This document shows positions 1-64,000 of a stretch of DNA of 64,000 nt, one piece after another. Origin of the DNA: an uncultured Desulfobacter sp. (GTDB lineage: Bacteria > Desulfobacterota > Desulfobacteria > Desulfobacterales > Desulfobacteraceae). The notes beneath the pieces are model-generated. The model saw only the letters and a program-made list of their open reading frames with translations, ran no database searches and was not told where the DNA came from. Position 1 is the first letter of the stretch. Every line of letters starts with the position of its first letter. The translations under genes and the position numbers were made by a program. Location: assembly GCA_963665095.1 (NCBI GenBank), contig OY762069.1:64001-128000 (forward strand), in the 5' to 3' direction.

Positions 1-801
1 ACGGAACGACGGCTGGATGACGACCAGACGGCCTGGGTGGACCATCTGGTTAAACTGGGGCAGATTAAAAAGGTGTTCAACCGGACCTTTTTTACGGCCG
101 GAGACTCCAGGGAACCAGAGCTGGCCGGTATCTGGGGGGCTGCCTGCGGCTCTTTTTACACCCTTTTTGTCACCCTGGCACTCTCATTTCCCATCGGGGT
201 ATCTGCAGCGGTTTATCTTGAGGAATTTGCCCCGAAAAACAGATGGACCGATCTGATTGAGGTCAATATCAATAACCTGGCGGCGGTGCCCTCCATTGTT
301 TTCGGACTGCTGGGGCTGGCATTTTTTTTAAATGTTATGGGACTGCCGCGGTCTGCCCCGCTGGTGGGCGGACTGGTTCTGACGCTGATGACTCTGCCTA
401 CCATTATTATTGCCAGTCGTGCCTCGCTTAAGGCGGTACCGACTTCCATTCGGGAGGCAGGCCTTGGCATCGGCGCATCCAGGGTCCAGATGGTGGCTCA
501 CCATGTTCTGCCCCAGGCGCTACCGGGGATGCTCACCGGCACCATCATCGGCATGGCCCAGGCCTTGGGGGAAACAGCGCCTTTACTGATGATCGGTATG
601 GTGGCCTTTATTGTGGATATCCCAGCCGGGTTTACGGATCCTTCCACGGTGCTGCCGGTCCAGATATATCTGTGGGCAGACAGTCCTGAAAGGGCGTTTT
701 TGGAAAAAACTTCAGCTGCCATCATGGTACTTTTGATATTTTTGATCTTCATGAATGCGGCAGCTGTGTTTTTAAGAAAGAAATTTGAAAAAAGGCATTA
801 A
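1..801 (+). CDS. pstA: Phosphate ABC transporter permease PstA (5' end outside window)
   Basis: NLAAVPSIVFGLLG and GETAPL motifs; frame open from window start; next to pstS/pstB. Confidence 0.93.
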   Translation, partial: TERRLDDDQTAWVDHLVKLGQIKKVFNRTFFTAGDSREPELAGIWGAACGSFYTLFVTLALSFPIGVSAAVYLEEFAPKNRWTDLIEVNINNLAAVPSIVFGLLGLAFFLNVMGLPRSAPLVGGLVLTLMTLPTIIIASRASLKAVPTSIREAGLGIGASRVQMVAHHVLPQALPGMLTGTIIGMAQALGETAPLLMIGMVAFIVDIPAGFTDPSTVLPVQIYLWADSPERAFLEKTSAAIMVLLIFLIFMNAAAVFLRKKFEKRH

Positions 802-847
802 CGGTTCATCTGAATTTGCTACAGAAAATGGGAGACGGGAGTGACAC

Positions 848-1915
848 ATGAAAAAACGGATTGTTATTTTTATTGCTCTGGCGACTGCTGCAGTGATGCT
901 GGGATCCGGCCAGGCCGGTGCCGGTGCTGCAAGGGACTACATTGCCATTGTCGGATCTTCAACGGTGTATCCATTTGCCACCGTTGTGGCTGAAAATTTT
1001 GGTAAAAAGACCAGTTTTAAAACCCCCAAGGTTGAATCCACCGGGTCCGGAGGCGGACACAAGCTTTTTGGTGCCGGGATCGGCGTGGAACATCCGGATA
1101 TTACCAACTCTTCGGCCAGGATTACAAAAAGCCAGCTGAAAAAAGATTTCAAAAACGGTGTAAATGAGGTTGTTGAAGTCAAAATAGGCTATGACGGGAT
1201 TGTTGTGGCCAACTCAAGGCAGGCAACGGTGTTCAGGCTGACCAGAAAAGATCTTTTTCTTGCCCTGGCCAAGGAGGTGCCGGTCAAAGGTGTTGACAAA
1301 AAGCTTGAGCCCAACCCAAACCAGACCTGGCAGGATGTGAATCCCGGCCTGCCCAATATTAAAATTGAGGTGTTCGGGCCGCCGCCTACGTCCGGTACCC
1401 GGGATGCTTTTGTAGAACTGGCCATGGAAGGCGGCGCTGTAAAATTCGGATGGATTTCCGCATTGAAAAAAGAGGATAAAAGAGCCTATAAGTCCATCTG
1501 CCACACCATCCGTGAAGACGGCGCCTATATTGAGGCCGGGGAAAATGACAACCTCATCGTGGATAAACTGCGCAAAAGTCCCGATGCACTCGGGATCTTC
1601 GGGTTCTCTTTTCTGGACCAGAATACCGACAAGATTCAAGGCTCCTACATAGACGGCGTGCCGCCCACCTTTGACGCCATTGCTGACGGGTCATATCCGG
1701 TATCGCGGCCTTTGTATTTTTATGTTAAAAAGGCACATGTGAATACCATTCCGGGAATGAGAGAGTATTTAGCTGAATTTACAAGTGAGAATGCCTGGGG
1801 AGATGAGGGGTATCTGACGGACAAGGGGCTGATTCCCATGCCGGTGAAAGAGCGGCAGTTTTACAAAAAAGTTGTTGCGGATCTTACGCCGTTAACATTG
1901 CAGGATCTGGATTAA
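848..1915 (+). CDS. pstS: Phosphate ABC transporter substrate-binding protein PstS
   Basis: Signal peptide; GSSTVYP, STGSGGG, SGTRDAF, YPVSRPLY motifs. Confidence 0.93.
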   Translation: MKKRIVIFIALATAAVMLGSGQAGAGAARDYIAIVGSSTVYPFATVVAENFGKKTSFKTPKVESTGSGGGHKLFGAGIGVEHPDITNSSARITKSQLKKDFKNGVNEVVEVKIGYDGIVVANSRQATVFRLTRKDLFLALAKEVPVKGVDKKLEPNPNQTWQDVNPGLPNIKIEVFGPPPTSGTRDAFVELAMEGGAVKFGWISALKKEDKRAYKSICHTIREDGAYIEAGENDNLIVDKLRKSPDALGIFGFSFLDQNTDKIQGSYIDGVPPTFDAIADGSYPVSRPLYFYVKKAHVNTIPGMREYLAEFTSENAWGDEGYLTDKGLIPMPVKERQFYKKVVADLTPLTLQDLD

Positions 1916-1933
1916 GGATATAAAACGTTAAAG

Positions 1934-2791
1934 ATGAATGAGGAAAAAATAGCCGGCTTCCCCACCCGGAGACAGGGACGGCGTCAGCTGGTTGCCAGGC
2001 AGGAACGGGCAACCGTAGGTCAGATGGCGGTGGAAAACCCCCGGATGAGCTGCAGAAATGTCAATGTCTACTATGGCCCGAAAAAAGCCATTAACAATAT
2101 CAGTCTGGATATCGGCTGTAACGAGGTGATCGCCATGATCGGGCCGTCCGGATGTGGAAAATCCACTTTTTTAAGATGTCTGAACCGGATGAACGATACC
2201 ATCGAAGGATGCCAGGTCACAGGGCAGATCCTCATGGACGGCAAAAATATCTATGACAAAGAGGTGGATGTGGTGCCTTTGCGGGCACAGGTGGGTATGG
2301 TTTTTCAGAAGCCCAACCCGTTTCCCAAGTCCATTTATGATAATATTGCCTATGGTCCGAAAATCCACGGGCTGGTTCAGAACAGGGATGAAACCGATGA
2401 ACTGGTGGTGGGCTCCCTGAAGCGGGCCGGGCTCTGGAGTGAGGTAAAGGACCGGCTGGAGCAGCCCGGAACCAGTCTGTCCGGTGGGCAGCAGCAGCGC
2501 CTGTGCATTGCCAGGACCATTGCCGTGAACCCTGAAGTGATTCTCATGGATGAACCCTGTTCCTCCCTGGATCCTATTGCCACAGCCATTATTGAAGAGT
2601 TGATTGACGAGCTTAAGCAGGACTATACCATTGCCATTGTTACCCATTCCATGCAGCAGGCCTCAAGGGTCTCCCAGCGCACCGCATATTTTCATCTCGG
2701 GGATCTGATTGAAGTGGGGCCCACGGAGCAGGTTTTCTTAAATCCGCTGCACCAGCTCACGGAGGACTACATCACCGGCCGGTTTGGTTAA
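1934..2791 (+). CDS. pstB: Phosphate ABC transporter ATPase PstB
   Basis: [37 protein letters not shown]-terminal YITGRFG. Confidence 0.96.
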
Positions 2792-3171
2792 TATCCCATT
2801 TTATCCGGAATCACACCGCGTACCCCGCCCCTGGGGGCGGGCGTGTCATTGGGGCGCCTGGGGATCAGGTGGACATGGGCATGAAAGATGGTCTGGCCTG
2901 CACAAAGACCACAGTTGATCCCGATGTTAAACCCCTGAACCTCAGCGTCTTTTTCAAGAATTTGTTCTTTCAGTACTTCAATGAGATTTGCGGTATCACT
3001 GCGTTCCTGGTCCGTCATGTCGAAAAAGTCCCGGCAGTGGCGTAAAGGGATGATCAGCATGTGACATCGGCTGACAGGTGTTGAATCCTCAATGGCATAC
3101 ACTGTCCCGCATGTTTTAACAATATGTCCCGAATAATTGCAAAAGGGGCATTGGGAAGACAGTTGAGTCAC
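2788..3171 (-). CDS. HIT family hydrolase
   Basis: CPFC and [10 protein letters not shown] triad; GTG start at 3171 with AGGA upstream (ORF track extends to 3384). Confidence 0.88.
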
Positions 3172-3474
3172 GATGTATCTTTTCCTGATTTTAAAAATTA
3201 GTTGTTTATGATGGTTAAAAACTATAAAAAGGAAAGAGCAAATTTGCAAGCGCTGTTCTGAATCAGATTCTTTTTTACGATGTTTAACCTGCGGGTGGCA
3301 TGATACAATTCTGTATGAGACAGATCCGTTGTCTGGTACACACCGTTTTCTTGGGGAAGCTGGCTGTCCGATTCTTACCTGCATCTGGAACGTATGGGTT
3401 TGGTATGGCTGTAATGATCCATTTTTTCTTAAAGTATCGGCAAAAAATTAAAGGCGTTGTTTTTCCAGCTTACG

Positions 3475-3490
3475 TGGTATGCAATTTGCT
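3475..3490 (+). promoter_or_regulatory. Putative sigma54 -24/-12 promoter
   Basis: TGGTATGCAATTTGCT upstream of the ferritin-like gene. Confidence 0.6.
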
Positions 3491-3649
3491 GATAAACGGT
3501 ATGTTATTTTGTATGAAAATGGGTAAGCAATCGAAATATGTACCCCGTGGCGGGATAAGGCTTGACAGGCAGGCCATGTGGATGGTCCTATTTTGATTGG
3601 TCGGTTCAATTAAAGGATGATAATACTATAATAAGGAGGTTAAGATCAG

Positions 3650-4111
3650 ATGAATTTTCAATCAATTGATGAGATACTTACATTCGCCATTGACCGGGAA
3701 AAAGAAGCCGTTGAATTTTATGCAGCTCTTGCCAATGAGGCAACTTCCAAAGCGTTAAAGCAGACCTTTGTTGATTTCTCCAAAGAAGAAGGCAAGCATG
3801 TGGCACTACTCAGCGATATTGCCGGGAACAAGGAGATGATTGACAGCTATGAAATTAAAAACATCCCTGACCTGAAAATCAGCAACTATCAGGTCGAGAC
3901 AACCTACGAAACCGGTATGCCCATGCCTGAAATTCTCAGACTTGCCATGAAAAGAGAGGAAAAATCAGTAAAACTCTACCAGACCATGGCAGACCAGACA
4001 GACAATGCCGATGCGAAAAAAGTTTTTCAGGTGCTTTCCCAGGAAGAATCCAAGCATAAACTTGGCCTTGAAACCATGTATGATGATTACCTGGCGGATC
4101 AGGACAGCTAA
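3650..4111 (+). CDS. Ferritin-like/rubrerythrin family protein
   Basis: Two ExxH motifs (EEGKH, EESKH); RBS AAGGAGG. Confidence 0.88.
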   Translation: MNFQSIDEILTFAIDREKEAVEFYAALANEATSKALKQTFVDFSKEEGKHVALLSDIAGNKEMIDSYEIKNIPDLKISNYQVETTYETGMPMPEILRLAMKREEKSVKLYQTMADQTDNADAKKVFQVLSQEESKHKLGLETMYDDYLADQDS

Positions 4112-4186
4112 GCGCGGGATATGCGTCCGGGCCAGCTCAGGATCAAAAAGATACCTGACAGGCCTTGGCATACTTTCCGATAATTG

Positions 4187-4227
4187 AACCCGGGGCGTTG
4201 ACAAAAACGTGATTCCCCGGGTTTTTT
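4187..4227 (+). terminator. Putative intrinsic terminator
   Basis: AACCCGGGG...CCCCGGGTT followed by T run. Confidence 0.55.
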
Positions 4228-4322
4228 ATTGATCCCGGCCGGTTGTTTGTTTTATTTCTATTCTTGCCTGCTGTTTTTTTGCAGCAGGCAAATGCTAACA
4301 CAATTAAGGAAAAGAACACCTG

Positions 4323-5114
4323 ATGACGCAAAAAAAACAATTGAAATTGATTTCCTGGAATGTGAATGGTCTTCGGGCTGTAGTTAAAAAGGAGTTCTTT
4401 GATTCTGTCGCCGGTATGGACCCGGATATCCTCATGCTTCAGGAGACAAAGCTGCAGGAAAGCCAGCGCAGTGACGAGTTGATCCGGTTTGGTGACTATG
4501 ACAGCTTCTGGGGGTACTCAACCGTCAAAAAAGGATACTCAGGGGTCGCTGCCTATACGCTCATTACCCCTGATGCTGTAACCACTGAATTTGGAAAACC
4601 TGAATATGACGGTGAGGGCAGGGTGATCCAGATGGATTTCCCCGCCTTTGTCCTGTTCAATATCTATTTTCCCAACGGTCAGATGAGTGATGAGCGCCTG
4701 GCATACAAGCTTGGATTTTATGAATGGCTTCTGGGATATACTGAAAAACTCAGGGAAGAGGGAAAATCAATCATTATCACCGGAGATTTTAACACAGCCC
4801 ACAATGAGATTGACTTGAAAAACCCAGGCCCCAACTCCAACCGGTCCGGATTTTTACGGATTGAGCGTGATGTGCTCGACCGGATGGTGGAGATGGGGTA
4901 TGTGGACACCTTTCGGCATTTTTATCCTGACACTGTAAAATATTCGTGGTGGTCCTACCGGTTTAACGCCCGGAAGAACAATGCCGGGTGGCGCATCGAC
5001 TATTTCTTTGCCACCCGGGATCTGATTGAAAAAGGCATTGTTAAAGACGCGTTTATTAATAATGATATTTTCGGGTCTGACCACTGTCCTGTGGGGCTGG
5101 TGATCGAAGTATAA
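4323..5114 (+). CDS. xth: Exodeoxyribonuclease III
   Basis: SWNVNGLRA, LQETK, GDFNTAH, GWRIDYF, GSDHCPV. Confidence 0.95.
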   Translation: MTQKKQLKLISWNVNGLRAVVKKEFFDSVAGMDPDILMLQETKLQESQRSDELIRFGDYDSFWGYSTVKKGYSGVAAYTLITPDAVTTEFGKPEYDGEGRVIQMDFPAFVLFNIYFPNGQMSDERLAYKLGFYEWLLGYTEKLREEGKSIIITGDFNTAHNEIDLKNPGPNSNRSGFLRIERDVLDRMVEMGYVDTFRHFYPDTVKYSWWSYRFNARKNNAGWRIDYFFATRDLIEKGIVKDAFINNDIFGSDHCPVGLVIEV

Positions 5115-5122
5115 GGTTTAAT

Positions 5123-5809
5123 TCAATCTTTAAAGACAAGCTTGCCGCCAATATGGCCTGCCACCCCGGCCGCACCCAGCATGACAAGGTTGACCAGAAT
5201 AAAAACCCATGCCCTGTCGGATGTTAATACGTCCGGGTTCACAAGGTACCATATGATTGACACCATGCAGGCTGAGGTGGTAATCGCCGCTGCCATAATT
5301 TTGATTTTAAAAATTGAGGTGGCGGCTTTTCCGTATTTTTTTGTCCATTCCAGGTATCCGGAAAACAGGACCACAGGAAGCGATAGCACTACAAAAACAA
5401 GATTAATGTATCCCGCCTTTGCAAACAAAGTGGCGCCGGACAACCATGAAATAATGAACAGGGCCACAACAACCGGGATGATACCGTTTGGCATGTGTAC
5501 GGTTACCGGATGGGCATGGTGCTTTACCATCTGGTCGGCAGCCTTGTCATAAAATGTACCGGCAGGGACAGGGGGCTGTTCAGAAAGGTTCGCCTGATTT
5601 GTTTCAGGTTCTGGCTCCCCTGATGTCGGGACCTTCTCTGGGGATGGTTCTGCAGCCTTTTCAGCGGGGGCAGCCGCACTTTCCGGTTTTTTTTCTTCAT
5701 CTTCCAGCAGAATAAATTTACTGCTGTCCACCCCGCATACCGGGCATTTTTCAGGGGGTTCATCTCCTTTGTGGATATACTTGCACACAGAGCACTGCCA
5801 TCTTTTCAT
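5123..5809 (-). CDS. Rubredoxin-like domain fused to DUF2231-like membrane domain
   Basis: WQCSVC...CPVCG, low-complexity linker, HPVTVHMP, four TM helices, GHIGGKLVF. Confidence 0.75.
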   Translation of the reverse strand: MKRWQCSVCKYIHKGDEPPEKCPVCGVDSSKFILLEDEEKKPESAAAPAEKAAEPSPEKVPTSGEPEPETNQANLSEQPPVPAGTFYDKAADQMVKHHAHPVTVHMPNGIIPVVVALFIISWLSGATLFAKAGYINLVFVVLSLPVVLFSGYLEWTKKYGKAATSIFKIKIMAAAITTSACMVSIIWYLVNPDVLTSDRAWVFILVNLVMLGAAGVAGHIGGKLVFKD

Positions 5810-5832
5810 GGGGGATCCTTTCACTATTGTCA

Positions 5833-7020
5833 TTACCTGTTATCAATCTCTACATATGCACACTCATCCGGACCGCAATATTCACCGACATAAGCAGCCC
5901 CGGGCCTGTATAGGGAAGGTTTGGGTGCTGCCATGGCATATTGTTCCTCAATTACATGGGCGGCCCAGCCACTGACCCTGGATACGGCAAACAACGGGGT
6001 AAAAAGATCTGTGGCAATACCCATGGCATTGAACAGGGATGCGGAATAAAAATCGACATTGCAGTAGATGTCGCGCTGTTTGCGCTGTTTAAAGGCGGCC
6101 TTGCCCTTGACTTCCAGTGCCCGGGACAGTTCATACCAGGTGGTATCCCCGGCAATCTCTCCCATCCTTTTGCTCATAGGAGCAAGGATGCCGGCCCTTG
6201 GATCGTCAGTCTGGTAAACGGCATGGCCCAACCCCATGATCAGACCGCCGGAATCAAGAATCTTGGAGATATAGGTGTTAATGTTCTCCTGGCTGCCGAT
6301 CTCCTTGAGCATTTTCATTACCCGGACATTGGCTCCGCCGTGCAGGGGGCCGGACAGGGAGCCGATTGCCGCGCTGATGGCTGCGTAAATATGGGCTTTG
6401 GTGGAGGCCACCTGCCGGGCCGTAAATGTTGATGCGTTAAATGAGTGTTCCGCATGCAGGACAAGGCTTGCATCAAAAAAGCGGGCTGTTTCCTCATCTG
6501 GGGCAGTACCTTTCAGCATATAAAGGAAGTTGGCAGCATGGCTTAAGTCCGGGTCGGGCGGAACCGGACTTTTTTGGTTTCTGATCCGATCCCAGGCTGC
6601 AGTCAGGGTGGCCATTCCGGCAATGAGGATTTCGGCGCTGTTCAGGGTATGGGTCAACTCCTGGCTGCCGGCATTGGGATCGTTCTGGACCAGCAGAGGT
6701 GTTGCTGCCTGGAGTACGTCCATGGGGGCCATATCCCGGGGCAGTGCTGCCAGGAATGAAAGAATATTATCCGGAACCTGCCGCTTTTCTGCAAGGCTGC
6801 GGGTAAAATCTGCCAGCTCCTGCCGGGTGGGCAGGCGTTCATATAAAAGCAGAAAACAGGTCTCTTCAAAGGTTGTATTTTCTGCCAGGGTCTGAACCGG
6901 ATAACCCCGGTATATCAGTTTGCCTTCCTTGCCTTTGACGTCACATATTTTCGAACTTGCAACTTCAACACCTCTTAGTCCGGTATTCAGAACCGGGGTG
7001 CAACTCACATCATTTTCCAT
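5833..7020 (-). CDS. gltA: Citrate synthase (or 2-methylcitrate synthase)
   Basis: LHAEHSFNASTF, GPLHGGAN, GLGHAVY, DPRA, NVDFYS. Confidence 0.88.
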   Translation of the reverse strand: MENDVSCTPVLNTGLRGVEVASSKICDVKGKEGKLIYRGYPVQTLAENTTFEETCFLLLYERLPTRQELADFTRSLAEKRQVPDNILSFLAALPRDMAPMDVLQAATPLLVQNDPNAGSQELTHTLNSAEILIAGMATLTAAWDRIRNQKSPVPPDPDLSHAANFLYMLKGTAPDEETARFFDASLVLHAEHSFNASTFTARQVASTKAHIYAAISAAIGSLSGPLHGGANVRVMKMLKEIGSQENINTYISKILDSGGLIMGLGHAVYQTDDPRAGILAPMSKRMGEIAGDTTWYELSRALEVKGKAAFKQRKQRDIYCNVDFYSASLFNAMGIATDLFTPLFAVSRVSGWAAHVIEEQYAMAAPKPSLYRPGAAYVGEYCGPDECAYVEIDNR

Positions 7021-7102
7021 GGCTGCCTCCTTTGGCTTGCGTAATCAAAGCAGACAAAAAATTTAGCTTTAATCATACGCCGGAATTTGCAAAAAAAAAA
7101 AA

Positions 7103-7432
7103 TTAAAAGATTTTTTCAGGGGGCCGTCTTTCTGGAACGTATTCAGGTACCACTTCATTGTTATTGACCTGTTTTGAAACATAAAGTCCGCAGTAACAGG
7201 TGCCGAATTCCGCCATGTCCGGCTCGCGGTATACACAGGGACAGATAATGTCCTTATCAAGCTCTTTGTCCCCGCAGGCAAGCCTGCATGGACAGGCCAT
7301 ATACCCGTAGCGTTCCTTGTTGAGCAAAAGGCTTTCCAACAGTTCAAACACAAGATCCCTGTCCTTGTTAAAATAAGCCCCTCTGGCCTCCTGAGTTTTC
7401 TTCAATGCGTTATAAAGCTCATCCACTTTCAT
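7103..7432 (-). CDS. Ferredoxin:thioredoxin reductase catalytic subunit-like protein
   Basis: CPC...CPC...CYC motif set. Confidence 0.88.
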   Translation of the reverse strand: MKVDELYNALKKTQEARGAYFNKDRDLVFELLESLLLNKERYGYMACPCRLACGDKELDKDIICPCVYREPDMAEFGTCYCGLYVSKQVNNNEVVPEYVPERRPPEKIF

Positions 7433-7692
7433 TTGGTAATTCCCAATGCTGTTTTGATTTCCTTTTCCTTGTTTCCGACAATAACCGTATCACTGTTGAT
7501 TTTTATTGTGGGGAACGAACATCTCGGGTTCAGCGCCTTAACCTGGGCTAAAACATCTTTGCGCGCATCTCCTGACAGATCATCCACCTGAACATACTCG
7601 TAGTCTATATTGTACTTATCCAGAAGTTTTCTGGTCGCCCTGCAGTGACTGCAGGTGCTCAATCCGTAAAGTGTTGGGGTTTGATTGCCCAT
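7429..7692 (-). CDS. Glutaredoxin (NrdH-like)
   Basis: CSHC motif, SFPTI; RBS AAGGAG before ATG 7692. Confidence 0.88.
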   Translation of the reverse strand: MGNQTPTLYGLSTCSHCRATRKLLDKYNIDYEYVQVDDLSGDARKDVLAQVKALNPRCSFPTIKINSDTVIVGNKEKEIKTALGITK

Positions 7693-7733
7693 TGGATTTT
7701 CTCCTTGAATGGTTAGGTCTTGCCTGTTTGTAC

Positions 7734-7749
7734 TGCATAGGCCATGCCG
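7734..7749 (-). promoter_or_regulatory. Putative sigma54 -24/-12 promoter of grx-ftr-gltA unit
   Basis: CGGCATGGCCTATGCA on minus strand. Confidence 0.5.
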
Positions 7750-7881
7750 TTTTTGTTGCATATTCCATACCGGTCTGGCAAGCTGAAATTTATTGGTTTG
7801 TTCTGGCGGGCCTGAGGCTTTGCCTTGATACCGCCGTTGTATATATTCAGGTCGCCTGAAAATCGGTGGGTTGGGATGCCA

Positions 7882-7897
7882 TGGCCTGTGATTTGCA
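7882..7897 (+). promoter_or_regulatory. Putative sigma54 -24/-12 promoter
   Basis: TGGCCTGTGATTTGCA upstream of ATG 7955. Confidence 0.65.
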
Positions 7898-7954
7898 TCC
7901 AGTTCATCAGTTTAATAAAGTTAATGGTCCTTATTTCCCAAGGAGGTTGTCTCA

Positions 7955-9172
7955 ATGGCGTTATGGTATTGTTCTGTATGTCATAAGGAATATGATCAGC
8001 CTGATAAACCCGAAAATTGCACAAACTGTCAGTCTGATCACCGGATGATTTTGTCAAGAAAGGATCTGCCGGACACCCTGGAAGGTGTCCGGGATCTGGC
8101 AAGGAAGAAAATGAAGGGTATTTGTGCGGTTTACCCCTTCTGTGACGGCAGTATGGACAAGATCTGCCAGAGGGAGAGTTATGGCAAGCCCATTGGGTTG
8201 GGCGGTACCGGTAAGGGGCTGTCATTTAAAAATAATGTCCAGGCCCTGGATGCTGTGAATCTGAACATGTCGGTTATTGGCGATCATTTTGAGCCCGATA
8301 CCAGAACATCGTTTCTCGGGCTGGATCTTGCCATGCCGGTGCTTCCCGCTTCCACTGCCGGGGCTGGAAAGTATAACGATGCGTTAAGTGAGACAGATTT
8401 CTGCAAGGCCGTACTCATGGGCGCTCGGGATGCCGGAACCATAGCCCTGCGCGGGGATACCTGGTTTTATACCCCTGATCACAATCCTGCGCTCAATGCC
8501 ATTGAGGGGTGCGGCGGATACGGCATTCCTATTTTTAAACCGCGATCCCAGGATGTGCTGAAAATCCTCATCGAAAAGGCCCTGAAGCTGGGGTGCCGGG
8601 CGGTGGGGGTAGATCTGGACGGGGCTGGTTCCACAATCATGGCCCGGCATGGACAGCCCGTATTCAGGAAAAGTGTCAAAGACATTGAAGCACTGGTCCG
8701 GTTCGCCGGCATCCCTTTTATTGCCAAAGGCATCATGCGGCCGGATGAGGCACAAATGTGCGCCGATGCAGGTGTTGCGGCAGTGGGGGTGTCAAACCAT
8801 GGGGGGCGCGTTCTGGACAGCACGCCCGGAACCGCAACCGTGCTTCCCATGATCCGGGCCCGGGTGGGTAATGATCTGGTTCTCACTGTGGACGGCGGTG
8901 TCAGGACAGGCTTTGATGTGCTGAAAATGCTGGCCTTGGGTGCCAATGCCGTTTTTCTGGGACGGGATATTATTCGTGCGGCAGTGGGTGGCGGTGCTTA
9001 CGGAGTGCGTCTTCATCTGGCACATATTGAAAAGATTTTAAAAAAGGCCATGTTTATGACCGGGATGAAAGATGTGGCATCCATTAACCCGGACATTTTA
9101 TTTAATTCAAATTTTAAAAGTCTTGAAAACGATGTAACAAATGAAGAGGAGGGAACATGGGAAAAGTTTTAA
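7955..9172 (+). CDS. FMN-dependent alpha-hydroxy acid dehydrogenase family protein with N-terminal rubredoxin-like domain
   Basis: KGI, VSNHGGRVLD, DGGVRTG, GR motifs; N-terminal CSVC...CTNC. Confidence 0.85.
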   Translation: MALWYCSVCHKEYDQPDKPENCTNCQSDHRMILSRKDLPDTLEGVRDLARKKMKGICAVYPFCDGSMDKICQRESYGKPIGLGGTGKGLSFKNNVQALDAVNLNMSVIGDHFEPDTRTSFLGLDLAMPVLPASTAGAGKYNDALSETDFCKAVLMGARDAGTIALRGDTWFYTPDHNPALNAIEGCGGYGIPIFKPRSQDVLKILIEKALKLGCRAVGVDLDGAGSTIMARHGQPVFRKSVKDIEALVRFAGIPFIAKGIMRPDEAQMCADAGVAAVGVSNHGGRVLDSTPGTATVLPMIRARVGNDLVLTVDGGVRTGFDVLKMLALGANAVFLGRDIIRAAVGGGAYGVRLHLAHIEKILKKAMFMTGMKDVASINPDILFNSNFKSLENDVTNEEEGTWEKF

Positions 9173-9594
9173 TTGTTTATGCGACAAGAGCCGGGGCAAC
9201 GCAGGGCATTGCCGATCTGATTGCCGAAGGTGTCAGGATCAGCGGCCATGAAGTGGTAATAAAAAAAGTTACAGAGATCAGTGGGGCCAAAGATCTTGAA
9301 GGATACGATGCGTATCTGTTTGGCTCCTCCACCTATCACGGTGAAATGATCTCTTCCATGAAACAGTTGCTGTTTATTGCCGAGCAGGCTGAACTGAGCG
9401 GGAAGCCGGCAGGGGCATTTGGTTCCTACGGATGGAGCGGGGAAGCGGCTGAAAGGATTTTTGAGACCATGGCACATATTTTTAGAATGTCTATGGTCCC
9501 TGACGGTCCCCTGATGCTCAAGGCGTCCCATCTTGAAGGCGGAATCAAGGCTGCGCATGGGTACGGAAAAAGTATCTGTGCCATGATGGGGTAG
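9157..9594 (+). CDS. Flavodoxin
   Basis: YATRAGAT loop, GSSTYHG, AFGSYGWSG. Confidence 0.88.
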   Translation: MGKVLIVYATRAGATQGIADLIAEGVRISGHEVVIKKVTEISGAKDLEGYDAYLFGSSTYHGEMISSMKQLLFIAEQAELSGKPAGAFGSYGWSGEAAERIFETMAHIFRMSMVPDGPLMLKASHLEGGIKAAHGYGKSICAMMG

Positions 9595-9628
9595 TTGGTT
9601 TGGCTGTTATGGTTTAAGGACAGATGCA

Positions 9629-10642
9629 TTGCCGTATTTAGAGGAACCGGAGTTAAAAGAGCTGGACCGTCCTGATTTTCTTGAGTGGCTGGACCGGTTG
9701 TGGGGAATAAAGGTAAAAAAGGCCCGCCCTGATATGCCAATTCAGGGAAGTCCGGAACGCGCTTTATCCCGAGCTGTTTTTCAGGATCAGGGCGGCGCTT
9801 TATTTTTGCTGGAGAAATTTGCCCCGAATAAATTTGAGATGCGCGCCAGGGTTGCCGGAACCCTGGCGTATTTAAACAGGAACGGATTTCCTCTTGTCAT
9901 CTGTCCTGAATATATCCGTTCGCATACCAGCGAACTAAGAAAAGAGTCTCTATCATTCTGGGGGAATGCCTTTTTTCAGATAACACGGTTTTTGCCGGAT
10001 AGTACGGCACTGCCCCGGCCAGGCTGGCTTGAATCCCGGTCAGTGGGAAAGGCAATGGCCAAGGCACTGATCTCCATGTATCAGGCTGCTGCAGGAATTA
10101 AGCACCATATAGCCTTTCCGGTATTCTCCATCGTGACGTACATATATAAGCTGTTTGAGGATATGAAAATCCACCACCCTGCTTCGTACGCACGCTACTT
10201 ACCCATGCTTGAATTCCTTGAAAATGAGTTCATGGCTGGCCACCAGCGGTTGCCAGCCGTTTTCTGCCACGGGGATTTTCATCCGCTTAATGTATTGTGG
10301 CAGGGTTCTGACGTCATGGCTGTCATTGATTGGGAATTCACAGGAATCAAACCGGATTGTTACGATGCAGCGAATCTGATTGGATGCGCTGGAATCGAGC
10401 ATCCAGAGGGTCTGGCCAAGCCCATGGTGATTGAATTCCTCAACACTTTGCGAGAGACGCAAATCGTCAGTCCGTCAGGATGGCGGTGGTTACCGGAGTT
10501 CGTTTTAGCCCTGCGTTTCGCATGGCTTTGCGAGTGGTTGAGAAAGCAGGATGAGCAGATGTTGGAAACTGAAGCCGTATATATGGAGATCCTCATTCGT
10601 CACATGGAAGACTTAAGAGATATCTGGGGGATAAAAAAGTAA
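9629..10642 (+). CDS. Aminoglycoside phosphotransferase / type II homoserine kinase-like protein
   Basis: HGDFHPLN and IDWE kinase motifs. Confidence 0.8.
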   Translation: MPYLEEPELKELDRPDFLEWLDRLWGIKVKKARPDMPIQGSPERALSRAVFQDQGGALFLLEKFAPNKFEMRARVAGTLAYLNRNGFPLVICPEYIRSHTSELRKESLSFWGNAFFQITRFLPDSTALPRPGWLESRSVGKAMAKALISMYQAAAGIKHHIAFPVFSIVTYIYKLFEDMKIHHPASYARYLPMLEFLENEFMAGHQRLPAVFCHGDFHPLNVLWQGSDVMAVIDWEFTGIKPDCYDAANLIGCAGIEHPEGLAKPMVIEFLNTLRETQIVSPSGWRWLPEFVLALRFAWLCEWLRKQDEQMLETEAVYMEILIRHMEDLRDIWGIKK

Positions 10643-10876
10643 TTTTATCCTTGATTTTTGTTTTCGCAATCTGTTATTGTCATGATAACTCATCTATTAA
10701 TCGAAAAAATTAACATTAATTTACGAAAAATCGCTTCACAGGTAATCGTGCTGTTTTGTGGGAATGCCTTTCACTGATATGTACCTGTATTTGATGGGAA
10801 TTCCCTGAAAACGGTTGTTTGGCTGATACGCAGGCCGGTGGCTGTCGCGGCTGCACAGCAGGTTTATGGTTTACTA

Positions 10877-10892
10877 TGGTATGCACCTTGCA
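10877..10892 (+). promoter_or_regulatory. Putative sigma54 -24/-12 promoter
   Basis: TGGTATGCACCTTGCA. Confidence 0.6.
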
Positions 10893-10962
10893 TTGTTTTA
10901 AGTTTACACGACCTGGATTGTTCAAATTATAACCCTGGTCAAATCAAGGAGGAATTTGAAAG

Positions 10963-11187
10963 ATGACGAGAAAAATTGCATATCAAAAGGCTAAGGGCGC
11001 ATCTGATACACATGGGATGCCTTTTTACGGTGCGATCAAATCTGACAACGAAATCTATTTTCAGATGGCCTCCTTGTTCCGGGAAGCGACAAAAGGAAGA
11101 AAACAATTGTCCGGGCAGTTGCTCCAGAAAATGTTGAAATCAAAACAGGCAAACAGTCCTGGAATAATGCCCATATATGATTTATAA
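10963..11187 (+). CDS. Small hypothetical protein (74 aa)
   Basis: Strong RBS AAGGAGG and sigma54-like promoter upstream; no recognised domain. Confidence 0.6.
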   Translation: MTRKIAYQKAKGASDTHGMPFYGAIKSDNEIYFQMASLFREATKGRKQLSGQLLQKMLKSKQANSPGIMPIYDL

Positions 11188-11300
11188 ACATACATCAGGG
11201 GCCCAATTGCACTGACGGTTTTTTTTACATGATGGAAAGCAATTTTAGAAAGAGCCGGGCGAAACAGAAAAAGTCAAGCTAAACAAAAGGAGTGTTATCA

Positions 11301-11681
11301 ATGGCTGAGAAAATGGGGATCTATAAATGTGAGAAATGTGGAAATATTGTTCAGGTGCTTCATGGGGAGCAACCTCCTGTGACCTGCTGCGGCAAGCCCA
11401 TGGAGCGTCTGGTGGAAAATACCGTGGATGCAGCAGTTGAAAAACATGTGCCTGTTATTGAAAAGATAGAGGGTGGATACAAGGTCAATGTAGGCAGTGT
11501 GGCACATCCCATGACCCCGCAGCACTGGATTGAGTGGATTGAACTGGTTTCCTGTGACGGCAGCTATGTACAGCGCCAGATGCTGACACCGAGTTCAACA
11601 CCTGAAGCTGTTTTCAAATGTGATGCGGACAAGGTTGAAGCCATGGCCTACTGCAATCTTCATGGCCTGTGGAAATCCTGA
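11301..11681 (+). CDS. dfx: Desulfoferrodoxin (superoxide reductase)
   Basis: CEKC...CCG, EKHVP, HPM...HWI, CNLHG. Confidence 0.95.
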
Positions 11682-11704
11682 TTGATGCTGGAAAGTTAAC
11701 GCTG

Positions 11705-11741
11705 AAAAGCCCGCTGTCCCATAGGAGAGCGGGCTTTTTTT
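11705..11741. terminator. Bidirectional intrinsic terminator
   Basis: AAAAGCCCGCT...AGCGGGCTTTTTT between convergent genes. Confidence 0.8.
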
Positions 11742-11766
11742 ACATCATTTCATTACTGCGAACAGT

Positions 11767-12237
11767 CTAAAGTTCAACAAGTTTTCCGGCCAGCAGTTTA
11801 ATATGGCCCATCTCTTCTTTGATAATGTCATCCACCTTTGACTTGCCGGCGTTTTGTGCCACCATCTCTTTGATGCCAAGATAAAACACAATGGAATCTT
11901 TCTCCGCAGCAATGGCTGAGGTCAGAATTTTTTTCATATCAGCCCCGGGTGCCTCTTTTTCAAAGAAAACCCTGGTATCAGCCAGGGCTTTTAGATAAAG
12001 TGCATTTTCATTATCAGGGTCGAATGTAAGTGCCTTGGTTTCGTCCTCGCTCAGATTTTTCTGCATGTCTGCAAAAATCTGTTCGTGGGAGTCTTCCATT
12101 TCAGCAAGCTCCGTAAGGAACTGCTTATGCCCGTCTCCATCTACCTGATCCGCAGCATCTCTGTAAAATTTGGCACCATTGATCTCTATCTGTTTCGCAA
12201 TTTCAAAAATATCATTTGCATTGAACTCATTGCCCAT
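11767..12237 (-). CDS. Ferritin-like/rubrerythrin family protein
   Basis: EMEDSH, EKDSIVFY, EEMGH. Confidence 0.88.
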   Translation of the reverse strand: MGNEFNANDIFEIAKQIEINGAKFYRDAADQVDGDGHKQFLTELAEMEDSHEQIFADMQKNLSEDETKALTFDPDNENALYLKALADTRVFFEKEAPGADMKKILTSAIAAEKDSIVFYLGIKEMVAQNAGKSKVDDIIKEEMGHIKLLAGKLVEL

Positions 12238-12279
12238 GGTTTCCTCCTTATCTATCTGCGGTTTTTTTGTCTTACTCGG

Positions 12280-12396
12280 TCAGCTTTGCCTTGAGCGCTT
12301 TGCCAGATTCACACCGAGTTCAAAACATGTATCAAGATCTGCCTGTTCCGGGACATACTGCACTTTGACGCCCTGGTCAACAACTTCCGTCTTCAT
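12280..12396 (-). pseudogene. 38-codon remnant resembling the C-terminus of a flavodiiron protein (FprA/Roo)
   Basis: MKTEVVDQGVKVQYVPEQADLDTCFELGVNLAK resembles the last strand-helix of the FprA flavodoxin domain; lies directly after rubredoxin. Confidence 0.55.
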
Positions 12397-12403
12397 TACG
12401 GCA

Positions 12404-12568
12404 TTACTCTTCCACTTTTTCAAAATCATCCTGAGATGCACCGCACAGGGGGCAGACCCATTCTTCGGGCATATCTTCCCAGGCAGTTCCCGGGTCCACG
12501 CCGTTATCTGGATCGCCTGCAGCAGGGTCATACACGTATCCGCAAATTGTACATTCATATTTGGCCAT
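12404..12568 (-). CDS. rub: Rubredoxin (54 aa, not in ORF track)
   Basis: [62 protein letters not shown]. Confidence 0.96.
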
Positions 12569-12658
12569 TTTTTTTCCTCCGTTAAAAAATATTAGTGTTG
12601 GTTACAACTTTGTGTCTGTGGACACAGTGGTTTTCATAATGTCACACGGCAAGTTATT

Positions 12659-12674
12659 TGCAAGGCATATGCCA
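12659..12674 (-). promoter_or_regulatory. Putative sigma54 -24/-12 promoter of rubredoxin operon
   Basis: TGGCATATGCCTTGCA. Confidence 0.72.
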
Positions 12675-12937
12675 TGAAAGGCAATGCCGTAAAATAATAG
12701 GAATCTTTGGTATCCTTTATTTTTGTTTTCAACAACAGCTGTTTTTAAAGAACAGCTTAAAAATATTTGCCTTTTGCCAGTATGGTGATGCCGGGATCGT
12801 TCAAGATAATGGTTTTAAGTTACCTCGTATTCATATAATATGGGGCCTGTAAAATCAATGGAACTTTTGAACAGGGCCTTGTCAGATCCCGGCATTTTAT
12901 TTTTGTCTGTATATAGAAATCTGAAAGGCGCAAAACT

Positions 12938-14341
12938 ATGATACAAAAAGTATTCACCCGGAAAACCACCATCCATGCCCCAGTCTCAGAGGTTTTTCAC
13001 TGGCACACACGGGACGGGGCGATTAACCGGCTGACCCCGCCGTGGGCACCTCTTACTCTGGTATCCAGAAAAGGCCGGGGAATAGACAAGGACGTTGAAG
13101 TTACATTCAGGATAAAAGTTTTCGGTATCCCCATGGACTGGGAAGCCCGGCATTTTGATTTCAGGCAGGATGTGCTGTTCCGGGACCGCCAGACAAAAGG
13201 GCCATTTTCATTGTGGGAACACAGCCACCTGTTTCATCCGCTTCCCCCTGATTCCACCCTGATGGAGGATCAGGTCCGGTTCAGACTTCCTTTCGGAATT
13301 TTCAGCCTTCCTTTTTATGGATATGCCGAAAATCAGCTTGAGCGTATTTTTTCCTATCGGCATCAGGTTCTTAAATATGATATGGAACACCGGGTGGGCC
13401 GGATGCAAAAACAACGGATTTTAATTTCCGGTGCCTCCGGAACCATTGGACAGGCACTGGTGGCGTTTTTGCGGACCTGTGGCCATGACGTGGTCCGGCT
13501 GGTGCGTGATGAAAGGGATGCTTCAGATGATGTGCTTTTCTGGGATCCCTACCGGGATCTTCTGGATTTGGCAGCAGCCGGTCCCATTGATGCGGTGATT
13601 AACCTGAACGGCGTGGATATTTCCCGGGGGCGGTGGACGGATAAACAGCGGGCCGTCATCATGGACTCCCGGCTGACACCCACCCGGGTGCTTGCCGAAA
13701 AGATGGCCCGGATGGCCCAGCCACCCGCCACATTTATTTCTGCCTCGGCCATTGGTTTTTATGGTGAAGGCGGTGATGTGAAGCGGACTGAAGATGCGGA
13801 TGTGGGGAAAAGTTTCATATCCCGGGTTTGCAGCGAATGGGAAACAGCATCGCTGGGTGCTGCTGCCGCTGGCATCCGAACCGTTCAGATGCGAACGGGT
13901 GTGGTACTGACCCCTTCTGGCGGGGCACTTGAACGTATGGTGCTGCCTTTTTCTCTGGGTCTTGGGACACGGCTTTCCCACGGGCGTCAGTACATGAGCT
14001 GGATCAGCATGGAAGACATGCTGGGGGGAATTTTGCACATTCTTGAAAATAAAGAGATTCAGGGCCCGGTGAATCTGACCGCACCGGCCCCTGTAACCAA
14101 TGGAGAATTCACACATACCCTGGCCAGGGTGTTATCCCGGCCGGCGCCCTTTGTCATGCCCGGACCTCTGGTGAAAGCTGTCTGGGGAGATATGGGCAGG
14201 GAGACCCTGCTGGCCTCTGCCCGGGTGATTCCCCAAAAGCTTCTTGACAGCGGATACCGCTTTGTCCATGCCCGGCTTGAGCCGGCATTGCGCCATCTTC
14301 TCGGGAAGCCGGCCAGCAGACAAAAGACAGGTGTTAATTAA
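12938..14341 (+). CDS. SRPBCC domain fused to TIGR01777-family SDR epimerase
   Basis: N-terminal SRPBCC-like domain (GPFSLWEHSH), GASGTIG, SASAIGFYG, GPVNLTAP. Confidence 0.85.
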   Translation: MIQKVFTRKTTIHAPVSEVFHWHTRDGAINRLTPPWAPLTLVSRKGRGIDKDVEVTFRIKVFGIPMDWEARHFDFRQDVLFRDRQTKGPFSLWEHSHLFHPLPPDSTLMEDQVRFRLPFGIFSLPFYGYAENQLERIFSYRHQVLKYDMEHRVGRMQKQRILISGASGTIGQALVAFLRTCGHDVVRLVRDERDASDDVLFWDPYRDLLDLAAAGPIDAVINLNGVDISRGRWTDKQRAVIMDSRLTPTRVLAEKMARMAQPPATFISASAIGFYGEGGDVKRTEDADVGKSFISRVCSEWETASLGAAAAGIRTVQMRTGVVLTPSGGALERMVLPFSLGLGTRLSHGRQYMSWISMEDMLGGILHILENKEIQGPVNLTAPAPVTNGEFTHTLARVLSRPAPFVMPGPLVKAVWGDMGRETLLASARVIPQKLLDSGYRFVHARLEPALRHLLGKPASRQKTGVN

Positions 14342-14361
14342 AATTTTAACAGGACCGGATT

Positions 14362-15465
14362 ATGACAACCAAACTGAAGATACTTTTCTCCTTTCTGATG
14401 ATCACAGCCCTGGCACTGGGCTATGTTGATATCTACTTTCCTGTTGAGGCATTCAGTTTTGAACGTCTTCATATCTTTTTGTTTAATCTTTGCACCGGCG
14501 GCACTATTCTGTTGTATTACACAGAGCGGCAGCCCCAGGTGTCCGGTCATGTGAAGCTGTTTTTCGGGCTCTCTCTGGTATATGCCTTTTCTGCGTTTTT
14601 CAAATGGTATCCGGTGACGCTGGCCGTATCTGTCATTCTCTGGGGGCTTGTTGAGAAAACCCGGATGAATAAATTTTCAGTGATTCCCTACCAGTTCCTG
14701 ATGCCCAAGGTGCCGGTGTCTGAAAAATTTCACCAGGCTGCCCTGTGGTGTCTCTCCATTGGTATTGCCCTGGCGTCTGTTGTCATCATAAACAATGAAT
14801 ATACCCACTGGGTAGAGATGGAAAAACTGACCCTGGATACATTTTTTCTCGGATACTCCTTTCCGCTCTCCCTGATTACGTTGTCTTTGGTTTTTGGCAT
14901 GCTTAAGGCCATCGAAGGGCCCCAGAGCAAAGCAATTATGGAACTGTGCTTCTGGACCATTACAGTGGGGGTGATCGTTTTTTTCATATTTATTCTGTTT
15001 GAAAAATTTCTGCCCCAGATATTTGTGACCGCAGCCTTGTTTACGGCCGTTGTCATGGTGTTTATGCTCTATTCCACGTTTGCGCAAAAAATGCAGCAAA
15101 AGCTTTTTTTAACTTCCGGCATCGGATTCCTTATTGTGACGGCCGTTACCGGAATTATATATATCTGTTTTCAGATGCAGGATGGCTATGACCCGGTTAA
15201 GACCAAATGGCTGCTTCATATCCATGTTTTTGCATCCCTTTACGGCTGGAATCTGTGCGGGCTGGCTGTCATCTGCCGGTTTGATGATTTTCCCATCCGG
15301 CTTCACTCTTTGACCGTGATCCTGGTCCACTGGTTGACCGCCCTGGTACTTGCACCCTTAGGGGTGTTTGTCGGATGGTTTGCCCTGCTGGCCATAGCCG
15401 GATACGCCTTTATTACTTTGACTTTGTTTTTTTCAGGAAACGGAAAATTACACTATGACCAGTAA
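14362..15465 (+). CDS. Polytopic membrane protein of unknown function
   Basis: About 11-12 hydrophobic segments; His-containing motifs RLHIFLFNL and HIHVFASLYGW. Confidence 0.75.
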   Translation: MTTKLKILFSFLMITALALGYVDIYFPVEAFSFERLHIFLFNLCTGGTILLYYTERQPQVSGHVKLFFGLSLVYAFSAFFKWYPVTLAVSVILWGLVEKTRMNKFSVIPYQFLMPKVPVSEKFHQAALWCLSIGIALASVVIINNEYTHWVEMEKLTLDTFFLGYSFPLSLITLSLVFGMLKAIEGPQSKAIMELCFWTITVGVIVFFIFILFEKFLPQIFVTAALFTAVVMVFMLYSTFAQKMQQKLFLTSGIGFLIVTAVTGIIYICFQMQDGYDPVKTKWLLHIHVFASLYGWNLCGLAVICRFDDFPIRLHSLTVILVHWLTALVLAPLGVFVGWFALLAIAGYAFITLTLFFSGNGKLHYDQ

Positions 15466-16447
15466 CCGTGAGCGGGCCAAACAGCTCCAGTGTCTTTTCT
15501 CCGGGGCAACCAGGGTACTTATCATGATCAATGCCGACCCGGATGCCATTGCATCCGCCATGGCGTTGAAACGTATTTTGTGGCGAAGGGTGGGGGAGGT
15601 GGTGATTACCTATTTCAACCGGATCACCCGGCCGGATAACCTTGCCATGATTGAATTTACCGATTCGGGTATGGTGCCGCTGGCAGACATAGATCTGTCC
15701 GCCTTTGATAAATTTGCGGTGGTGGATTCCCAGCCTGCCCATAGTGACAGTTTTTCCGGCATTGATTTTCATGCCATTGTGGACCACCATCCTCTTACGC
15801 CAAACAGTGCACCCTTTACAGATATTCGGCCGGAATACGGAGCCTGCTCCACCATGCTCACCGAATATCTGCGTTCCCTTAAGATCAAACCATCAGCCAA
15901 ACTTGCCTCGGCACTGATGCTGGGCATAAAAACAGATACGGCTGATTTTACCCGCCAGGCATCTTCCAGGGATATCCGGGCGTTTCAGTTTCTGTACCAG
16001 TATGCAGACATGAATATCGTCACCAAAGTGGAACGTGCCCTTATGACTGAAACGGATTTGGATTTTCTGGGCGAGGCCATCCGCCACAGAATGGTCCGAG
16101 ACAACCGGGTTTTTTATCATGCCGGTACCATGAACAAGCCGGATGAACTGGTGGTGGCAGCTGATTTTTTTCTCTCCATTGCCGGGGTAAACTGGAGTGT
16201 GGTTTCCGGTGTGGTGGATAAAAAACTGATCGTGATTCTGCGCAATGACGGCCTGCGAAAAGGGGCAGGTAAAACCGCCCAGGAGGCGTTTGGCAAGTTC
16301 GGATCTGCCGGGGGGCACAAAACCATGGCAAGGGCGGAGCTGAATATATCCCTGATCCGAAAGGAGATAAAACGGGTAAACCGCAAGGCCCTGTCAGAAT
16401 GGGTGGTTGAACGTATCACCCAGACGGCCGGGAAAAAAATTGAATAA
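15455..16447 (+). CDS. DHH family phosphoesterase
   Basis: ADPDA, VVDS, DHH, DT, GGH. Confidence 0.9.
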   Translation: MTSNRERAKQLQCLFSGATRVLIMINADPDAIASAMALKRILWRRVGEVVITYFNRITRPDNLAMIEFTDSGMVPLADIDLSAFDKFAVVDSQPAHSDSFSGIDFHAIVDHHPLTPNSAPFTDIRPEYGACSTMLTEYLRSLKIKPSAKLASALMLGIKTDTADFTRQASSRDIRAFQFLYQYADMNIVTKVERALMTETDLDFLGEAIRHRMVRDNRVFYHAGTMNKPDELVVAADFFLSIAGVNWSVVSGVVDKKLIVILRNDGLRKGAGKTAQEAFGKFGSAGGHKTMARAELNISLIRKEIKRVNRKALSEWVVERITQTAGKKIE

Positions 16448-16511
16448 TTCCTTAAAAGAACAGAGGCAACAATATTAAATACAATACAATTCGCATACGT
16501 TTAAAAAACAT

Positions 16512-16544
16512 AAAAAGCCGATAAAGAATTTTTTATCGGCTTTT
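16512..16544. terminator. Bidirectional intrinsic terminator
   Basis: AAAAGCCGATAAA...TTTATCGGCTTTT. Confidence 0.8.
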
Positions 16545-16557
16545 AAATTTGGATTCT

Positions 16558-17388
16558 TTACTCTGTAAGCACCCGGGCAAGATGTTCACTCATAAACATA
16601 ACAGATTCGACATCCATATGTGCCATGACTGTCTCATCAAACAGCAGTTTGACCTCGGCCTCAAATCCGTCGTTTTCATCCCAGAAGAGCAGGGTGACAT
16701 ACACTTTGGGAAACACCCGGAATTGAAAAGCAAGGCTGCAGGTGTCATACCTGTCTTTAACATCCGTGCCGCCCAAGGCAGTGCAGGCCTGCGCAAGTGC
16801 CGTAACTCTGCCTGAAAATACCTGGCTGAGCGGGATTTCAACATGTTTCTGCATGGATACGATTTTTGACACCGTATTGGGAAACTCCTTCAGGCTTTTC
16901 ATATTTCCTGTTGGCACGGCATGGCTGCCGGCTGCCAGGTGGATATAGACAAAGGTCTGCTCATTCCGGGTCAGCTCTTCTCCCTGATCGGTGAGTACCT
17001 TTTCTGTGGTTAACAGAAGACTTTTGTTGAAATAGGGCAGACGGATATGGGGCTGGCCTTTGAACGGCCCCTTTGCCTTCCCGTCTTCAAGCACACCGCC
17101 TACACGCCGGGCCATATCGCCAAGGTCGGTGGATGCCGCCTTTTCTCTGGCCACGCTCAACGCTTCGGCAGCCATGTCTTTTTTGAGCCATTTGCCCTGC
17201 CTGTACTGCTCCTCAAGTTCTGCCTGGGCCGGGCCAAGGATCTCTTCGGGGATATGGGGGCAGTTTTTCAACGGCAGTTTTTCAGAGACCACCATACCGG
17301 CAAAGGCCAGGCAGGTGGGAAATCCGCAATCCTTGCAATTGGTTCTGGGTAAAATTCTGGCATACAGGTCAACAACGGACAGGGCCAT
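16558..17388 (-). CDS. Fe-S-binding domain plus DUF3786-like protein
   Basis: LPRTNCKDCGFPTCLAFA...CP 4Fe-4S motif; C-terminal FPKVYVTLLFWDEND. Confidence 0.8.
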   Translation of the reverse strand: MALSVVDLYARILPRTNCKDCGFPTCLAFAGMVVSEKLPLKNCPHIPEEILGPAQAELEEQYRQGKWLKKDMAAEALSVAREKAASTDLGDMARRVGGVLEDGKAKGPFKGQPHIRLPYFNKSLLLTTEKVLTDQGEELTRNEQTFVYIHLAAGSHAVPTGNMKSLKEFPNTVSKIVSMQKHVEIPLSQVFSGRVTALAQACTALGGTDVKDRYDTCSLAFQFRVFPKVYVTLLFWDENDGFEAEVKLLFDETVMAHMDVESVMFMSEHLARVLTE

Positions 17389-17498
17389 GGCGCTCTCCTG
17401 CAAATAGGTTAAACGGTGAACGCCGGTCAGCATAGTGGCCGGCCGGCGTTGACGTCATGAGATCTGACGGCCCGGGTCATACCCCGGACCGTTATAAA

Positions 17499-18527
17499 TT
17501 AATAGGCTTCATCCATATCCAGGTCTTCATCGGATACCGGATCTTTAAACAGGTGATAGGCCCAGCTCTGGTAGGCAATGACCAGGGGAATAAATATCGC
17601 AACCACACCCAGCATGATTTTAAGGGTCAACGGGCTGGAAGAGGCGTTAAATGCGGTCAGGTTCCATTCCGGGTTAATGCTCGAAGGGAACAGTGCCGGA
17701 AAAAGACCGGCAATGCCGAAAAAGGTGCATCCCATAATAGTCAGGGCTGAGGCAAACCACGCTTTAAACCAGGCCTGTTTTGAACTGAAATACCGGGTGG
17801 CGAACAGCGCTGCCACAGCCACCAGTATAATTAAGAACAGAGCAGGCATTTTAACATAGTTGTCGTAGAGGCTGGTGGCAAAGTAGGAGGCGATTAAAAA
17901 CGCCACTGCCACCGGTACCAGAATCATCCAGGTTTTTTTGCCTGTGGTCACGGCCCGGGCCTGCAGATCCCCTGTGGCCTTGATGGCTATCCAGTTGGAC
18001 CCGTGCAGGATAAACAGCAGCACAAACAAAATTCCGCCCAGAAGTCCGTAGGGGTTGAGCAGCTTTAAGGTATTGCCGTGGTAAAGTCCCTGGTTATCAA
18101 AGGGAATACCTGCAAAGATGTTGGCAAAAGCCACGCCAAACAGAAGCGCCGGCAGAAATGAGCCCAGAAAGATCAGGGTATCCCAGGTTTTTTTCCAGCC
18201 CGGGGATTCTATTTTACCCCTGAAGTGCAGGGCCACGCCTCTGAAAATCAGGGCAAACAAAATGAGCAGCAACGGCGTATAAAGGGATGAAAACATGGTG
18301 GCGTAGACCTGGGGGAATGCCGCGAAGGTCACGCCGCCAGCCGTGATCAGCCACACTTCGTTTCCGTCCCACACCGGTCCTTTGGCATTGAGCATGACCC
18401 GTTTGTCACGCTCGGTTTTTCCGGCAAAGGGATAGATAATGCCGATGCCGAAATCAAATCCGTCGGTCAGGAAAAATACCGCCCACAGAAGGCCCCACAG
18501 GAAAAACCAGATTGATTGAAGTTCCAT
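17499..18527 (-). CDS. cydB: Cytochrome bd ubiquinol oxidase subunit II
   Basis: DGFDFGIG, GPVWDGNEVWL. Confidence 0.95.
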   Translation of the reverse strand: MELQSIWFFLWGLLWAVFFLTDGFDFGIGIIYPFAGKTERDKRVMLNAKGPVWDGNEVWLITAGGVTFAAFPQVYATMFSSLYTPLLLILFALIFRGVALHFRGKIESPGWKKTWDTLIFLGSFLPALLFGVAFANIFAGIPFDNQGLYHGNTLKLLNPYGLLGGILFVLLFILHGSNWIAIKATGDLQARAVTTGKKTWMILVPVAVAFLIASYFATSLYDNYVKMPALFLIILVAVAALFATRYFSSKQAWFKAWFASALTIMGCTFFGIAGLFPALFPSSINPEWNLTAFNASSSPLTLKIMLGVVAIFIPLVIAYQSWAYHLFKDPVSDEDLDMDEAY

Positions 18528-18541
18528 TTGTCTTACCCTCC

Positions 18542-19852
18542 TTAAACTGTTGCGGCCTCAGGGCCTTCTTTAACGGATTTGGCAATAAGATAAAAACCAA
18601 CAGCCCCGAGCAGGCCGTAAACCAGGATAAATGCAATCAGTGAGACAAGTACCTGGGACCCTGCAATGGGTGAGGCGGCATCTGCCGTTCTCATCAGGTT
18701 GTACACGATCCAGGGCTGGCGTCCCACTTCAGATACCAACCATCCCATTTCCGTGGCAATGTAAGGCAGGGGAATGGACCAGAGCATGATTTTAAGGAAT
18801 CTGGGGCTCTCCATCAGTTTATCCCGCCGGACCCATCCGTAAATGGTCAGAATGATGAACAGGGTGCCCAATCCGACCATGGTTCTGAACCCGATAAAGG
18901 TCAGCAAGACAGGGGGTCTGTCCTCTTTGGGGATATCCCGTAATCCCGTGACCTCCGCATTGAAATCATGAAATCCCAGAAAGCTCAGGAGGCCGGGAAG
19001 GGAGCCGATTTCAATGATATTTTTCTCTTGGGTTTCACTGGGGATGGCAAACATGATAATGGGTGCCTGTGTCTGGGTTTCCCAGTGGGATTCCATGGCA
19101 GCCAGCTTGGCCGGCTGGGTTTTTGAGACATTGATGCCGTGCATGTCACCTGAGAATGCGGTGAATAAGGAAGTGACAAGCCCAACTACCAGAGCGATCC
19201 TGAAGGATTTCAGAAACACTTGTGTATGCTGTTTTCTCAAAAGATGATATGCGGAAATCCCCATGATGAAAAAGGCACCTAACAGCAGGGCAGCCGGCAC
19301 CACATGGACAATTTCAAGCCATCCGTGTTTGTTGGTGATTACCGCGATAAAGTCTGTCAGTTCCGCACGTCCGTTTCTAATTTCATACCCCACCGGGTGC
19401 TGCATGAACCCGTTGGCAATCAGGATCCATACCGCACTGAAGTTGCCGGCCAGTGCCACCAGCCACATCACAACCGCATGGGCTTTGGCAGACAGCTTTT
19501 TCCAGCCGAAAATCCAGATGCCGATAAAGGTGGATTCAAGGAAAAAGGCTGCGGATGCCTCAATGGCCAGGATGGAGCCAAACACATCACCGACATATTC
19601 ACTGTACCGGGACCAGTTGGTGCCAAACTGGAACTCCAGGGTAATGCCGGTGACAACGCCCAGGGCAAAATTGATCAGGAACAGCTTTCCCCAGAACTTG
19701 GTCATCCTCAGGTAATTCTTATCACCGGACCAGGCGTATCTGGTCTCCATATAAGCAATTAAAAGAGAAAGACCCAGGGTGAGGGGAACAAACAGAAAAT
19801 GGAACATGGTGGCAGCTGCAAACTGCAGCCTGGATAGAAAAACCGGATCCAT
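18542..19852 (-). CDS. cydA: Cytochrome bd ubiquinol oxidase subunit I
   Basis: SRLQFA...HFLFVP, FQFGTNW, QPAKLAAME, EVGRQPW. Confidence 0.96.
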   Translation of the reverse strand: MDPVFLSRLQFAAATMFHFLFVPLTLGLSLLIAYMETRYAWSGDKNYLRMTKFWGKLFLINFALGVVTGITLEFQFGTNWSRYSEYVGDVFGSILAIEASAAFFLESTFIGIWIFGWKKLSAKAHAVVMWLVALAGNFSAVWILIANGFMQHPVGYEIRNGRAELTDFIAVITNKHGWLEIVHVVPAALLLGAFFIMGISAYHLLRKQHTQVFLKSFRIALVVGLVTSLFTAFSGDMHGINVSKTQPAKLAAMESHWETQTQAPIIMFAIPSETQEKNIIEIGSLPGLLSFLGFHDFNAEVTGLRDIPKEDRPPVLLTFIGFRTMVGLGTLFIILTIYGWVRRDKLMESPRFLKIMLWSIPLPYIATEMGWLVSEVGRQPWIVYNLMRTADAASPIAGSQVLVSLIAFILVYGLLGAVGFYLIAKSVKEGPEAATV

Positions 19853-19909
19853 AAAGTCCTCCAGGTAAAACGTTGGTTAATATTTGAATTCACTTTCCCA
19901 AAGGGATTG

Positions 19910-19925
19910 AGCAAGTACTATGCCA
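19910..19925 (-). promoter_or_regulatory. Putative sigma54 -24/-12 promoter of cydAB
   Basis: TGGCATAGTACTTGCT. Confidence 0.72.
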
Positions 19926-20360
19926 GATTTGAACCGGATTTAGATGACAGTAGCGATCTTTTGAAATCCGAATCAGCATACCGCAATGCCGACGAATTTA
20001 CAATAATGTTCAAAGCTGTATGAAGCGCTTCTCTTTGAGCGCTGTTCTTAACGCTACGCTGCATTAAGAAGTCGTGGCAAACGAATTTCTAACACGCTCC
20101 TGCAGGCGAACGGCTTCCTACTGGATGGCCTTAAAGGGTTATGAATTTTGGGGGGATGAAAATGATATGATTTGAATCAAATATGTATCTGTTTAAAATG
20201 ATACAAAGGTGTTCCGTCTTGATACAGCCGGCAAAGGTTGCGGTGAGGCGGAGGCAAAGCCGGTTTTGACAGCCTGATTTATGGTCTGGTATAGTCGTGT
20301 GTGCATGAATCCATTTGCAGCCGCAAAAGGTTTCATTTTTAATGATGAAAGGAGTTTTCA

Positions 20361-20921
20361 ATGAAAAAAAATGTCACCTTTGCTTTCATGGTTGTCCTTA
20401 CTTTCTGTTTACCGCTCATGGGGGAAGCAGGTGATATCTGGAAAAAAGTATATGATCTGGCCAATGTAAAACTGGCCCAGATGGGCACCGCACCGGAAAT
20501 TGTATCTTCTGTCATTGAACACAATAAAAGTGGAATGAGCCTGGATGAGATAAAAAACATGGATAAAAAATGGGTGGCTGCCCAGGGTACTACAGATGTG
20601 ATGGCAGAACTTATGACCTCTTCCTGTGCCAAAGTCTTAAAACAGTTTCAGGCCTCAGCCCCATATTATGCCGAAATTTTTGTGATGGGCAATCAGGGTG
20701 CCATTGTGGCGATGACAGATAAAACTTCAGATTATTGGCAGGGAGACGAGGATAAGTTCCAGAAATCCTTTAACCAGGGAAAGGGCCGTGTTTTTGTGGG
20801 AGATGTGGAGTTTGACGATAGTTCAAATACCTTTCTGGTTCAGGTTTCCGTTCCGGTGATATCGAAAGACAAGGCCATTGGCGCCATCACCTTTGGCATA
20901 AATATCGAAAAGTTCAGATGA
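20361..20921 (+). CDS. Secreted stand-alone PDC/Cache-like sensor domain protein
   Basis: Signal peptide; EIFVMGNQG, TSDYWQGDEDKF, QVSVPV...IGAITFG. Confidence 0.75.
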   Translation: MKKNVTFAFMVVLTFCLPLMGEAGDIWKKVYDLANVKLAQMGTAPEIVSSVIEHNKSGMSLDEIKNMDKKWVAAQGTTDVMAELMTSSCAKVLKQFQASAPYYAEIFVMGNQGAIVAMTDKTSDYWQGDEDKFQKSFNQGKGRVFVGDVEFDDSSNTFLVQVSVPVISKDKAIGAITFGINIEKFR

Positions 20922-21108
20922 TGGTCAGGATAATTAAAAAGCGGTATTCCCGGCACCCATCGAACCGGAAGCGGGGGATAAAAACCGTGTGTATCTGTTT
21001 TGCGGTATCTTTTTAAACTGACAATTTTATGGTACGTTAGCATGTCACAAGGCTTGGAATGAAATAGCCGGCCTTGCAGGTTGACAGTACTGATTAATTT
21101 GCCGGCAA

Positions 21109-21124
21109 CGGCATTTTTTTTGCT
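21109..21124 (+). promoter_or_regulatory. Putative sigma54 -24/-12 promoter
   Basis: CGGCATTTTTTTTGCT upstream of the thioredoxin gene. Confidence 0.5.
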
Positions 21125-21213
21125 ATATCTTAGCTGAACAATTAATTTAAGCCCCCTGGGAGTTCCCCCGGGCCATGACACGAAATTCATAAATGAATTG
21201 ATAAGGACTGACA

Positions 21214-21747
21214 ATGAGGAAAGAAAATATTTTGGTAGTGGTTCTACTGGCCCTGGCCCTTGGCGGCGTTTATATGTATAACCGGCCGGGTCCTGATCTG
21301 GTGGTGGCGGCAGACATTACCCCTTCAGCAACCCTGCAGACAGCTTTGGCGGATACATCCCGGGAGATCATCTGGAATGATTATACCCCTGGAATGGCCC
21401 TGGCACAAAAAGACAAAAAAAGTGTTTTCCTTTATTTTCATGCCTCCTGGTGCGGCTACTGTGTGAAATTGAAAAATAATACTTTTAAAGATGACCGGGT
21501 GAAATCCTATCTGAATACCCATTTTATAAGCATCAGCGTGGATACGGACCAGCGCAAGAACCTTGCCCGGGAGTACCAGGTCAGAGGCCTGCCGACATTG
21601 TGGTTTCTTGAACCGGACGGAACAAAAATCAATAACCTGCCCGGGTATGTCGATGCGGACCAGTTGCTTCCCATTCTGGAATATATTCATACCCAGAGTT
21701 ACAAAACCATGAAATTTCAGGATTTTGTCAAACAAAAGAAATCCTGA
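21214..21747 (+). CDS. Membrane-anchored thioredoxin-fold protein (SoxW-like)
   Basis: N-terminal TM segment, WCGYC, RGLPT. Confidence 0.85.
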   Translation: MRKENILVVVLLALALGGVYMYNRPGPDLVVAADITPSATLQTALADTSREIIWNDYTPGMALAQKDKKSVFLYFHASWCGYCVKLKNNTFKDDRVKSYLNTHFISISVDTDQRKNLAREYQVRGLPTLWFLEPDGTKINNLPGYVDADQLLPILEYIHTQSYKTMKFQDFVKQKKS

Positions 21748-21882
21748 TTACGCCACTGCCGGCCCGACAGGTGAAATCCTGCTTGAACATCCCCTAGGAT
21801 TTGTGATAGCGCAAAGACAAGTAGTGCCTGAACGAAGTATTGAAGTCGTTTTTTGTGAATTATTCCCTGAAGGAGAAGTTGT

Positions 21883-23181
21883 ATGATACGGGTCGGTATA
21901 ATTGGCGGGTCAGGTCTGGATGACCCTGATATTCTGGAAAATCCCAGAAAGATTGAAACAGATACGCCATATGGTCAGCCCTCATCTGACATTATGGCCG
22001 GGCTGATCAATGATGTACAGGTGCTGATCCTGGCAAGGCACGGCAGAAAGCATCAGTACAGCCCCACCCAGGTAAATAACCGGGCAAACATCCATGCGCT
22101 TAAACAGGCCGGTGCCACCCATATTCTGGCCACCACAGCCTGCGGCAGTTTACGGGGCGAAATAGACAGAGGCCATTTTGTGATCCTGGACCAATTTATT
22201 GATTTTACCCGGTTCCGGAAAACCACCTTTGCCGACTCCTTTGAAAACGGGGCGGTACATACGGCCATGGCCCATCCTTTTAATGCGGGTTTAAGAGATG
22301 TCCTTTATGATGCGGCCACAGATTTAGGATTGCATGTGCATGAAAAAGGATGTGTGGTCACCATTGAAGGCCCGCGGTTTTCAACGGTGGCTGAGTCAAA
22401 TATGTTCCGGCTTCTCGGGGCAGATGTCATCAATATGTCCACAGCCCCTGAAGCCATGCTGGCCAATGAGGCGGGCATCCCCTATGCAGCCGTGGCCATG
22501 GCCACCGATTATGACTGCTGGAAGCAGGACGAGGCCCCTGTTACCTGGGATGAAATTTTAGCCGTATTCAACAAAAATGCCCACAATGTTAAAGAACTGC
22601 TCATAAAAGCGGTATCCGGAATAACCACCCAAACCACCACCCAGGAGAGACAAAACCAAATGGATTTAAAACAGACCATCAGAAGCATCCCGGACTGGCC
22701 CATAAAAGGGGTAATTTTCAGAGACCTCACCACACTGATGCAGGACCCTGACGCATTCCGGAGATCCTGTGATATCCTTTACGAACGGTATAAGGACAAA
22801 GGCCTGGATAAGATAGTGGGGATTGACGCCAGAGGCTTTGTTTTCGGTGCTGTACTGGCATACCGCTTAGGTATCGGCTTTGTTCCGGTTCGCAAAAAAG
22901 GCAAGCTGCCCCATAAAACCATTGAGCAGAGTTACAGCCTTGAATATGGTGAAGGTACGCTTGAGATGCATGAGGACAGCCTTAATCCCGGCGAGAAAGT
23001 GGTAATCGTGGATGATCTTATTGCCACGGGCGGTACTGTGGGGGCCACGGTCAAGCTGGTGCGTCAGCTGAAGGCGGACCTGCTTGAATGTGCCTTTATC
23101 GTGGAGTTGCCCGACCTTAAAGGCAGAGCCCAGATTGCCGACTGCCCTGTGTTCAGTATCACTGAGTTTGAGGGTGAGTAA
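21883..23181 (+). CDS. In-frame fusion of S-methyl-5'-thioadenosine phosphorylase (MtnP) and adenine phosphoribosyltransferase (Apt; internal ATG 22660)
   Basis: GIIGGSG, EGPRFST, TDYDCW (MtnP); IPDWPIKGVIFRD, VRKKGKLP, VDDLIATGGT (Apt). Confidence 0.9.
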   Translation: MIRVGIIGGSGLDDPDILENPRKIETDTPYGQPSSDIMAGLINDVQVLILARHGRKHQYSPTQVNNRANIHALKQAGATHILATTACGSLRGEIDRGHFVILDQFIDFTRFRKTTFADSFENGAVHTAMAHPFNAGLRDVLYDAATDLGLHVHEKGCVVTIEGPRFSTVAESNMFRLLGADVINMSTAPEAMLANEAGIPYAAVAMATDYDCWKQDEAPVTWDEILAVFNKNAHNVKELLIKAVSGITTQTTTQERQNQMDLKQTIRSIPDWPIKGVIFRDLTTLMQDPDAFRRSCDILYERYKDKGLDKIVGIDARGFVFGAVLAYRLGIGFVPVRKKGKLPHKTIEQSYSLEYGEGTLEMHEDSLNPGEKVVIVDDLIATGGTVGATVKLVRQLKADLLECAFIVELPDLKGRAQIADCPVFSITEFEGE

Positions 23182-23202
23182 TTGGTTTTGAAAGAAGAGG
23201 AT

Positions 23203-23667
23203 GTGCGGGTTTTCAGGCTGGGGATATCTGCCAGCCTGATGCTGGTACTTTTTTTTATTGGACCCGGGTGCTTGGTTGACCGGTTTGGCGGCCTGCGCCT
23301 GGATGCGGATGTAATGGCCCGGTACCAGGAGAAACAGCTTCCACCTCAATTAAAGTATTACTATTGCGGCCGGGAAAATATGCCCTATGCTGTGGTGGGC
23401 ATTGACCCGGCCTATACCTTTGTTTCAAAATTCTGGTTTCCCATTGAATACGGTCCGGACCTGTACCGCAAGATTGATCATTTAAGTAATCTGGAACCGG
23501 GCCAGGACATTGTATATGCGAAAACCATCCTGGGACCTTCCCACATCACGCTTGGTATGTGGTTTTCCTATTATCCTTCCACCGGCGTGGTGGTGGACGA
23601 GGCAACCCATCAGATCGAGGTATTCAATCCTTATAAACCGGAAACCCGCTTCCAGCTTTTTTTTTGA
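23203..23667 (+). CDS. Putative lipoprotein
   Basis: Signal peptide ending GPGC; start uncertain (23182 or 23203). Confidence 0.65.
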   Translation: MRVFRLGISASLMLVLFFIGPGCLVDRFGGLRLDADVMARYQEKQLPPQLKYYYCGRENMPYAVVGIDPAYTFVSKFWFPIEYGPDLYRKIDHLSNLEPGQDIVYAKTILGPSHITLGMWFSYYPSTGVVVDEATHQIEVFNPYKPETRFQLFF

Positions 23668-23740
23668 TCAATACCTGTGTTTCAATCGTTATAACATGCG
23701 TTTATCTGACTTGCGCCATTAACCTTATAAAGGCGGCACC

Positions 23741-26700
23741 ATGCTTCACCTGATCAAAAGCAACCGCATGGAGAATCTGGCCCAGGCACTATGCACTGTT
23801 ATCTCAGACGTTTTCCATGATCCCATGGCCCCTGAATTTATCGGTATCCAGTCCAGGGGCATGAAAAAATGGCTCTCCCAGGTGATTGCTGAAAAATTCG
23901 GGATCTGTGCCAATGTCCGTTTCATGTTTCCACGGCCCCTGCTGGAATATGTCCGGGAACAGTCCGGATGCAGGCGCGGGGATGGGCCTGTTCCATCGCT
24001 GGACCGGGAGATGATGGCCTGGGCAGTGCTGGATATACTCATGGATGACGGGGCGTTAGTTCCGGGATCAGAGGCAGATCCAACCGGCCCGGCCGCATAT
24101 CTGAAAAATGATGACACCGGCACAAAGGCCATGGCTCTGAGCCGGAAAATTGCCGCAGTGCTGGATGACTATCAGGTCTACCGGCCGGATATGCTGTCAG
24201 CCTGGACCCGGTCCGAATTCCAGGATTCAGCTGATGGCCATGCCATGTGGCAGGCAAAGCTGTGGCAGGCACTTATCCGGAAGGGATCACCCCTGCATGA
24301 CCAGATGCAAACCTGTCTCATGGAGATTGATACCCGGAAAGGGCTGCAGGCAAATCTGCCTGAGCGCATTTCACTGTTCGGAATGTCATCGTTGCCCCCC
24401 TCATTCCTGGAATTTTTTTATGGATTAAGCCGGAAGATAGAGGTGAACCTCTTTCTTCTGACACCTACCAGCCACTTTTTTTTTGATCTGTCCTCCCCGC
24501 AGCAGCAGGAGAAGATGGCACTGAGAAGCGGCATTCCTGTTGATCTCACACAGGGCAACCCGTTGCTCGGGGCTTTGGGGCAGGGCAGCCGTGAGGCCCA
24601 GGAGCTTCTGGAAAATTTTGATTATCACGAACCTTTTGATGATCTGTTTGTTGATCCGGTTGTCGATTCGGCGGCTCTTGAGAATGGGGACGATTCCCTG
24701 ACACCCCGGATGCTCGACGTCATTCAGTCCGACATCCTGAACATGGTCCGGCGGGCACCGGGCGCTGATCCTGAGCCGGGAATGTCCGATCTTCCCCTTG
24801 ACGTATCGCCCTGTGACCGGTCCATATCCATCCACGCCTGTCACTCCCCCATGCGTGAGGCCCAGGTACTCAAAGATCTGCTCCTGGATGCCTTTAACCG
24901 GAATTGTAACCTTGCCCCCCATGATGTGGTGGTGATGGTGCCAGATATTGAAGCCTATGCACCCTTTCTGGAAGCGGTTTTTTCCCAGGAGCCCCGGCTG
25001 CCCTATACGGTGTCGGACCGGCGGCGGCGTTCGGAATCGGAAACCCTGGAGGCCTTTTTAAACATACTGGCCCTGAAGGAAAGCCGGCTGGAAAAGTCAA
25101 AGGTGATGGCGCTTCTGGCCTCGCCTGTGATCGCGGATAAATTTGAGTTGCGCGTGCCTGACCAGGATCTTCTCTCCTCCCTGTTTGACAGGGCCGGTGT
25201 GTTGTGGGGCAAAGACGGTGCCCACCGCCAGGAGGTGCTGGGACAGCCCTATGAAGAAAATTCCTGGGCCTTTGGCCTGGACCGGCTCATGGCTGGCTTT
25301 GCACTGCCCGAGGGGGAAAGAGCCTTTATGCACGGGGTGCTGCCCTGTGACGGGCTGGAGGGGCTTGAGGCGGAACTGCTAGGAAATTTTGCCCATTTCA
25401 TTCACACGCTCTTTGATGCCCTGGATTTGATGGAAAGTGCCGTCACTGTGTCAGAGTGGGCGGCCCGGTTTAAGACCGTTGTATCCCGGATGCTGGTAAA
25501 GGACCTGGAGAATGACGGCGATGTGGCTGTGCTGCTGGAAGCCCTGGATGATATGGCAGGGGATGCCGAACGGGCCGGGTTTGAAAAGAAAATTTTTTTT
25601 CCAGCTGTTGCAAAAGTCCTCACGGCCCGACTGGATGTAAATGTTTCCCAGGGCAGTTTTCTGGGTGGCTGCATGACCTTTTGCAATCTGATGCCCATGC
25701 GCAGCATCCCCTTCCGGCTTGTCTGCCTCATGGGCATGGATACCAAAAGTTTTCCCAGGACCGGCATGTCTCCTGGGTTTGATCTGATCCGGAAGCATCC
25801 GCGACTGGGTGATAAACAGGAACGGCAGGAGGACTGCGGGCTGTTCCTTGAGGCGCTTCTGTGTGCCAGGGACCAGCTCATCATCACCTATACCGGCAGA
25901 AGCATCAGGGATAACTCCCCCATCCCCTGCGCCACGCCCGTGGCGGAACTTGAGGATACGGTTGAAAACAGCTTTATATTTCCCCATGGATTTCAGTGGC
26001 GGTACGACCATCCCCTGCATCCTTTCAGCCAGGATTACTTCAGACGTGATGAGCCCCGTCTTTTTTTTTCCTACGACACTGCCCAGTACCGGATCTGTCG
26101 CAGTCTGACGGGGGGGGATGCACTGCCGGGAGCAGCAGGGGGCGCTGGGAAATTCTTAGGTACACACCAGGCACAGGAGAGGCTGTCGCCGCCAGCGCCA
26201 TCTGAAAATGATGTGTTGGACGGGGCAGCCTCCACTACTATTGACCTGTCAGATTTCATCCGGTTTTTCAGGCATCCTGTCCAGTATTATGCCACCACCA
26301 TCCTTGGGTTGAACTATCCCGACCCCGGGGAGGTGCCCGAGGAGAGAGAGCCCTTCCGCCTTTCCGGCCTGGCCGTTTATCAGCTGGGATCTCTGGCTGT
26401 GGAAGACCTGAACCCTGAGACACTTTTCCCCATAGTCCGGGGCCGGGGCAGCCTGCCCTTTGGGAAAAAGGGAGAACAGGCATGGGAGCGGATCAATGAT
26501 CAGGCCGGGCCTGTGCGACAAATGGTAGAAAAGACCTTTCCCAAAGGCGCTGCCCATGTGATCGGTGTCAATATCCCCACCCGGTTCGGTGTTGTTTCCG
26601 GCCAGGTGGACCAGGTATATGATACGTGCCGTGCCGTGGCGGAATTTGGCAAGCTGACACCCAGACGTCTGCTGAACCAGTGGGTCATGCATCTGGCCTT

Positions 26701-27139
26701 TTCGTCTGTGGCGCAGACGTCCGGAACTACCCTGATGGTCGGGCGGGATCCGGACGGCAAACAACCTTCGGTCAGGTTTGAGTATAACGGCATTGCCCCG
26801 GACAAAGCATCCAATATGATTCAGGCGCTTGCCGGACTTTACACGGCAGGCCGGAAAAGCGTGCTGCCCTTTTTTGCGGATCCCTGTTTTTATCTGGCCC
26901 GGGATCTTTTTTCAAGAGAGTGGGATCTGTCAGATGCCTCCCTTGAAAAGGCACTTGTAAGAACCACCGTGCTTTGGGCCGGCAGTGACTATGTGCAGGG
27001 CGAGCTTGCCAATCGCTACACAGCACTTTTGTTCCAAGACAATAATCCGTTTTCAGATCCGGAGACGCTGAGAATGTCAGGGGTGCTGGAAGCGGGCCTG
27101 GCTGTATATCAACCCCTGCTGGAGCACCTGACCCCATGA
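23741..27139 (+). CDS. recC: Exodeoxyribonuclease V gamma subunit
   Basis: SNRMENL, HACHSPMREAQVL, LMPMRSIPF, HPLHPFS. Confidence 0.95.
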   Translation: MLHLIKSNRMENLAQALCTVISDVFHDPMAPEFIGIQSRGMKKWLSQVIAEKFGICANVRFMFPRPLLEYVREQSGCRRGDGPVPSLDREMMAWAVLDILMDDGALVPGSEADPTGPAAYLKNDDTGTKAMALSRKIAAVLDDYQVYRPDMLSAWTRSEFQDSADGHAMWQAKLWQALIRKGSPLHDQMQTCLMEIDTRKGLQANLPERISLFGMSSLPPSFLEFFYGLSRKIEVNLFLLTPTSHFFFDLSSPQQQEKMALRSGIPVDLTQGNPLLGALGQGSREAQELLENFDYHEPFDDLFVDPVVDSAALENGDDSLTPRMLDVIQSDILNMVRRAPGADPEPGMSDLPLDVSPCDRSISIHACHSPMREAQVLKDLLLDAFNRNCNLAPHDVVVMVPDIEAYAPFLEAVFSQEPRLPYTVSDRRRRSESETLEAFLNILALKESRLEKSKVMALLASPVIADKFELRVPDQDLLSSLFDRAGVLWGKDGAHRQEVLGQPYEENSWAFGLDRLMAGFALPEGERAFMHGVLPCDGLEGLEAELLGNFAHFIHTLFDALDLMESAVTVSEWAARFKTVVSRMLVKDLENDGDVAVLLEALDDMAGDAERAGFEKKIFFPAVAKVLTARLDVNVSQGSFLGGCMTFCNLMPMRSIPFRLVCLMGMDTKSFPRTGMSPGFDLIRKHPRLGDKQERQEDCGLFLEALLCARDQLIITYTGRSIRDNSPIPCATPVAELEDTVENSFIFPHGFQWRYDHPLHPFSQDYFRRDEPRLFFSYDTAQYRICRSLTGGDALPGAAGGAGKFLGTHQAQERLSPPAPSENDVLDGAASTTIDLSDFIRFFRHPVQYYATTILGLNYPDPGEVPEEREPFRLSGLAVYQLGSLAVEDLNPETLFPIVRGRGSLPFGKKGEQAWERINDQAGPVRQMVEKTFPKGAAHVIGVNIPTRFGVVSGQVDQVYDTCRAVAEFGKLTPRRLLNQWVMHLAFSSVAQTSGTTLMVGRDPDGKQPSVRFEYNGIAPDKASNMIQALAGLYTAGRKSVLPFFADPCFYLARDLFSREWDLSDASLEKALVRTTVLWAGSDYVQGELANRYTALLFQDNNPFSDPETLRMSGVLEAGLAVYQPLLEHLTP

Positions 27140-30100
27140 CAGAAACTTCTTGCCCTTTTGCCCCCTTGCCCCTTGATCCCTTTACTCTGGATCTTGAGCA
27201 GACCTGTCTCATCGAGGCCAGTGCCGGGACTGGAAAGACCTATACCATCACCACCCTGGTAGTCCGGCTGGTGGCCATGGGGTACCCGGTGGAATCCATC
27301 CTTGTTGTGACTTTTACCGAAGCTGCGGCAGCGGAACTGAAACTCAGAATCAGAAAGCGTCTGGTCCAGAGTGCCAAAGCGCTGTCAGGACAGGGTGGTA
27401 CCGAGGAAACAACCGATGATCTTATCCGGTTTCTGTCCGGGCTTGGAGATACAGACCGGATCTGCCGGCGGCTGCGCCTGGCCGTGGCCTGTTTTGACCA
27501 GGCCGCTGTGATGACCATCCATGCATTTTGTTACTCTGTGCTGCGGGACAACGCTTTTGAAAGCCGTGCCCATTTTGACATGGAGCTTCTGGTAAGCAAC
27601 CGCGGATTTGTGGCGCAGGTGGTGGCTGATTTTTTCTCCGCCCGCATCACATCGCTGGATCCCTTGTTTTTAAGCTTTCTGGATGCCGGCAATGTGACCC
27701 CAAAAACATTTGCTTCAGGGCTGCTGCGGGCGCTCTCCCGGCCGGAAACCCGTATTATTCCCCCCAAACCGGACTTTAGAGACATCAGCCTGCAATACCG
27801 GGAGACGGTCAGGGAAGCGGCCCGGATCGTGGTGGCTGAAAAAGAGTCCATTATTTCCTGCATCCAGACCCACAAAGGGGTGCAGAAACGAAGCTACACA
27901 AAAAAAAGTCTGCCCAACTGGCTGGACGCATGTATGGATGGGCTGAACAGAAAGCCGGATGGCAATCTTCTGTTTAACATGACTGAGAAGGGCGATGCCT
28001 TATACAAATTCACCCTGACCCGGCTTCAGGAAAAGACAGATCCGGGATATGCCCCGCCAGATCACAGGTTTTTTGAACTGTGTGAGCAGATTCTGGCATT
28101 CCATCAGGAGATGCAGGCCAATCTCATTGCCTTGCGATATCTTTTCCTGGAAGACTATGCCACTGCCCTTTTGGCCATGAAGCAGGGGCAGGGGGCCTGT
28201 TTTTTTGACGATCTGATCAATGATCTTGCAGCCGCCCTGGAAGGCGCTTCTGCCGGCGAATTGAAAAAAGCAGTGACCACCCGTTACCACGCCTGTCTCA
28301 TTGATGAATTCCAGGACACTGATCCCGGCCAGTATAAAATTTTTTCCATCCTGTTCCATGATCCGGGCACCCCGTTTTTTATGATCGGGGATCCCAAGCA
28401 GGCCATCTACGGGTTCAGAGGCGGTGATATCTTTACCTACATGGCGGCGTCCCGGGCCTGTGACCAGCGGTTTACCCTGACCTGCAACTACCGGTCTGCG
28501 CCGGCTGTGGTACAGTCGGTGAATACCTTTTTTTCGCAGGATGAAAATCCCTTCGGGTTCGAACTGATCCCCTTTACCCCGGTGGAAACCCCGGACAGCG
28601 CCTTTGAACGTCTTTTCCAGGACAATTCTCCCCTTGCCCCCACCCGGGTGGTCATGGTGGACAGAGACGGTTTTTCCTGCGACCGAAGCGGCATGATCAA
28701 AAAGTCTGACGGACAGGAATCCATACCTGATATCCTGGCCCGGGATATGCTCTCCATTCTTAAAAATCCAAAAATAAGCCTGGCTGCCGGGGGTGACAGG
28801 GACGGACCCGTAATATCAGCCCCTGTCACCCCTGGGGAGATGGCAGTCCTTGTGCGCACCAACAAACAGGCGGAACTGGTCTACCAGGCCCTGGCCCGGT
28901 ATGGCATCCCCTGTTATCTCTCCAGCACCGGCTCCGTGTTTGATTCTATCCAGGCCCGGGAGCTGTTTGATATTCTGTCTGCGGTAAACCGGCCCAACAA
29001 CATGGGATTGATCCGAGCGGCCCTGGTATCATCTGTCTATCAGGCGGATGAGGCATTCTTTTGCCGAATGGATGATGATGACGCGTTGGCCGGTTTCTGG
29101 CAGGAGCGGTTTGCAGCATTCCGGAAGATCTGGGAGGAGAAGGGCTTTGTTTCCATGATCACCACCCTGCTGCACGATGATGCCAGCGATCCTGCCCCCT
29201 GCATCCGGCTGGATGAACGGGGCCTGACCAATATTTTTCACCTGGTGGAGCTGCTTTCCAGAGCCTCCCTGAACCAGGGCAGGGATTTGTGGACTCCTGC
29301 AGGCCTGCTGCTGGAGTGGTTCAGAAAACAGCTGTTTGAAGAGACCCGGGATACCGGGAGCGATGACGAATTGCGCCTGGAAAGCGATGCCAGGGCCGTG
29401 GCCATTGTTACCATCCACAAAAGTAAGGGGCTTGAGTACCCCCTGGTTTTTCTGCCGTTTTTATGGGATGCCGGTACCCGCCGGGATAACGGGGCACCGG
29501 TGCTTTACCATGATCCCCGGGAGAATCATGCCCTTATCCTGGACCTTGGCTCTGACGAGAGGGACAGGGGACGGCAACTGGCCCTGGGAGAAGAGGCGGC
29601 AGAGGATGTGCGTCTGCTCTATGTGGCGCTGACCCGGGCATCGGCGGGGATCAGAGTCTACTGGGGCGGATTTGCCGGCGTCGAGAAGTCTGCCCTTGGC
29701 CGGTGGCTGCATAAAGAGGGGTGCAAAGAGGATTCGACCATGATCCGGGATCTGGACCGACTGTGTGATGCATCCGGCGGAAGCATTGGTGTCGTGCGGC
29801 TGATCCCTGAAGATCTGTCTGAGGGCTGTTTTAAGGCTGATCAGGCCGCCGGTGCCCGTTTTGCTGCCAGAACCATGAAGCGGGTGGTGGCGCCGTCCTG
29901 GCGTATCACCAGTTATTCCGCCCTGGCTGCCGGCCGGCTCCAGGATCTGAATCTGGACGGGCAGGGGGAGAGACAGGAGCCGGTTCCGGACATACCCATT
30001 GGGGGGGAAACACCCCCGCAGGATATCATTCCCCTGGCCGGTTTTCCCAAAGGTGCCGGTGCCGGTGATTTTTTTCACAAGGTGTTTGAAGAGATTGACT

Positions 30101-30756
30101 TCTGTGATGCCGCCACCATTGAACCGGCCGTGACCCGCAACCTTGACCGGTTTGGTTTTTCATTGCCCGGGACAGACTCAGATATCTGCGATGCCTTTCA
30201 AAGTGTATTGTCAACCCGGCTTGATACAGGTCAGGGCAACGGCTTTTCCCTGGATCAGGTCCCGGTGAACTGCCGCCTGGTGGAGATGGAATTCAATGTG
30301 TCTTTGAGCCGGTTTGAACCGGCCCGTTTGAGCCGGATCTTTGCAGAAGATGACACCGTCAGCGATTATGCCCCGAGAATATCAAATATGCAGGTGCCCA
30401 CATTCACAGGATTTTTAAAAGGGTTTATCGATCTTGTGGTCTGCCATGAAAGCCGCTGGTATATTCTGGATTATAAATCCAATTATTTAGGGGCCTCTTT
30501 TCAGGATTACCATGCCGGTGCCCTGAAACAGGCCATGGTCAGCCACGACTATATACTCCAGTACTATTTGTATCTTTCCGCCCTAGACCGTTATCTGACA
30601 CACCGCATGAAAGATTATGACTATGATACGCATTTCGGCGGGGTGTTTTATCTGTTCATCCGGGGCATGGCCAGGAAGAGAGACACCGGTATCTTTTTTC
30701 ACCGGCCCCGGGCAGAGGCTGTAACCCAGTTGCACTCTCTTCTTCTGGCTCGCTGA
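27136..30756 (+). CDS. recB: Exodeoxyribonuclease V beta subunit
   Basis: EASAGTGKT, DEFQDTD, GDPKQAIYGFRG, TIHKSKGLEY, GFIDL...LDYKSN. Confidence 0.96.
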   Translation: MTETSCPFAPLPLDPFTLDLEQTCLIEASAGTGKTYTITTLVVRLVAMGYPVESILVVTFTEAAAAELKLRIRKRLVQSAKALSGQGGTEETTDDLIRFLSGLGDTDRICRRLRLAVACFDQAAVMTIHAFCYSVLRDNAFESRAHFDMELLVSNRGFVAQVVADFFSARITSLDPLFLSFLDAGNVTPKTFASGLLRALSRPETRIIPPKPDFRDISLQYRETVREAARIVVAEKESIISCIQTHKGVQKRSYTKKSLPNWLDACMDGLNRKPDGNLLFNMTEKGDALYKFTLTRLQEKTDPGYAPPDHRFFELCEQILAFHQEMQANLIALRYLFLEDYATALLAMKQGQGACFFDDLINDLAAALEGASAGELKKAVTTRYHACLIDEFQDTDPGQYKIFSILFHDPGTPFFMIGDPKQAIYGFRGGDIFTYMAASRACDQRFTLTCNYRSAPAVVQSVNTFFSQDENPFGFELIPFTPVETPDSAFERLFQDNSPLAPTRVVMVDRDGFSCDRSGMIKKSDGQESIPDILARDMLSILKNPKISLAAGGDRDGPVISAPVTPGEMAVLVRTNKQAELVYQALARYGIPCYLSSTGSVFDSIQARELFDILSAVNRPNNMGLIRAALVSSVYQADEAFFCRMDDDDALAGFWQERFAAFRKIWEEKGFVSMITTLLHDDASDPAPCIRLDERGLTNIFHLVELLSRASLNQGRDLWTPAGLLLEWFRKQLFEETRDTGSDDELRLESDARAVAIVTIHKSKGLEYPLVFLPFLWDAGTRRDNGAPVLYHDPRENHALILDLGSDERDRGRQLALGEEAAEDVRLLYVALTRASAGIRVYWGGFAGVEKSALGRWLHKEGCKEDSTMIRDLDRLCDASGGSIGVVRLIPEDLSEGCFKADQAAGARFAARTMKRVVAPSWRITSYSALAAGRLQDLNLDGQGERQEPVPDIPIGGETPPQDIIPLAGFPKGAGAGDFFHKVFEEIDFCDAATIEPAVTRNLDRFGFSLPGTDSDICDAFQSVLSTRLDTGQGNGFSLDQVPVNCRLVEMEFNVSLSRFEPARLSRIFAEDDTVSDYAPRISNMQVPTFTGFLKGFIDLVVCHESRWYILDYKSNYLGASFQDYHAGALKQAMVSHDYILQYYLYLSALDRYLTHRMKDYDYDTHFGGVFYLFIRGMARKRDTGIFFHRPRAEAVTQLHSLLLAR

Positions 30757-30778
30757 TCAGGACACCGGGTTTCCCCCC

Positions 30779-31460
30779 TTATGCCTTGAATTGGCAGGTC
30801 ATCCGGCCCGGTTGGACAAAGACCGCTTCCAGCTCTTCTGCCTTGTTTCTTACCGATGCTGAAAATTTACTGATGGTTCTGGATTCAGTCAGGACATCGT
30901 TGATTTCTGAAGCCACCTGACCGGAGACCTGTGAGCTTTCAATGATATTGACATTGACGTCCTTGATTCCTGCGGAGACCTGCCGGATGTTTTCAGCAAT
31001 TTCGGTGGTGGTGGCAGACTGCAGGTCAATGGCGGAGGAGGCTTGTGTCACATAATTGTCAATCTGGCTGATGATGTCTGAAATCTGGTGGATCTCCTGG
31101 ACCGCGCCGTTGACCTGTTCCTGGATTTTTTGAATGTTTGTTGCAATATCCTTCTGTGGCCCCGGCCGTCTGTCCGGCCAGCGCCTTGATCTCTCCGGCC
31201 ACCACGGCAAATCCCCGGCCGGCTTCACCGGCTCTTGCCGCTTCGATGGTCGCGTTCAGGGCCAGTAAATTGGTCTGGGATGAGATATTATTGATGGTAT
31301 CTGTGACCTGGTTAATCTGATCGGCAGCATGGCCGAGCTGACTGACCCGCTCAGACGCCTGGCGGGCCTGTTTCACCGCTTTTGCCGTGATCGCCTGGGT
31401 CTGTTTGGCGTTTTCCGTTACCTTTTCAATGTTCTGGGTCATCTGTGCCGGCACCCAGGC
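30779..31460 (-). pseudogene. Methyl-accepting chemotaxis protein C-terminal fragment, frameshifted
   Basis: [30 protein letters not shown]; frame changes near 31150; N-terminus replaced by transposase sequence. Confidence 0.85.
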
Positions 31461-32511
31461 TGTGACCACCCCGTCTTCGGTAAAGTAATGTTGTGTATGA
31501 TTATGTTCGTTACGGTATTCACTGAGCATAGTGCTGTTCCTTAATTCCTGAAGGCTGATATCAAGAAGGGTTACAGTAATTTTTTCCTTTCTTTCCCGCT
31601 TGAAGGCGTATTCGGTAACGGTTTTCACAATCCTGTCCTCAAAGGCTTTGATGGTCCGTATTTCAATATTGTGCAGGCTTCGGTGTAAAGATTCCAGATG
31701 CGCCTTATCTTTGGGTGAATACACCCTTGAAAAGTCCGCCGCCAAATAGAAGCCTTGTGGTGTAGAATGCACAAGGTTCATGGCATTGATGGGGCGTTTT
31801 AGATTTAAAAATCCCTTTGCCTGATCAGGCCTGATACCGATTTTTTGCAAAGGCAAAGGGATGCTCAATAAAAAAACGGGTAAAAAGATCCACAGAGTTC
31901 AGGCTGCTTTCGGTAAAATAAAGGTCCAGGATAAACATGTTTTTGGAACCGGTATCAAATATTTCAATAACCTGTGGTTTTTGCCAGTTACCGTGTTCAT
32001 CCCTGATCCTTAAATATTGAAATTTGCAGCCGTCAATCTGGATCAAAGCAAATACCGGCACCGACTTGAAAGCATGCATCACCGGGACTTGCTCCTGATC
32101 ATCCTCTTTTTCCAGGTAAAATTTAAGATTTTCCCTTTTGACACATCTGCGAAGTGCCGGAAGACTGATGGTTCTGCCCAGCTCTTGTTCAAGCCAATAG
32201 TGATAATTTTTAATGGTCCTGGCTTTCCGGGTGATAAAAATGAACCCCTGGGATGAGGGATCACATGACGCCTTGACCATCTCAATAAACCGTTTTTTGG
32301 TTTGCTCATCTATTGCCCTTGGCCGTCCGCTGCACTTGCGGCCTTCCATAATTCCTTTTTCAACCAGCAAAAGGGGTGCCGGGATAATCCCGGTTTTCCT
32401 GTACTGGTCCTTGTAATATTTTTTGGATCGTCTCTTGGCAGACCCGGTTTTATTCATGACTTTTTTATGAAGCAGTAGATTAAAACGGTCATCAATGGTT
32501 AGATCATCCAT
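31460..32511 (-). pseudogene. DDE (rve-like) transposase/integrase, frameshifted and 3'-truncated
   Basis: QIDG / RPDQA / KAHLES spaced like a DDE triad; frameshift near the A7 run at ~31870; runs into the MCP relic. Confidence 0.7.
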
Positions 32512-33061
32512 TATCTGCCCCTTTTGATACAATCTTTTCATATATGACCCGGTGCCATGGCAACGCTGCATGGCGGGAGGTCTTCTGCCAATGATCATGC
32601 TGCGCCACACGGACCTGTTCAAGCATTGACTTTACAACAGCCATGTATTCATCGGTAATTCGATCTGTCAGATCCGGTTTATTTACCGGAACCGTTTTCC
32701 GGGCCTCAATATATTTTTTGATATTTCGTGCGGCCAGTTCCATGCCGCTGTTTATAATCTCCCTCCAGATACGGTGTTGTTCTATGGAGTCCATTTGAGT
32801 AAGGGGGCGGACCTGGGATTCGTTGGCAGACAACTTGTCGCCAATTAGCGACAAGTTGTAGATCGCTTCATAGGCCCTGATCAGACGGTAGGCATACGCC
32901 TTGCCCATATCCCTCCGCTGCCTGGTATATGTTTCAAGTGACTCAAACAAAGCCTGTTTGTACAAACGGTTATCTCGAATTTCCTTCAAGGCCTGGCCGA
33001 TTTTGTAAAAACATTCCTGATTGCGACCAATCAGGGTTTCAAGCTTAAGCAGCGGTTCCAT
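32504..33061 (-). CDS. Hypothetical mobile-element protein
   Basis: IGQALKEIRDNRLYK...AYRLI...NESQVRPL pattern typical of element-associated proteins. Confidence 0.6.
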   Translation of the reverse strand: MEPLLKLETLIGRNQECFYKIGQALKEIRDNRLYKQALFESLETYTRQRRDMGKAYAYRLIRAYEAIYNLSLIGDKLSANESQVRPLTQMDSIEQHRIWREIINSGMELAARNIKKYIEARKTVPVNKPDLTDRITDEYMAVVKSMLEQVRVAQHDHWQKTSRHAALPWHRVIYEKIVSKGADNG

Positions 33062-33110
33062 ACTCACTGCCCTCACGGCATGGGCTTGCCGACCATAGCG
33101 GCAAGGGCCG

Positions 33111-33419
33111 TCAATTTTGCTGCCTGAACCTGGGGTCGGTATTTATTTGTTTCAAAAACATGACACTGTCCTTAAATCCATAGCCCTTGATTTTCATGAC
33201 AAGGCCGATGGTATTAAAATTCTTTTCGCATCTGAAGCACCTGGCCAGGTTCGTGGCTGGATTGACAGCGGTTTGAAACTCATTGCACAAAGGGCATAGA
33301 AAACGAAAATAGCCATCCCTGATCTTGGATGGAATCTGTAAATGATCCCTGATCAGCATATCACCAGGGATATTATTTCTCAGTTCAAATAGTTGCCTGG
33401 ATAAAAATCTGTTCTTCAA
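33111..33419 (-). CDS. CHC2-type (primase-like) zinc-finger protein
   Basis: CPLC...ARCFRCEKNFNTIGLVMKIKGYGFKDSV. Confidence 0.65.
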   Translation of the reverse strand: MKNRFLSRQLFELRNNIPGDMLIRDHLQIPSKIRDGYFRFLCPLCNEFQTAVNPATNLARCFRCEKNFNTIGLVMKIKGYGFKDSVMFLKQINTDPRFRQQN

Positions 33420-33556
33420 AAGACCCCTCCTTGTTTTTTTGATTTCAGGTGTCTTTTTTATATCATCGGCCAGAACCGTCTGTCAGTTGCCTCTTAAAAC
33501 CAATACTCGATTAGTCGATTATGCCAAAGGGATATTTTATGGAAACCCCCGGATGT

Positions 33557-33769
33557 TTATTGCTCCTCAGCTTCTTCAAGCTTTGTTGCCAGGCAGTTAT
33601 TTTTACAGACAGCTTTGTTTTGCCTGTTCCACTCTTCACTTCACCTCCGGTGAAGCTCATTTTGGCAAGCCGGGCTGCATGTTTTCTGCCGTCCTTTTTG
33701 CCTTACATCAGGAGTGAACCATTTACGGCAAATAGAGCAAGGACGTTTTCCTCGTGAATTTTTTGCCAT
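33557..33769 (-). pseudogene. Cys-rich zinc-finger protein with internal stop (not in ORF track)
   Basis: MAKNSRGKRPCSICRKWFTPDVRQKGRQKTCSPACQNELHRR*SEEWNRQNK; TGA at 33641-33643. Confidence 0.55.
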
Positions 33770-33905
33770 TATTTCTTCTCCAAGATTTGAATCAGGGAGA
33801 TTTTATGTGTCAAATCTTGAAGGATGCAGCAGCGGGGTCTGTCGGCGGGATAGGCGGGGTATGATTTTTATTTTATTTGCGGGGCATAGCTGCGTGATGT
33901 CTGCC

Positions 33906-33953
33906 CGTTACATTATTTCGTCATGAATCTGCGGGGTAGGCGTTACATTATTT
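33906..33953. repeat. 13-bp direct repeat at element end
   Basis: CGTTACATTATTT at 33906-33918 and 33941-33953. Confidence 0.8.
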
Positions 33954-33976
33954 GAATCTTACCAGTCGTCCATACA

Positions 33977-34807
33977 TTAATTATCCACAACCCCGGAATA
34001 CATTGTATATGTAATCATCCCGGTATAGTGTTCGTTGTTCAGTATACACTTTGGTGAAACCGGATCTGATATGCGTTTGAACTTTTCCCAGGTCTCTTTG
34101 GAAACTTCTGTTTCAACCTGTGATGTCCAGAACATATTGATTATAGAGGTTAAGTCTGCTTTGTTCTGTTCAGTCAGCGGTCCCTGGATATCGGCTGTAA
34201 AAGTCCTGGCTTTAATATTGACAAAGCCTGCTTTTCGCAGCCATGCAGGGGCACACATAAAATGCAGTTTTGGGTCGGTACCCGGGTTAAAGGGCAGGGT
34301 TGCCGATTCTGCGGCATTCAATAGGGCTTCAAGATAAGGATATCCGGGAAGCAGTTTTTTGGAAGACAGAAAAAGAAGCGCCGCCATGCCCCCTTTTTTC
34401 GTAATCCTGTGCATATGTTTTAAAATTTCATGGGGCGTTTCAGCAGGACATCCTGTTCCTTTGGGTCCGGGGTACAACCCATCGCAGCACCAGACCAGGT
34501 CAAAGGTATTGTCAGGAAACTCAAGGTGGTTCATGTCGCCTGCAAGAAATCGGAATGAATCTGTTTTATTTGACTGGCAAAGTTTGCTTTCTGCATATTC
34601 AATATGCGCCCGGGAGATATCCACACCTGTGATACAGGCATCGGGATAGGCTTCCAGCATCCACTGCACATGGTTGCCGATTCCACAGGGCAAATCAAGA
34701 ATTTGGGCGCCATTTATCAGTTTCAAAGACTTAATCGCCCTGCGTATGGCCGGCCCGGTCAACCGGGCCGACATTTCCAATGCCGCTATGTATGCATTAT
34801 CATTCAT
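33977..34807 (-). CDS. Class I SAM-dependent methyltransferase
   Basis: ILDLPCGIG, GVDIS, FPDNTFDLVW. Confidence 0.9.
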   Translation of the reverse strand: MNDNAYIAALEMSARLTGPAIRRAIKSLKLINGAQILDLPCGIGNHVQWMLEAYPDACITGVDISRAHIEYAESKLCQSNKTDSFRFLAGDMNHLEFPDNTFDLVWCCDGLYPGPKGTGCPAETPHEILKHMHRITKKGGMAALLFLSSKKLLPGYPYLEALLNAAESATLPFNPGTDPKLHFMCAPAWLRKAGFVNIKARTFTADIQGPLTEQNKADLTSIINMFWTSQVETEVSKETWEKFKRISDPVSPKCILNNEHYTGMITYTMYSGVVDN

Positions 34808-34822
34808 GGGTGATTATTTCTT

Positions 34823-36985
34823 TTAGAATCTGTAATTAAAGGTCAGGCTGATGGTCCGGGGATCTCCCACTGATCCCACCCATCCGATCGAGGTCCCGCT
34901 GTCATAGGCTTCCACAAAGTATTGCTCATCGGTCAGGTTCTGGGCTGCCAGATAAATATCCCAGGTTTCCCGTTCATATCCCAACTTCATATTGTAAAGG
35001 GCATAAGGACTCTGTTCCTGGGTATTTCCCCTGTCAAAGTAGGTGGTTCCGATATATTGCATTTCAGCCCTAGCAAACAGGCCAAACCGATTTCGATATT
35101 CCAGAAAGAGACCGGCATCATATTCCGGGATGCAGGTGACTCGATTCCCATCGTAGTTAACCAGGGTCATAGGGTCAATATATTCGCCGTACTCAGCATG
35201 GGTGTATCCGATGAAACCGTTCAGGGACAGGGTCTCGGTCAGACCATAAGATGCCTCCAGTTCAAAACCGTAAATATCGGTTTCCGTGGCATTGGCCTGG
35301 ATCACTGTCGTGGCGCTGAGCTCAACTCTGTCCTGGTAATCATCGACCTTGGTATAAAATCCGACCAGATTTACTCTCAGTTTCTGTTCGGGAAATTCCG
35401 TTTTAAGACCCAGCTCAAAAGCGGTTGAGACCTCGGGGTCGAAAGAGGCAAGTTCGGGATCATCCACTGCATAGGAATATCCTCCGGCTTTATACCCCTT
35501 TGCCACGCTTGCATATGTCATAAGGTTCTCATTGATTCGATAATCCAAAGCAAACTTGGGAAGAAGTTCGGAATCTGTTTGTTCCATATCATCCGTAAAA
35601 ATGGTTTCGCTGCCTATGCTGCGGTGCTGCCGGTCCTCCAGCGTTCTTTCGGATTGTTCAAAACGAAGGCCGGCTGTCACGCCAAGTGCGTCATTGAAAA
35701 ATCTTAAAGTAGACTGCCCAAAGACGGCCATATCCTGGGCGTCCATGGTTCCGGATGCCGCGTCCATTTCAGTATACAGCGGGACTCTGTAATAATCGGC
35801 ATAAACCTGGTCCAGGTTGTATACATATCCGCAGGTTTCAGTTGAATCACCATAATAGAGCCCTAAAAGCCATTTGAACGACTCATTTGAATCCTTGGAC
35901 TGTAGCCGAAGTTCCTGGGAGAAGCTTTCTGACTCCATTGTATTGATCCCGGCATACAAAGCGCTTGGCGAAAAATCGCCATCCAGTGCATCTTTATTTT
36001 CCATGTCCCTGTATGCCGTCACTGAAACCAGGTCAAATTGATCCCATTCATATTTTACCCGCAGGGAGGTGGCGTTGCTTTCAGAGGTGCTGTATCCCAC
36101 GTAATTTGTTGAGGTTTGAAAGTCATCCAGACCTGTTAAACCCGTGGCCGACTGAAATTGGGTCTTATCGCAGGGCAGGATTGAAAATCCGCCGTCATCA
36201 TCAAGTTCATAGATCCTGAATTTCAGGTCAAAAGACAAATTGTCACTGGGTGTAAAGAGCAAGCGCGCATTGGCCGCGGTTGTTTCCTGGTTATCGATAT
36301 CCTCGCCGTTGAACAGGTTCTCAACGTAACCGTCACGGGCGGACTTTAAGGCAGACAGCCTGAAAAAAAATTTGTTTTCCACTATGGGGGTATTTAAAGA
36401 GGCGCTGATGCGCCATGCATCATAATTTCCGACTTCGGTGCCCACACTGGCTTCAAACTCATTTCCCGGGGGTTTTGTGATAATATTGATCGCACCGCCT
36501 TCGGTGTTTTTGCCATATAAAGTACCCTGGGGACCTTTTAAAACTTCAATTCGTTCGATATCAAACAACGGGGAATTAAAGGCATATAAACCGGCATAGG
36601 AGACATCATCAATATACAGTGCCACGGCAGGCTCTCCAAAGCTTGCATTTGAAATGCCCCTTATCTTCAGCCGGCTGTAATGGCTTCTTGCCCCGGTGTA
36701 TGATGTGGACATATTGGGAACGTACTGCCATATGTCTTTTGTGGATTCAATGGAAGCATCCTCTATTGTCAGATCAGACAAAACCGTTATGGAATTGGTC
36801 ACTTTCTGAACATCTTCTTCTCTTTTCTGGGCTGTGACTGTAATCATTTCCAATGATGTTTCCCCGGATGCAGGGTCGGTTTCGGACGCTGAACAGGGCG
36901 GATGTATAGAGACCCAGAACAGACTGGTAAGAAATAAAACCACAACTGATTTAAACTTTGAGACTCGTCTTTTTTTAATGGGCAT
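34823..36985 (-). CDS. TonB-dependent receptor
   Basis: ITVTAQKR TonB box, IERIEVLKGPQGTLYGKN, terminal YRF. Confidence 0.95.
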   Translation of the reverse strand: MPIKKRRVSKFKSVVVLFLTSLFWVSIHPPCSASETDPASGETSLEMITVTAQKREEDVQKVTNSITVLSDLTIEDASIESTKDIWQYVPNMSTSYTGARSHYSRLKIRGISNASFGEPAVALYIDDVSYAGLYAFNSPLFDIERIEVLKGPQGTLYGKNTEGGAINIITKPPGNEFEASVGTEVGNYDAWRISASLNTPIVENKFFFRLSALKSARDGYVENLFNGEDIDNQETTAANARLLFTPSDNLSFDLKFRIYELDDDGGFSILPCDKTQFQSATGLTGLDDFQTSTNYVGYSTSESNATSLRVKYEWDQFDLVSVTAYRDMENKDALDGDFSPSALYAGINTMESESFSQELRLQSKDSNESFKWLLGLYYGDSTETCGYVYNLDQVYADYYRVPLYTEMDAASGTMDAQDMAVFGQSTLRFFNDALGVTAGLRFEQSERTLEDRQHRSIGSETIFTDDMEQTDSELLPKFALDYRINENLMTYASVAKGYKAGGYSYAVDDPELASFDPEVSTAFELGLKTEFPEQKLRVNLVGFYTKVDDYQDRVELSATTVIQANATETDIYGFELEASYGLTETLSLNGFIGYTHAEYGEYIDPMTLVNYDGNRVTCIPEYDAGLFLEYRNRFGLFARAEMQYIGTTYFDRGNTQEQSPYALYNMKLGYERETWDIYLAAQNLTDEQYFVEAYDSGTSIGWVGSVGDPRTISLTFNYRF

Positions 36986-37139
36986 TATGTCGCTCCTAAT
37001 ATTATATTATTCAGCTAAATATATTTGACAACGCCATAATGTTTATCATAATCTGACCCGGCGTGTTTGTGGTGTATTAATTTTTTTTTGCTCTGGGTTC
37101 ATTTTGAACTATTCAGGATTGCGGCAGGGAGCCAACGAT

Positions 37140-38108
37140 ATGATTTCAATGGATATGCAAACAATCGTCAAAGGCGATTTTTCCCAATATGATGGACAAC
37201 TTCAGCCCATTGAAGTCAATCCCGACTACGGTACCGGCCACCTGACCCGGTTCGTTTCTTTTCAAAGCGGCATTTCTGTAGTCATTCAGGATTTTGTTTT
37301 GCATGGCAAAGGAAAAATCCGATTGTTCCCGATAAAAAAACAGCCGCAGCTTATCAGCTTTTTCAACGATTTATCTGGCATTGATCATTTCTCTTATACC
37401 CGGCCTCGGATTCCCTTAGGGACGGGATTTTCTACCATTAATTTCCCTGAATACGAACCCGCTCTTTATATTGACGTCAGGGCCAATATTCCTGTCCAAA
37501 CTTTTTTTGTATGCATGGAACCTGCTGTCTTTACAAGATTGACGGGAACCAGCAGCAGCGAACTGGTAGATTCTCTGGATTGTCTTGACAGGGGACTCAA
37601 CAAACAAAGCGTACTGGGGCGGGTAAAAAACATTGATTTTGCCCAGAAAACATGCGGGCATCAAGCAATGGCGGCTTTTATGGAAAATTTCGTTGATACA
37701 CTTTTTCTGGAAGCCAAAGCCCTTGAATTTGTATCATTACAGCTTAAACAATTGGCAGTCCTGACAGGCAAAGCGCCCCGACAGGAGAGGATTGAAAACC
37801 GTGCGGAAAAGATCGGCTTTGCCTGTGAGATTTTACAAAAAGAGATGGCAACCCCGCCAAGGGTGCTGGATCTTGCCCGCAGGGTAGGGCTCAACCACAA
37901 TCACCTGACCCAGGGATTCAAAGAGATGTTTGGGCTGTCCCCCTTCGAGTACCTGCGGGTCATACGCCTTGAAACGGCGCGTGAACTGATTTCAAGCCAT
38001 GAATGCAGTGTATCAGAAGCCGCTTACAATGTGGGATACGCAAGCCTGAGCCACTTCACCAAGACCTTTCGAAAAGAGTTCGGGATAAACCCCAAGGCAT
38101 GTGCATGA
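37140..38108 (+). CDS. AraC family transcriptional regulator (PchR-like)
   Basis: LEAKALE, C-terminal double HTH ...VGYASLSHFTKTFRKEFG. Confidence 0.9.
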   Translation: MISMDMQTIVKGDFSQYDGQLQPIEVNPDYGTGHLTRFVSFQSGISVVIQDFVLHGKGKIRLFPIKKQPQLISFFNDLSGIDHFSYTRPRIPLGTGFSTINFPEYEPALYIDVRANIPVQTFFVCMEPAVFTRLTGTSSSELVDSLDCLDRGLNKQSVLGRVKNIDFAQKTCGHQAMAAFMENFVDTLFLEAKALEFVSLQLKQLAVLTGKAPRQERIENRAEKIGFACEILQKEMATPPRVLDLARRVGLNHNHLTQGFKEMFGLSPFEYLRVIRLETARELISSHECSVSEAAYNVGYASLSHFTKTFRKEFGINPKACA

Positions 38109-38130
38109 CAATGATAATGGCGTATCGCAT

Positions 38131-38208
38131 ATGATCATTCTTCTTAACGGGCCGTTGGGCATTGGGAAGACGACAATTACCGAGGCGCTCATGAAGCGCT
38201 ATCATTAA
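38131..38208 (+). pseudogene. P-loop kinase/AAA N-terminal fragment
   Basis: MIILLNGPLGIGKTTITEAL then stop. Confidence 0.55.
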
Positions 38209-38269
38209 GAGTGTAATGCCCGGTCGCCTATTGGGTCGCCGCCAATCCTGGGCCGCTCAATGGGCTTGA

Positions 38270-38464
38270 GCCTTTGCATTCCTCCATTGGGGCTTGAAAG
38301 ATCCCTGGGCCCTTGAAACCTGGCAACCCGGCATCCGGCTTTTCGATGTCTGGGACTACACCGATTACTGTAAAAAACGCTGGGGGCTTTTCGGCGTGGT
38401 GGCAAGAGTTCCCTTTGTCCGTCCTAAGCTCTCCTGCAGGATTGTTTACCTCTCTTTCATCTAA
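38270..38464 (+). pseudogene. C-terminal fragment resembling TcmP/LCM-type methyltransferase
   Basis: HWGLKDPWALETWQPGIRLFDVWDY...KRWG; no start codon, upstream in-frame stop. Confidence 0.5.
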
Positions 38465-38668
38465 ATAATTCAAATATTTCAGCCGATTTTCTTTTTTAAA
38501 GGCAGGCTTGGCCAGGTTGTGATTAACCACTTTCTTATTTTCCAAAATCTGCCCCTCCCGGGTTGAATTTTTTATGGCTTTTATTGTTGCTGTAGGCTAA
38601 CATAATAAATCTATACTGATTTATGCTGTGATGTTTCAAACACTGCTTTTTTAGGCCGGGGAACAAGA

Positions 38669-39670
38669 ATGGATATTGATTTTAAAATTGATCTGGATCA
38701 TGGAGCTCACCAGGAACACTACTGTCCGGTCCCGCAAAATAAAAGTCCATATGAAACCTGCTGGTCCCTGACCAAAGACGTTGGGTCGGGCACCATCACA
38801 AAAATCGAACCCCAACCGGGGTTTGTCATTTATGTGGCAGATTTTGAGCTTAAAAAGACCATGATCACATCTTTTGCATCAAGCGACTCCGCCGTAGGAT
38901 TCGGTTTTCTTCTGTCCGGTTCCGGGTGGGCCAGGGCTCATGCGGTACCATACCGTGGGGATTTCATGGCCGGTAAAAGCTCGGTGTTTTTCTATCCGGA
39001 CCAGTGCGGTGTTATGAAGGATATGAAAAATTCCAGACGGCGGTCCATTTCCCTTATCGTGGAGCCTGAGCGGTTCAACCGCCTGCTTAAAGGCAGTCTG
39101 GATGGCATTCCCAGGGAATTCAGGACGTTTCTGGACGGCACAAGCCGGTTGGGCGGATACAGCCTGGACCGCGGGATGACCTCCCTGATTTCCCAGGCCC
39201 TGGAACCGTTTTTTCTGTGTCCCTTTACAGGGGCTGCCCGGCTGCTTTATCTTGAAAGCAAAGCCATGGAACTGATTGCTTTAAGGCTGTCGCAACTGAC
39301 GGCAGAAACTAAAGATCAGACCAGGATCAAGGAATTAGGCGCCCTGGATATCAACAAGGTGCATCAGGCAGCTGCACAGCTTCACCTTGACCTTGAAAAT
39401 CCGCCATCCCTGTTTGAACTGGCTGCTTCCCAGGGTATCTCCCATGCCAAACTCAACCGTGGTTTCCATCAGGTTTTCGGCACCACAGTATTTGGATATC
39501 TAAGAACTATCAGGCTTTTCAAGGCAAAACAAATGTTGGAGCAAGGCCGGTTCAATGTAACGGAAACGGCCATGGCGGTTGGTTATTCATCCCTTTCCTC
39601 CTTTGCCAGGGCTTTTTACGCCCAGTACGGCATGGCACCGAACCAATGCCTGGAAAAAAGGGCTGTGTAG
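38669..39670 (+). CDS. AraC family transcriptional regulator (PchR-like)
   Basis: YLESKAMELI, PPSLFELA, VGYSSLSSFARAF. Confidence 0.92.
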   Translation: MDIDFKIDLDHGAHQEHYCPVPQNKSPYETCWSLTKDVGSGTITKIEPQPGFVIYVADFELKKTMITSFASSDSAVGFGFLLSGSGWARAHAVPYRGDFMAGKSSVFFYPDQCGVMKDMKNSRRRSISLIVEPERFNRLLKGSLDGIPREFRTFLDGTSRLGGYSLDRGMTSLISQALEPFFLCPFTGAARLLYLESKAMELIALRLSQLTAETKDQTRIKELGALDINKVHQAAAQLHLDLENPPSLFELAASQGISHAKLNRGFHQVFGTTVFGYLRTIRLFKAKQMLEQGRFNVTETAMAVGYSSLSSFARAFYAQYGMAPNQCLEKRAV

Positions 39671-39810
39671 CCCGCAACCGGCGCTAAAAAATTCACCTGT
39701 TCATTTCAGATTCAAAATAGTTCAAATGGGATTAGCCGCCCTTTTTGTTTTCATATTATAGCGTTCATGGATGAAATTACTGAACAGATCAACAAAGAGG
39801 GGAAAAAAGA

Positions 39811-41925
39811 ATGAAGAAAAGAATCACCATGATATGCAAATCGCAATTGTTGAAACTTGGAATTGTTTGGGGTGTTATGACAATTACCGCGGCTGTGTTT
39901 GCCGCTGAAGCCAAGGAGACTTCCTTGCAGGCGCAACCCCCGGCACTGGAGGAGACCGAACTTACAACCATGACCGTGACGGCCCAGAAACGCACCGAAG
40001 ATGTCCGGGATGTCCCCATCAGTATGAGTGTCTTTTCGGATATGTATATTGAAGATGCCGGCATCAAAAATCTTAAGGAGCTGACATTTTTTACCCCCAA
40101 CCTCTACAGTCAGCAGGTGGTTAATCAGAATATGCTGCTGATCAGAGGCGTCTCTTCCCACTCGGTTGCCTTGAATACCCCGGTGGGACTTTTTGTGGAT
40201 GACATCAGTTATCCGCTGACCTTCATGCAGAATCCGGACCTGATGGATATTGAACGTATTGAGGTGCTCAAAGGCCCCCAGGGAACGCTGTACGGCCGCA
40301 ATACCGAATCCGGGGCCGTTAATATCATTACAAAGCAGCCTGATAATAATATGCGCGGCAAAGTATTTATAGAACCTTCATTTTATGATGTGCCTGGCAA
40401 GGACGTATTCAGTATCAGGACCGGGGCAAGCATCAGTGGTCCGATCTTGAAAGACAAACTGTTTTTCGGTGTCTCCTATCAGTATGAAGACAGTGACGGC
40501 TACACCGAAAATATATACAACAACGATGATAAGGCAGGAAAAATCAACCATAATAACGGCCAGGCCAAAATCCGCTGGACCCCCAGTGACCCTTGGGACA
40601 TTACCATGGTGGTCAATGGCTATGAAACCGATGACGGCTACGGCTATCTTCGGTACATTGACGGGGCTGCCCAGTCCGACCGGTATACCGTTAACTGGGA
40701 TGGCAGCAACGAATGGACAGATAAAAATAACGGCCAGGCCCTTCGTGTAAACTATTCGGCAGGCAGCTACCGGTTGACCTCCATCACCACCAGAAATGAA
40801 TATTCCACCTATTTCATCAATGACGGGGAATTTGGCCCAACTGTCTATCCGGATCAGGTTTTTGACTTTGACGATACTATTTACAGCCAGGAGCTGCGGT
40901 TTTCCTCGGCAGATGAAAGCAGCCCGTTTGAATGGATTGCCGGTGTTTACGGGTTTTCAGAAGAGGTGGATGCCCTTGCGCAGTATTTTGGTGCCTCATA
41001 TATTACAAATTATGAAAGCCAGGGCTTTGCCATGTTCGGGCAGGCAACCTACACCGTTTGGGACCGTCTTCACCTGACGGCAGGACTGCGGTACGACTAC
41101 CAGGAATACGAAGGAGAGCAGGCAGCAAGCGCATATGCCGAGCCCTACAGCGCCGAATTCGACCATGGGGAGTGGCTGCCAAAAGCATCCGTCTCCTATG
41201 ATTTCAATGCGCCGGTCATGGGCTATGTTTCAGTCACCAAAGGCATGCTTGCCGGGGGATATGATTATGCCTTTGCCTCAAGTTCCGATACCCTGACCTT
41301 TGACCCGGAATTTTCCTGGAATTATGAAACCGGACTAAAAACCTCCTGGTTTGATGACCGGCTGATGATCAATGCCGCTGTCTTTTATATCGACATCAAG
41401 GACAAACAGGTACAAGAGTACATCAATGGCGGACCCTTACGGGAAATCAGCAATGCGGCAAGAGCCTCATCCAAGGGCGGTGAACTTGAAATCACGGCCC
41501 GGCCGCTTCCGGGATGGCAGATATTTGCCGGGGGCGGTTATGCTGATTCACAATTTGAAGAGTGGGTATCGGACCTGAACGGCGGCGGCACCTATGATTT
41601 TGACGGCCACCACCTGACCTATGCCCCTGAATACACTTTTAATGCCGGGATACAATACAACCATGCTTCCGGGTTTTTCGGCAGAGTGGACATGACCGGG
41701 TGCAGCAGTTTTTACACGGATGCAAAAAACACGGTGAAAGTTGACGGCCATGAAACCGTGAACCTTAAAATTGGATATGAAACCGACTCATTTCAAATCA
41801 GCCTGTGGTGTGAAAATCTCTTTGATGAAGCGTATATCGTAACCAAATCCTACTATTTTGGGGGGCATATTGCCCAGGACGGGTCCCCCAGGATCATCGG
41901 GACAACTCTTGTATACCGGTTTTAA
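39811..41925 (+). CDS. TonB-dependent receptor
   Basis: MTVTAQKR, IERIEVLKGPQGTLYGRN, terminal YRF. Confidence 0.95.
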   Translation: MKKRITMICKSQLLKLGIVWGVMTITAAVFAAEAKETSLQAQPPALEETELTTMTVTAQKRTEDVRDVPISMSVFSDMYIEDAGIKNLKELTFFTPNLYSQQVVNQNMLLIRGVSSHSVALNTPVGLFVDDISYPLTFMQNPDLMDIERIEVLKGPQGTLYGRNTESGAVNIITKQPDNNMRGKVFIEPSFYDVPGKDVFSIRTGASISGPILKDKLFFGVSYQYEDSDGYTENIYNNDDKAGKINHNNGQAKIRWTPSDPWDITMVVNGYETDDGYGYLRYIDGAAQSDRYTVNWDGSNEWTDKNNGQALRVNYSAGSYRLTSITTRNEYSTYFINDGEFGPTVYPDQVFDFDDTIYSQELRFSSADESSPFEWIAGVYGFSEEVDALAQYFGASYITNYESQGFAMFGQATYTVWDRLHLTAGLRYDYQEYEGEQAASAYAEPYSAEFDHGEWLPKASVSYDFNAPVMGYVSVTKGMLAGGYDYAFASSSDTLTFDPEFSWNYETGLKTSWFDDRLMINAAVFYIDIKDKQVQEYINGGPLREISNAARASSKGGELEITARPLPGWQIFAGGGYADSQFEEWVSDLNGGGTYDFDGHHLTYAPEYTFNAGIQYNHASGFFGRVDMTGCSSFYTDAKNTVKVDGHETVNLKIGYETDSFQISLWCENLFDEAYIVTKSYYFGGHIAQDGSPRIIGTTLVYRF

Positions 41926-41986
41926 AAAGCATTGCCGGTCAAGTTTTTTAAAAACCCAACCATATAAACGTCACAAGGAAAAAACT

Positions 41987-43003
41987 ATGCAAACACCTGA
42001 TAACATAATGGCTCCCAAAAGACTGTTCGATCTTTTTTATGGAACAACAAAGTCATGGATATTGACCACTGCAGTCGAGTTAGACGTGTTCGATATAACA
42101 ATTGAAAAGAAGACCGCACCTGAAATCGCAGCCTCTCTTGGCACCCATGAGACCAATACAGCCCTTTTTTTAAATGCCCTGTGCTCCCTTGACCTGCTTG
42201 AAAAAGAGAACGGCGCATATATCAACACGCCCTTGTCGGACACATTTCTGGTCAAGGGAAAGGCATGCTACCTGGGGCAGTTCCTGATCCTGGGCGACCA
42301 GTGGAACTTTACCTCCAAACAAGAGATGAAAGATTGTATTATAAACGGCCCTAAGCCCCCAAAATTAGATTTCAACGATATGGGCAAACTGTTCGCACCT
42401 TATGTAAAGTCCATGAGAAATTTTTCCCGCACCGGTGTTTCACAGCAGATGGCAAAACAGATCAGCAAACTGCCCGCATTTATGGAAATGAAAAAGATGC
42501 TTGAACTAGGGGGTGCCCATGGCATGGACTGTATTGCCATGACACAAAAGAACCCTTCCCTGAACGGCGTTATTTTTGATAAACCCGCTGTCATAGAGGT
42601 CACCCGGGAAATCATTGCCGACCACAAGATGGAAGACAGGGTTACGACCATGGAAGGCGACTATGGAACAGATCCTTTGGGCAGCGGATACGATCTGATT
42701 TACGCAAAAGCAACACTGAGCATGTTTAGGGATGATTTGAATCCGTTATTCAAAAAAATTTATGATGCCCTGAATCCCGGGGGGTTTTTTGTCTCTGTTC
42801 ATGACGGACTTACCAACGAAAGCACAAGACCCACGGACATGGTCATCGGCTGGCTTCCCACCGGCCTTTCTTCCCTTGATTTGTCTTTTGACCGGGATGT
42901 TATCCCCGATGCCATGCTTGAAGCCGGGTTTAAAACTGTTAAGATTAAACCCATACCTTTTTCCATGGGGGAAACCATGGACATGTGCATCGGGAAAAAA
43001 TAA
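41987..43003 (+). CDS. SAM-dependent O-methyltransferase with dimerisation domain
   Basis: AVELDVFD N-terminal domain, MLELGGAHG, GDY, LNPGG; ATG at 41987. Confidence 0.9.
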   Translation: MQTPDNIMAPKRLFDLFYGTTKSWILTTAVELDVFDITIEKKTAPEIAASLGTHETNTALFLNALCSLDLLEKENGAYINTPLSDTFLVKGKACYLGQFLILGDQWNFTSKQEMKDCIINGPKPPKLDFNDMGKLFAPYVKSMRNFSRTGVSQQMAKQISKLPAFMEMKKMLELGGAHGMDCIAMTQKNPSLNGVIFDKPAVIEVTREIIADHKMEDRVTTMEGDYGTDPLGSGYDLIYAKATLSMFRDDLNPLFKKIYDALNPGGFFVSVHDGLTNESTRPTDMVIGWLPTGLSSLDLSFDRDVIPDAMLEAGFKTVKIKPIPFSMGETMDMCIGKK

Positions 43004-43119
43004 TTTCAAGATCACATCGTTTTGGGGGACAGCGTTTTGGGGGACAGCATACCGATTATCAAAATTTGATCCTGTTCCCCTTAGTTTGATAAAACACACT
43101 GGAATTGTTGGACTTGAAT

Positions 43120-43160
43120 GCCAAAAGGGGCTGATTGAAAAACCAATCAGCCCCTTTGGC
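43120..43160. terminator. Bidirectional intrinsic terminator
   Basis: GCCAAAAGGGGCTGATTG...CAATCAGCCCCTTTGGC. Confidence 0.8.
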
Positions 43161-43182
43161 AGTTGTATTATTCCTCTGCTGT

Positions 43183-45213
43183 TTAAATCGCCACGTTCAA
43201 ACCGATCAGCACATTAAATCCCGATAACGGGTAGAGTGTTTCACTGCCGGGATCTCCACCGCCGTAACCAACAGCGCTTTCATCAAAAATGTTGTTGGCA
43301 GCAGCATAGAGCTCAACTTTGCCGAATTGTTTTGCATATCGGGCGTTTAAAAGCCAAAAGCCTTCTTCTTCATTGGTGTTGGCATAGTTGAGATATTGCC
43401 TGCCTGTATAAACAGGATTAATTGAAATATCGCCCAAAGTTTTGTGGCGGTACCCCAGCCTCAACGCAAATATTATTTCCGGCACACCGGTCAGGTGATT
43501 CCCGGAATAGCCCACGCCTTCGCTGATAAAATCATCAAACTTGGACTCCTGCCAGGTAAAACTGGCCGATGAATAAAAGCCATGGGGCAGTGTGGCATGG
43601 GCCCCCATTTCCACACCCTTGGTGCTGGTTTCTCCCGCGTTTTCATATTGTCCGGTCCAAAAGTCTGCGGTAGGCCTGACAAATTTATCGGTTACTTTTT
43701 GCCAGAAAACAGCGACATTGTAATCCAGCCAATGGGAAATATTGCCGCGAAAACCAACTTCATAAGCATAAAGCTTTTCCGGTTCCAGCTCACCATTGGT
43801 GAACCATTGCCGTAATCTTACCGGGCTTTTTATGCCGCTGTTAAATCCTGCGAACAGGTTTACTTCATCACACAACTGGTAGGTAAGGCCGATCTTGGGG
43901 CTGACAGCGTCGTGTTCTGAAGACCAGGTAGTGGAACTTGCCATATTGGCGACCTGGGCCAGATCAAAATAGTCGTAGCGAATGCCCGCGCTGATGGTAA
44001 GTGCCTCGGTTATTCCCAGCTCATCCTGCAGATACGCCGCATAACTTTTGTCTTCCCGTGAAAAGTCTTTGTTTTTGGATGTCAGGTCATGAAAACTTGT
44101 GGCAATATACCTTATTCCATGAAGATCATGATACCGATACTCCCCGCCAATCACCAGCTTGTTTGCCATGCCCCCGATGTCATGGTTAACGGTCATGCGT
44201 ACTTCCGGGTGCACCACCGTTGAATCAGCACCCATATAAAAATAACCGCTGAAGGATCTCCAGCTTGTATCCTGGGCCTCCAATTTGCACATGAGGTCAT
44301 GGTCTCCAAGGCTTTGGTCATAAACAAGGGCGCCTAAGCTTTCTTCGGTTTCAAAATAGTAATCAGGCCCGGCATTGGGATTCTGGGTGGGATCTTCATC
44401 AAATTGTTCCCGGGTCAGGCTTGCCGTGTAATTCCCCTTTGAATCCTTGTAGGACCCATGGAGAGTAAGGCTGGAATTATTGTTCAGGGTACGCTTCAAG
44501 GTGGTATATACATTGTTGACATCAAAATACCCCTCATCCTGATAGGAATCTTCACGTGATACGGAAGCGTCAACGTAGTATTCCCAATTTTCATTGGCGC
44601 CGTTTATCACGGTGTAGCCGCTGCCGCCACCCAGGCTGTTATAGGCAATGCCGGCCTTGGCTTCCAGGGGCGCCTTGGCCTGCCGTGTAATGATGTTGAT
44701 AACGCCGCCCAGGGCCTGGTCCCCATACTCAGCCGACGGGGTTTTGATGATCTCAATGCGCTCTATATCATGCACAGCCAGGCGCCCGGCCCTCATGGCC
44801 CCAGTGCCATTATTGAATTCAATGCCGTTGACCATCACCAGCATTCCCCACTGGGAAACTTCACTGCCCCTGCTGCTCACCGAAATATCGGCATCCACAG
44901 AGTTGGCGGGGAAAAAAAGGCCTGGTATATTCATCTCCCGCAGCAGGGTGAGCGGGTTGTAATGGCCCGGATATTTTTCTATCTCTTCTTTGGATATGAC
45001 GGTGATATTGGTGGGTATTTTATCCACTTGGGTGTTCATTTTGGTTGAGGTGACAATGATTTCGCCAAGATCGGCAGCGTTTAAATCGTTTTTATCATCC
45101 CGGGCCCACCCGGCAGGGCCGGATAAAAATAGGATCATGAGGGTGATAAAGGCAACGTAAAATATTGATATACGGTTACTGCGTAATCCTTTCTCCTTAA
45201 CTGCGTCAAACAT
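43183..45213 (-). CDS. TonB-dependent receptor
   Basis: IIVTSTK, IERIEIIK, GGVINIITR; ATG at 45213 with AAAGGA upstream. Confidence 0.92.
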   Translation of the reverse strand: MFDAVKEKGLRSNRISIFYVAFITLMILFLSGPAGWARDDKNDLNAADLGEIIVTSTKMNTQVDKIPTNITVISKEEIEKYPGHYNPLTLLREMNIPGLFFPANSVDADISVSSRGSEVSQWGMLVMVNGIEFNNGTGAMRAGRLAVHDIERIEIIKTPSAEYGDQALGGVINIITRQAKAPLEAKAGIAYNSLGGGSGYTVINGANENWEYYVDASVSREDSYQDEGYFDVNNVYTTLKRTLNNNSSLTLHGSYKDSKGNYTASLTREQFDEDPTQNPNAGPDYYFETEESLGALVYDQSLGDHDLMCKLEAQDTSWRSFSGYFYMGADSTVVHPEVRMTVNHDIGGMANKLVIGGEYRYHDLHGIRYIATSFHDLTSKNKDFSREDKSYAAYLQDELGITEALTISAGIRYDYFDLAQVANMASSTTWSSEHDAVSPKIGLTYQLCDEVNLFAGFNSGIKSPVRLRQWFTNGELEPEKLYAYEVGFRGNISHWLDYNVAVFWQKVTDKFVRPTADFWTGQYENAGETSTKGVEMGAHATLPHGFYSSASFTWQESKFDDFISEGVGYSGNHLTGVPEIIFALRLGYRHKTLGDISINPVYTGRQYLNYANTNEEEGFWLLNARYAKQFGKVELYAAANNIFDESAVGYGGGDPGSETLYPLSGFNVLIGLNVAI

Positions 45214-45352
45214 GTTTTTTCCTTTCAAACCATATCCGATTGTTATGAACCAGCTATTCCATTCCAGATGATCATTCGGATAAACATATATATGGGCAAT
45301 GGTTGACGCGGCTATCACATCCGTTCAATTATTTATCATCCGCGTTCATTTT

Positions 45353-46357
45353 TTATACATGTTCATTCTGGCGGTAATGGCTTGGGGGCATGCCAAAAAA
45401 ATCCCGGAATGCTTTTGCAAAATGGCTGGAACTTGAATAGCCTAACGAATACGCGATCTGTGTCATGCTCAGGTCTTGGTTTTCAACCATCCGCCTGGCC
45501 TTTTCAATGCGTTTGATGCGAAGATACTCCATGGGAGACATGCCGAACAGCTGGTTAAACCCATGGTATAACTTGGTTCGGGATACACCGATTGTCCTGG
45601 CCAGTTCCATGACATCGGGAGGAGAGGAAAGATTTTTTGACAGCAACTCCCCTGCAAAGTGAATTCTGTCGGCGTCATTGGATCTGACTGTTACGTCTTT
45701 TTTGAAGGTTTTCCCGGTTGGCCTGATCTGATCAAGTTTACAGGCAATCAGTTCCATTGCCTTGCCTTCAATAAAAATACGGCGGGCAGCACCCTGGTAG
45801 GGGCATGCAAAAAGCTGCTGCAAAATAACCCGCATGGAAGGCGTTAAAACCCCCTCGGTATGATAGGGTTCGAAAACGTCCGCATTGGCACCGGGTGACA
45901 TGTTCAACTTAAAAGGCAGGCAATCTTTTTCTTCTTCCAGTAAAGGAAAAAACAAAGACGGTTTAATAAGGATCAGGGCCTTGTGAATATGTGTTTTGGG
46001 CATATCCTCATGGGAACTTATCATGTTGGGTGAATAAAAAAATCCACTGTCATCGGAGGTTACCGTCAAAGGGGTTTTGAAGCACTCAAATTTGAGTCTG
46101 GTGTGTCCTGAAAGGCAAAAGCGAAAGCCAAAACAAGGTGAACCGCCGTTATTGTAAGAGCCTAATGTTTCAAACGTTTGATAGTTGTGAAGCAAGACGG
46201 CAAGGCCGCTTTTAAAATGAAACTCTTTTAATGTCCCTGTTCCTATCCCGGGCCGGATGCCCCAGCAGGTTTCAAAACCAGTGGTCTTTAATTTAAAATA
46301 GTCCAACGACGTCATATCATTTATCGATTTTCGCCCACCCCTTTTTTTTCCATTCAT
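45353..46357 (-). CDS. AraC family transcriptional regulator (PchR-like)
   Basis: FIEGKAMELI, LGYSSSSHFAKAFRDFFG. Confidence 0.92.
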   Translation of the reverse strand: MNGKKRGGRKSINDMTSLDYFKLKTTGFETCWGIRPGIGTGTLKEFHFKSGLAVLLHNYQTFETLGSYNNGGSPCFGFRFCLSGHTRLKFECFKTPLTVTSDDSGFFYSPNMISSHEDMPKTHIHKALILIKPSLFFPLLEEEKDCLPFKLNMSPGANADVFEPYHTEGVLTPSMRVILQQLFACPYQGAARRIFIEGKAMELIACKLDQIRPTGKTFKKDVTVRSNDADRIHFAGELLSKNLSSPPDVMELARTIGVSRTKLYHGFNQLFGMSPMEYLRIKRIEKARRMVENQDLSMTQIAYSLGYSSSSHFAKAFRDFFGMPPSHYRQNEHV

Positions 46358-46444
46358 TTTTATCCCCTTGCAGCGTATATCGGCTGGTTTTTATTGGCAG
46401 CTCTGTGTTGAAACCGGTCAAAAATCAATTTGAAACGCGGGGCA

Positions 46445-46596
46445 TAAAAAAAGCCGGGAATACCGGATGGAGTTAATACCCCGGCCTTCCTGGCTTTAGC
46501 TGTTACTATTTGGTTGGTAATTAATTGTTTGGTATCAACGGTTTCAGCACCGTCATTTAAGAATTGTTAGGTACATCACTTTCCTGTTGGTGTCAA
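46445..46596 (-). promoter_or_regulatory. Leader with TTGACA, 5' hairpin and intrinsic terminator (attenuator-like) upstream of AraC
   Basis: TTGACA at 46596-46591; ACGGT/ACCGT hairpin; GCCGGGG...CCCGGC-T7 with competing AAAGCCAGGAA. Confidence 0.55.
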
Positions 46597-46762
46597 GAAA
46601 TACCAGGGCAATCACAAGTAATCTGTGTACAGGTTATTAAATTAAATTTTCGATCGGGAGGGCCACCCCAATATATTGTGGTTTCAGAATTCAGGCCCCA
46701 GGCGGCCACTGATACCAATATCTGTCGCTCTGCTATTCCTTAAAAATTCTGATTTTTTGCGA

Positions 46763-46814
46763 TCTTAACGGTTCAAAATCACCGGCTTGCCCGTGTGAAT
46801 TTTGTTTGTTGAAA
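46763..46814 (-). other. attC-like site (somewhat degenerate)
   Basis: Minus strand TTTCAAC..AATTCAC..GGTGATT..GTTAAGA, 8 nt after the ATPase stop codon. Confidence 0.6.
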
Positions 46815-46822
46815 ATCAATTT

Positions 46823-47956
46823 TCAGGATAAGGTTAATTTTGACAACCATTTTGATGCAAGCCTGATTTCTGCTCCGTTTGGAAAAGTCTTTTCCCTATT
46901 AAGTTTTTTAGAAACTTGGACCATTTTTATTTCAGGGAAGAATTTTTTAAATAAATCAAAATTGGGGCTCAAGTTATTGTCGTTCCATTTGACCTCTACT
47001 AATAGAGAAGGGGTGTTGTTTTTTGAAATACAGAAATCAATTTCTTTGCCATCCTTATTTTTCACATAATACAAATTCCCTTCTTCTCCCAGGCAATCTT
47101 CCAAAAAATGTAATTCCTTCTGGATTGCACAGGCCACTGCATTTTCCAGTTTAATACCCTGCTCACCTAAAACCTGCCCCGTATCATAAAAGTAAAATTT
47201 AGGAGCTTTTTGAATAGCCCTGGCAATATTTTTATGGAAGGGCGGGACTTTAAAAAGCACATACATGTTTTCAAGTATTGTTAACCACCTTTTTACTGTT
47301 TTATCTGAACATTGCAGATCCTGGGCCAGGGAACTATATGAAACTGGACTCCCCACACGATGCTTTAACAATTGGATCAATGTTTCAATCTGAGTGATCT
47401 GCTGAACATTCTCTATTTCAATGAGATCCTGTTTTAAAATGATATCAAGATGGGATTTTTTCCAGCGATTATAAAAACGGACTGTCCCGTTTAAAAAAGG
47501 CTCTGGAAATCCACCAAACGATAGAAGCTTGTCCAGTTCAACTTCAGGGTCATCTGGTTTTAATACCGTATGGATTTCTTTAAGATCCAATGGATGCAAT
47601 CTGAATTGGAAAAATCGACCTGCCAGAGAATCTCCAACTTTTTTATAGGTGTCTAACCTGGCACTGCCTGTGACAAGTAATGACGGAGGAATGCCTTCCT
47701 TATCATAAATTCCCTTTATCCATGATTTCCAATTTTTCAGCTTATGCAATTCATCAAAGATAATAAGAGGTTTTGACCTGTCCCATGATCTTTCCTGTAA
47801 GCCCAATCTATCATCAACATTGTCATAGTTGAAATAATCAAAGTCATCCTTAAGCATTTTTGACAATGTTGTTTTTCCAGTCTGGCGCGGCCCGGTCAGC
47901 AGGATGATCTTTTTATCTAAATCGGCTTTAATATATTTTGTGAGATATCGTTTCAT
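46823..47956 (-). CDS. AAA_14-type ATPase with DUF4143-like C-terminal domain
   Basis: GPRQTGKTT, IFDELH, TGSA, GGFP, PKFYFYDTG, EIDF...EVK. Confidence 0.9.
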   Translation of the reverse strand: MKRYLTKYIKADLDKKIILLTGPRQTGKTTLSKMLKDDFDYFNYDNVDDRLGLQERSWDRSKPLIIFDELHKLKNWKSWIKGIYDKEGIPPSLLVTGSARLDTYKKVGDSLAGRFFQFRLHPLDLKEIHTVLKPDDPEVELDKLLSFGGFPEPFLNGTVRFYNRWKKSHLDIILKQDLIEIENVQQITQIETLIQLLKHRVGSPVSYSSLAQDLQCSDKTVKRWLTILENMYVLFKVPPFHKNIARAIQKAPKFYFYDTGQVLGEQGIKLENAVACAIQKELHFLEDCLGEEGNLYYVKNKDGKEIDFCISKNNTPSLLVEVKWNDNNLSPNFDLFKKFFPEIKMVQVSKKLNREKTFPNGAEIRLASKWLSKLTLS

Positions 47957-48039
47957 AAAGACTATTTTGGCATCTATTCCGAAATAGTCAAGACTTTTCC
48001 GGAAAGAAGTCCGAAATAGTCAGCTTTTACAAATCGTAA

Positions 48040-48087
48040 TTTTAACGTGAAAATCACCGGTTTATCCGGTGCATTTTCTGGTTAGAA
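48040..48087 (-). other. attC-like site, 48 bp
   Basis: TTCTAAC-N5-AATGCACC-GGATAAACC-GGTGATT-N5-GTTAAAA; one unpaired base at L'' position 4. Confidence 0.75.
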
Positions 48088-49023
48088 TTAAGTATTGTGT
48101 CCCCCGAATTTCCCGCATCTCCAATCAGACCGGGCCTCTTTTTTAAAAACTGTTCTCACCTTATCCATAAAGCTTCTCAAAATAGGCGAGATCCATTTTC
48201 CCCGATACCATATCATCAAGACAGCAGTTTCAAGGGGCTCCTGTTCCCAATTCAGAGATGTCAGGTTACCTTCAGAAATCTCTGCTGCCGCTGCAATATC
48301 GGGCATTATGGTAATTCCGAGACCCTTTGAGACACACTGTTTAATCGCCTCTATACTGTTCATTTCCACTAAAGATGCTGTTTCAATTTTTTCTTGCATG
48401 AGCCACTGTTCAACAATCATCTTATAACTGCAATCATGCTTAGGTAAAAAGACGATTTCACCAGATAAATCTGTAATCAAAACGCTTTTCTTTTGGGACA
48501 GGTAATGAGTAGGGGAAGCAAACATTGCCAGAGTTACTGTTCCTAAAAACTCAGTTTTCAGTTCTGAAAAATCAACAGAGTCAGCCAACAGAAAAGCAAT
48601 GTCGGTAATTCCGGATTTAAGCTCATTGGGCAGGTTTTGATATTCACAGCTAGCCACGTCAAAGTCTATATTGGGATAGGATTTGTAAAATTCCTGTAGG
48701 ATATCAGGAAGAAAATAGGTTCCAAGGGTTTGGGGAATTCTTAAAGACAGTTTCCCTTGGGGTGTTTTTACTTCAGAAACTGTTGCCAATGCTTCTTTTT
48801 CCATCGCACAGATTTTCTGTGCATATTGTACCAGATCCCTGCCAGCCCCTGTTAATTCAATGGTTTTTCCCTTCCTCTGAAAAAGGCGCTTTCCTAACTC
48901 CTCTTCCAAAATTTTAATCTGGGCAGATATGGTGGACTGGGCATAGTTCAATGTTTCGGCAGATTTTCTAAAATTGAGCAACCTCGCCACAGTTAAAAAG
49001 GTCTTCAGGTTTCGGATCTCCAA
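48088..49023 (-). CDS. LysR family transcriptional regulator
   Basis: LKTFLTVARLLNFRKSAETLNYAQSTISAQIKILEEELG. Confidence 0.93.
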   Translation of the reverse strand: MEIRNLKTFLTVARLLNFRKSAETLNYAQSTISAQIKILEEELGKRLFQRKGKTIELTGAGRDLVQYAQKICAMEKEALATVSEVKTPQGKLSLRIPQTLGTYFLPDILQEFYKSYPNIDFDVASCEYQNLPNELKSGITDIAFLLADSVDFSELKTEFLGTVTLAMFASPTHYLSQKKSVLITDLSGEIVFLPKHDCSYKMIVEQWLMQEKIETASLVEMNSIEAIKQCVSKGLGITIMPDIAAAAEISEGNLTSLNWEQEPLETAVLMIWYRGKWISPILRSFMDKVRTVFKKEARSDWRCGKFGGHNT

Positions 49024-49204
49024 GCAGCCCCCTCTGATCATAAAATTCGATCAAAAGCTTCAATTAATTTCATTGGACACAAAAATATCGATAATATATA
49101 CAGGCCTGAAAATCAAATACTTTTTGTGGACATTTAAAATGTTCGGTCTGACGATGTCTTATGACAGACGTCATTTACTATGAAAAAAGAAAAAGGAGAA
49201 AATC

Positions 49205-49726
49205 ATGAAAAAGCAAGTATCTTTAACATTTTTGCTGATTGTTAGTATCGTCTGTTCTATTCCATTGGCGGCCTTGTCTGGAGAAAACCCTCCGCCTTAT
49301 CAAGTAAAAGTTAAAAGCCGTGAAGTAACAAACAGGATTGTTGAATCCTATGTCCGAGGCCATAAGGTGTTGGCAGATCAGCCTAAAAATTTTGGAGCCG
49401 ATGATTTGGCACCGACCCCGCCGGAATACTTGGCCGTAGCCTATAGCACCTGTGTTGTATCCACCCTTCGGTTCGTGGCGATGCTGGACAAGCTGGACAT
49501 CAAAAATATTGAAGTCCAAGTGGAAGGAGAGGTTGACTTCTCAAAAGCAATGGGGCTTGATACGACGAAAAGGGCTGGACTTTTTGGCTTAAATGTCAAG
49601 ATCAGCTTTGAGTCGACCATGACCAAAAGCGAACAGCAAGCATTTGTCGATAAAGCAATGGAACGGGGTGCTGTTCTTGACAATGTTCGTAACAAAACAC
49701 AAGTCTTATATGAAATTATAAACTAA
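49205..49726 (+). CDS. OsmC/Ohr-like protein with signal peptide
   Basis: DQPKNFGADDLAPTPPEYL...C; second Cys absent (ERGAV). Confidence 0.85.
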   Translation: MKKQVSLTFLLIVSIVCSIPLAALSGENPPPYQVKVKSREVTNRIVESYVRGHKVLADQPKNFGADDLAPTPPEYLAVAYSTCVVSTLRFVAMLDKLDIKNIEVQVEGEVDFSKAMGLDTTKRAGLFGLNVKISFESTMTKSEQQAFVDKAMERGAVLDNVRNKTQVLYEIIN

Positions 49727-49841
49727 TTTGAAATACCGGCTTTTATTTATACTCTGCAACGCGACAAATCACGGGTCGGGTGCAAATTGGGTCAAATGGG
49801 GTACATTGTCAATGACCGCACAAAATTGATCCAGTTGCCCA

Positions 49842-49930
49842 AAAAAACGTTGAGTTAAGCGGAAAAATTATAACCCAAAAACAACGTAAAACCCGGCGGG
49901 TACTTTTCCGTCTTCAACTCTTTGTTACAT
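49842..49930 (-). other. attC-like site, 89 bp
   Basis: ATGTAAC-N5-GTTGAAGA-CGGAAAA...TTTTCC-GCTTAAC-N5-GTTTTTT. Confidence 0.72.
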
Positions 49931-50186
49931 TAACCGGGTCGAAGCCTCGCAGTTGATTTCTTGGGTAAAAGCAGGGGAATCCTTATTTTCAAACTTAGAT
50001 TTAACAGCACAGATTCTAAAATTTGCCTGGTAAAATTGAGTGAGCATTAAGATTCTTCCTTCTACTTAATCCGGTCAGGCTTGAAAAAGAGCCGAAAAAC
50101 CTGGTACCGGAGCGGATTGCCGATACGAGTCCCTGACAGGGAACTGCCTATTTTGATATCGGTAATTGTTTCCAAAGTAAAGCTTT

Positions 50187-51419
50187 TTATAGTTCCCCTG
50201 ATTTAGCCGGAATTTGCTTGGCCTTGGTTTTTGGTAAGTCGTCTTTCACCACGTTGCCATGACCGTCCAGCACCAGGATCGTTATCATGTTCCCTTTGCC
50301 GCAGGCCGGGCATTGAGGCGTCTGTTCTTTCAGGGGTTCAGGATCAGGGGTATCCCGGTCATTCAATGCCTGGCGTATTTCCGATATATTTCGTCCTGCC
50401 TGCCCGTTGGCCAGAAACCCATAATATCTGATCCGATGAAAGTGTTTTGGAAGAACATGCAAAAGGAAACGATCAATGAAGCTCATTACCGGTAAAGAAG
50501 TTGTTTCCCACTTGGATTTATTCCGGGTGTTTTTAAACCAGAACTCCACAGTCTCGTTGTTAACGGATATAATCCTGTTGTTGCTGATGGCTGTTGAATG
50601 GGTGTATCTACCGATATATTTAACGACTTCGGCTGGACCTGAGAATGGTGGTTTGGAATATACCACCCAGTCTTTTGGAGCGGTATGGTACAGCCATTGC
50701 CTGAATGCGCAGGGTTTTGAAAGATGAGCCAGTTCATCCGGGATGTTTAATCGTCCTCGACCGTGGGCTGCAATAAGGCCGCTAAGGAACTTTGCCCTGA
50801 ATACATTTGAAAGCGCTTTGACCGGAAACAGGAATGTTGAGCTGTACTTGGGCTCCACCCATTCCCCATAAGTGTTTATTCCGCCTGCAGTGACAATGAA
50901 ATGGATGTGGGGATGCAGCCAGAGTTTGCCGCCCCAGGTGTGGAGGATACCGTAGAACCCGATCTTGGCTCCAAGACGCTTTGGATTCTCCCCGAATTCC
51001 AGCAGGGTCTGGGAGGCGCTTTCAAACAACAGGTCATACATTACCCGCCGGTTGAACCGGCACAAAGGGTTGAAGATATCCGGCAATGTGAAAACGCAGT
51101 GGTGATAGGACACCGGAAGCAGATCGTTGATCCTGGCCGTCACCCATCTGTGACGGGCGATATTGTTTCAACCCGGACAATGGCGGTTCCGGCAGGAGTT
51201 GTATCCTTTTTCAAGGTGGCCGCATGTGTCGCATAGCTCCCAGTGGGTGCCAAATTCTCCGCGTCGACAATGCTCGATATCGTACATAACCTTGTGTTGC
51301 CTGGGGTGCAGGCGGTGTGCTGATCTGAAGGGAGGACCGTATTTTCTAAATATATCTCCGACGCTTGGACCGGTTTCGGGTTTTTCAGGGAGCTTGGTAT
51401 GGCTGCAAAGTGTTTTCAT
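50187..51419 (-). pseudogene. IS91-family (HUH, Y2) transposase with one in-frame TGA at 51168-51170
   Basis: NSCRNRHCPG*, HCVFTLP, LHTWG...HPHIH, YIGRYTH, RIRYYGFL; both ORF-track pieces are in the same frame. Confidence 0.9.
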
Positions 51420-51442
51420 CGGTTATCGAAGCCCGCAGCGTA

Positions 51443-51552
51443 GGAGAACGGGAGGCGCAGGCTGCAATGATTTATGACAGGCGTGGCATTTGCGCAGTTT
51501 GCAAATGACATGACTGGCAGAAATCTTGCGTCTGGGCGTCCCCCCGTTCTCC
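51443..51552. repeat. ~110-nt imperfect palindrome upstream of the IS91-like transposase
   Basis: GGAGAACGGG...CATTTGC/GCAAATG...CCCGTTCTCC. Confidence 0.75.
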
Positions 51553-51674
51553 GGAAAAGTTTGCACCATAGATTATGAAGTCCTTATTTTATAGGCGTTT
51601 CGAGCTCTGCAGTTGGCTTCAAGATGTTGCATTCACCGTCCAGGTTTAATGTAACGTCAAAATCTGCGGTTTAT

Positions 51675-53803
51675 GCCAGGTAGCCGGGGACCGTTACCGG
51701 TCCCAAGCCCCTTAAGAACCGGACGTGAGACTTTCACCTCATCCGGCTCAAGCATTGATAAGGCGTGTTGCCACACCCAACAGTTGTCTTCGTTTCCAAC
51801 GAGCTTTGAGATAGTCGGCCCATGCAGGATCGTACGGGTTAACATTCGCTCTAATCTTGATATGTCTGGTAAGCCGGGTCGCGCCTAGTAAAATCAGGGG
51901 TTCGGGATTACCTTTTTCCATGAATCGCCAGTCTCGACCTTTGATTCTCCGGTAATACTTGTTTTTAACCCATCCTTTAGATTTCTTTGGATGCCTTCGC
52001 CTGGCCCATTGCCATGTCATTTGCCAAAATGCATGGTCCAAATCCCCAAACACCTTCCGGCTTACGACGTGTTTGTAATAATTTGCCCAACCGCGTATGA
52101 TACTATTCAGTTTGGCAATAACAACATCGGTTCGCAGGGTTTTATTGGCATGCAGATAGTCTCTGACTTTCGCTTTTATGCGTTTAATGCTGGATTTTGA
52201 AGGTTTTATCAGAAGTTTGCCTTTGTATTTTCTGACATTGAAGCCAAGGAAATCAAAGCCATCATCAATATGTGTGATAATGGTTTTCTCTTTTGATAGT
52301 TCAAGTCCCCTTATTTTAAGGAACTCTTCGATCAAAGGCTTGACTTTATGTTTGAGCATTTCCGGAGAACGGCCCGTTACAATGAAATCATCAGCACACC
52401 TGACAAAATGAATTTTGTCAGGCTTCTTGAAGTTATCATCAAGGAGGGGCTGGATACCGTCAAGAGCCATATTGGCAAGCGTCGGTGAAATTATTCCACC
52501 CTGTGGAGTCCCTTCATTTGTCGAATTAAATATATGTTTCTCAAGATAACCGCACTTGAGCCATTGTTTTAATTTCTTCTTGTTCATGGGAATGTTTTCA
52601 TCCAACCATTTATGATCGATAAAATCAAAACAGCCTTTGATATCTGCCTCTAAAATCCAGTCAGCACTACCTTTCCGTCTTAACGCATTGTAAATCGCTC
52701 CTATGGCATCCTGGGCCGAGCGGACTTTCCTGAATCCATAGGAATGATGATCCGCTGTGGATTCAGATACCGGATCAAGCCCTAATAAATCAAGGGCCTG
52801 TTCCACCCGGTCATGCATGGCCGGTATGCCTAATGGTCGTTTCTTACCATTTTTCTTTGGGATATAAATACGTTTCAGCGGCTTAGCCTTATATTCGGGA
52901 AGATTAAGATTCTTGAGCGTTTCCCATCGCTTCCGAGGTGTATCAATTAACATATTGTCAACACCTGGGGTTCGTTTTCCACTATTGGATATTACCCGTT
53001 TGATAGCAATAAGTTTTGCCGCAAGCGAGTTGGACAGCAGCCTTTGAAGGCCGCGTACCTTTTGTTTTAATCCTTGCTTAACTGCCTTCACGATACGCGC
53101 TTGTATACGGAATACTGTCTGTCTGTGCTTATCCCAGTCAATGAGATCCCACACATTCTTCAAGCCCATACGGCCGTCAACATCATGTAATGATATCATC
53201 CATCCACACCAGTATAGTTATTCCGTTCAAATCATTTCCCGTGATTCAACACCGTGCCGGAAGTCTGCACACTTTCGTGTCCGGGCAAATTTTGAACCCG
53301 TATCTGATCCATTACAGAACAGCATTCGCTTTCTCCAGCGTTCCTCTACCCGCATCCCCATAGGCCACCCTTGCGGCTGGCTGTCCTTACGGGGAAGGAG
53401 AGATACGGGCTTACCAAGTTCCACTTTCAACACACAATGGGTTAGCGTCTGTCTATCCGCCGGAGGGATCATTGATTACGTGAAGCAACTACGGAATACT
53501 CCAACCATACCTCTTGCCTTTTGGCCCAGGCCTGTCAGCATCTTTGGCCTGTCAAACATAACGACGTTTATTAACAGTTCACATATGTTACGCATACCAT
53601 CGTTCCTAGCTCCCATCCGGGTTGATGCTCCCAGAGTTGAGGTCCTCTTACGATTATCTCTTCCGGCCATAGGCCAAGGGCTTCATTGTCATCCGGGCTT
53701 CACACAAAAACATTACTGCTAGTGCATGCCGGAGTAGAAAACTGCCGGTAATACGGCAGGTTGGGGCGAGCCCAACATTATTAAAAGCGACTTCTTGTCG
53801 CAA
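51675..53803 (-). mobile_element. Group II intron, full length, IIB-type (has EBS2)
   Basis: 5' TTGCGACAAGAAG; domain V GAGCCGGATGAGGTGAAAGTCTCACGTCCGGTTC; domain VI ending CTACCTGGC; EBS1 at 53489-53494 and EBS2 at 53554-53560 match the 5' exon. Confidence 0.92.
51748..53199 (-). CDS. ltrA: Group II intron reverse transcriptase/maturase, no HNH domain
   Basis: RPLGIP, DIKGCFD, GTPQGGIISP, RCADDF, FDFLGF, IRGWANYY. Confidence 0.93.
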   Translation of the reverse strand: MISLHDVDGRMGLKNVWDLIDWDKHRQTVFRIQARIVKAVKQGLKQKVRGLQRLLSNSLAAKLIAIKRVISNSGKRTPGVDNMLIDTPRKRWETLKNLNLPEYKAKPLKRIYIPKKNGKKRPLGIPAMHDRVEQALDLLGLDPVSESTADHHSYGFRKVRSAQDAIGAIYNALRRKGSADWILEADIKGCFDFIDHKWLDENIPMNKKKLKQWLKCGYLEKHIFNSTNEGTPQGGIISPTLANMALDGIQPLLDDNFKKPDKIHFVRCADDFIVTGRSPEMLKHKVKPLIEEFLKIRGLELSKEKTIITHIDDGFDFLGFNVRKYKGKLLIKPSKSSIKRIKAKVRDYLHANKTLRTDVVIAKLNSIIRGWANYYKHVVSRKVFGDLDHAFWQMTWQWARRRHPKKSKGWVKNKYYRRIKGRDWRFMEKGNPEPLILLGATRLTRHIKIRANVNPYDPAWADYLKARWKRRQLLGVATRLINA

Positions 53804-53965
53804 CCGTAGTATGTTTTTGTTAGGGGAATCTCAATTCTTATTCATTTTTGTGTTTAATCAATTCAACAGCTGTTGCATATCTTCAATAACAACCAGTAGT
53901 TGCCCTCATCCTGAACAATCCCAACCCCACCTTGATACACCTGGAAAACTTAATTAATTTTATAA

Positions 53966-54225
53966 GTGTGTAATGGCCAACAGGCAATAAGCAATATTAA
54001 TGTTTACAAACCGCGTACCCCCAAAGAAAGCGCATATTACAAGCGTGTTGAGAATCATTTTGAAGAGTTGGAACGGGTGTGGGATGATATGTATACCCCC
54101 CGATACGGCTATTGGCGAACATACGTCATGACCGTAATTTACAGATATCTCGATTGTGGAAATCTTCATATGGGGTTTGCCAGGGTCCGCTGTGAAGAAT
54201 GCGGCCATGAGTACCTCCTGGCATT
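53966..54225 (+). pseudogene. IS91-family transposase zinc-binding N-terminal fragment
   Basis: YKPRTP...YRYLDCGNLHMGFARVRCEECGHEYLLA then unrelated sequence. Confidence 0.75.
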
Positions 54226-54435
54226 AGCATGTCGTTCAAACTACACCTCCTTTTGTTATGGCATATTGAAAAATCGAATGCCGGGCTGTGTCGCTAATTG
54301 CCACAACCGCCGGGTGCTTGAGTATACACTCCACACAGATGGCGTAAAATTTTTCTTTAATGTTGTCATACCTGCTGATAACCTCTACCTGGTACTGGGT
54401 TTCCATAGGACGAGGAATAGCGTTTACCCGTTACC

Positions 54436-54735
54436 ATGAAAAACCTTTCCCTGTATGGGTCTCTTTCCTACAACAGGTTCTACTTTGCCCAGGACATTGA
54501 TAACGCCTCCGGCGGCAAGGTTTCCGTTGACGGCCAACAGGTACCGGGTGCGCCGAAGTTTCTCGCCAAGGGGATTGTCAGTTATACAATCGGGGATTTC
54601 ACCCTGTCTCCCAGTGTAAAATACTTTTTCGAGAGATACGGCGATGTCCTTCATCGGGAGCGGATTGATGATGCGGTGATTTACGATTTCGACCTGAGCT
54701 ATGCAACGACCCTGCCTCGGTTCAAGATCAAGAAA
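54436..54735 (+). pseudogene. TonB-dependent receptor barrel fragment
   Basis: NLSLYGSLSYN...VPGAPKFLAKG...YDFDLSY; no N-terminus and no terminal strand. Confidence 0.65.
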
Positions 54736-54793
54736 GCCGTCTCAAAACCTGTTGCCGATAATTTTTTCTGCTGGCCGTTTTTCAGGCGGCAGC

Positions 54794-55807
54794 CTAACCT
54801 GTAGCGCTTTTATAGATTACGGCTTTTCTATATTCGGAAGGCCTGAGTCCGTACGCTTTGAAAAAAGACGCTGCAAAATGACTTGAGCTGCAAAATCCTG
54901 ATTCATATGCAATTCGGGTCAGATCATCAGGATTTTTCTCGATCAGCTTACGGGCATAAGACAACCGCTTTTTTCGAAGGTATTCAAATACCGTACATCC
55001 GAAAACCGTCTTAAACCCTCTGGTAAGCCAGACGTGGCTCATCCCCACCATCGCGGCCAGTTCTTTGAGTGACGGCGGGGTTAAAAGCCTGCCGTCAAGT
55101 ATGTCCCTGGCCCTGTAAATCTGTTCTCGTTTTTCATGGCTCATTTGGGTGTATTTCTGATCAGGGCAGCCTTGATATACCTGCTCCAATTTTAGGGCAA
55201 TGAGTTCAAGCGCCTTGCTTTCCAGGTAGATTTTGCCGATTCTTCCCCTGTGCGCATTACTCTGAACCTGCAGAAAAGCCGTTGCCATCTCAGGCGTCAT
55301 GATGTGATTTACGTAGAAACAAGAGGAGGAGAGAGCTGTTTCCAGAACGTTATGGAATGGCCCGTCCGGCTGCTGGACAGAGGCGAGCAACTGGGCCAGG
55401 TAATCAGGGGGAACACCTATGGAAAGCGTCAGCATTTCCTGTTCTCCCGGTATGATCCGTTCGTATACAGGATCTTTTGAAAAATAGATGGACGCAAAGC
55501 CCGGCGCCAAGACCAGAGAATCAGAGTGGCAGGAATTTCGGGAAAGCGTTTGTCCCTTAATGCTGAAGACAAAATAAAACAGCGGGCCTGGCGATGCAAC
55601 TTCAGCGGTATAATCGCGATTAAATCGGCCTGAGCACATTCCCATGCCCAGGCCGTCTCCTAGCGAGACGCTTACAAAGCGGCCTGTACCGATCTGTTCC
55701 GGCAGGGGGCGGATGCGTTGGTAGGATTTTGCATAATCGTCATCAGGGACAGACGCGTTGAACCGGATATGGTTTCCGCTTTTGTCTTTGATCAGAACCC
55801 GGGGCAA
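54794..55807 (-). CDS. AraC family transcriptional regulator (PchR-like)
   Basis: YLESKALELI, PPSLKELA, SGFCSSSHFAASF; TTG start with AGGAG. Confidence 0.9.
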   Translation of the reverse strand: MPRVLIKDKSGNHIRFNASVPDDDYAKSYQRIRPLPEQIGTGRFVSVSLGDGLGMGMCSGRFNRDYTAEVASPGPLFYFVFSIKGQTLSRNSCHSDSLVLAPGFASIYFSKDPVYERIIPGEQEMLTLSIGVPPDYLAQLLASVQQPDGPFHNVLETALSSSCFYVNHIMTPEMATAFLQVQSNAHRGRIGKIYLESKALELIALKLEQVYQGCPDQKYTQMSHEKREQIYRARDILDGRLLTPPSLKELAAMVGMSHVWLTRGFKTVFGCTVFEYLRKKRLSYARKLIEKNPDDLTRIAYESGFCSSSHFAASFFKAYGLRPSEYRKAVIYKSATG

Positions 55808-55980
55808 GACGGAAATCTCCTAAACAACCGGATCATGGCAACCGGCCATGCTGTTTTTTCCCGGGAGAAACCGCTGAGATCTTTCATATAACGGCCATGG
55901 GCCGACCTGGTCTGTCGCGTCAGGTTTGCCCACAACAAATCATGTAAGAATTCAATCCGTTTATCTGATTCTTTCATATA

Positions 55981-56019
55981 AAAAAAATCCCGAACCTATT
56001 TTTACAATAGATTTGGGAT
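55981..56019 (-). terminator. Riboswitch expression-platform terminator
   Basis: ATCCCAAATCTATT...AATAGGTTCGGGAT followed by T run. Confidence 0.7.
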
Positions 56020-56084
56020 GTCCCTTTTTTATCCGCAGAATCTGCTGGCGTATCCCTGCCACGGGTATGCGCCGGTTTCAAAGG

Positions 56085-56245
56085 CTATGGCAGGTCTTCT
56101 GACTTCCGGATCATCCTAATCTGCCGCGCCTTCCCGTCCTTAAACAGTGGCATTTTGCGGTGTTCGTCCCCGGTTACAGCGGCGGGCCCATCCCTGATTC
56201 TCACAGGGTTCCCTGTTCGGCTTTAAACAGCACCATCACCTGTAT
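56085..56245 (-). ncRNA. Cobalamin riboswitch
   Basis: GGTG...AGGGAA...GTGAGAATC...GCCCGCCGCTGTAA...GCCACTG...GGGAAGG...AGTCAGAAGACCTGCC. Confidence 0.93.
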
Positions 56246-56364
56246 GATTTATGAGCCATCAGATATATCCGTAAACTGCGGATACTGTCAAGTGATTTGT
56301 TAACTATTTGAATTAGTTGAAAAAATTAAATAAGTTGCAACGGAAAATCATTTTTCTTGACATT

Positions 56365-56927
56365 AACGTATGGATACCATACTTATACCTTGAAAGGACA
56401 ACCATTATGCACAAAATAGCCAGAAAATACCTCCTGCTGTTTGAAAAGATTTCCAACACGAGCCGTCAGTCCAAATCCTTTGATACGGACGTTGACATAT
56501 ACCGCAGCGAGATCCATATCATCCAGTTGATCGGGGAGCGCTCGGAACTCTATATCTCAGAGATCTCCAAACTCATCGGCGTGACCAAGGGAACGGTTTC
56601 ACAGATTGTCAAACGGCTTGAGGTAAAGGGGTTGGTAAGGAAAAAAAAGGATGCAGCCAACAATACCCGCCAGCTGGTGTGGTTGACCGACAAGGGGCAG
56701 ACGGCCTATAAGGCTCACAACCGTTACCACCATGAGCAGCACGCTGAAATGGAGAACTATCTGAGTTCTTTGGATGCCGCGCAGATTGAGGCGCTTGAAA
56801 CCTTTCTCAATCTTGCCCAGGAAATCATAGAAGACCATATTTAAGTAGTCCCCTTTTTTTTTATTTCAAACGTATGGATACCATATGTTTGTTCTTTTTT
56901 GTTTTTAATGTATGGACACCATACGTT
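56365..56927. promoter_or_regulatory. Three palindromic operators GTATGG-N3-CCATAY (56365, 56869, 56907), likely MarR boxes
   Basis: AACGTATGGATACCATACTT, AACGTATGGATACCATATGTT, AATGTATGGACACCATACGTT; the first follows TTGACA. Confidence 0.75.
56407..56844 (+). CDS. MarR family transcriptional regulator
   Basis: GVTKGTVSQIVKRLEVKGLV...LTDKG. Confidence 0.9.
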   Translation: MHKIARKYLLLFEKISNTSRQSKSFDTDVDIYRSEIHIIQLIGERSELYISEISKLIGVTKGTVSQIVKRLEVKGLVRKKKDAANNTRQLVWLTDKGQTAYKAHNRYHHEQHAEMENYLSSLDAAQIEALETFLNLAQEIIEDHI

Positions 56928-56946
56928 AACTATTAAGGAGTTTAAT

Positions 56947-58134
56947 ATGAGATTGGAAAATAGAATCATCTGGACCGCAGCCTTGATCCAGCTGGTCAAC
57001 ATCATAGATTTCATGATGGTCATGCCTCTGGGGCCGGACATGGCGGCAAGTCTGCCGGTCACCAACGCCGATATCGGCATCATCTGCGGATGCTATACTC
57101 TATCCGTTGGTTTTTCCGGAATCGTTGCCGCCAAGTTCCTGGATGCATTTGACAGGAAAACCGCCGCCATTGTGGCTGTGGCAGGCTTGTCCCTGGGCAC
57201 GCTCAGCGCAGCCTTTGCCGGCAACCTGATCTCACTGATCGGAGCCCGGGTGCTGGCCGGAATTTTTGGAGGCCCGGCCGCAGCGATTTCCCTTTCCATG
57301 GTCACCGACACCGTTCCCCCGGAACGGCGGGGCAGAGCCATGGCCATTGTCATGGGAACATTTTCGGTTTCCTCTGTTGCCGCCATCCCCTTTGGGCTGG
57401 AGCTTGCCCGGAGGGGATCGTGGAAAACACCGTTTTACGGTATCTTCATACTCGGCTGCATTGTACTGGCGATTCTCTGGTTTTCGACACCTCAGATGAA
57501 AGCGCACCTGAACGGAAAAAAAGAACCGGTCCTGTTTCGAAATTTCCTGGGCAAGCCCCACTATCTTTTTGCCCTTGGCCTGCTGCTGACCGCAATGATC
57601 TCGACTTATTCGATCATTCCAAGTCTTTCGGCCTTTCTTCAGTTGAACCTGGGGTATCCACGGGAATCCCTCGGGTTTCTTTACCTGGTCGGCGGTGTGA
57701 GCAGCCTGGTTCTCATCCAGATCGGCGGCAGGTCTTCAGACGCCATCGGCCCTGTTCCAACCAATGTCGTCGGGACCGTTTTTTACGTTCTTTTTCTGTA
57801 TGACGGTTTTATCCACACCCCGGTTTCCCCGGTGATGCTGGTCTTTGTCATGTTCATGGGAACCGCCTGCTTCAGGAATGTATCCGCAACCACCGAGGCG
57901 TCCCAACTTCCCCTGCCACACGAACGGGCCGCATTCATGTCTCTTTTGACCTCGATGCAGCACATCGGCAACGGCATCGGAGCTCTGTCCGCATCCGCCA
58001 TTTTAACGACAGATCAAAAAGGACAGCTGCTGCACATGGAATGGGTGGGCGTTCTGGCCATTGTCATGGCATTGTTTCAGCCGCTGCTCCTGATCCTCAT
58101 ACGCAGATCAAAAAGAACAGAACCGTTTAACTAA
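56947..58134 (+). CDS. MFS transporter
   Basis: DAFDRK, RVLAGIFGG, VPPERRGRAM; ~12 TM helices; RBS AAGGAG. Confidence 0.92.
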   Translation: MRLENRIIWTAALIQLVNIIDFMMVMPLGPDMAASLPVTNADIGIICGCYTLSVGFSGIVAAKFLDAFDRKTAAIVAVAGLSLGTLSAAFAGNLISLIGARVLAGIFGGPAAAISLSMVTDTVPPERRGRAMAIVMGTFSVSSVAAIPFGLELARRGSWKTPFYGIFILGCIVLAILWFSTPQMKAHLNGKKEPVLFRNFLGKPHYLFALGLLLTAMISTYSIIPSLSAFLQLNLGYPRESLGFLYLVGGVSSLVLIQIGGRSSDAIGPVPTNVVGTVFYVLFLYDGFIHTPVSPVMLVFVMFMGTACFRNVSATTEASQLPLPHERAAFMSLLTSMQHIGNGIGALSASAILTTDQKGQLLHMEWVGVLAIVMALFQPLLLILIRRSKRTEPFN

Positions 58135-58156
58135 GCAAAATATAAGGAAAATAATA

Positions 58157-59185
58157 ATGGAAAAACACGACAGTTTAGATGCAAATAAAATCATAAACAC
58201 AGGGCATTCTGAGTCCCGCGATAGCTTCGGTGAAGTACGGGCCGTAAACATCCGCTGCATATCTGAAACCGGCTGGTTTGACAACACTATCCTGGCAAAT
58301 GATGTGGCTGCGGCCGGCGGGGTGAGGACCAGCCAATACAACATCGCCTATACTAATGATAATCTTGGCGGCTATGCCGCCCTGGTTGAGGTCGAAGCCC
58401 TGGACGGGGAAAAGACCCTTTACCTTCTGGACAGCGGCTGGAGTACGGACTGGATGGATCATGCCTTTGCCAAAGCCGGCGTGGACAGGCTACTTGCAGA
58501 CCAGAAGATCCGGACCATGGTGATCTCCCATGACCACAACGATCATTTTTTCGGCATTGAAAGCACCCTGAGGCATTCCCGGGACCTTAAATTGTATTTT
58601 CCCTCCACGGCAATGCCTCAAAGCGTTGCACTGCTTGACGGGGCGGATTTTTCCGGCACGCCGGGCTGCCCCAAAAACAAGTTCCCCCATACCGGCGAAC
58701 GGATCATTACAGAGCCGGATACCCTTTATACCCTTCAGGACGGGGTCGCCCTTGCCTTTTTTGATATGCCCATCACCCTGGGGGTACGGGGGGAGAATGT
58801 CATGTATATAAAAGTTCAAGACAAGGGGTATGTCATCATCACGGGCTGCGGCCATCCCGGCATCCTGAACATCATCAATTATGCCCGCACCCGCCTGAAG
58901 GACGGGGAGCATCTGTACGGCTGCTACGGCGGCCTGCACATTGATCCATTTGAACAATGGGGCCCTGGCACAGACGATATCCTTGCCGGGATCAGCCGAT
59001 GCGGCATGAAAAAAATCGCCTGCAACCACTGTACCGGACGGCTCTGGGCGCAGAAAGCCATTGAAGCCGGTCTGCCTATTGTCAAGGGGTCAGATGCGTT
59101 CCTCTCATATAAGAGGGTGGCAACCCAGGCAGGCGACGGCAGTTCAAACCTTTATGCCGGAAACGGGGACATGGTCTCTTTCTGA
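58157..59185 (+). CDS. MBL-fold metallo-hydrolase
   Basis: LLDSG, SHDHNDH, TGCGHPG, GGLH, NHCTG. Confidence 0.88.
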   Translation: MEKHDSLDANKIINTGHSESRDSFGEVRAVNIRCISETGWFDNTILANDVAAAGGVRTSQYNIAYTNDNLGGYAALVEVEALDGEKTLYLLDSGWSTDWMDHAFAKAGVDRLLADQKIRTMVISHDHNDHFFGIESTLRHSRDLKLYFPSTAMPQSVALLDGADFSGTPGCPKNKFPHTGERIITEPDTLYTLQDGVALAFFDMPITLGVRGENVMYIKVQDKGYVIITGCGHPGILNIINYARTRLKDGEHLYGCYGGLHIDPFEQWGPGTDDILAGISRCGMKKIACNHCTGRLWAQKAIEAGLPIVKGSDAFLSYKRVATQAGDGSSNLYAGNGDMVSF

Positions 59186-59359
59186 TGCATCCGGAGCTTT
59201 TTTTGTCTCTGGATTTGTTTCCTTAAATGCTCTGCCTGTTTTCTTCGATGATATTTTTTTAAAAAAAAATGTGTGAGAATCCCCCCTGTTTAATTAGGCT
59301 GTTGCCGCGGTGAAGACCGCCAAAAACGAAAAAATGAATCAAACGAAAAGCACCCGTCT

Positions 59360-60418
59360 ATGGAAAAATTCGGAAAAAGCATGATGAAACACCTTCCCCA
59401 CACTGATATCCCGTATCCGTCAATGGTGCCCTTATTTGACCTTTTGGTTGCCCCGGTCAAATGGGCCGTTCTTGAACATGCAATGGCGCTGGGCCTGGCC
59501 GATATTCTTGCCGATACCTCCAGCGTGGATGAGATCGCCGCAAGGCTCGGCGTTCAGAACGGTACAACCGCCCTGGTCTACTTTCTGGACGCCATGGCGG
59601 CCCTCGGCCTGGCGGAAAAGAAGAACAATACATACCGCAATACTGAATTCGGAACACATTTTTTATGCCGGAAGAGCCCGGTTTACATGGGAGCGCTTTT
59701 GGCCAACATGAAAGCCATGCAGCACAAAAACCTGTCACGCTTTTCAGACATTGTAAAAAACGGGTTGCCCGAGGCGTCCCGGTCAGAGTCCCTGTGCACC
59801 GAAAAAAGGTGGGAACAGGCCATTGCCCATCTGGCAGCCTATCAGAAGGCCGGCATGGGAATGCTATGCGCAGATCTTGTGGAACAGCTGCCGGAACATA
59901 AGCGTATCAGAAAAATCCTTGACCTTGGCGGCGGACCAGGCCTGATCGGAGCGGAAATCCTTCGCCGGATCCCAAAGGCAGAAGGCGTGCTTATGGATCT
60001 GCCGGCCATTATCCGACTGGCTGAGCAGGAAATAAAAAAAGAAGGAATGGATCACAGGATATCCACCATTGCCGGCGATTACAATGAAACCGGCCTGGGC
60101 TGCGGCTATGACCTAGTCTGGGCCAGCCACAATCTGTACTTTGTAAAGGAGCGTATTCCTTTTTTTCGCCGGGTCAGGCAATCGCTTACCGAAAGCGGTG
60201 TCTTTGCCTGCCTGCATGAAGGGTTGACCCAAGAGCGGACAACTCCGGCAAATATCATCCTGATGCGGCTTTCCCTGGCCCTGGAAGGACAGGCTTTTTC
60301 CTTTGCACAGGGGGAAATTGCCTCCGGCCTCAGGCAGGCGGGGTTTGTGCGCGTGGAATCCACCCCGGTCGACTTGCCCGTCGGCCCGGGCGAATTGGTT
60401 GTTGCAAGGAAGAATTGA
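59360..60418 (+). CDS. SAM-dependent O-methyltransferase with dimerisation domain
   Basis: ILDLGGGPG, MDLP, AGDY. Confidence 0.9.
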   Translation: MEKFGKSMMKHLPHTDIPYPSMVPLFDLLVAPVKWAVLEHAMALGLADILADTSSVDEIAARLGVQNGTTALVYFLDAMAALGLAEKKNNTYRNTEFGTHFLCRKSPVYMGALLANMKAMQHKNLSRFSDIVKNGLPEASRSESLCTEKRWEQAIAHLAAYQKAGMGMLCADLVEQLPEHKRIRKILDLGGGPGLIGAEILRRIPKAEGVLMDLPAIIRLAEQEIKKEGMDHRISTIAGDYNETGLGCGYDLVWASHNLYFVKERIPFFRRVRQSLTESGVFACLHEGLTQERTTPANIILMRLSLALEGQAFSFAQGEIASGLRQAGFVRVESTPVDLPVGPGELVVARKN

Positions 60419-60421
60419 TAA

Positions 60422-61507
60422 ATGGAGAACAAAAGCATGAAAAAAAGAATCGTTGCCGCCTGCTGTCTTTTGGCAGGCCTGTTTTTGGTTTCACAAGGTC
60501 CTACGGCTGCCGTAGCGGACAAGGGCTTTCGCACCATCACCGATCTTCGGGGGAACAGGGTCGCATTGCCACAGGCAAAGGACCTTCACCGTGTGGTGAT
60601 TATTTCCCCGCCCCTGGTCTCGATTTTTGCCTCCCTTCACATCACCGGTGTAAAGATTGTCGGCGCACATAAGTTTGCTTTTGAAAACGCGAATAAGAAA
60701 CTGCTGGACCTGTTGTTGCCTGAGTGGCGGAACATTTCCACCGGATTTATTAGCGGGTTCACGTCCAATGCCGAAGAACTGCTCAAACTGAAGCCGGACG
60801 TCATCCTTGTCTACGGAAAATTCCAGCAGGAAGGGCTCCAGGGAATTCCTGTCCCCGTCCTGGACTTCTTCATTAAAAAACATGATGACGAAGTCTGGTC
60901 CGTATCTGTTGAGAACCTGATGCGGGAGATCTTTGCCGTCGATCCTGCAGCGCCTTCCCTGCAGGCGGAATGGGATCTTGCCAAGGAAACGGCGGCCACC
61001 CTTCTTGCAAAACGCAAAGGCCCCCGGAAAAAGGGCTTGATGATCATGAGCAACACAGGAGACAAAATAATGGTTCGGGGCAACAACCCCTCCGGCGACG
61101 ATTGGCTGACACCGAGCGGAATTGCCAATGCCGCTGGTCTGAAGGGCCTGAACCGGGAAGTTTCCATGGAACAATTTTACGCCTGGAACCCGGATGTTAT
61201 TTTTTCCTTCATGGGAATGCCTGCGTCAAGGTACATCAAGGGCGATATTCCCGGCCAGGACTGGCGCCACATCAAAGCTGTTCAGGACAGGGCCGTGTAT
61301 GACACGCCAAAGGGGCTCATGACCTGGGCCGCTCCCTGTACCGATTCGCCATTGGCGCTTCTCTGGATGGTCAGTAAAAATTATCCGGAACTTTTGAGCG
61401 AATCGGATTTTATTGACATGATGAAGGCCTTTTATTCCCGCAGGTGCGGTCTTGCGCTTTCCCGTGATCTCATTGATTCGATCCTTTATCCCCATGAAAG
61501 AGGATAG
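60422..61507 (+). CDS. Iron-complex/cobalamin-type ABC substrate-binding protein
   Basis: Signal peptide, NAEELLKLKPDV, VSMEQFYAWNPDVI, WRHIKAVQDRAVY. Confidence 0.88.
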   Translation: MENKSMKKRIVAACCLLAGLFLVSQGPTAAVADKGFRTITDLRGNRVALPQAKDLHRVVIISPPLVSIFASLHITGVKIVGAHKFAFENANKKLLDLLLPEWRNISTGFISGFTSNAEELLKLKPDVILVYGKFQQEGLQGIPVPVLDFFIKKHDDEVWSVSVENLMREIFAVDPAAPSLQAEWDLAKETAATLLAKRKGPRKKGLMIMSNTGDKIMVRGNNPSGDDWLTPSGIANAAGLKGLNREVSMEQFYAWNPDVIFSFMGMPASRYIKGDIPGQDWRHIKAVQDRAVYDTPKGLMTWAAPCTDSPLALLWMVSKNYPELLSESDFIDMMKAFYSRRCGLALSRDLIDSILYPHERG

Positions 61508-62504
61508 GAATTACAGGCTGATATACGCATTGCTGGCGGTCAGCCTTCTGGCATTGATGTTTCTGTCGCTTTTCATGGGCAGATATTTGATTCCGCCCGG
61601 CACAGTGGTTTCGGTTTTGCTGGGAAAACTGTCCGGGATGACTGCGGGCAGCGGGACCGAGCTTACAGTGGTCTGGGATATCCGGCTGCCCAGGGTGCTG
61701 CTCTGTGTGATGGTGGGGGCAGGATTATCCGTTTCCGGCGCAGCATTCCAGGGCATATTCCAGAATCCCCTTGTCAGCCCCGATATCCTGGGCGTCAGCT
61801 CCGGTGCCGGGTTCGGCGCAGCTCTGGGGATATTGCTCACTTCCGGCGGCACAGGGATCACCATTGTTTCTGCTTTTGGCTTCGGGCTTTTGAGCGTCAT
61901 GATCGCCTACGCGATCTCAAAAATAAAAGAGGTGCCTTCTCCGGTTTCTCTGGTTCTTTCCGGCATGATTGTCGCCTTTTTCTTTAACGCGCTCATATCG
62001 CTGATAAAACTTCTCGCAGACACTGATTCCGAGCTTCCGGCCATTACCTACTGGCTGATGGGGAGTTTTGCCAACACCACCTTCCAGGAACTGGCCTTTG
62101 TCTCTCCCCTTATCGCCGGAGGGACCCTGGTGCTGCTTCTTCTGCGGTGGAGAATAAACATTTTGTCCATGGGAGACGAAGAGTCCCATTCCCTGGGCAT
62201 TAACCCCAAGCGTTTACGGCTTTCCATAATCACCCTGGCAACGGTTATCACCGCGGCAAGCGTCATGGTTTCCGGTATTGTCGGCTGGGTCGGCCTGATC
62301 ATTCCCAATATCTGCCGGATGTTTGTGGGTGCGGATCATAAGCATCTTCTTCCGGCTTCGTTTTTTATGGGCGGTATTTTCATCCTTCTCATCGATCTTC
62401 TGGCCAGGGGATTGACCGTTGCTGAAATTCCCATCGGCATTCTGACGGCCATCGCAGGGGTGCCGCTGTTTATCTATGTCTATAAATGTTCCGGAGGCAG
62501 ATGA
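61494..62504 (+). CDS. FecCD/BtuC-family ABC permease
   Basis: IRLPR, NPLVSPDILGVSSGA, GIVGWVGLIIP, EIPIG. Confidence 0.92.
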   Translation: MKEDRNYRLIYALLAVSLLALMFLSLFMGRYLIPPGTVVSVLLGKLSGMTAGSGTELTVVWDIRLPRVLLCVMVGAGLSVSGAAFQGIFQNPLVSPDILGVSSGAGFGAALGILLTSGGTGITIVSAFGFGLLSVMIAYAISKIKEVPSPVSLVLSGMIVAFFFNALISLIKLLADTDSELPAITYWLMGSFANTTFQELAFVSPLIAGGTLVLLLLRWRINILSMGDEESHSLGINPKRLRLSIITLATVITAASVMVSGIVGWVGLIIPNICRMFVGADHKHLLPASFFMGGIFILLIDLLARGLTVAEIPIGILTAIAGVPLFIYVYKCSGGR

Positions 62505-63292
62505 TGGAAGTTGAAGTCCGAAACGGCCATTTCAGATATTCCCCTGAAGAGGAAATTCTCACGGATATTTCTTTTGGCCTGCCGCCCGGGCAGATTCTGA
62601 CCATTCTCGGTCAGAACGGCATCGGCAAAACCACGCTGCTGAAATGCCTTCTTGGCATCCTGCCGTGGGAAAGGGGGCAAACCCTGATCGACGGGGAGAA
62701 GATGAACTACAAACGGCACATGGGGCGCATCGGTTACGTTCCCCAGGCATATAAGTTTGTTTTTCCCTACACCGTCGAAGAAACGGTGATGATGGGGCTG
62801 GCCGGAAGGATCGGGGTGTTTTCCAGCCCGTCCTTAAGGGACAGGAAACAGGTCGAGGATGTCCTGGCTGAAATGGGGGTGGCGCATCTGAAAAAAAGAC
62901 CCTGCTCCCAGTTGAGCGGGGGGCAGCTTCAGCTTGTTTTCATGGCACGGGGCCTTGTGAAAAATCCTGAACTGATGATTCTGGATGAACCTGAATCCCA
63001 TCTGGACTACAAAAATCAAATTTTCATTTTAAAGACGCTTCAAAAATTGACAAGGGAGCGCCACATCTCCTGCATCATTAATACCCATTATCCCGACCAT
63101 GCGCTGAGGATCTCCGATATGACGCTCATGCTGAGGCGGAATGCGGCAGATCAAAGAAATTATATATACGGCCGGACCCGTGACATGATCACGGAAAAAA
63201 ATATCCGGTCTTTTTTTGAAGTGGAGTCGAAAATCATCCCGGTTGAACAGCCGGGTCATAAAAAATTCAAGGCCATTGTCGTTATGGAGTAA
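62501..63292 (+). CDS. Iron-complex ABC transporter ATPase
   Basis: GQNGIGKTT, LSGGQLQ, LDEP. Confidence 0.92.
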   Translation: MMEVEVRNGHFRYSPEEEILTDISFGLPPGQILTILGQNGIGKTTLLKCLLGILPWERGQTLIDGEKMNYKRHMGRIGYVPQAYKFVFPYTVEETVMMGLAGRIGVFSSPSLRDRKQVEDVLAEMGVAHLKKRPCSQLSGGQLQLVFMARGLVKNPELMILDEPESHLDYKNQIFILKTLQKLTRERHISCIINTHYPDHALRISDMTLMLRRNAADQRNYIYGRTRDMITEKNIRSFFEVESKIIPVEQPGHKKFKAIVVME

Positions 63293-63331
63293 CAACCAAT
63301 AAAAATTCACATCGGAGGACAAACAGAAACA

Positions 63332-64000
63332 ATGACGCTATCACTGAAAACATGTTGGACAGGGCTGATCACTGCAATGGTTTTGGCGGGGACCTGCCTG
63401 GCCTTTGGGCAAGAGGGTGACCCCGATTCGTATACACTCGAATCCATCACCGTGACCGCAGACAAGCGGGCTGAAAACATACAGAAGGTACCGGCGGCGA
63501 TCACAGCGTTTACCGCAACCGAGCTTGAAGACGCCGGCGCAAAAACGATTTCAGATGTCATCGAAATGGTGCCGGGCCTGAGCCTGGACCATTGGACGTC
63601 ATCCTGGCAAAGCGTTAATTACAGGGGGATCGGCATGAGTGTCTTCACAGGGAAAAATCCTGTTGTTATCTATGTGGACGGCATTCCTCTGGACGACCGG
63701 ACAGATTACAATTCAGACCTGTTGAATGTCGAACGGGTGGAATTCCTTCGCGGCCCCCAGGGAACGCTGTACGGAAAAAATGCTATCGGCGGGGTCATCA
63801 ATATCATTTCTAAAAAACCGGACAATGCCGTTTCAGGCAAGATAAGCGGGGAAATAGGGGAGAACGCCACCTATGGTGTGAAAGGCGTTGTCAACAGCCC
63901 CCTGATCAAGGACAAGTTGTTTATGACGCTTTCGGCCGGGCATAACGAATCCGATGGCTACATGACCAATGACGATCCAGGTGAAAACACCTACGACTAT
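63332..64000 (+). CDS. TonB-dependent receptor, N-terminal part (runs off window; not in ORF track)
   Basis: MTLSLKTC..., ITVTADKR, VERVEFLRGPQGTLYGKNAIGGVINIISKKP. Confidence 0.93.
   Translation, partial: MTLSLKTCWTGLITAMVLAGTCLAFGQEGDPDSYTLESITVTADKRAENIQKVPAAITAFTATELEDAGAKTISDVIEMVPGLSLDHWTSSWQSVNYRGIGMSVFTGKNPVVIYVDGIPLDDRTDYNSDLLNVERVEFLRGPQGTLYGKNAIGGVINIISKKPDNAVSGKISGEIGENATYGVKGVVNSPLIKDKLFMTLSAGHNESDGYMTNDDPGENTYDY

Follow-up and report, generated by a model that had tools for sequence, protein, structure and literature searches.

A group II intron in a 64,000-nucleotide stretch of DNA from an uncultured Desulfobacter sp. (referred to here as the window) was located inside an attC site. 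Very probably, this intron belongs to a clade of IIB1 introns with endonuclease-less CL1 proteins that has specialised on attC by EBS pairing; most of the members found here come from sulfate reducers of the same class as the window. The features on which this reading rests are listed in Table 1.

Table 1. Features of the split attC site, its intron, and the neighbouring cassettes in the window
Feature	Position	Strand	Basis and remarks
Intact 52-bp attC	46763..46814	-	After AAA_14/DUF4143 gene; fold, profile
Intact 48-bp attC	48040..48087	-	Immediately after LysR stop codon; fold, profile
Adjoining cassette with ORFs for an IS91-like Zn finger and Y2 transposase	49848..51654	-	Pfam; own 89-bp attC at 49842-49930
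attC 3' half	51649..51674	-	Loop, L' 51661-51667, spacer, R' 51649-51655; fold, cassette copies
Domains V and VI	51675..51751	-	Rfam, fold; bulged A at 51681
IEP, RT/maturase of CL1 type, 483 aa	51748..53199	-	Pfam, PDB best match 6ME0, tree
CADD, Cys codon replacing Tyr of YADD	52396..52398	-	Sequence, relatives, other samples
EBS3 (U)	53455	-	Pairs with IBS3 at 51674; co-variation
EBS1	53489..53494	-	6/6 pairs with IBS1 (53804-53809); sits in loop of stem
EBS2 (53554-53558) and EBS2a (53560)	53554..53560	-	Pair with 5' exon positions -13 to -9 and -14
attC 5' half	53804..53825	-	R'' 53819-53825, spacer 53814-53818, L'' 53806-53813, 2 nt; sequence, fold, profile
IS91-like element, non-coding end and truncated transposase start	53826..54225	+	Abuts R''; Pfam Zn_Tnp_IS91 53966-54439

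The original prediction had placed at 51675-53803 a group II intron that was not of the IIC type and carried an EBS2, and this was borne out. Read on the minus strand from 53803 to 51675, the segment was a complete group IIB1 intron of 2129 nt, of which the genome held one full copy by blastn. The Rfam model group-II-D1D4-7 (RF02012) matched domain I of the intron at 53609-53760 on the minus strand with 109 bits, and DV-DVI (RF00029) matched 51675-51751 on the same strand with 61 bits, the end of the match falling exactly on 51675. Domain I, domains V and VI with a bulged A, and an RT/maturase ORF were all present. The consensus for group II intron ends is GUGYG/AY, from which the window intron departs; its ends were UUGCG and GC, and both these and consensus-type ends occurred among its relatives. 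Pfam searches of the IEP detected RVT_N, RVT_1, and GIIM as the only domains and no endonuclease family. In a search of solved structures, the best match was 6ME0 with 479 bits, compared with 133 bits for LtrA and 123 bits for GsI-IIC; 6ME0 is classed in the available part of PMC8643678 as IIB1, with an RT of the CL1 type. The prediction had also proposed a check of the IEP against class C, and in this comparison, whose references lacked curated D, E, or CL2 members, the protein grouped with CL and not with C or ML. In place of the intact YADD of CL1 proteins the window IEP has CADD, with YADD in 7/8 aligned relatives and YTDD in 1/8. Position 52397 was T, giving a Tyr codon, in sample runs X3 and X9 and had the window letter (Cys) in X1 and X4, indicating that CADD is a strain-level change. 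Through this recent Y-to-C change the RT of the window copy is probably impaired, with a presumed loss of activity. A 51674-53804 joint, which would mark either splicing or an empty allele, was detected in 0 of 4 contig runs of unknown kind, and just 5 to 6% of the words were present in RNA runs.

Rejoining of the flanks in script recovered a 48-bp attC, in agreement with the prediction, with the intron in the top strand 2 nt behind L'' and, as had also been proposed, in the orientation of the cassettes. The site had the R''-L''-L'-R' spacing, AAC and GTT, and an extrahelical base, and its L box contained one mismatch and one wobble. In the fold of the rejoined bottom strand, an R box and an L box were formed, together with one extrahelical base and a loop of 5 nt. 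This fold was weak, at -4.9 kcal/mol, and 2.7% of 1000 mononucleotide shuffles were equally stable; by comparison, the intact 48-bp site folded at -11.9 kcal/mol, and 0% of its shuffles were equally stable. A short-attC profile (HMM) built without the split site scored that site at E=9.8e-7; at E<0.005 it recovered another 12 genomic sites, including one within the intI array. Furthermore, an uninterrupted attC was present behind the same upstream flank at five loci in three genomes (L332, L333, L340, L341, and L342), and the right half of the L341 site was identical to the window 3' exon up to GTT. The location of the intron inside an attC was thereby confirmed.

The crossover point of the split site falls between 51655 and 51654. 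Behind three different attC sites, three copies of the adjoining 49848-51654 cassette began at an identical TT, and the G/TT end was shared by four copies. This recurrence of one G/TT amid different neighbours indicates, indirectly, that R' of the split site is a real crossover point. The R'' of this cassette was the exact complement of the R' of the split site. In an X9 contig with a depth of 3, position 46765 was joined to 51652 at the split-site G/TT with intron sequence attached, a join that fits recombination of the loaded site and, equally, independent homing.

The array in the window is a CALIN that extends beyond the window end, and the sole intI over the cut-off lies at C1:910 kb, ~790 kb from the split site. 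Of the four genomic copies of the IS91-like cassette, one lay in the intI array, and the window copy was broken into two ORFs. No cassette gene was present upstream of the split site; the upstream flank was a truncated IS91-like end, as judged by Pfam and by comparison with L332, L333, and L341, in which the ORFs at this flank are longer. The same end adjoined the R'' of differing attC sites in several genomes (L332, L333, and L340-L343) and would represent an element that targets attC or, alternatively, a cassette with an inverted transposase. Between two attC sites, at 48088-49847, divergent LysR and OsmC genes formed an unusual two-gene cassette. Sites of 46 to 52 bp formed an attC family scattered through the genome (G000) at a distance from intI, and these fall below the textbook attC minimum of ~57 bp. 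A cobalamin riboswitch was detected at 56072-56252 (Rfam, 114 bits) among AraC regulators, TonB receptors, and methyltransferases.

Relatives of the intron were collected via intron sequence and not via the flank. The class-wide search scored two candidates per genome, making copy numbers lower bounds. Junctions were retained if they had at least 24 nt of flank and no N; a flank that recurred unchanged within one genome contributed a single count, and the EBS counts omit three hosts with nested introns. Eighty distinct 5' junctions were obtained; 16/80 were aimed at other introns and 64, from 31 sources, were not. The AAC of R'' was present at -18 (40 junctions) or -19 (17 junctions) in 57/64, against a background of ~2.9%, and was absent from these positions in 7/64. 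Removal of the Desulfamplus MAG G001 left 40/45 junctions with AAC at -18 or -19. Sites were scored with our own heuristic (L box plus GTT) and our own HMM in place of the IntegronFinder attC model that had originally been suggested. Among rejoined sites with both ends, 23/36 passed the heuristic, compared with 223/5000 random AAC positions (4.5%) and 141/1090 cross-genome swaps (13%); of the failing sites (13/36), some had a decayed R', some had unmatched halves, and some contained no attC. Passing sites ranged from 47 to 89 bp in length, and insertion was 2 nt after L'' in 21/23. The predicted location in the central loop held for short sites and not as a general rule, since 15/23 passing sites were 68 to 89 bp long and were also cut just behind L''; what stayed fixed was L''+2, not the apex. 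Such arrays were adjoined by an intI over the cut-off in G001, G275, and G387. As judged from these junctions, which come from related and thus not independent genomes, attC insertion behind L'' is a lineage-level trait.

Copies of <1 kb accounted for 18/36. An ORF-less, unannotated copy of 853 nt was detected in the same register between cassette-like genes on D. autotrophicum plasmid NC_012109.1 (58804-57952). G001 contained ~20 copies, mostly ORF-less (among them L156, L159, L160, L162, and L163), with twintrons nested in domain I that had a retargeted EBS1 and with one tandem pair; the unmatched halves of junction pairs in this genome suggest recombination between copies. A metagenome scan returned one close member (L252) among 79 loci, and 71 more distant CL1 loci had other targets, R'-type ones apart, according to automatic, uncurated 5' end calls. 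CL1 introns of Vibrio and Shewanella (L044, L050, L058, L060, L064, L065, and L085) often had a TAAC-like motif ~16 nt upstream of the junction.

EBS1 and a 7-nt EBS2 segment had been predicted as exact complements of the 5' exon. Full complementarity was found for both; the 7-nt segment, however, was not a single EBS2. Under the IIB1 rule given in the available part of PMC8643678, an EBS2a-IBS2a pair forms at -14 and an A lies 3' of EBS2a, so the segment consists of EBS2a, an A, and a 5-nt EBS2. The EBS1, EBS2, and EBS3 pairings of CL1/IIB1 introns were thus accompanied in the window by EBS2a-IBS2a, a pair that was Watson-Crick in 32/51 of all introns, with the adjoining A in 51/51. When introns were matched to their own sites, EBS1 and EBS2 scored 5.0 and 5.0 of 6, as opposed to 3.2 and 2.8 on the sites of other genomes (35 introns, 18 sources). 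When each source contributed a single intron (n = 18), 0/20000 permutations reached either value, a figure inflated by relatedness, and 17 distinct EBS1 sequences were present. EBS2a paired with -14 in 23/33 introns outside G001, with 2/20000 permutations as high, and of 29 EBS3 pairs read by eye, 24 were Watson-Crick and 2 wobble, with mismatches in the other 3. Co-variation of EBS1, EBS2, EBS2a, and EBS3 with the site indicated that the intron reads primary sequence, and this pairing requires the 5' arm of the attC hairpin to be open. Together with the AAC register and the rejoined sites, these results supported the proposal that attC is targeted through base pairing.

In the proposed mechanism, EBS1 would pair with distal L'' plus 2 nt, EBS2 and EBS2a with the spacer and proximal L'', and EBS3 with the next base. 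As attC arms vary, guide loops would mutate and be re-selected on new attC families, and ORF-less copies would probably be mobilised in trans by the protein of a full copy. An A was present at -15 in 47/57 junctions and at -18 in 57/57, the latter following from the definition of the set. The EcI5 protein reads -18, -17, and -15 (PMC2882425, in the part available), which makes a contact of the IEP with the R'' end plausible, and the IEP may also read the A-rich end of R'' (-18 to -15). The one-base AAC shift in 17/57 junctions argues for a register set by pairing to L'' and makes a fixed protein contact less likely. Replication-strand bias was examined as the basis of the top-strand choice and rejected: by GC skew (40- to 60-kb flank), 7/14 localities were on the lagging and 7/14 on the leading template, the window being on the leading one.

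The first tree was built after removal of 17 redundant loci, and later tree tests used 32 rows. The L''+2 proteins fell within a 19-row set with an SH-aLRT of 95, and this set included a subclade (L017, L168, L180-L183, L191, L193, L203, L205, and L209) aimed at other introns. Its members were inserted, with a matching EBS1, antisense into domain V of group II introns (11 junctions), and several were ORF-less. R'-type CL1 introns formed a separate set with a support of 100 that took in the genome's second intron at C1:929 kb. This second CL1 intron (L012; G000 C1:928329-930700) belongs to the intI array, where it directly follows the R' of a 126-bp attC. A single clade of the sampled R'-type and the L''+2 introns was rejected with a p-AU of 5e-10, obtained in a quick search with 2000 replicates, too few according to a program warning. 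A clade of attC members without the domain V subclade had a p-AU of 0.50 and was not decided by the data. The trees supported the predicted independent IIB lineage. R' introns were also present in a single attC of L247, L248, and L341, and the L247 and L248 sites held an L''+2 intron as well; L247_11118 is the other intron, positioned at R'. Two intron lineages share one attC in L247 and L248.

The same pattern could have arisen from a single entry into attC, with descendants persisting in a repeated, intergenic, and tolerated site while other insertions were purged and no true specialisation took place. We regard this as unlikely, although it is the most serious of the alternatives: the AAC register slips by one base, L019 and L166 lie at non-attC sites despite good EBS pairing, the sister subclade is aimed at domain V, and in T. 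elongatus the EBS are known to have drifted towards new sites (PMC2882425, available passages). It would have to accommodate the retention of the register across proteins just 58 to 63% identical and across attC families of 47 to 89 bp whose arms share little beyond R''; furthermore, it alters the cause (selection instead of recognition) and leaves the pattern unchanged.

Recognition of the folded attC hairpin, as reported for IIC-attC introns, would also account for attC as the target, and the top strand is foldable too; the available part of PMC7923331 speculates along these lines. With IBS1 and IBS2 within the 5' arm of the stem, however, EBS pairing competes with the hairpin, and both the full co-variation of the four guide elements and the copies with matching IBS at non-hairpin sites make this explanation improbable. 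Least credible, and very improbable in our view, was a split site that is no functional attC but the end of an IS91-related element or a short repeat of another kind. The IS91-like sequence on either side, the distance from intI, and the weak fold are compatible with such a repeat, but sites of the same family follow unrelated genes and mark exact G/TT junctions, relatives occur in arrays adjoining intI, and one profile match lies in the genome's own intI array. Overall, specialisation on attC by EBS pairing remained the favoured reading.

Reviews present attC targeting as a habit of class C introns that is based on DNA structure. A IIB1/CL1 intron at attC is already in print once, UHB.I2, described in the available part of Sonbol and Siam 2021 (PMC7923331) as a single intron that lies 'immediately after' an attC and is oriented like the cassettes. 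It resembles the window intron in its IIB1 RNA, endonuclease-less CL1 protein, UUGCG start, and orientation. In the passages covered, UHB.I2 is one copy without an EBS3 bulge, its exons are poorly conserved, and it comes without lineage or register analysis, whereas the window intron lies inside attC and has EBS3; UHB.I2 is known to us from this description and is absent from the tree. No report of insertion behind L'' was found in the literature searched, a scope that excluded most subscription papers. IIC-attC introns such as S.ma.I2 are likewise an attC-specialised, endonuclease-less lineage, but the available parts of PMC3001079, PMC4424553, and PMC7923331 place them in class C, in the bottom strand at R'' (TTGT/T), opposite to the cassettes, with a hairpin replacing IBS2; one IIC intron in the attC top strand is cited in PMC7923331. 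In contrast, the window lineage has a CL1 and not a class C protein, occupies the top strand at L''+2, and possesses an EBS2 that co-varies with its target. The IIB1 introns of T. elongatus and EcI5 share the CL1/IIB1 type, EBS-diversified families, ORF-less copies mobilised in trans, twintrons, and EBS2a-IBS2a; according to the passages available (PMC2882425 and PMC8643678), their targets are other than attC, whereas the window lineage diversifies its EBS and keeps its attC position. The R'-targeting CL1 introns (C1:929 kb, L032, and L034) share the attC top strand and the same hosts but insert in or behind R', have ~47% identity to the window lineage, and form a separate clade.

Insertion at L''+2 leaves all four attC boxes intact, and the terminal loop alone grows, by 0.8 to 2.1 kb. 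In replicative conditions, long attC loops can cost as much as 4 logs of recombination, a loss that does not occur after conjugation (PMC8946536, available passages). The enlarged loop is likely to damp IntI recombination strongly with no box destroyed, loops of 0.8 to 2.1 kb lying outside those covered in those passages. Complete blocking of cassette excision, along the lines originally suggested, is hypothetical. Since IntI acts on DNA, any function of the predicted restoration of attC in spliced RNA would be hypothetical. A broader picture, speculative and rather doubtful as a whole, is that an intron in the one attC spot that spares all four boxes leaves a loaded site able to fold and recombine from single-stranded DNA, so that the intron travels as cassette cargo; same-register copies would reshuffle attC halves and cassettes without IntI, and a protein anchored on R'' with reprogrammed EBS loops would amount to a natural attC-directed targetron.

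These results describe a CL1 clade that holds a fixed position in a barely conserved site by re-tuning four RNA-DNA pairings. Taken together, the L''+2 lineage and the R'-type clade suggest that IIB introns have colonised attC independently on more than one occasion. The lineage offers a natural data set on how target choice is divided between EBS reprogramming and protein contacts, and a natural test of the attC loop length tolerated by IntI. Any damping of cassette shuffling by the introns would in turn shape how evolvable the integrons of these bacteria are.
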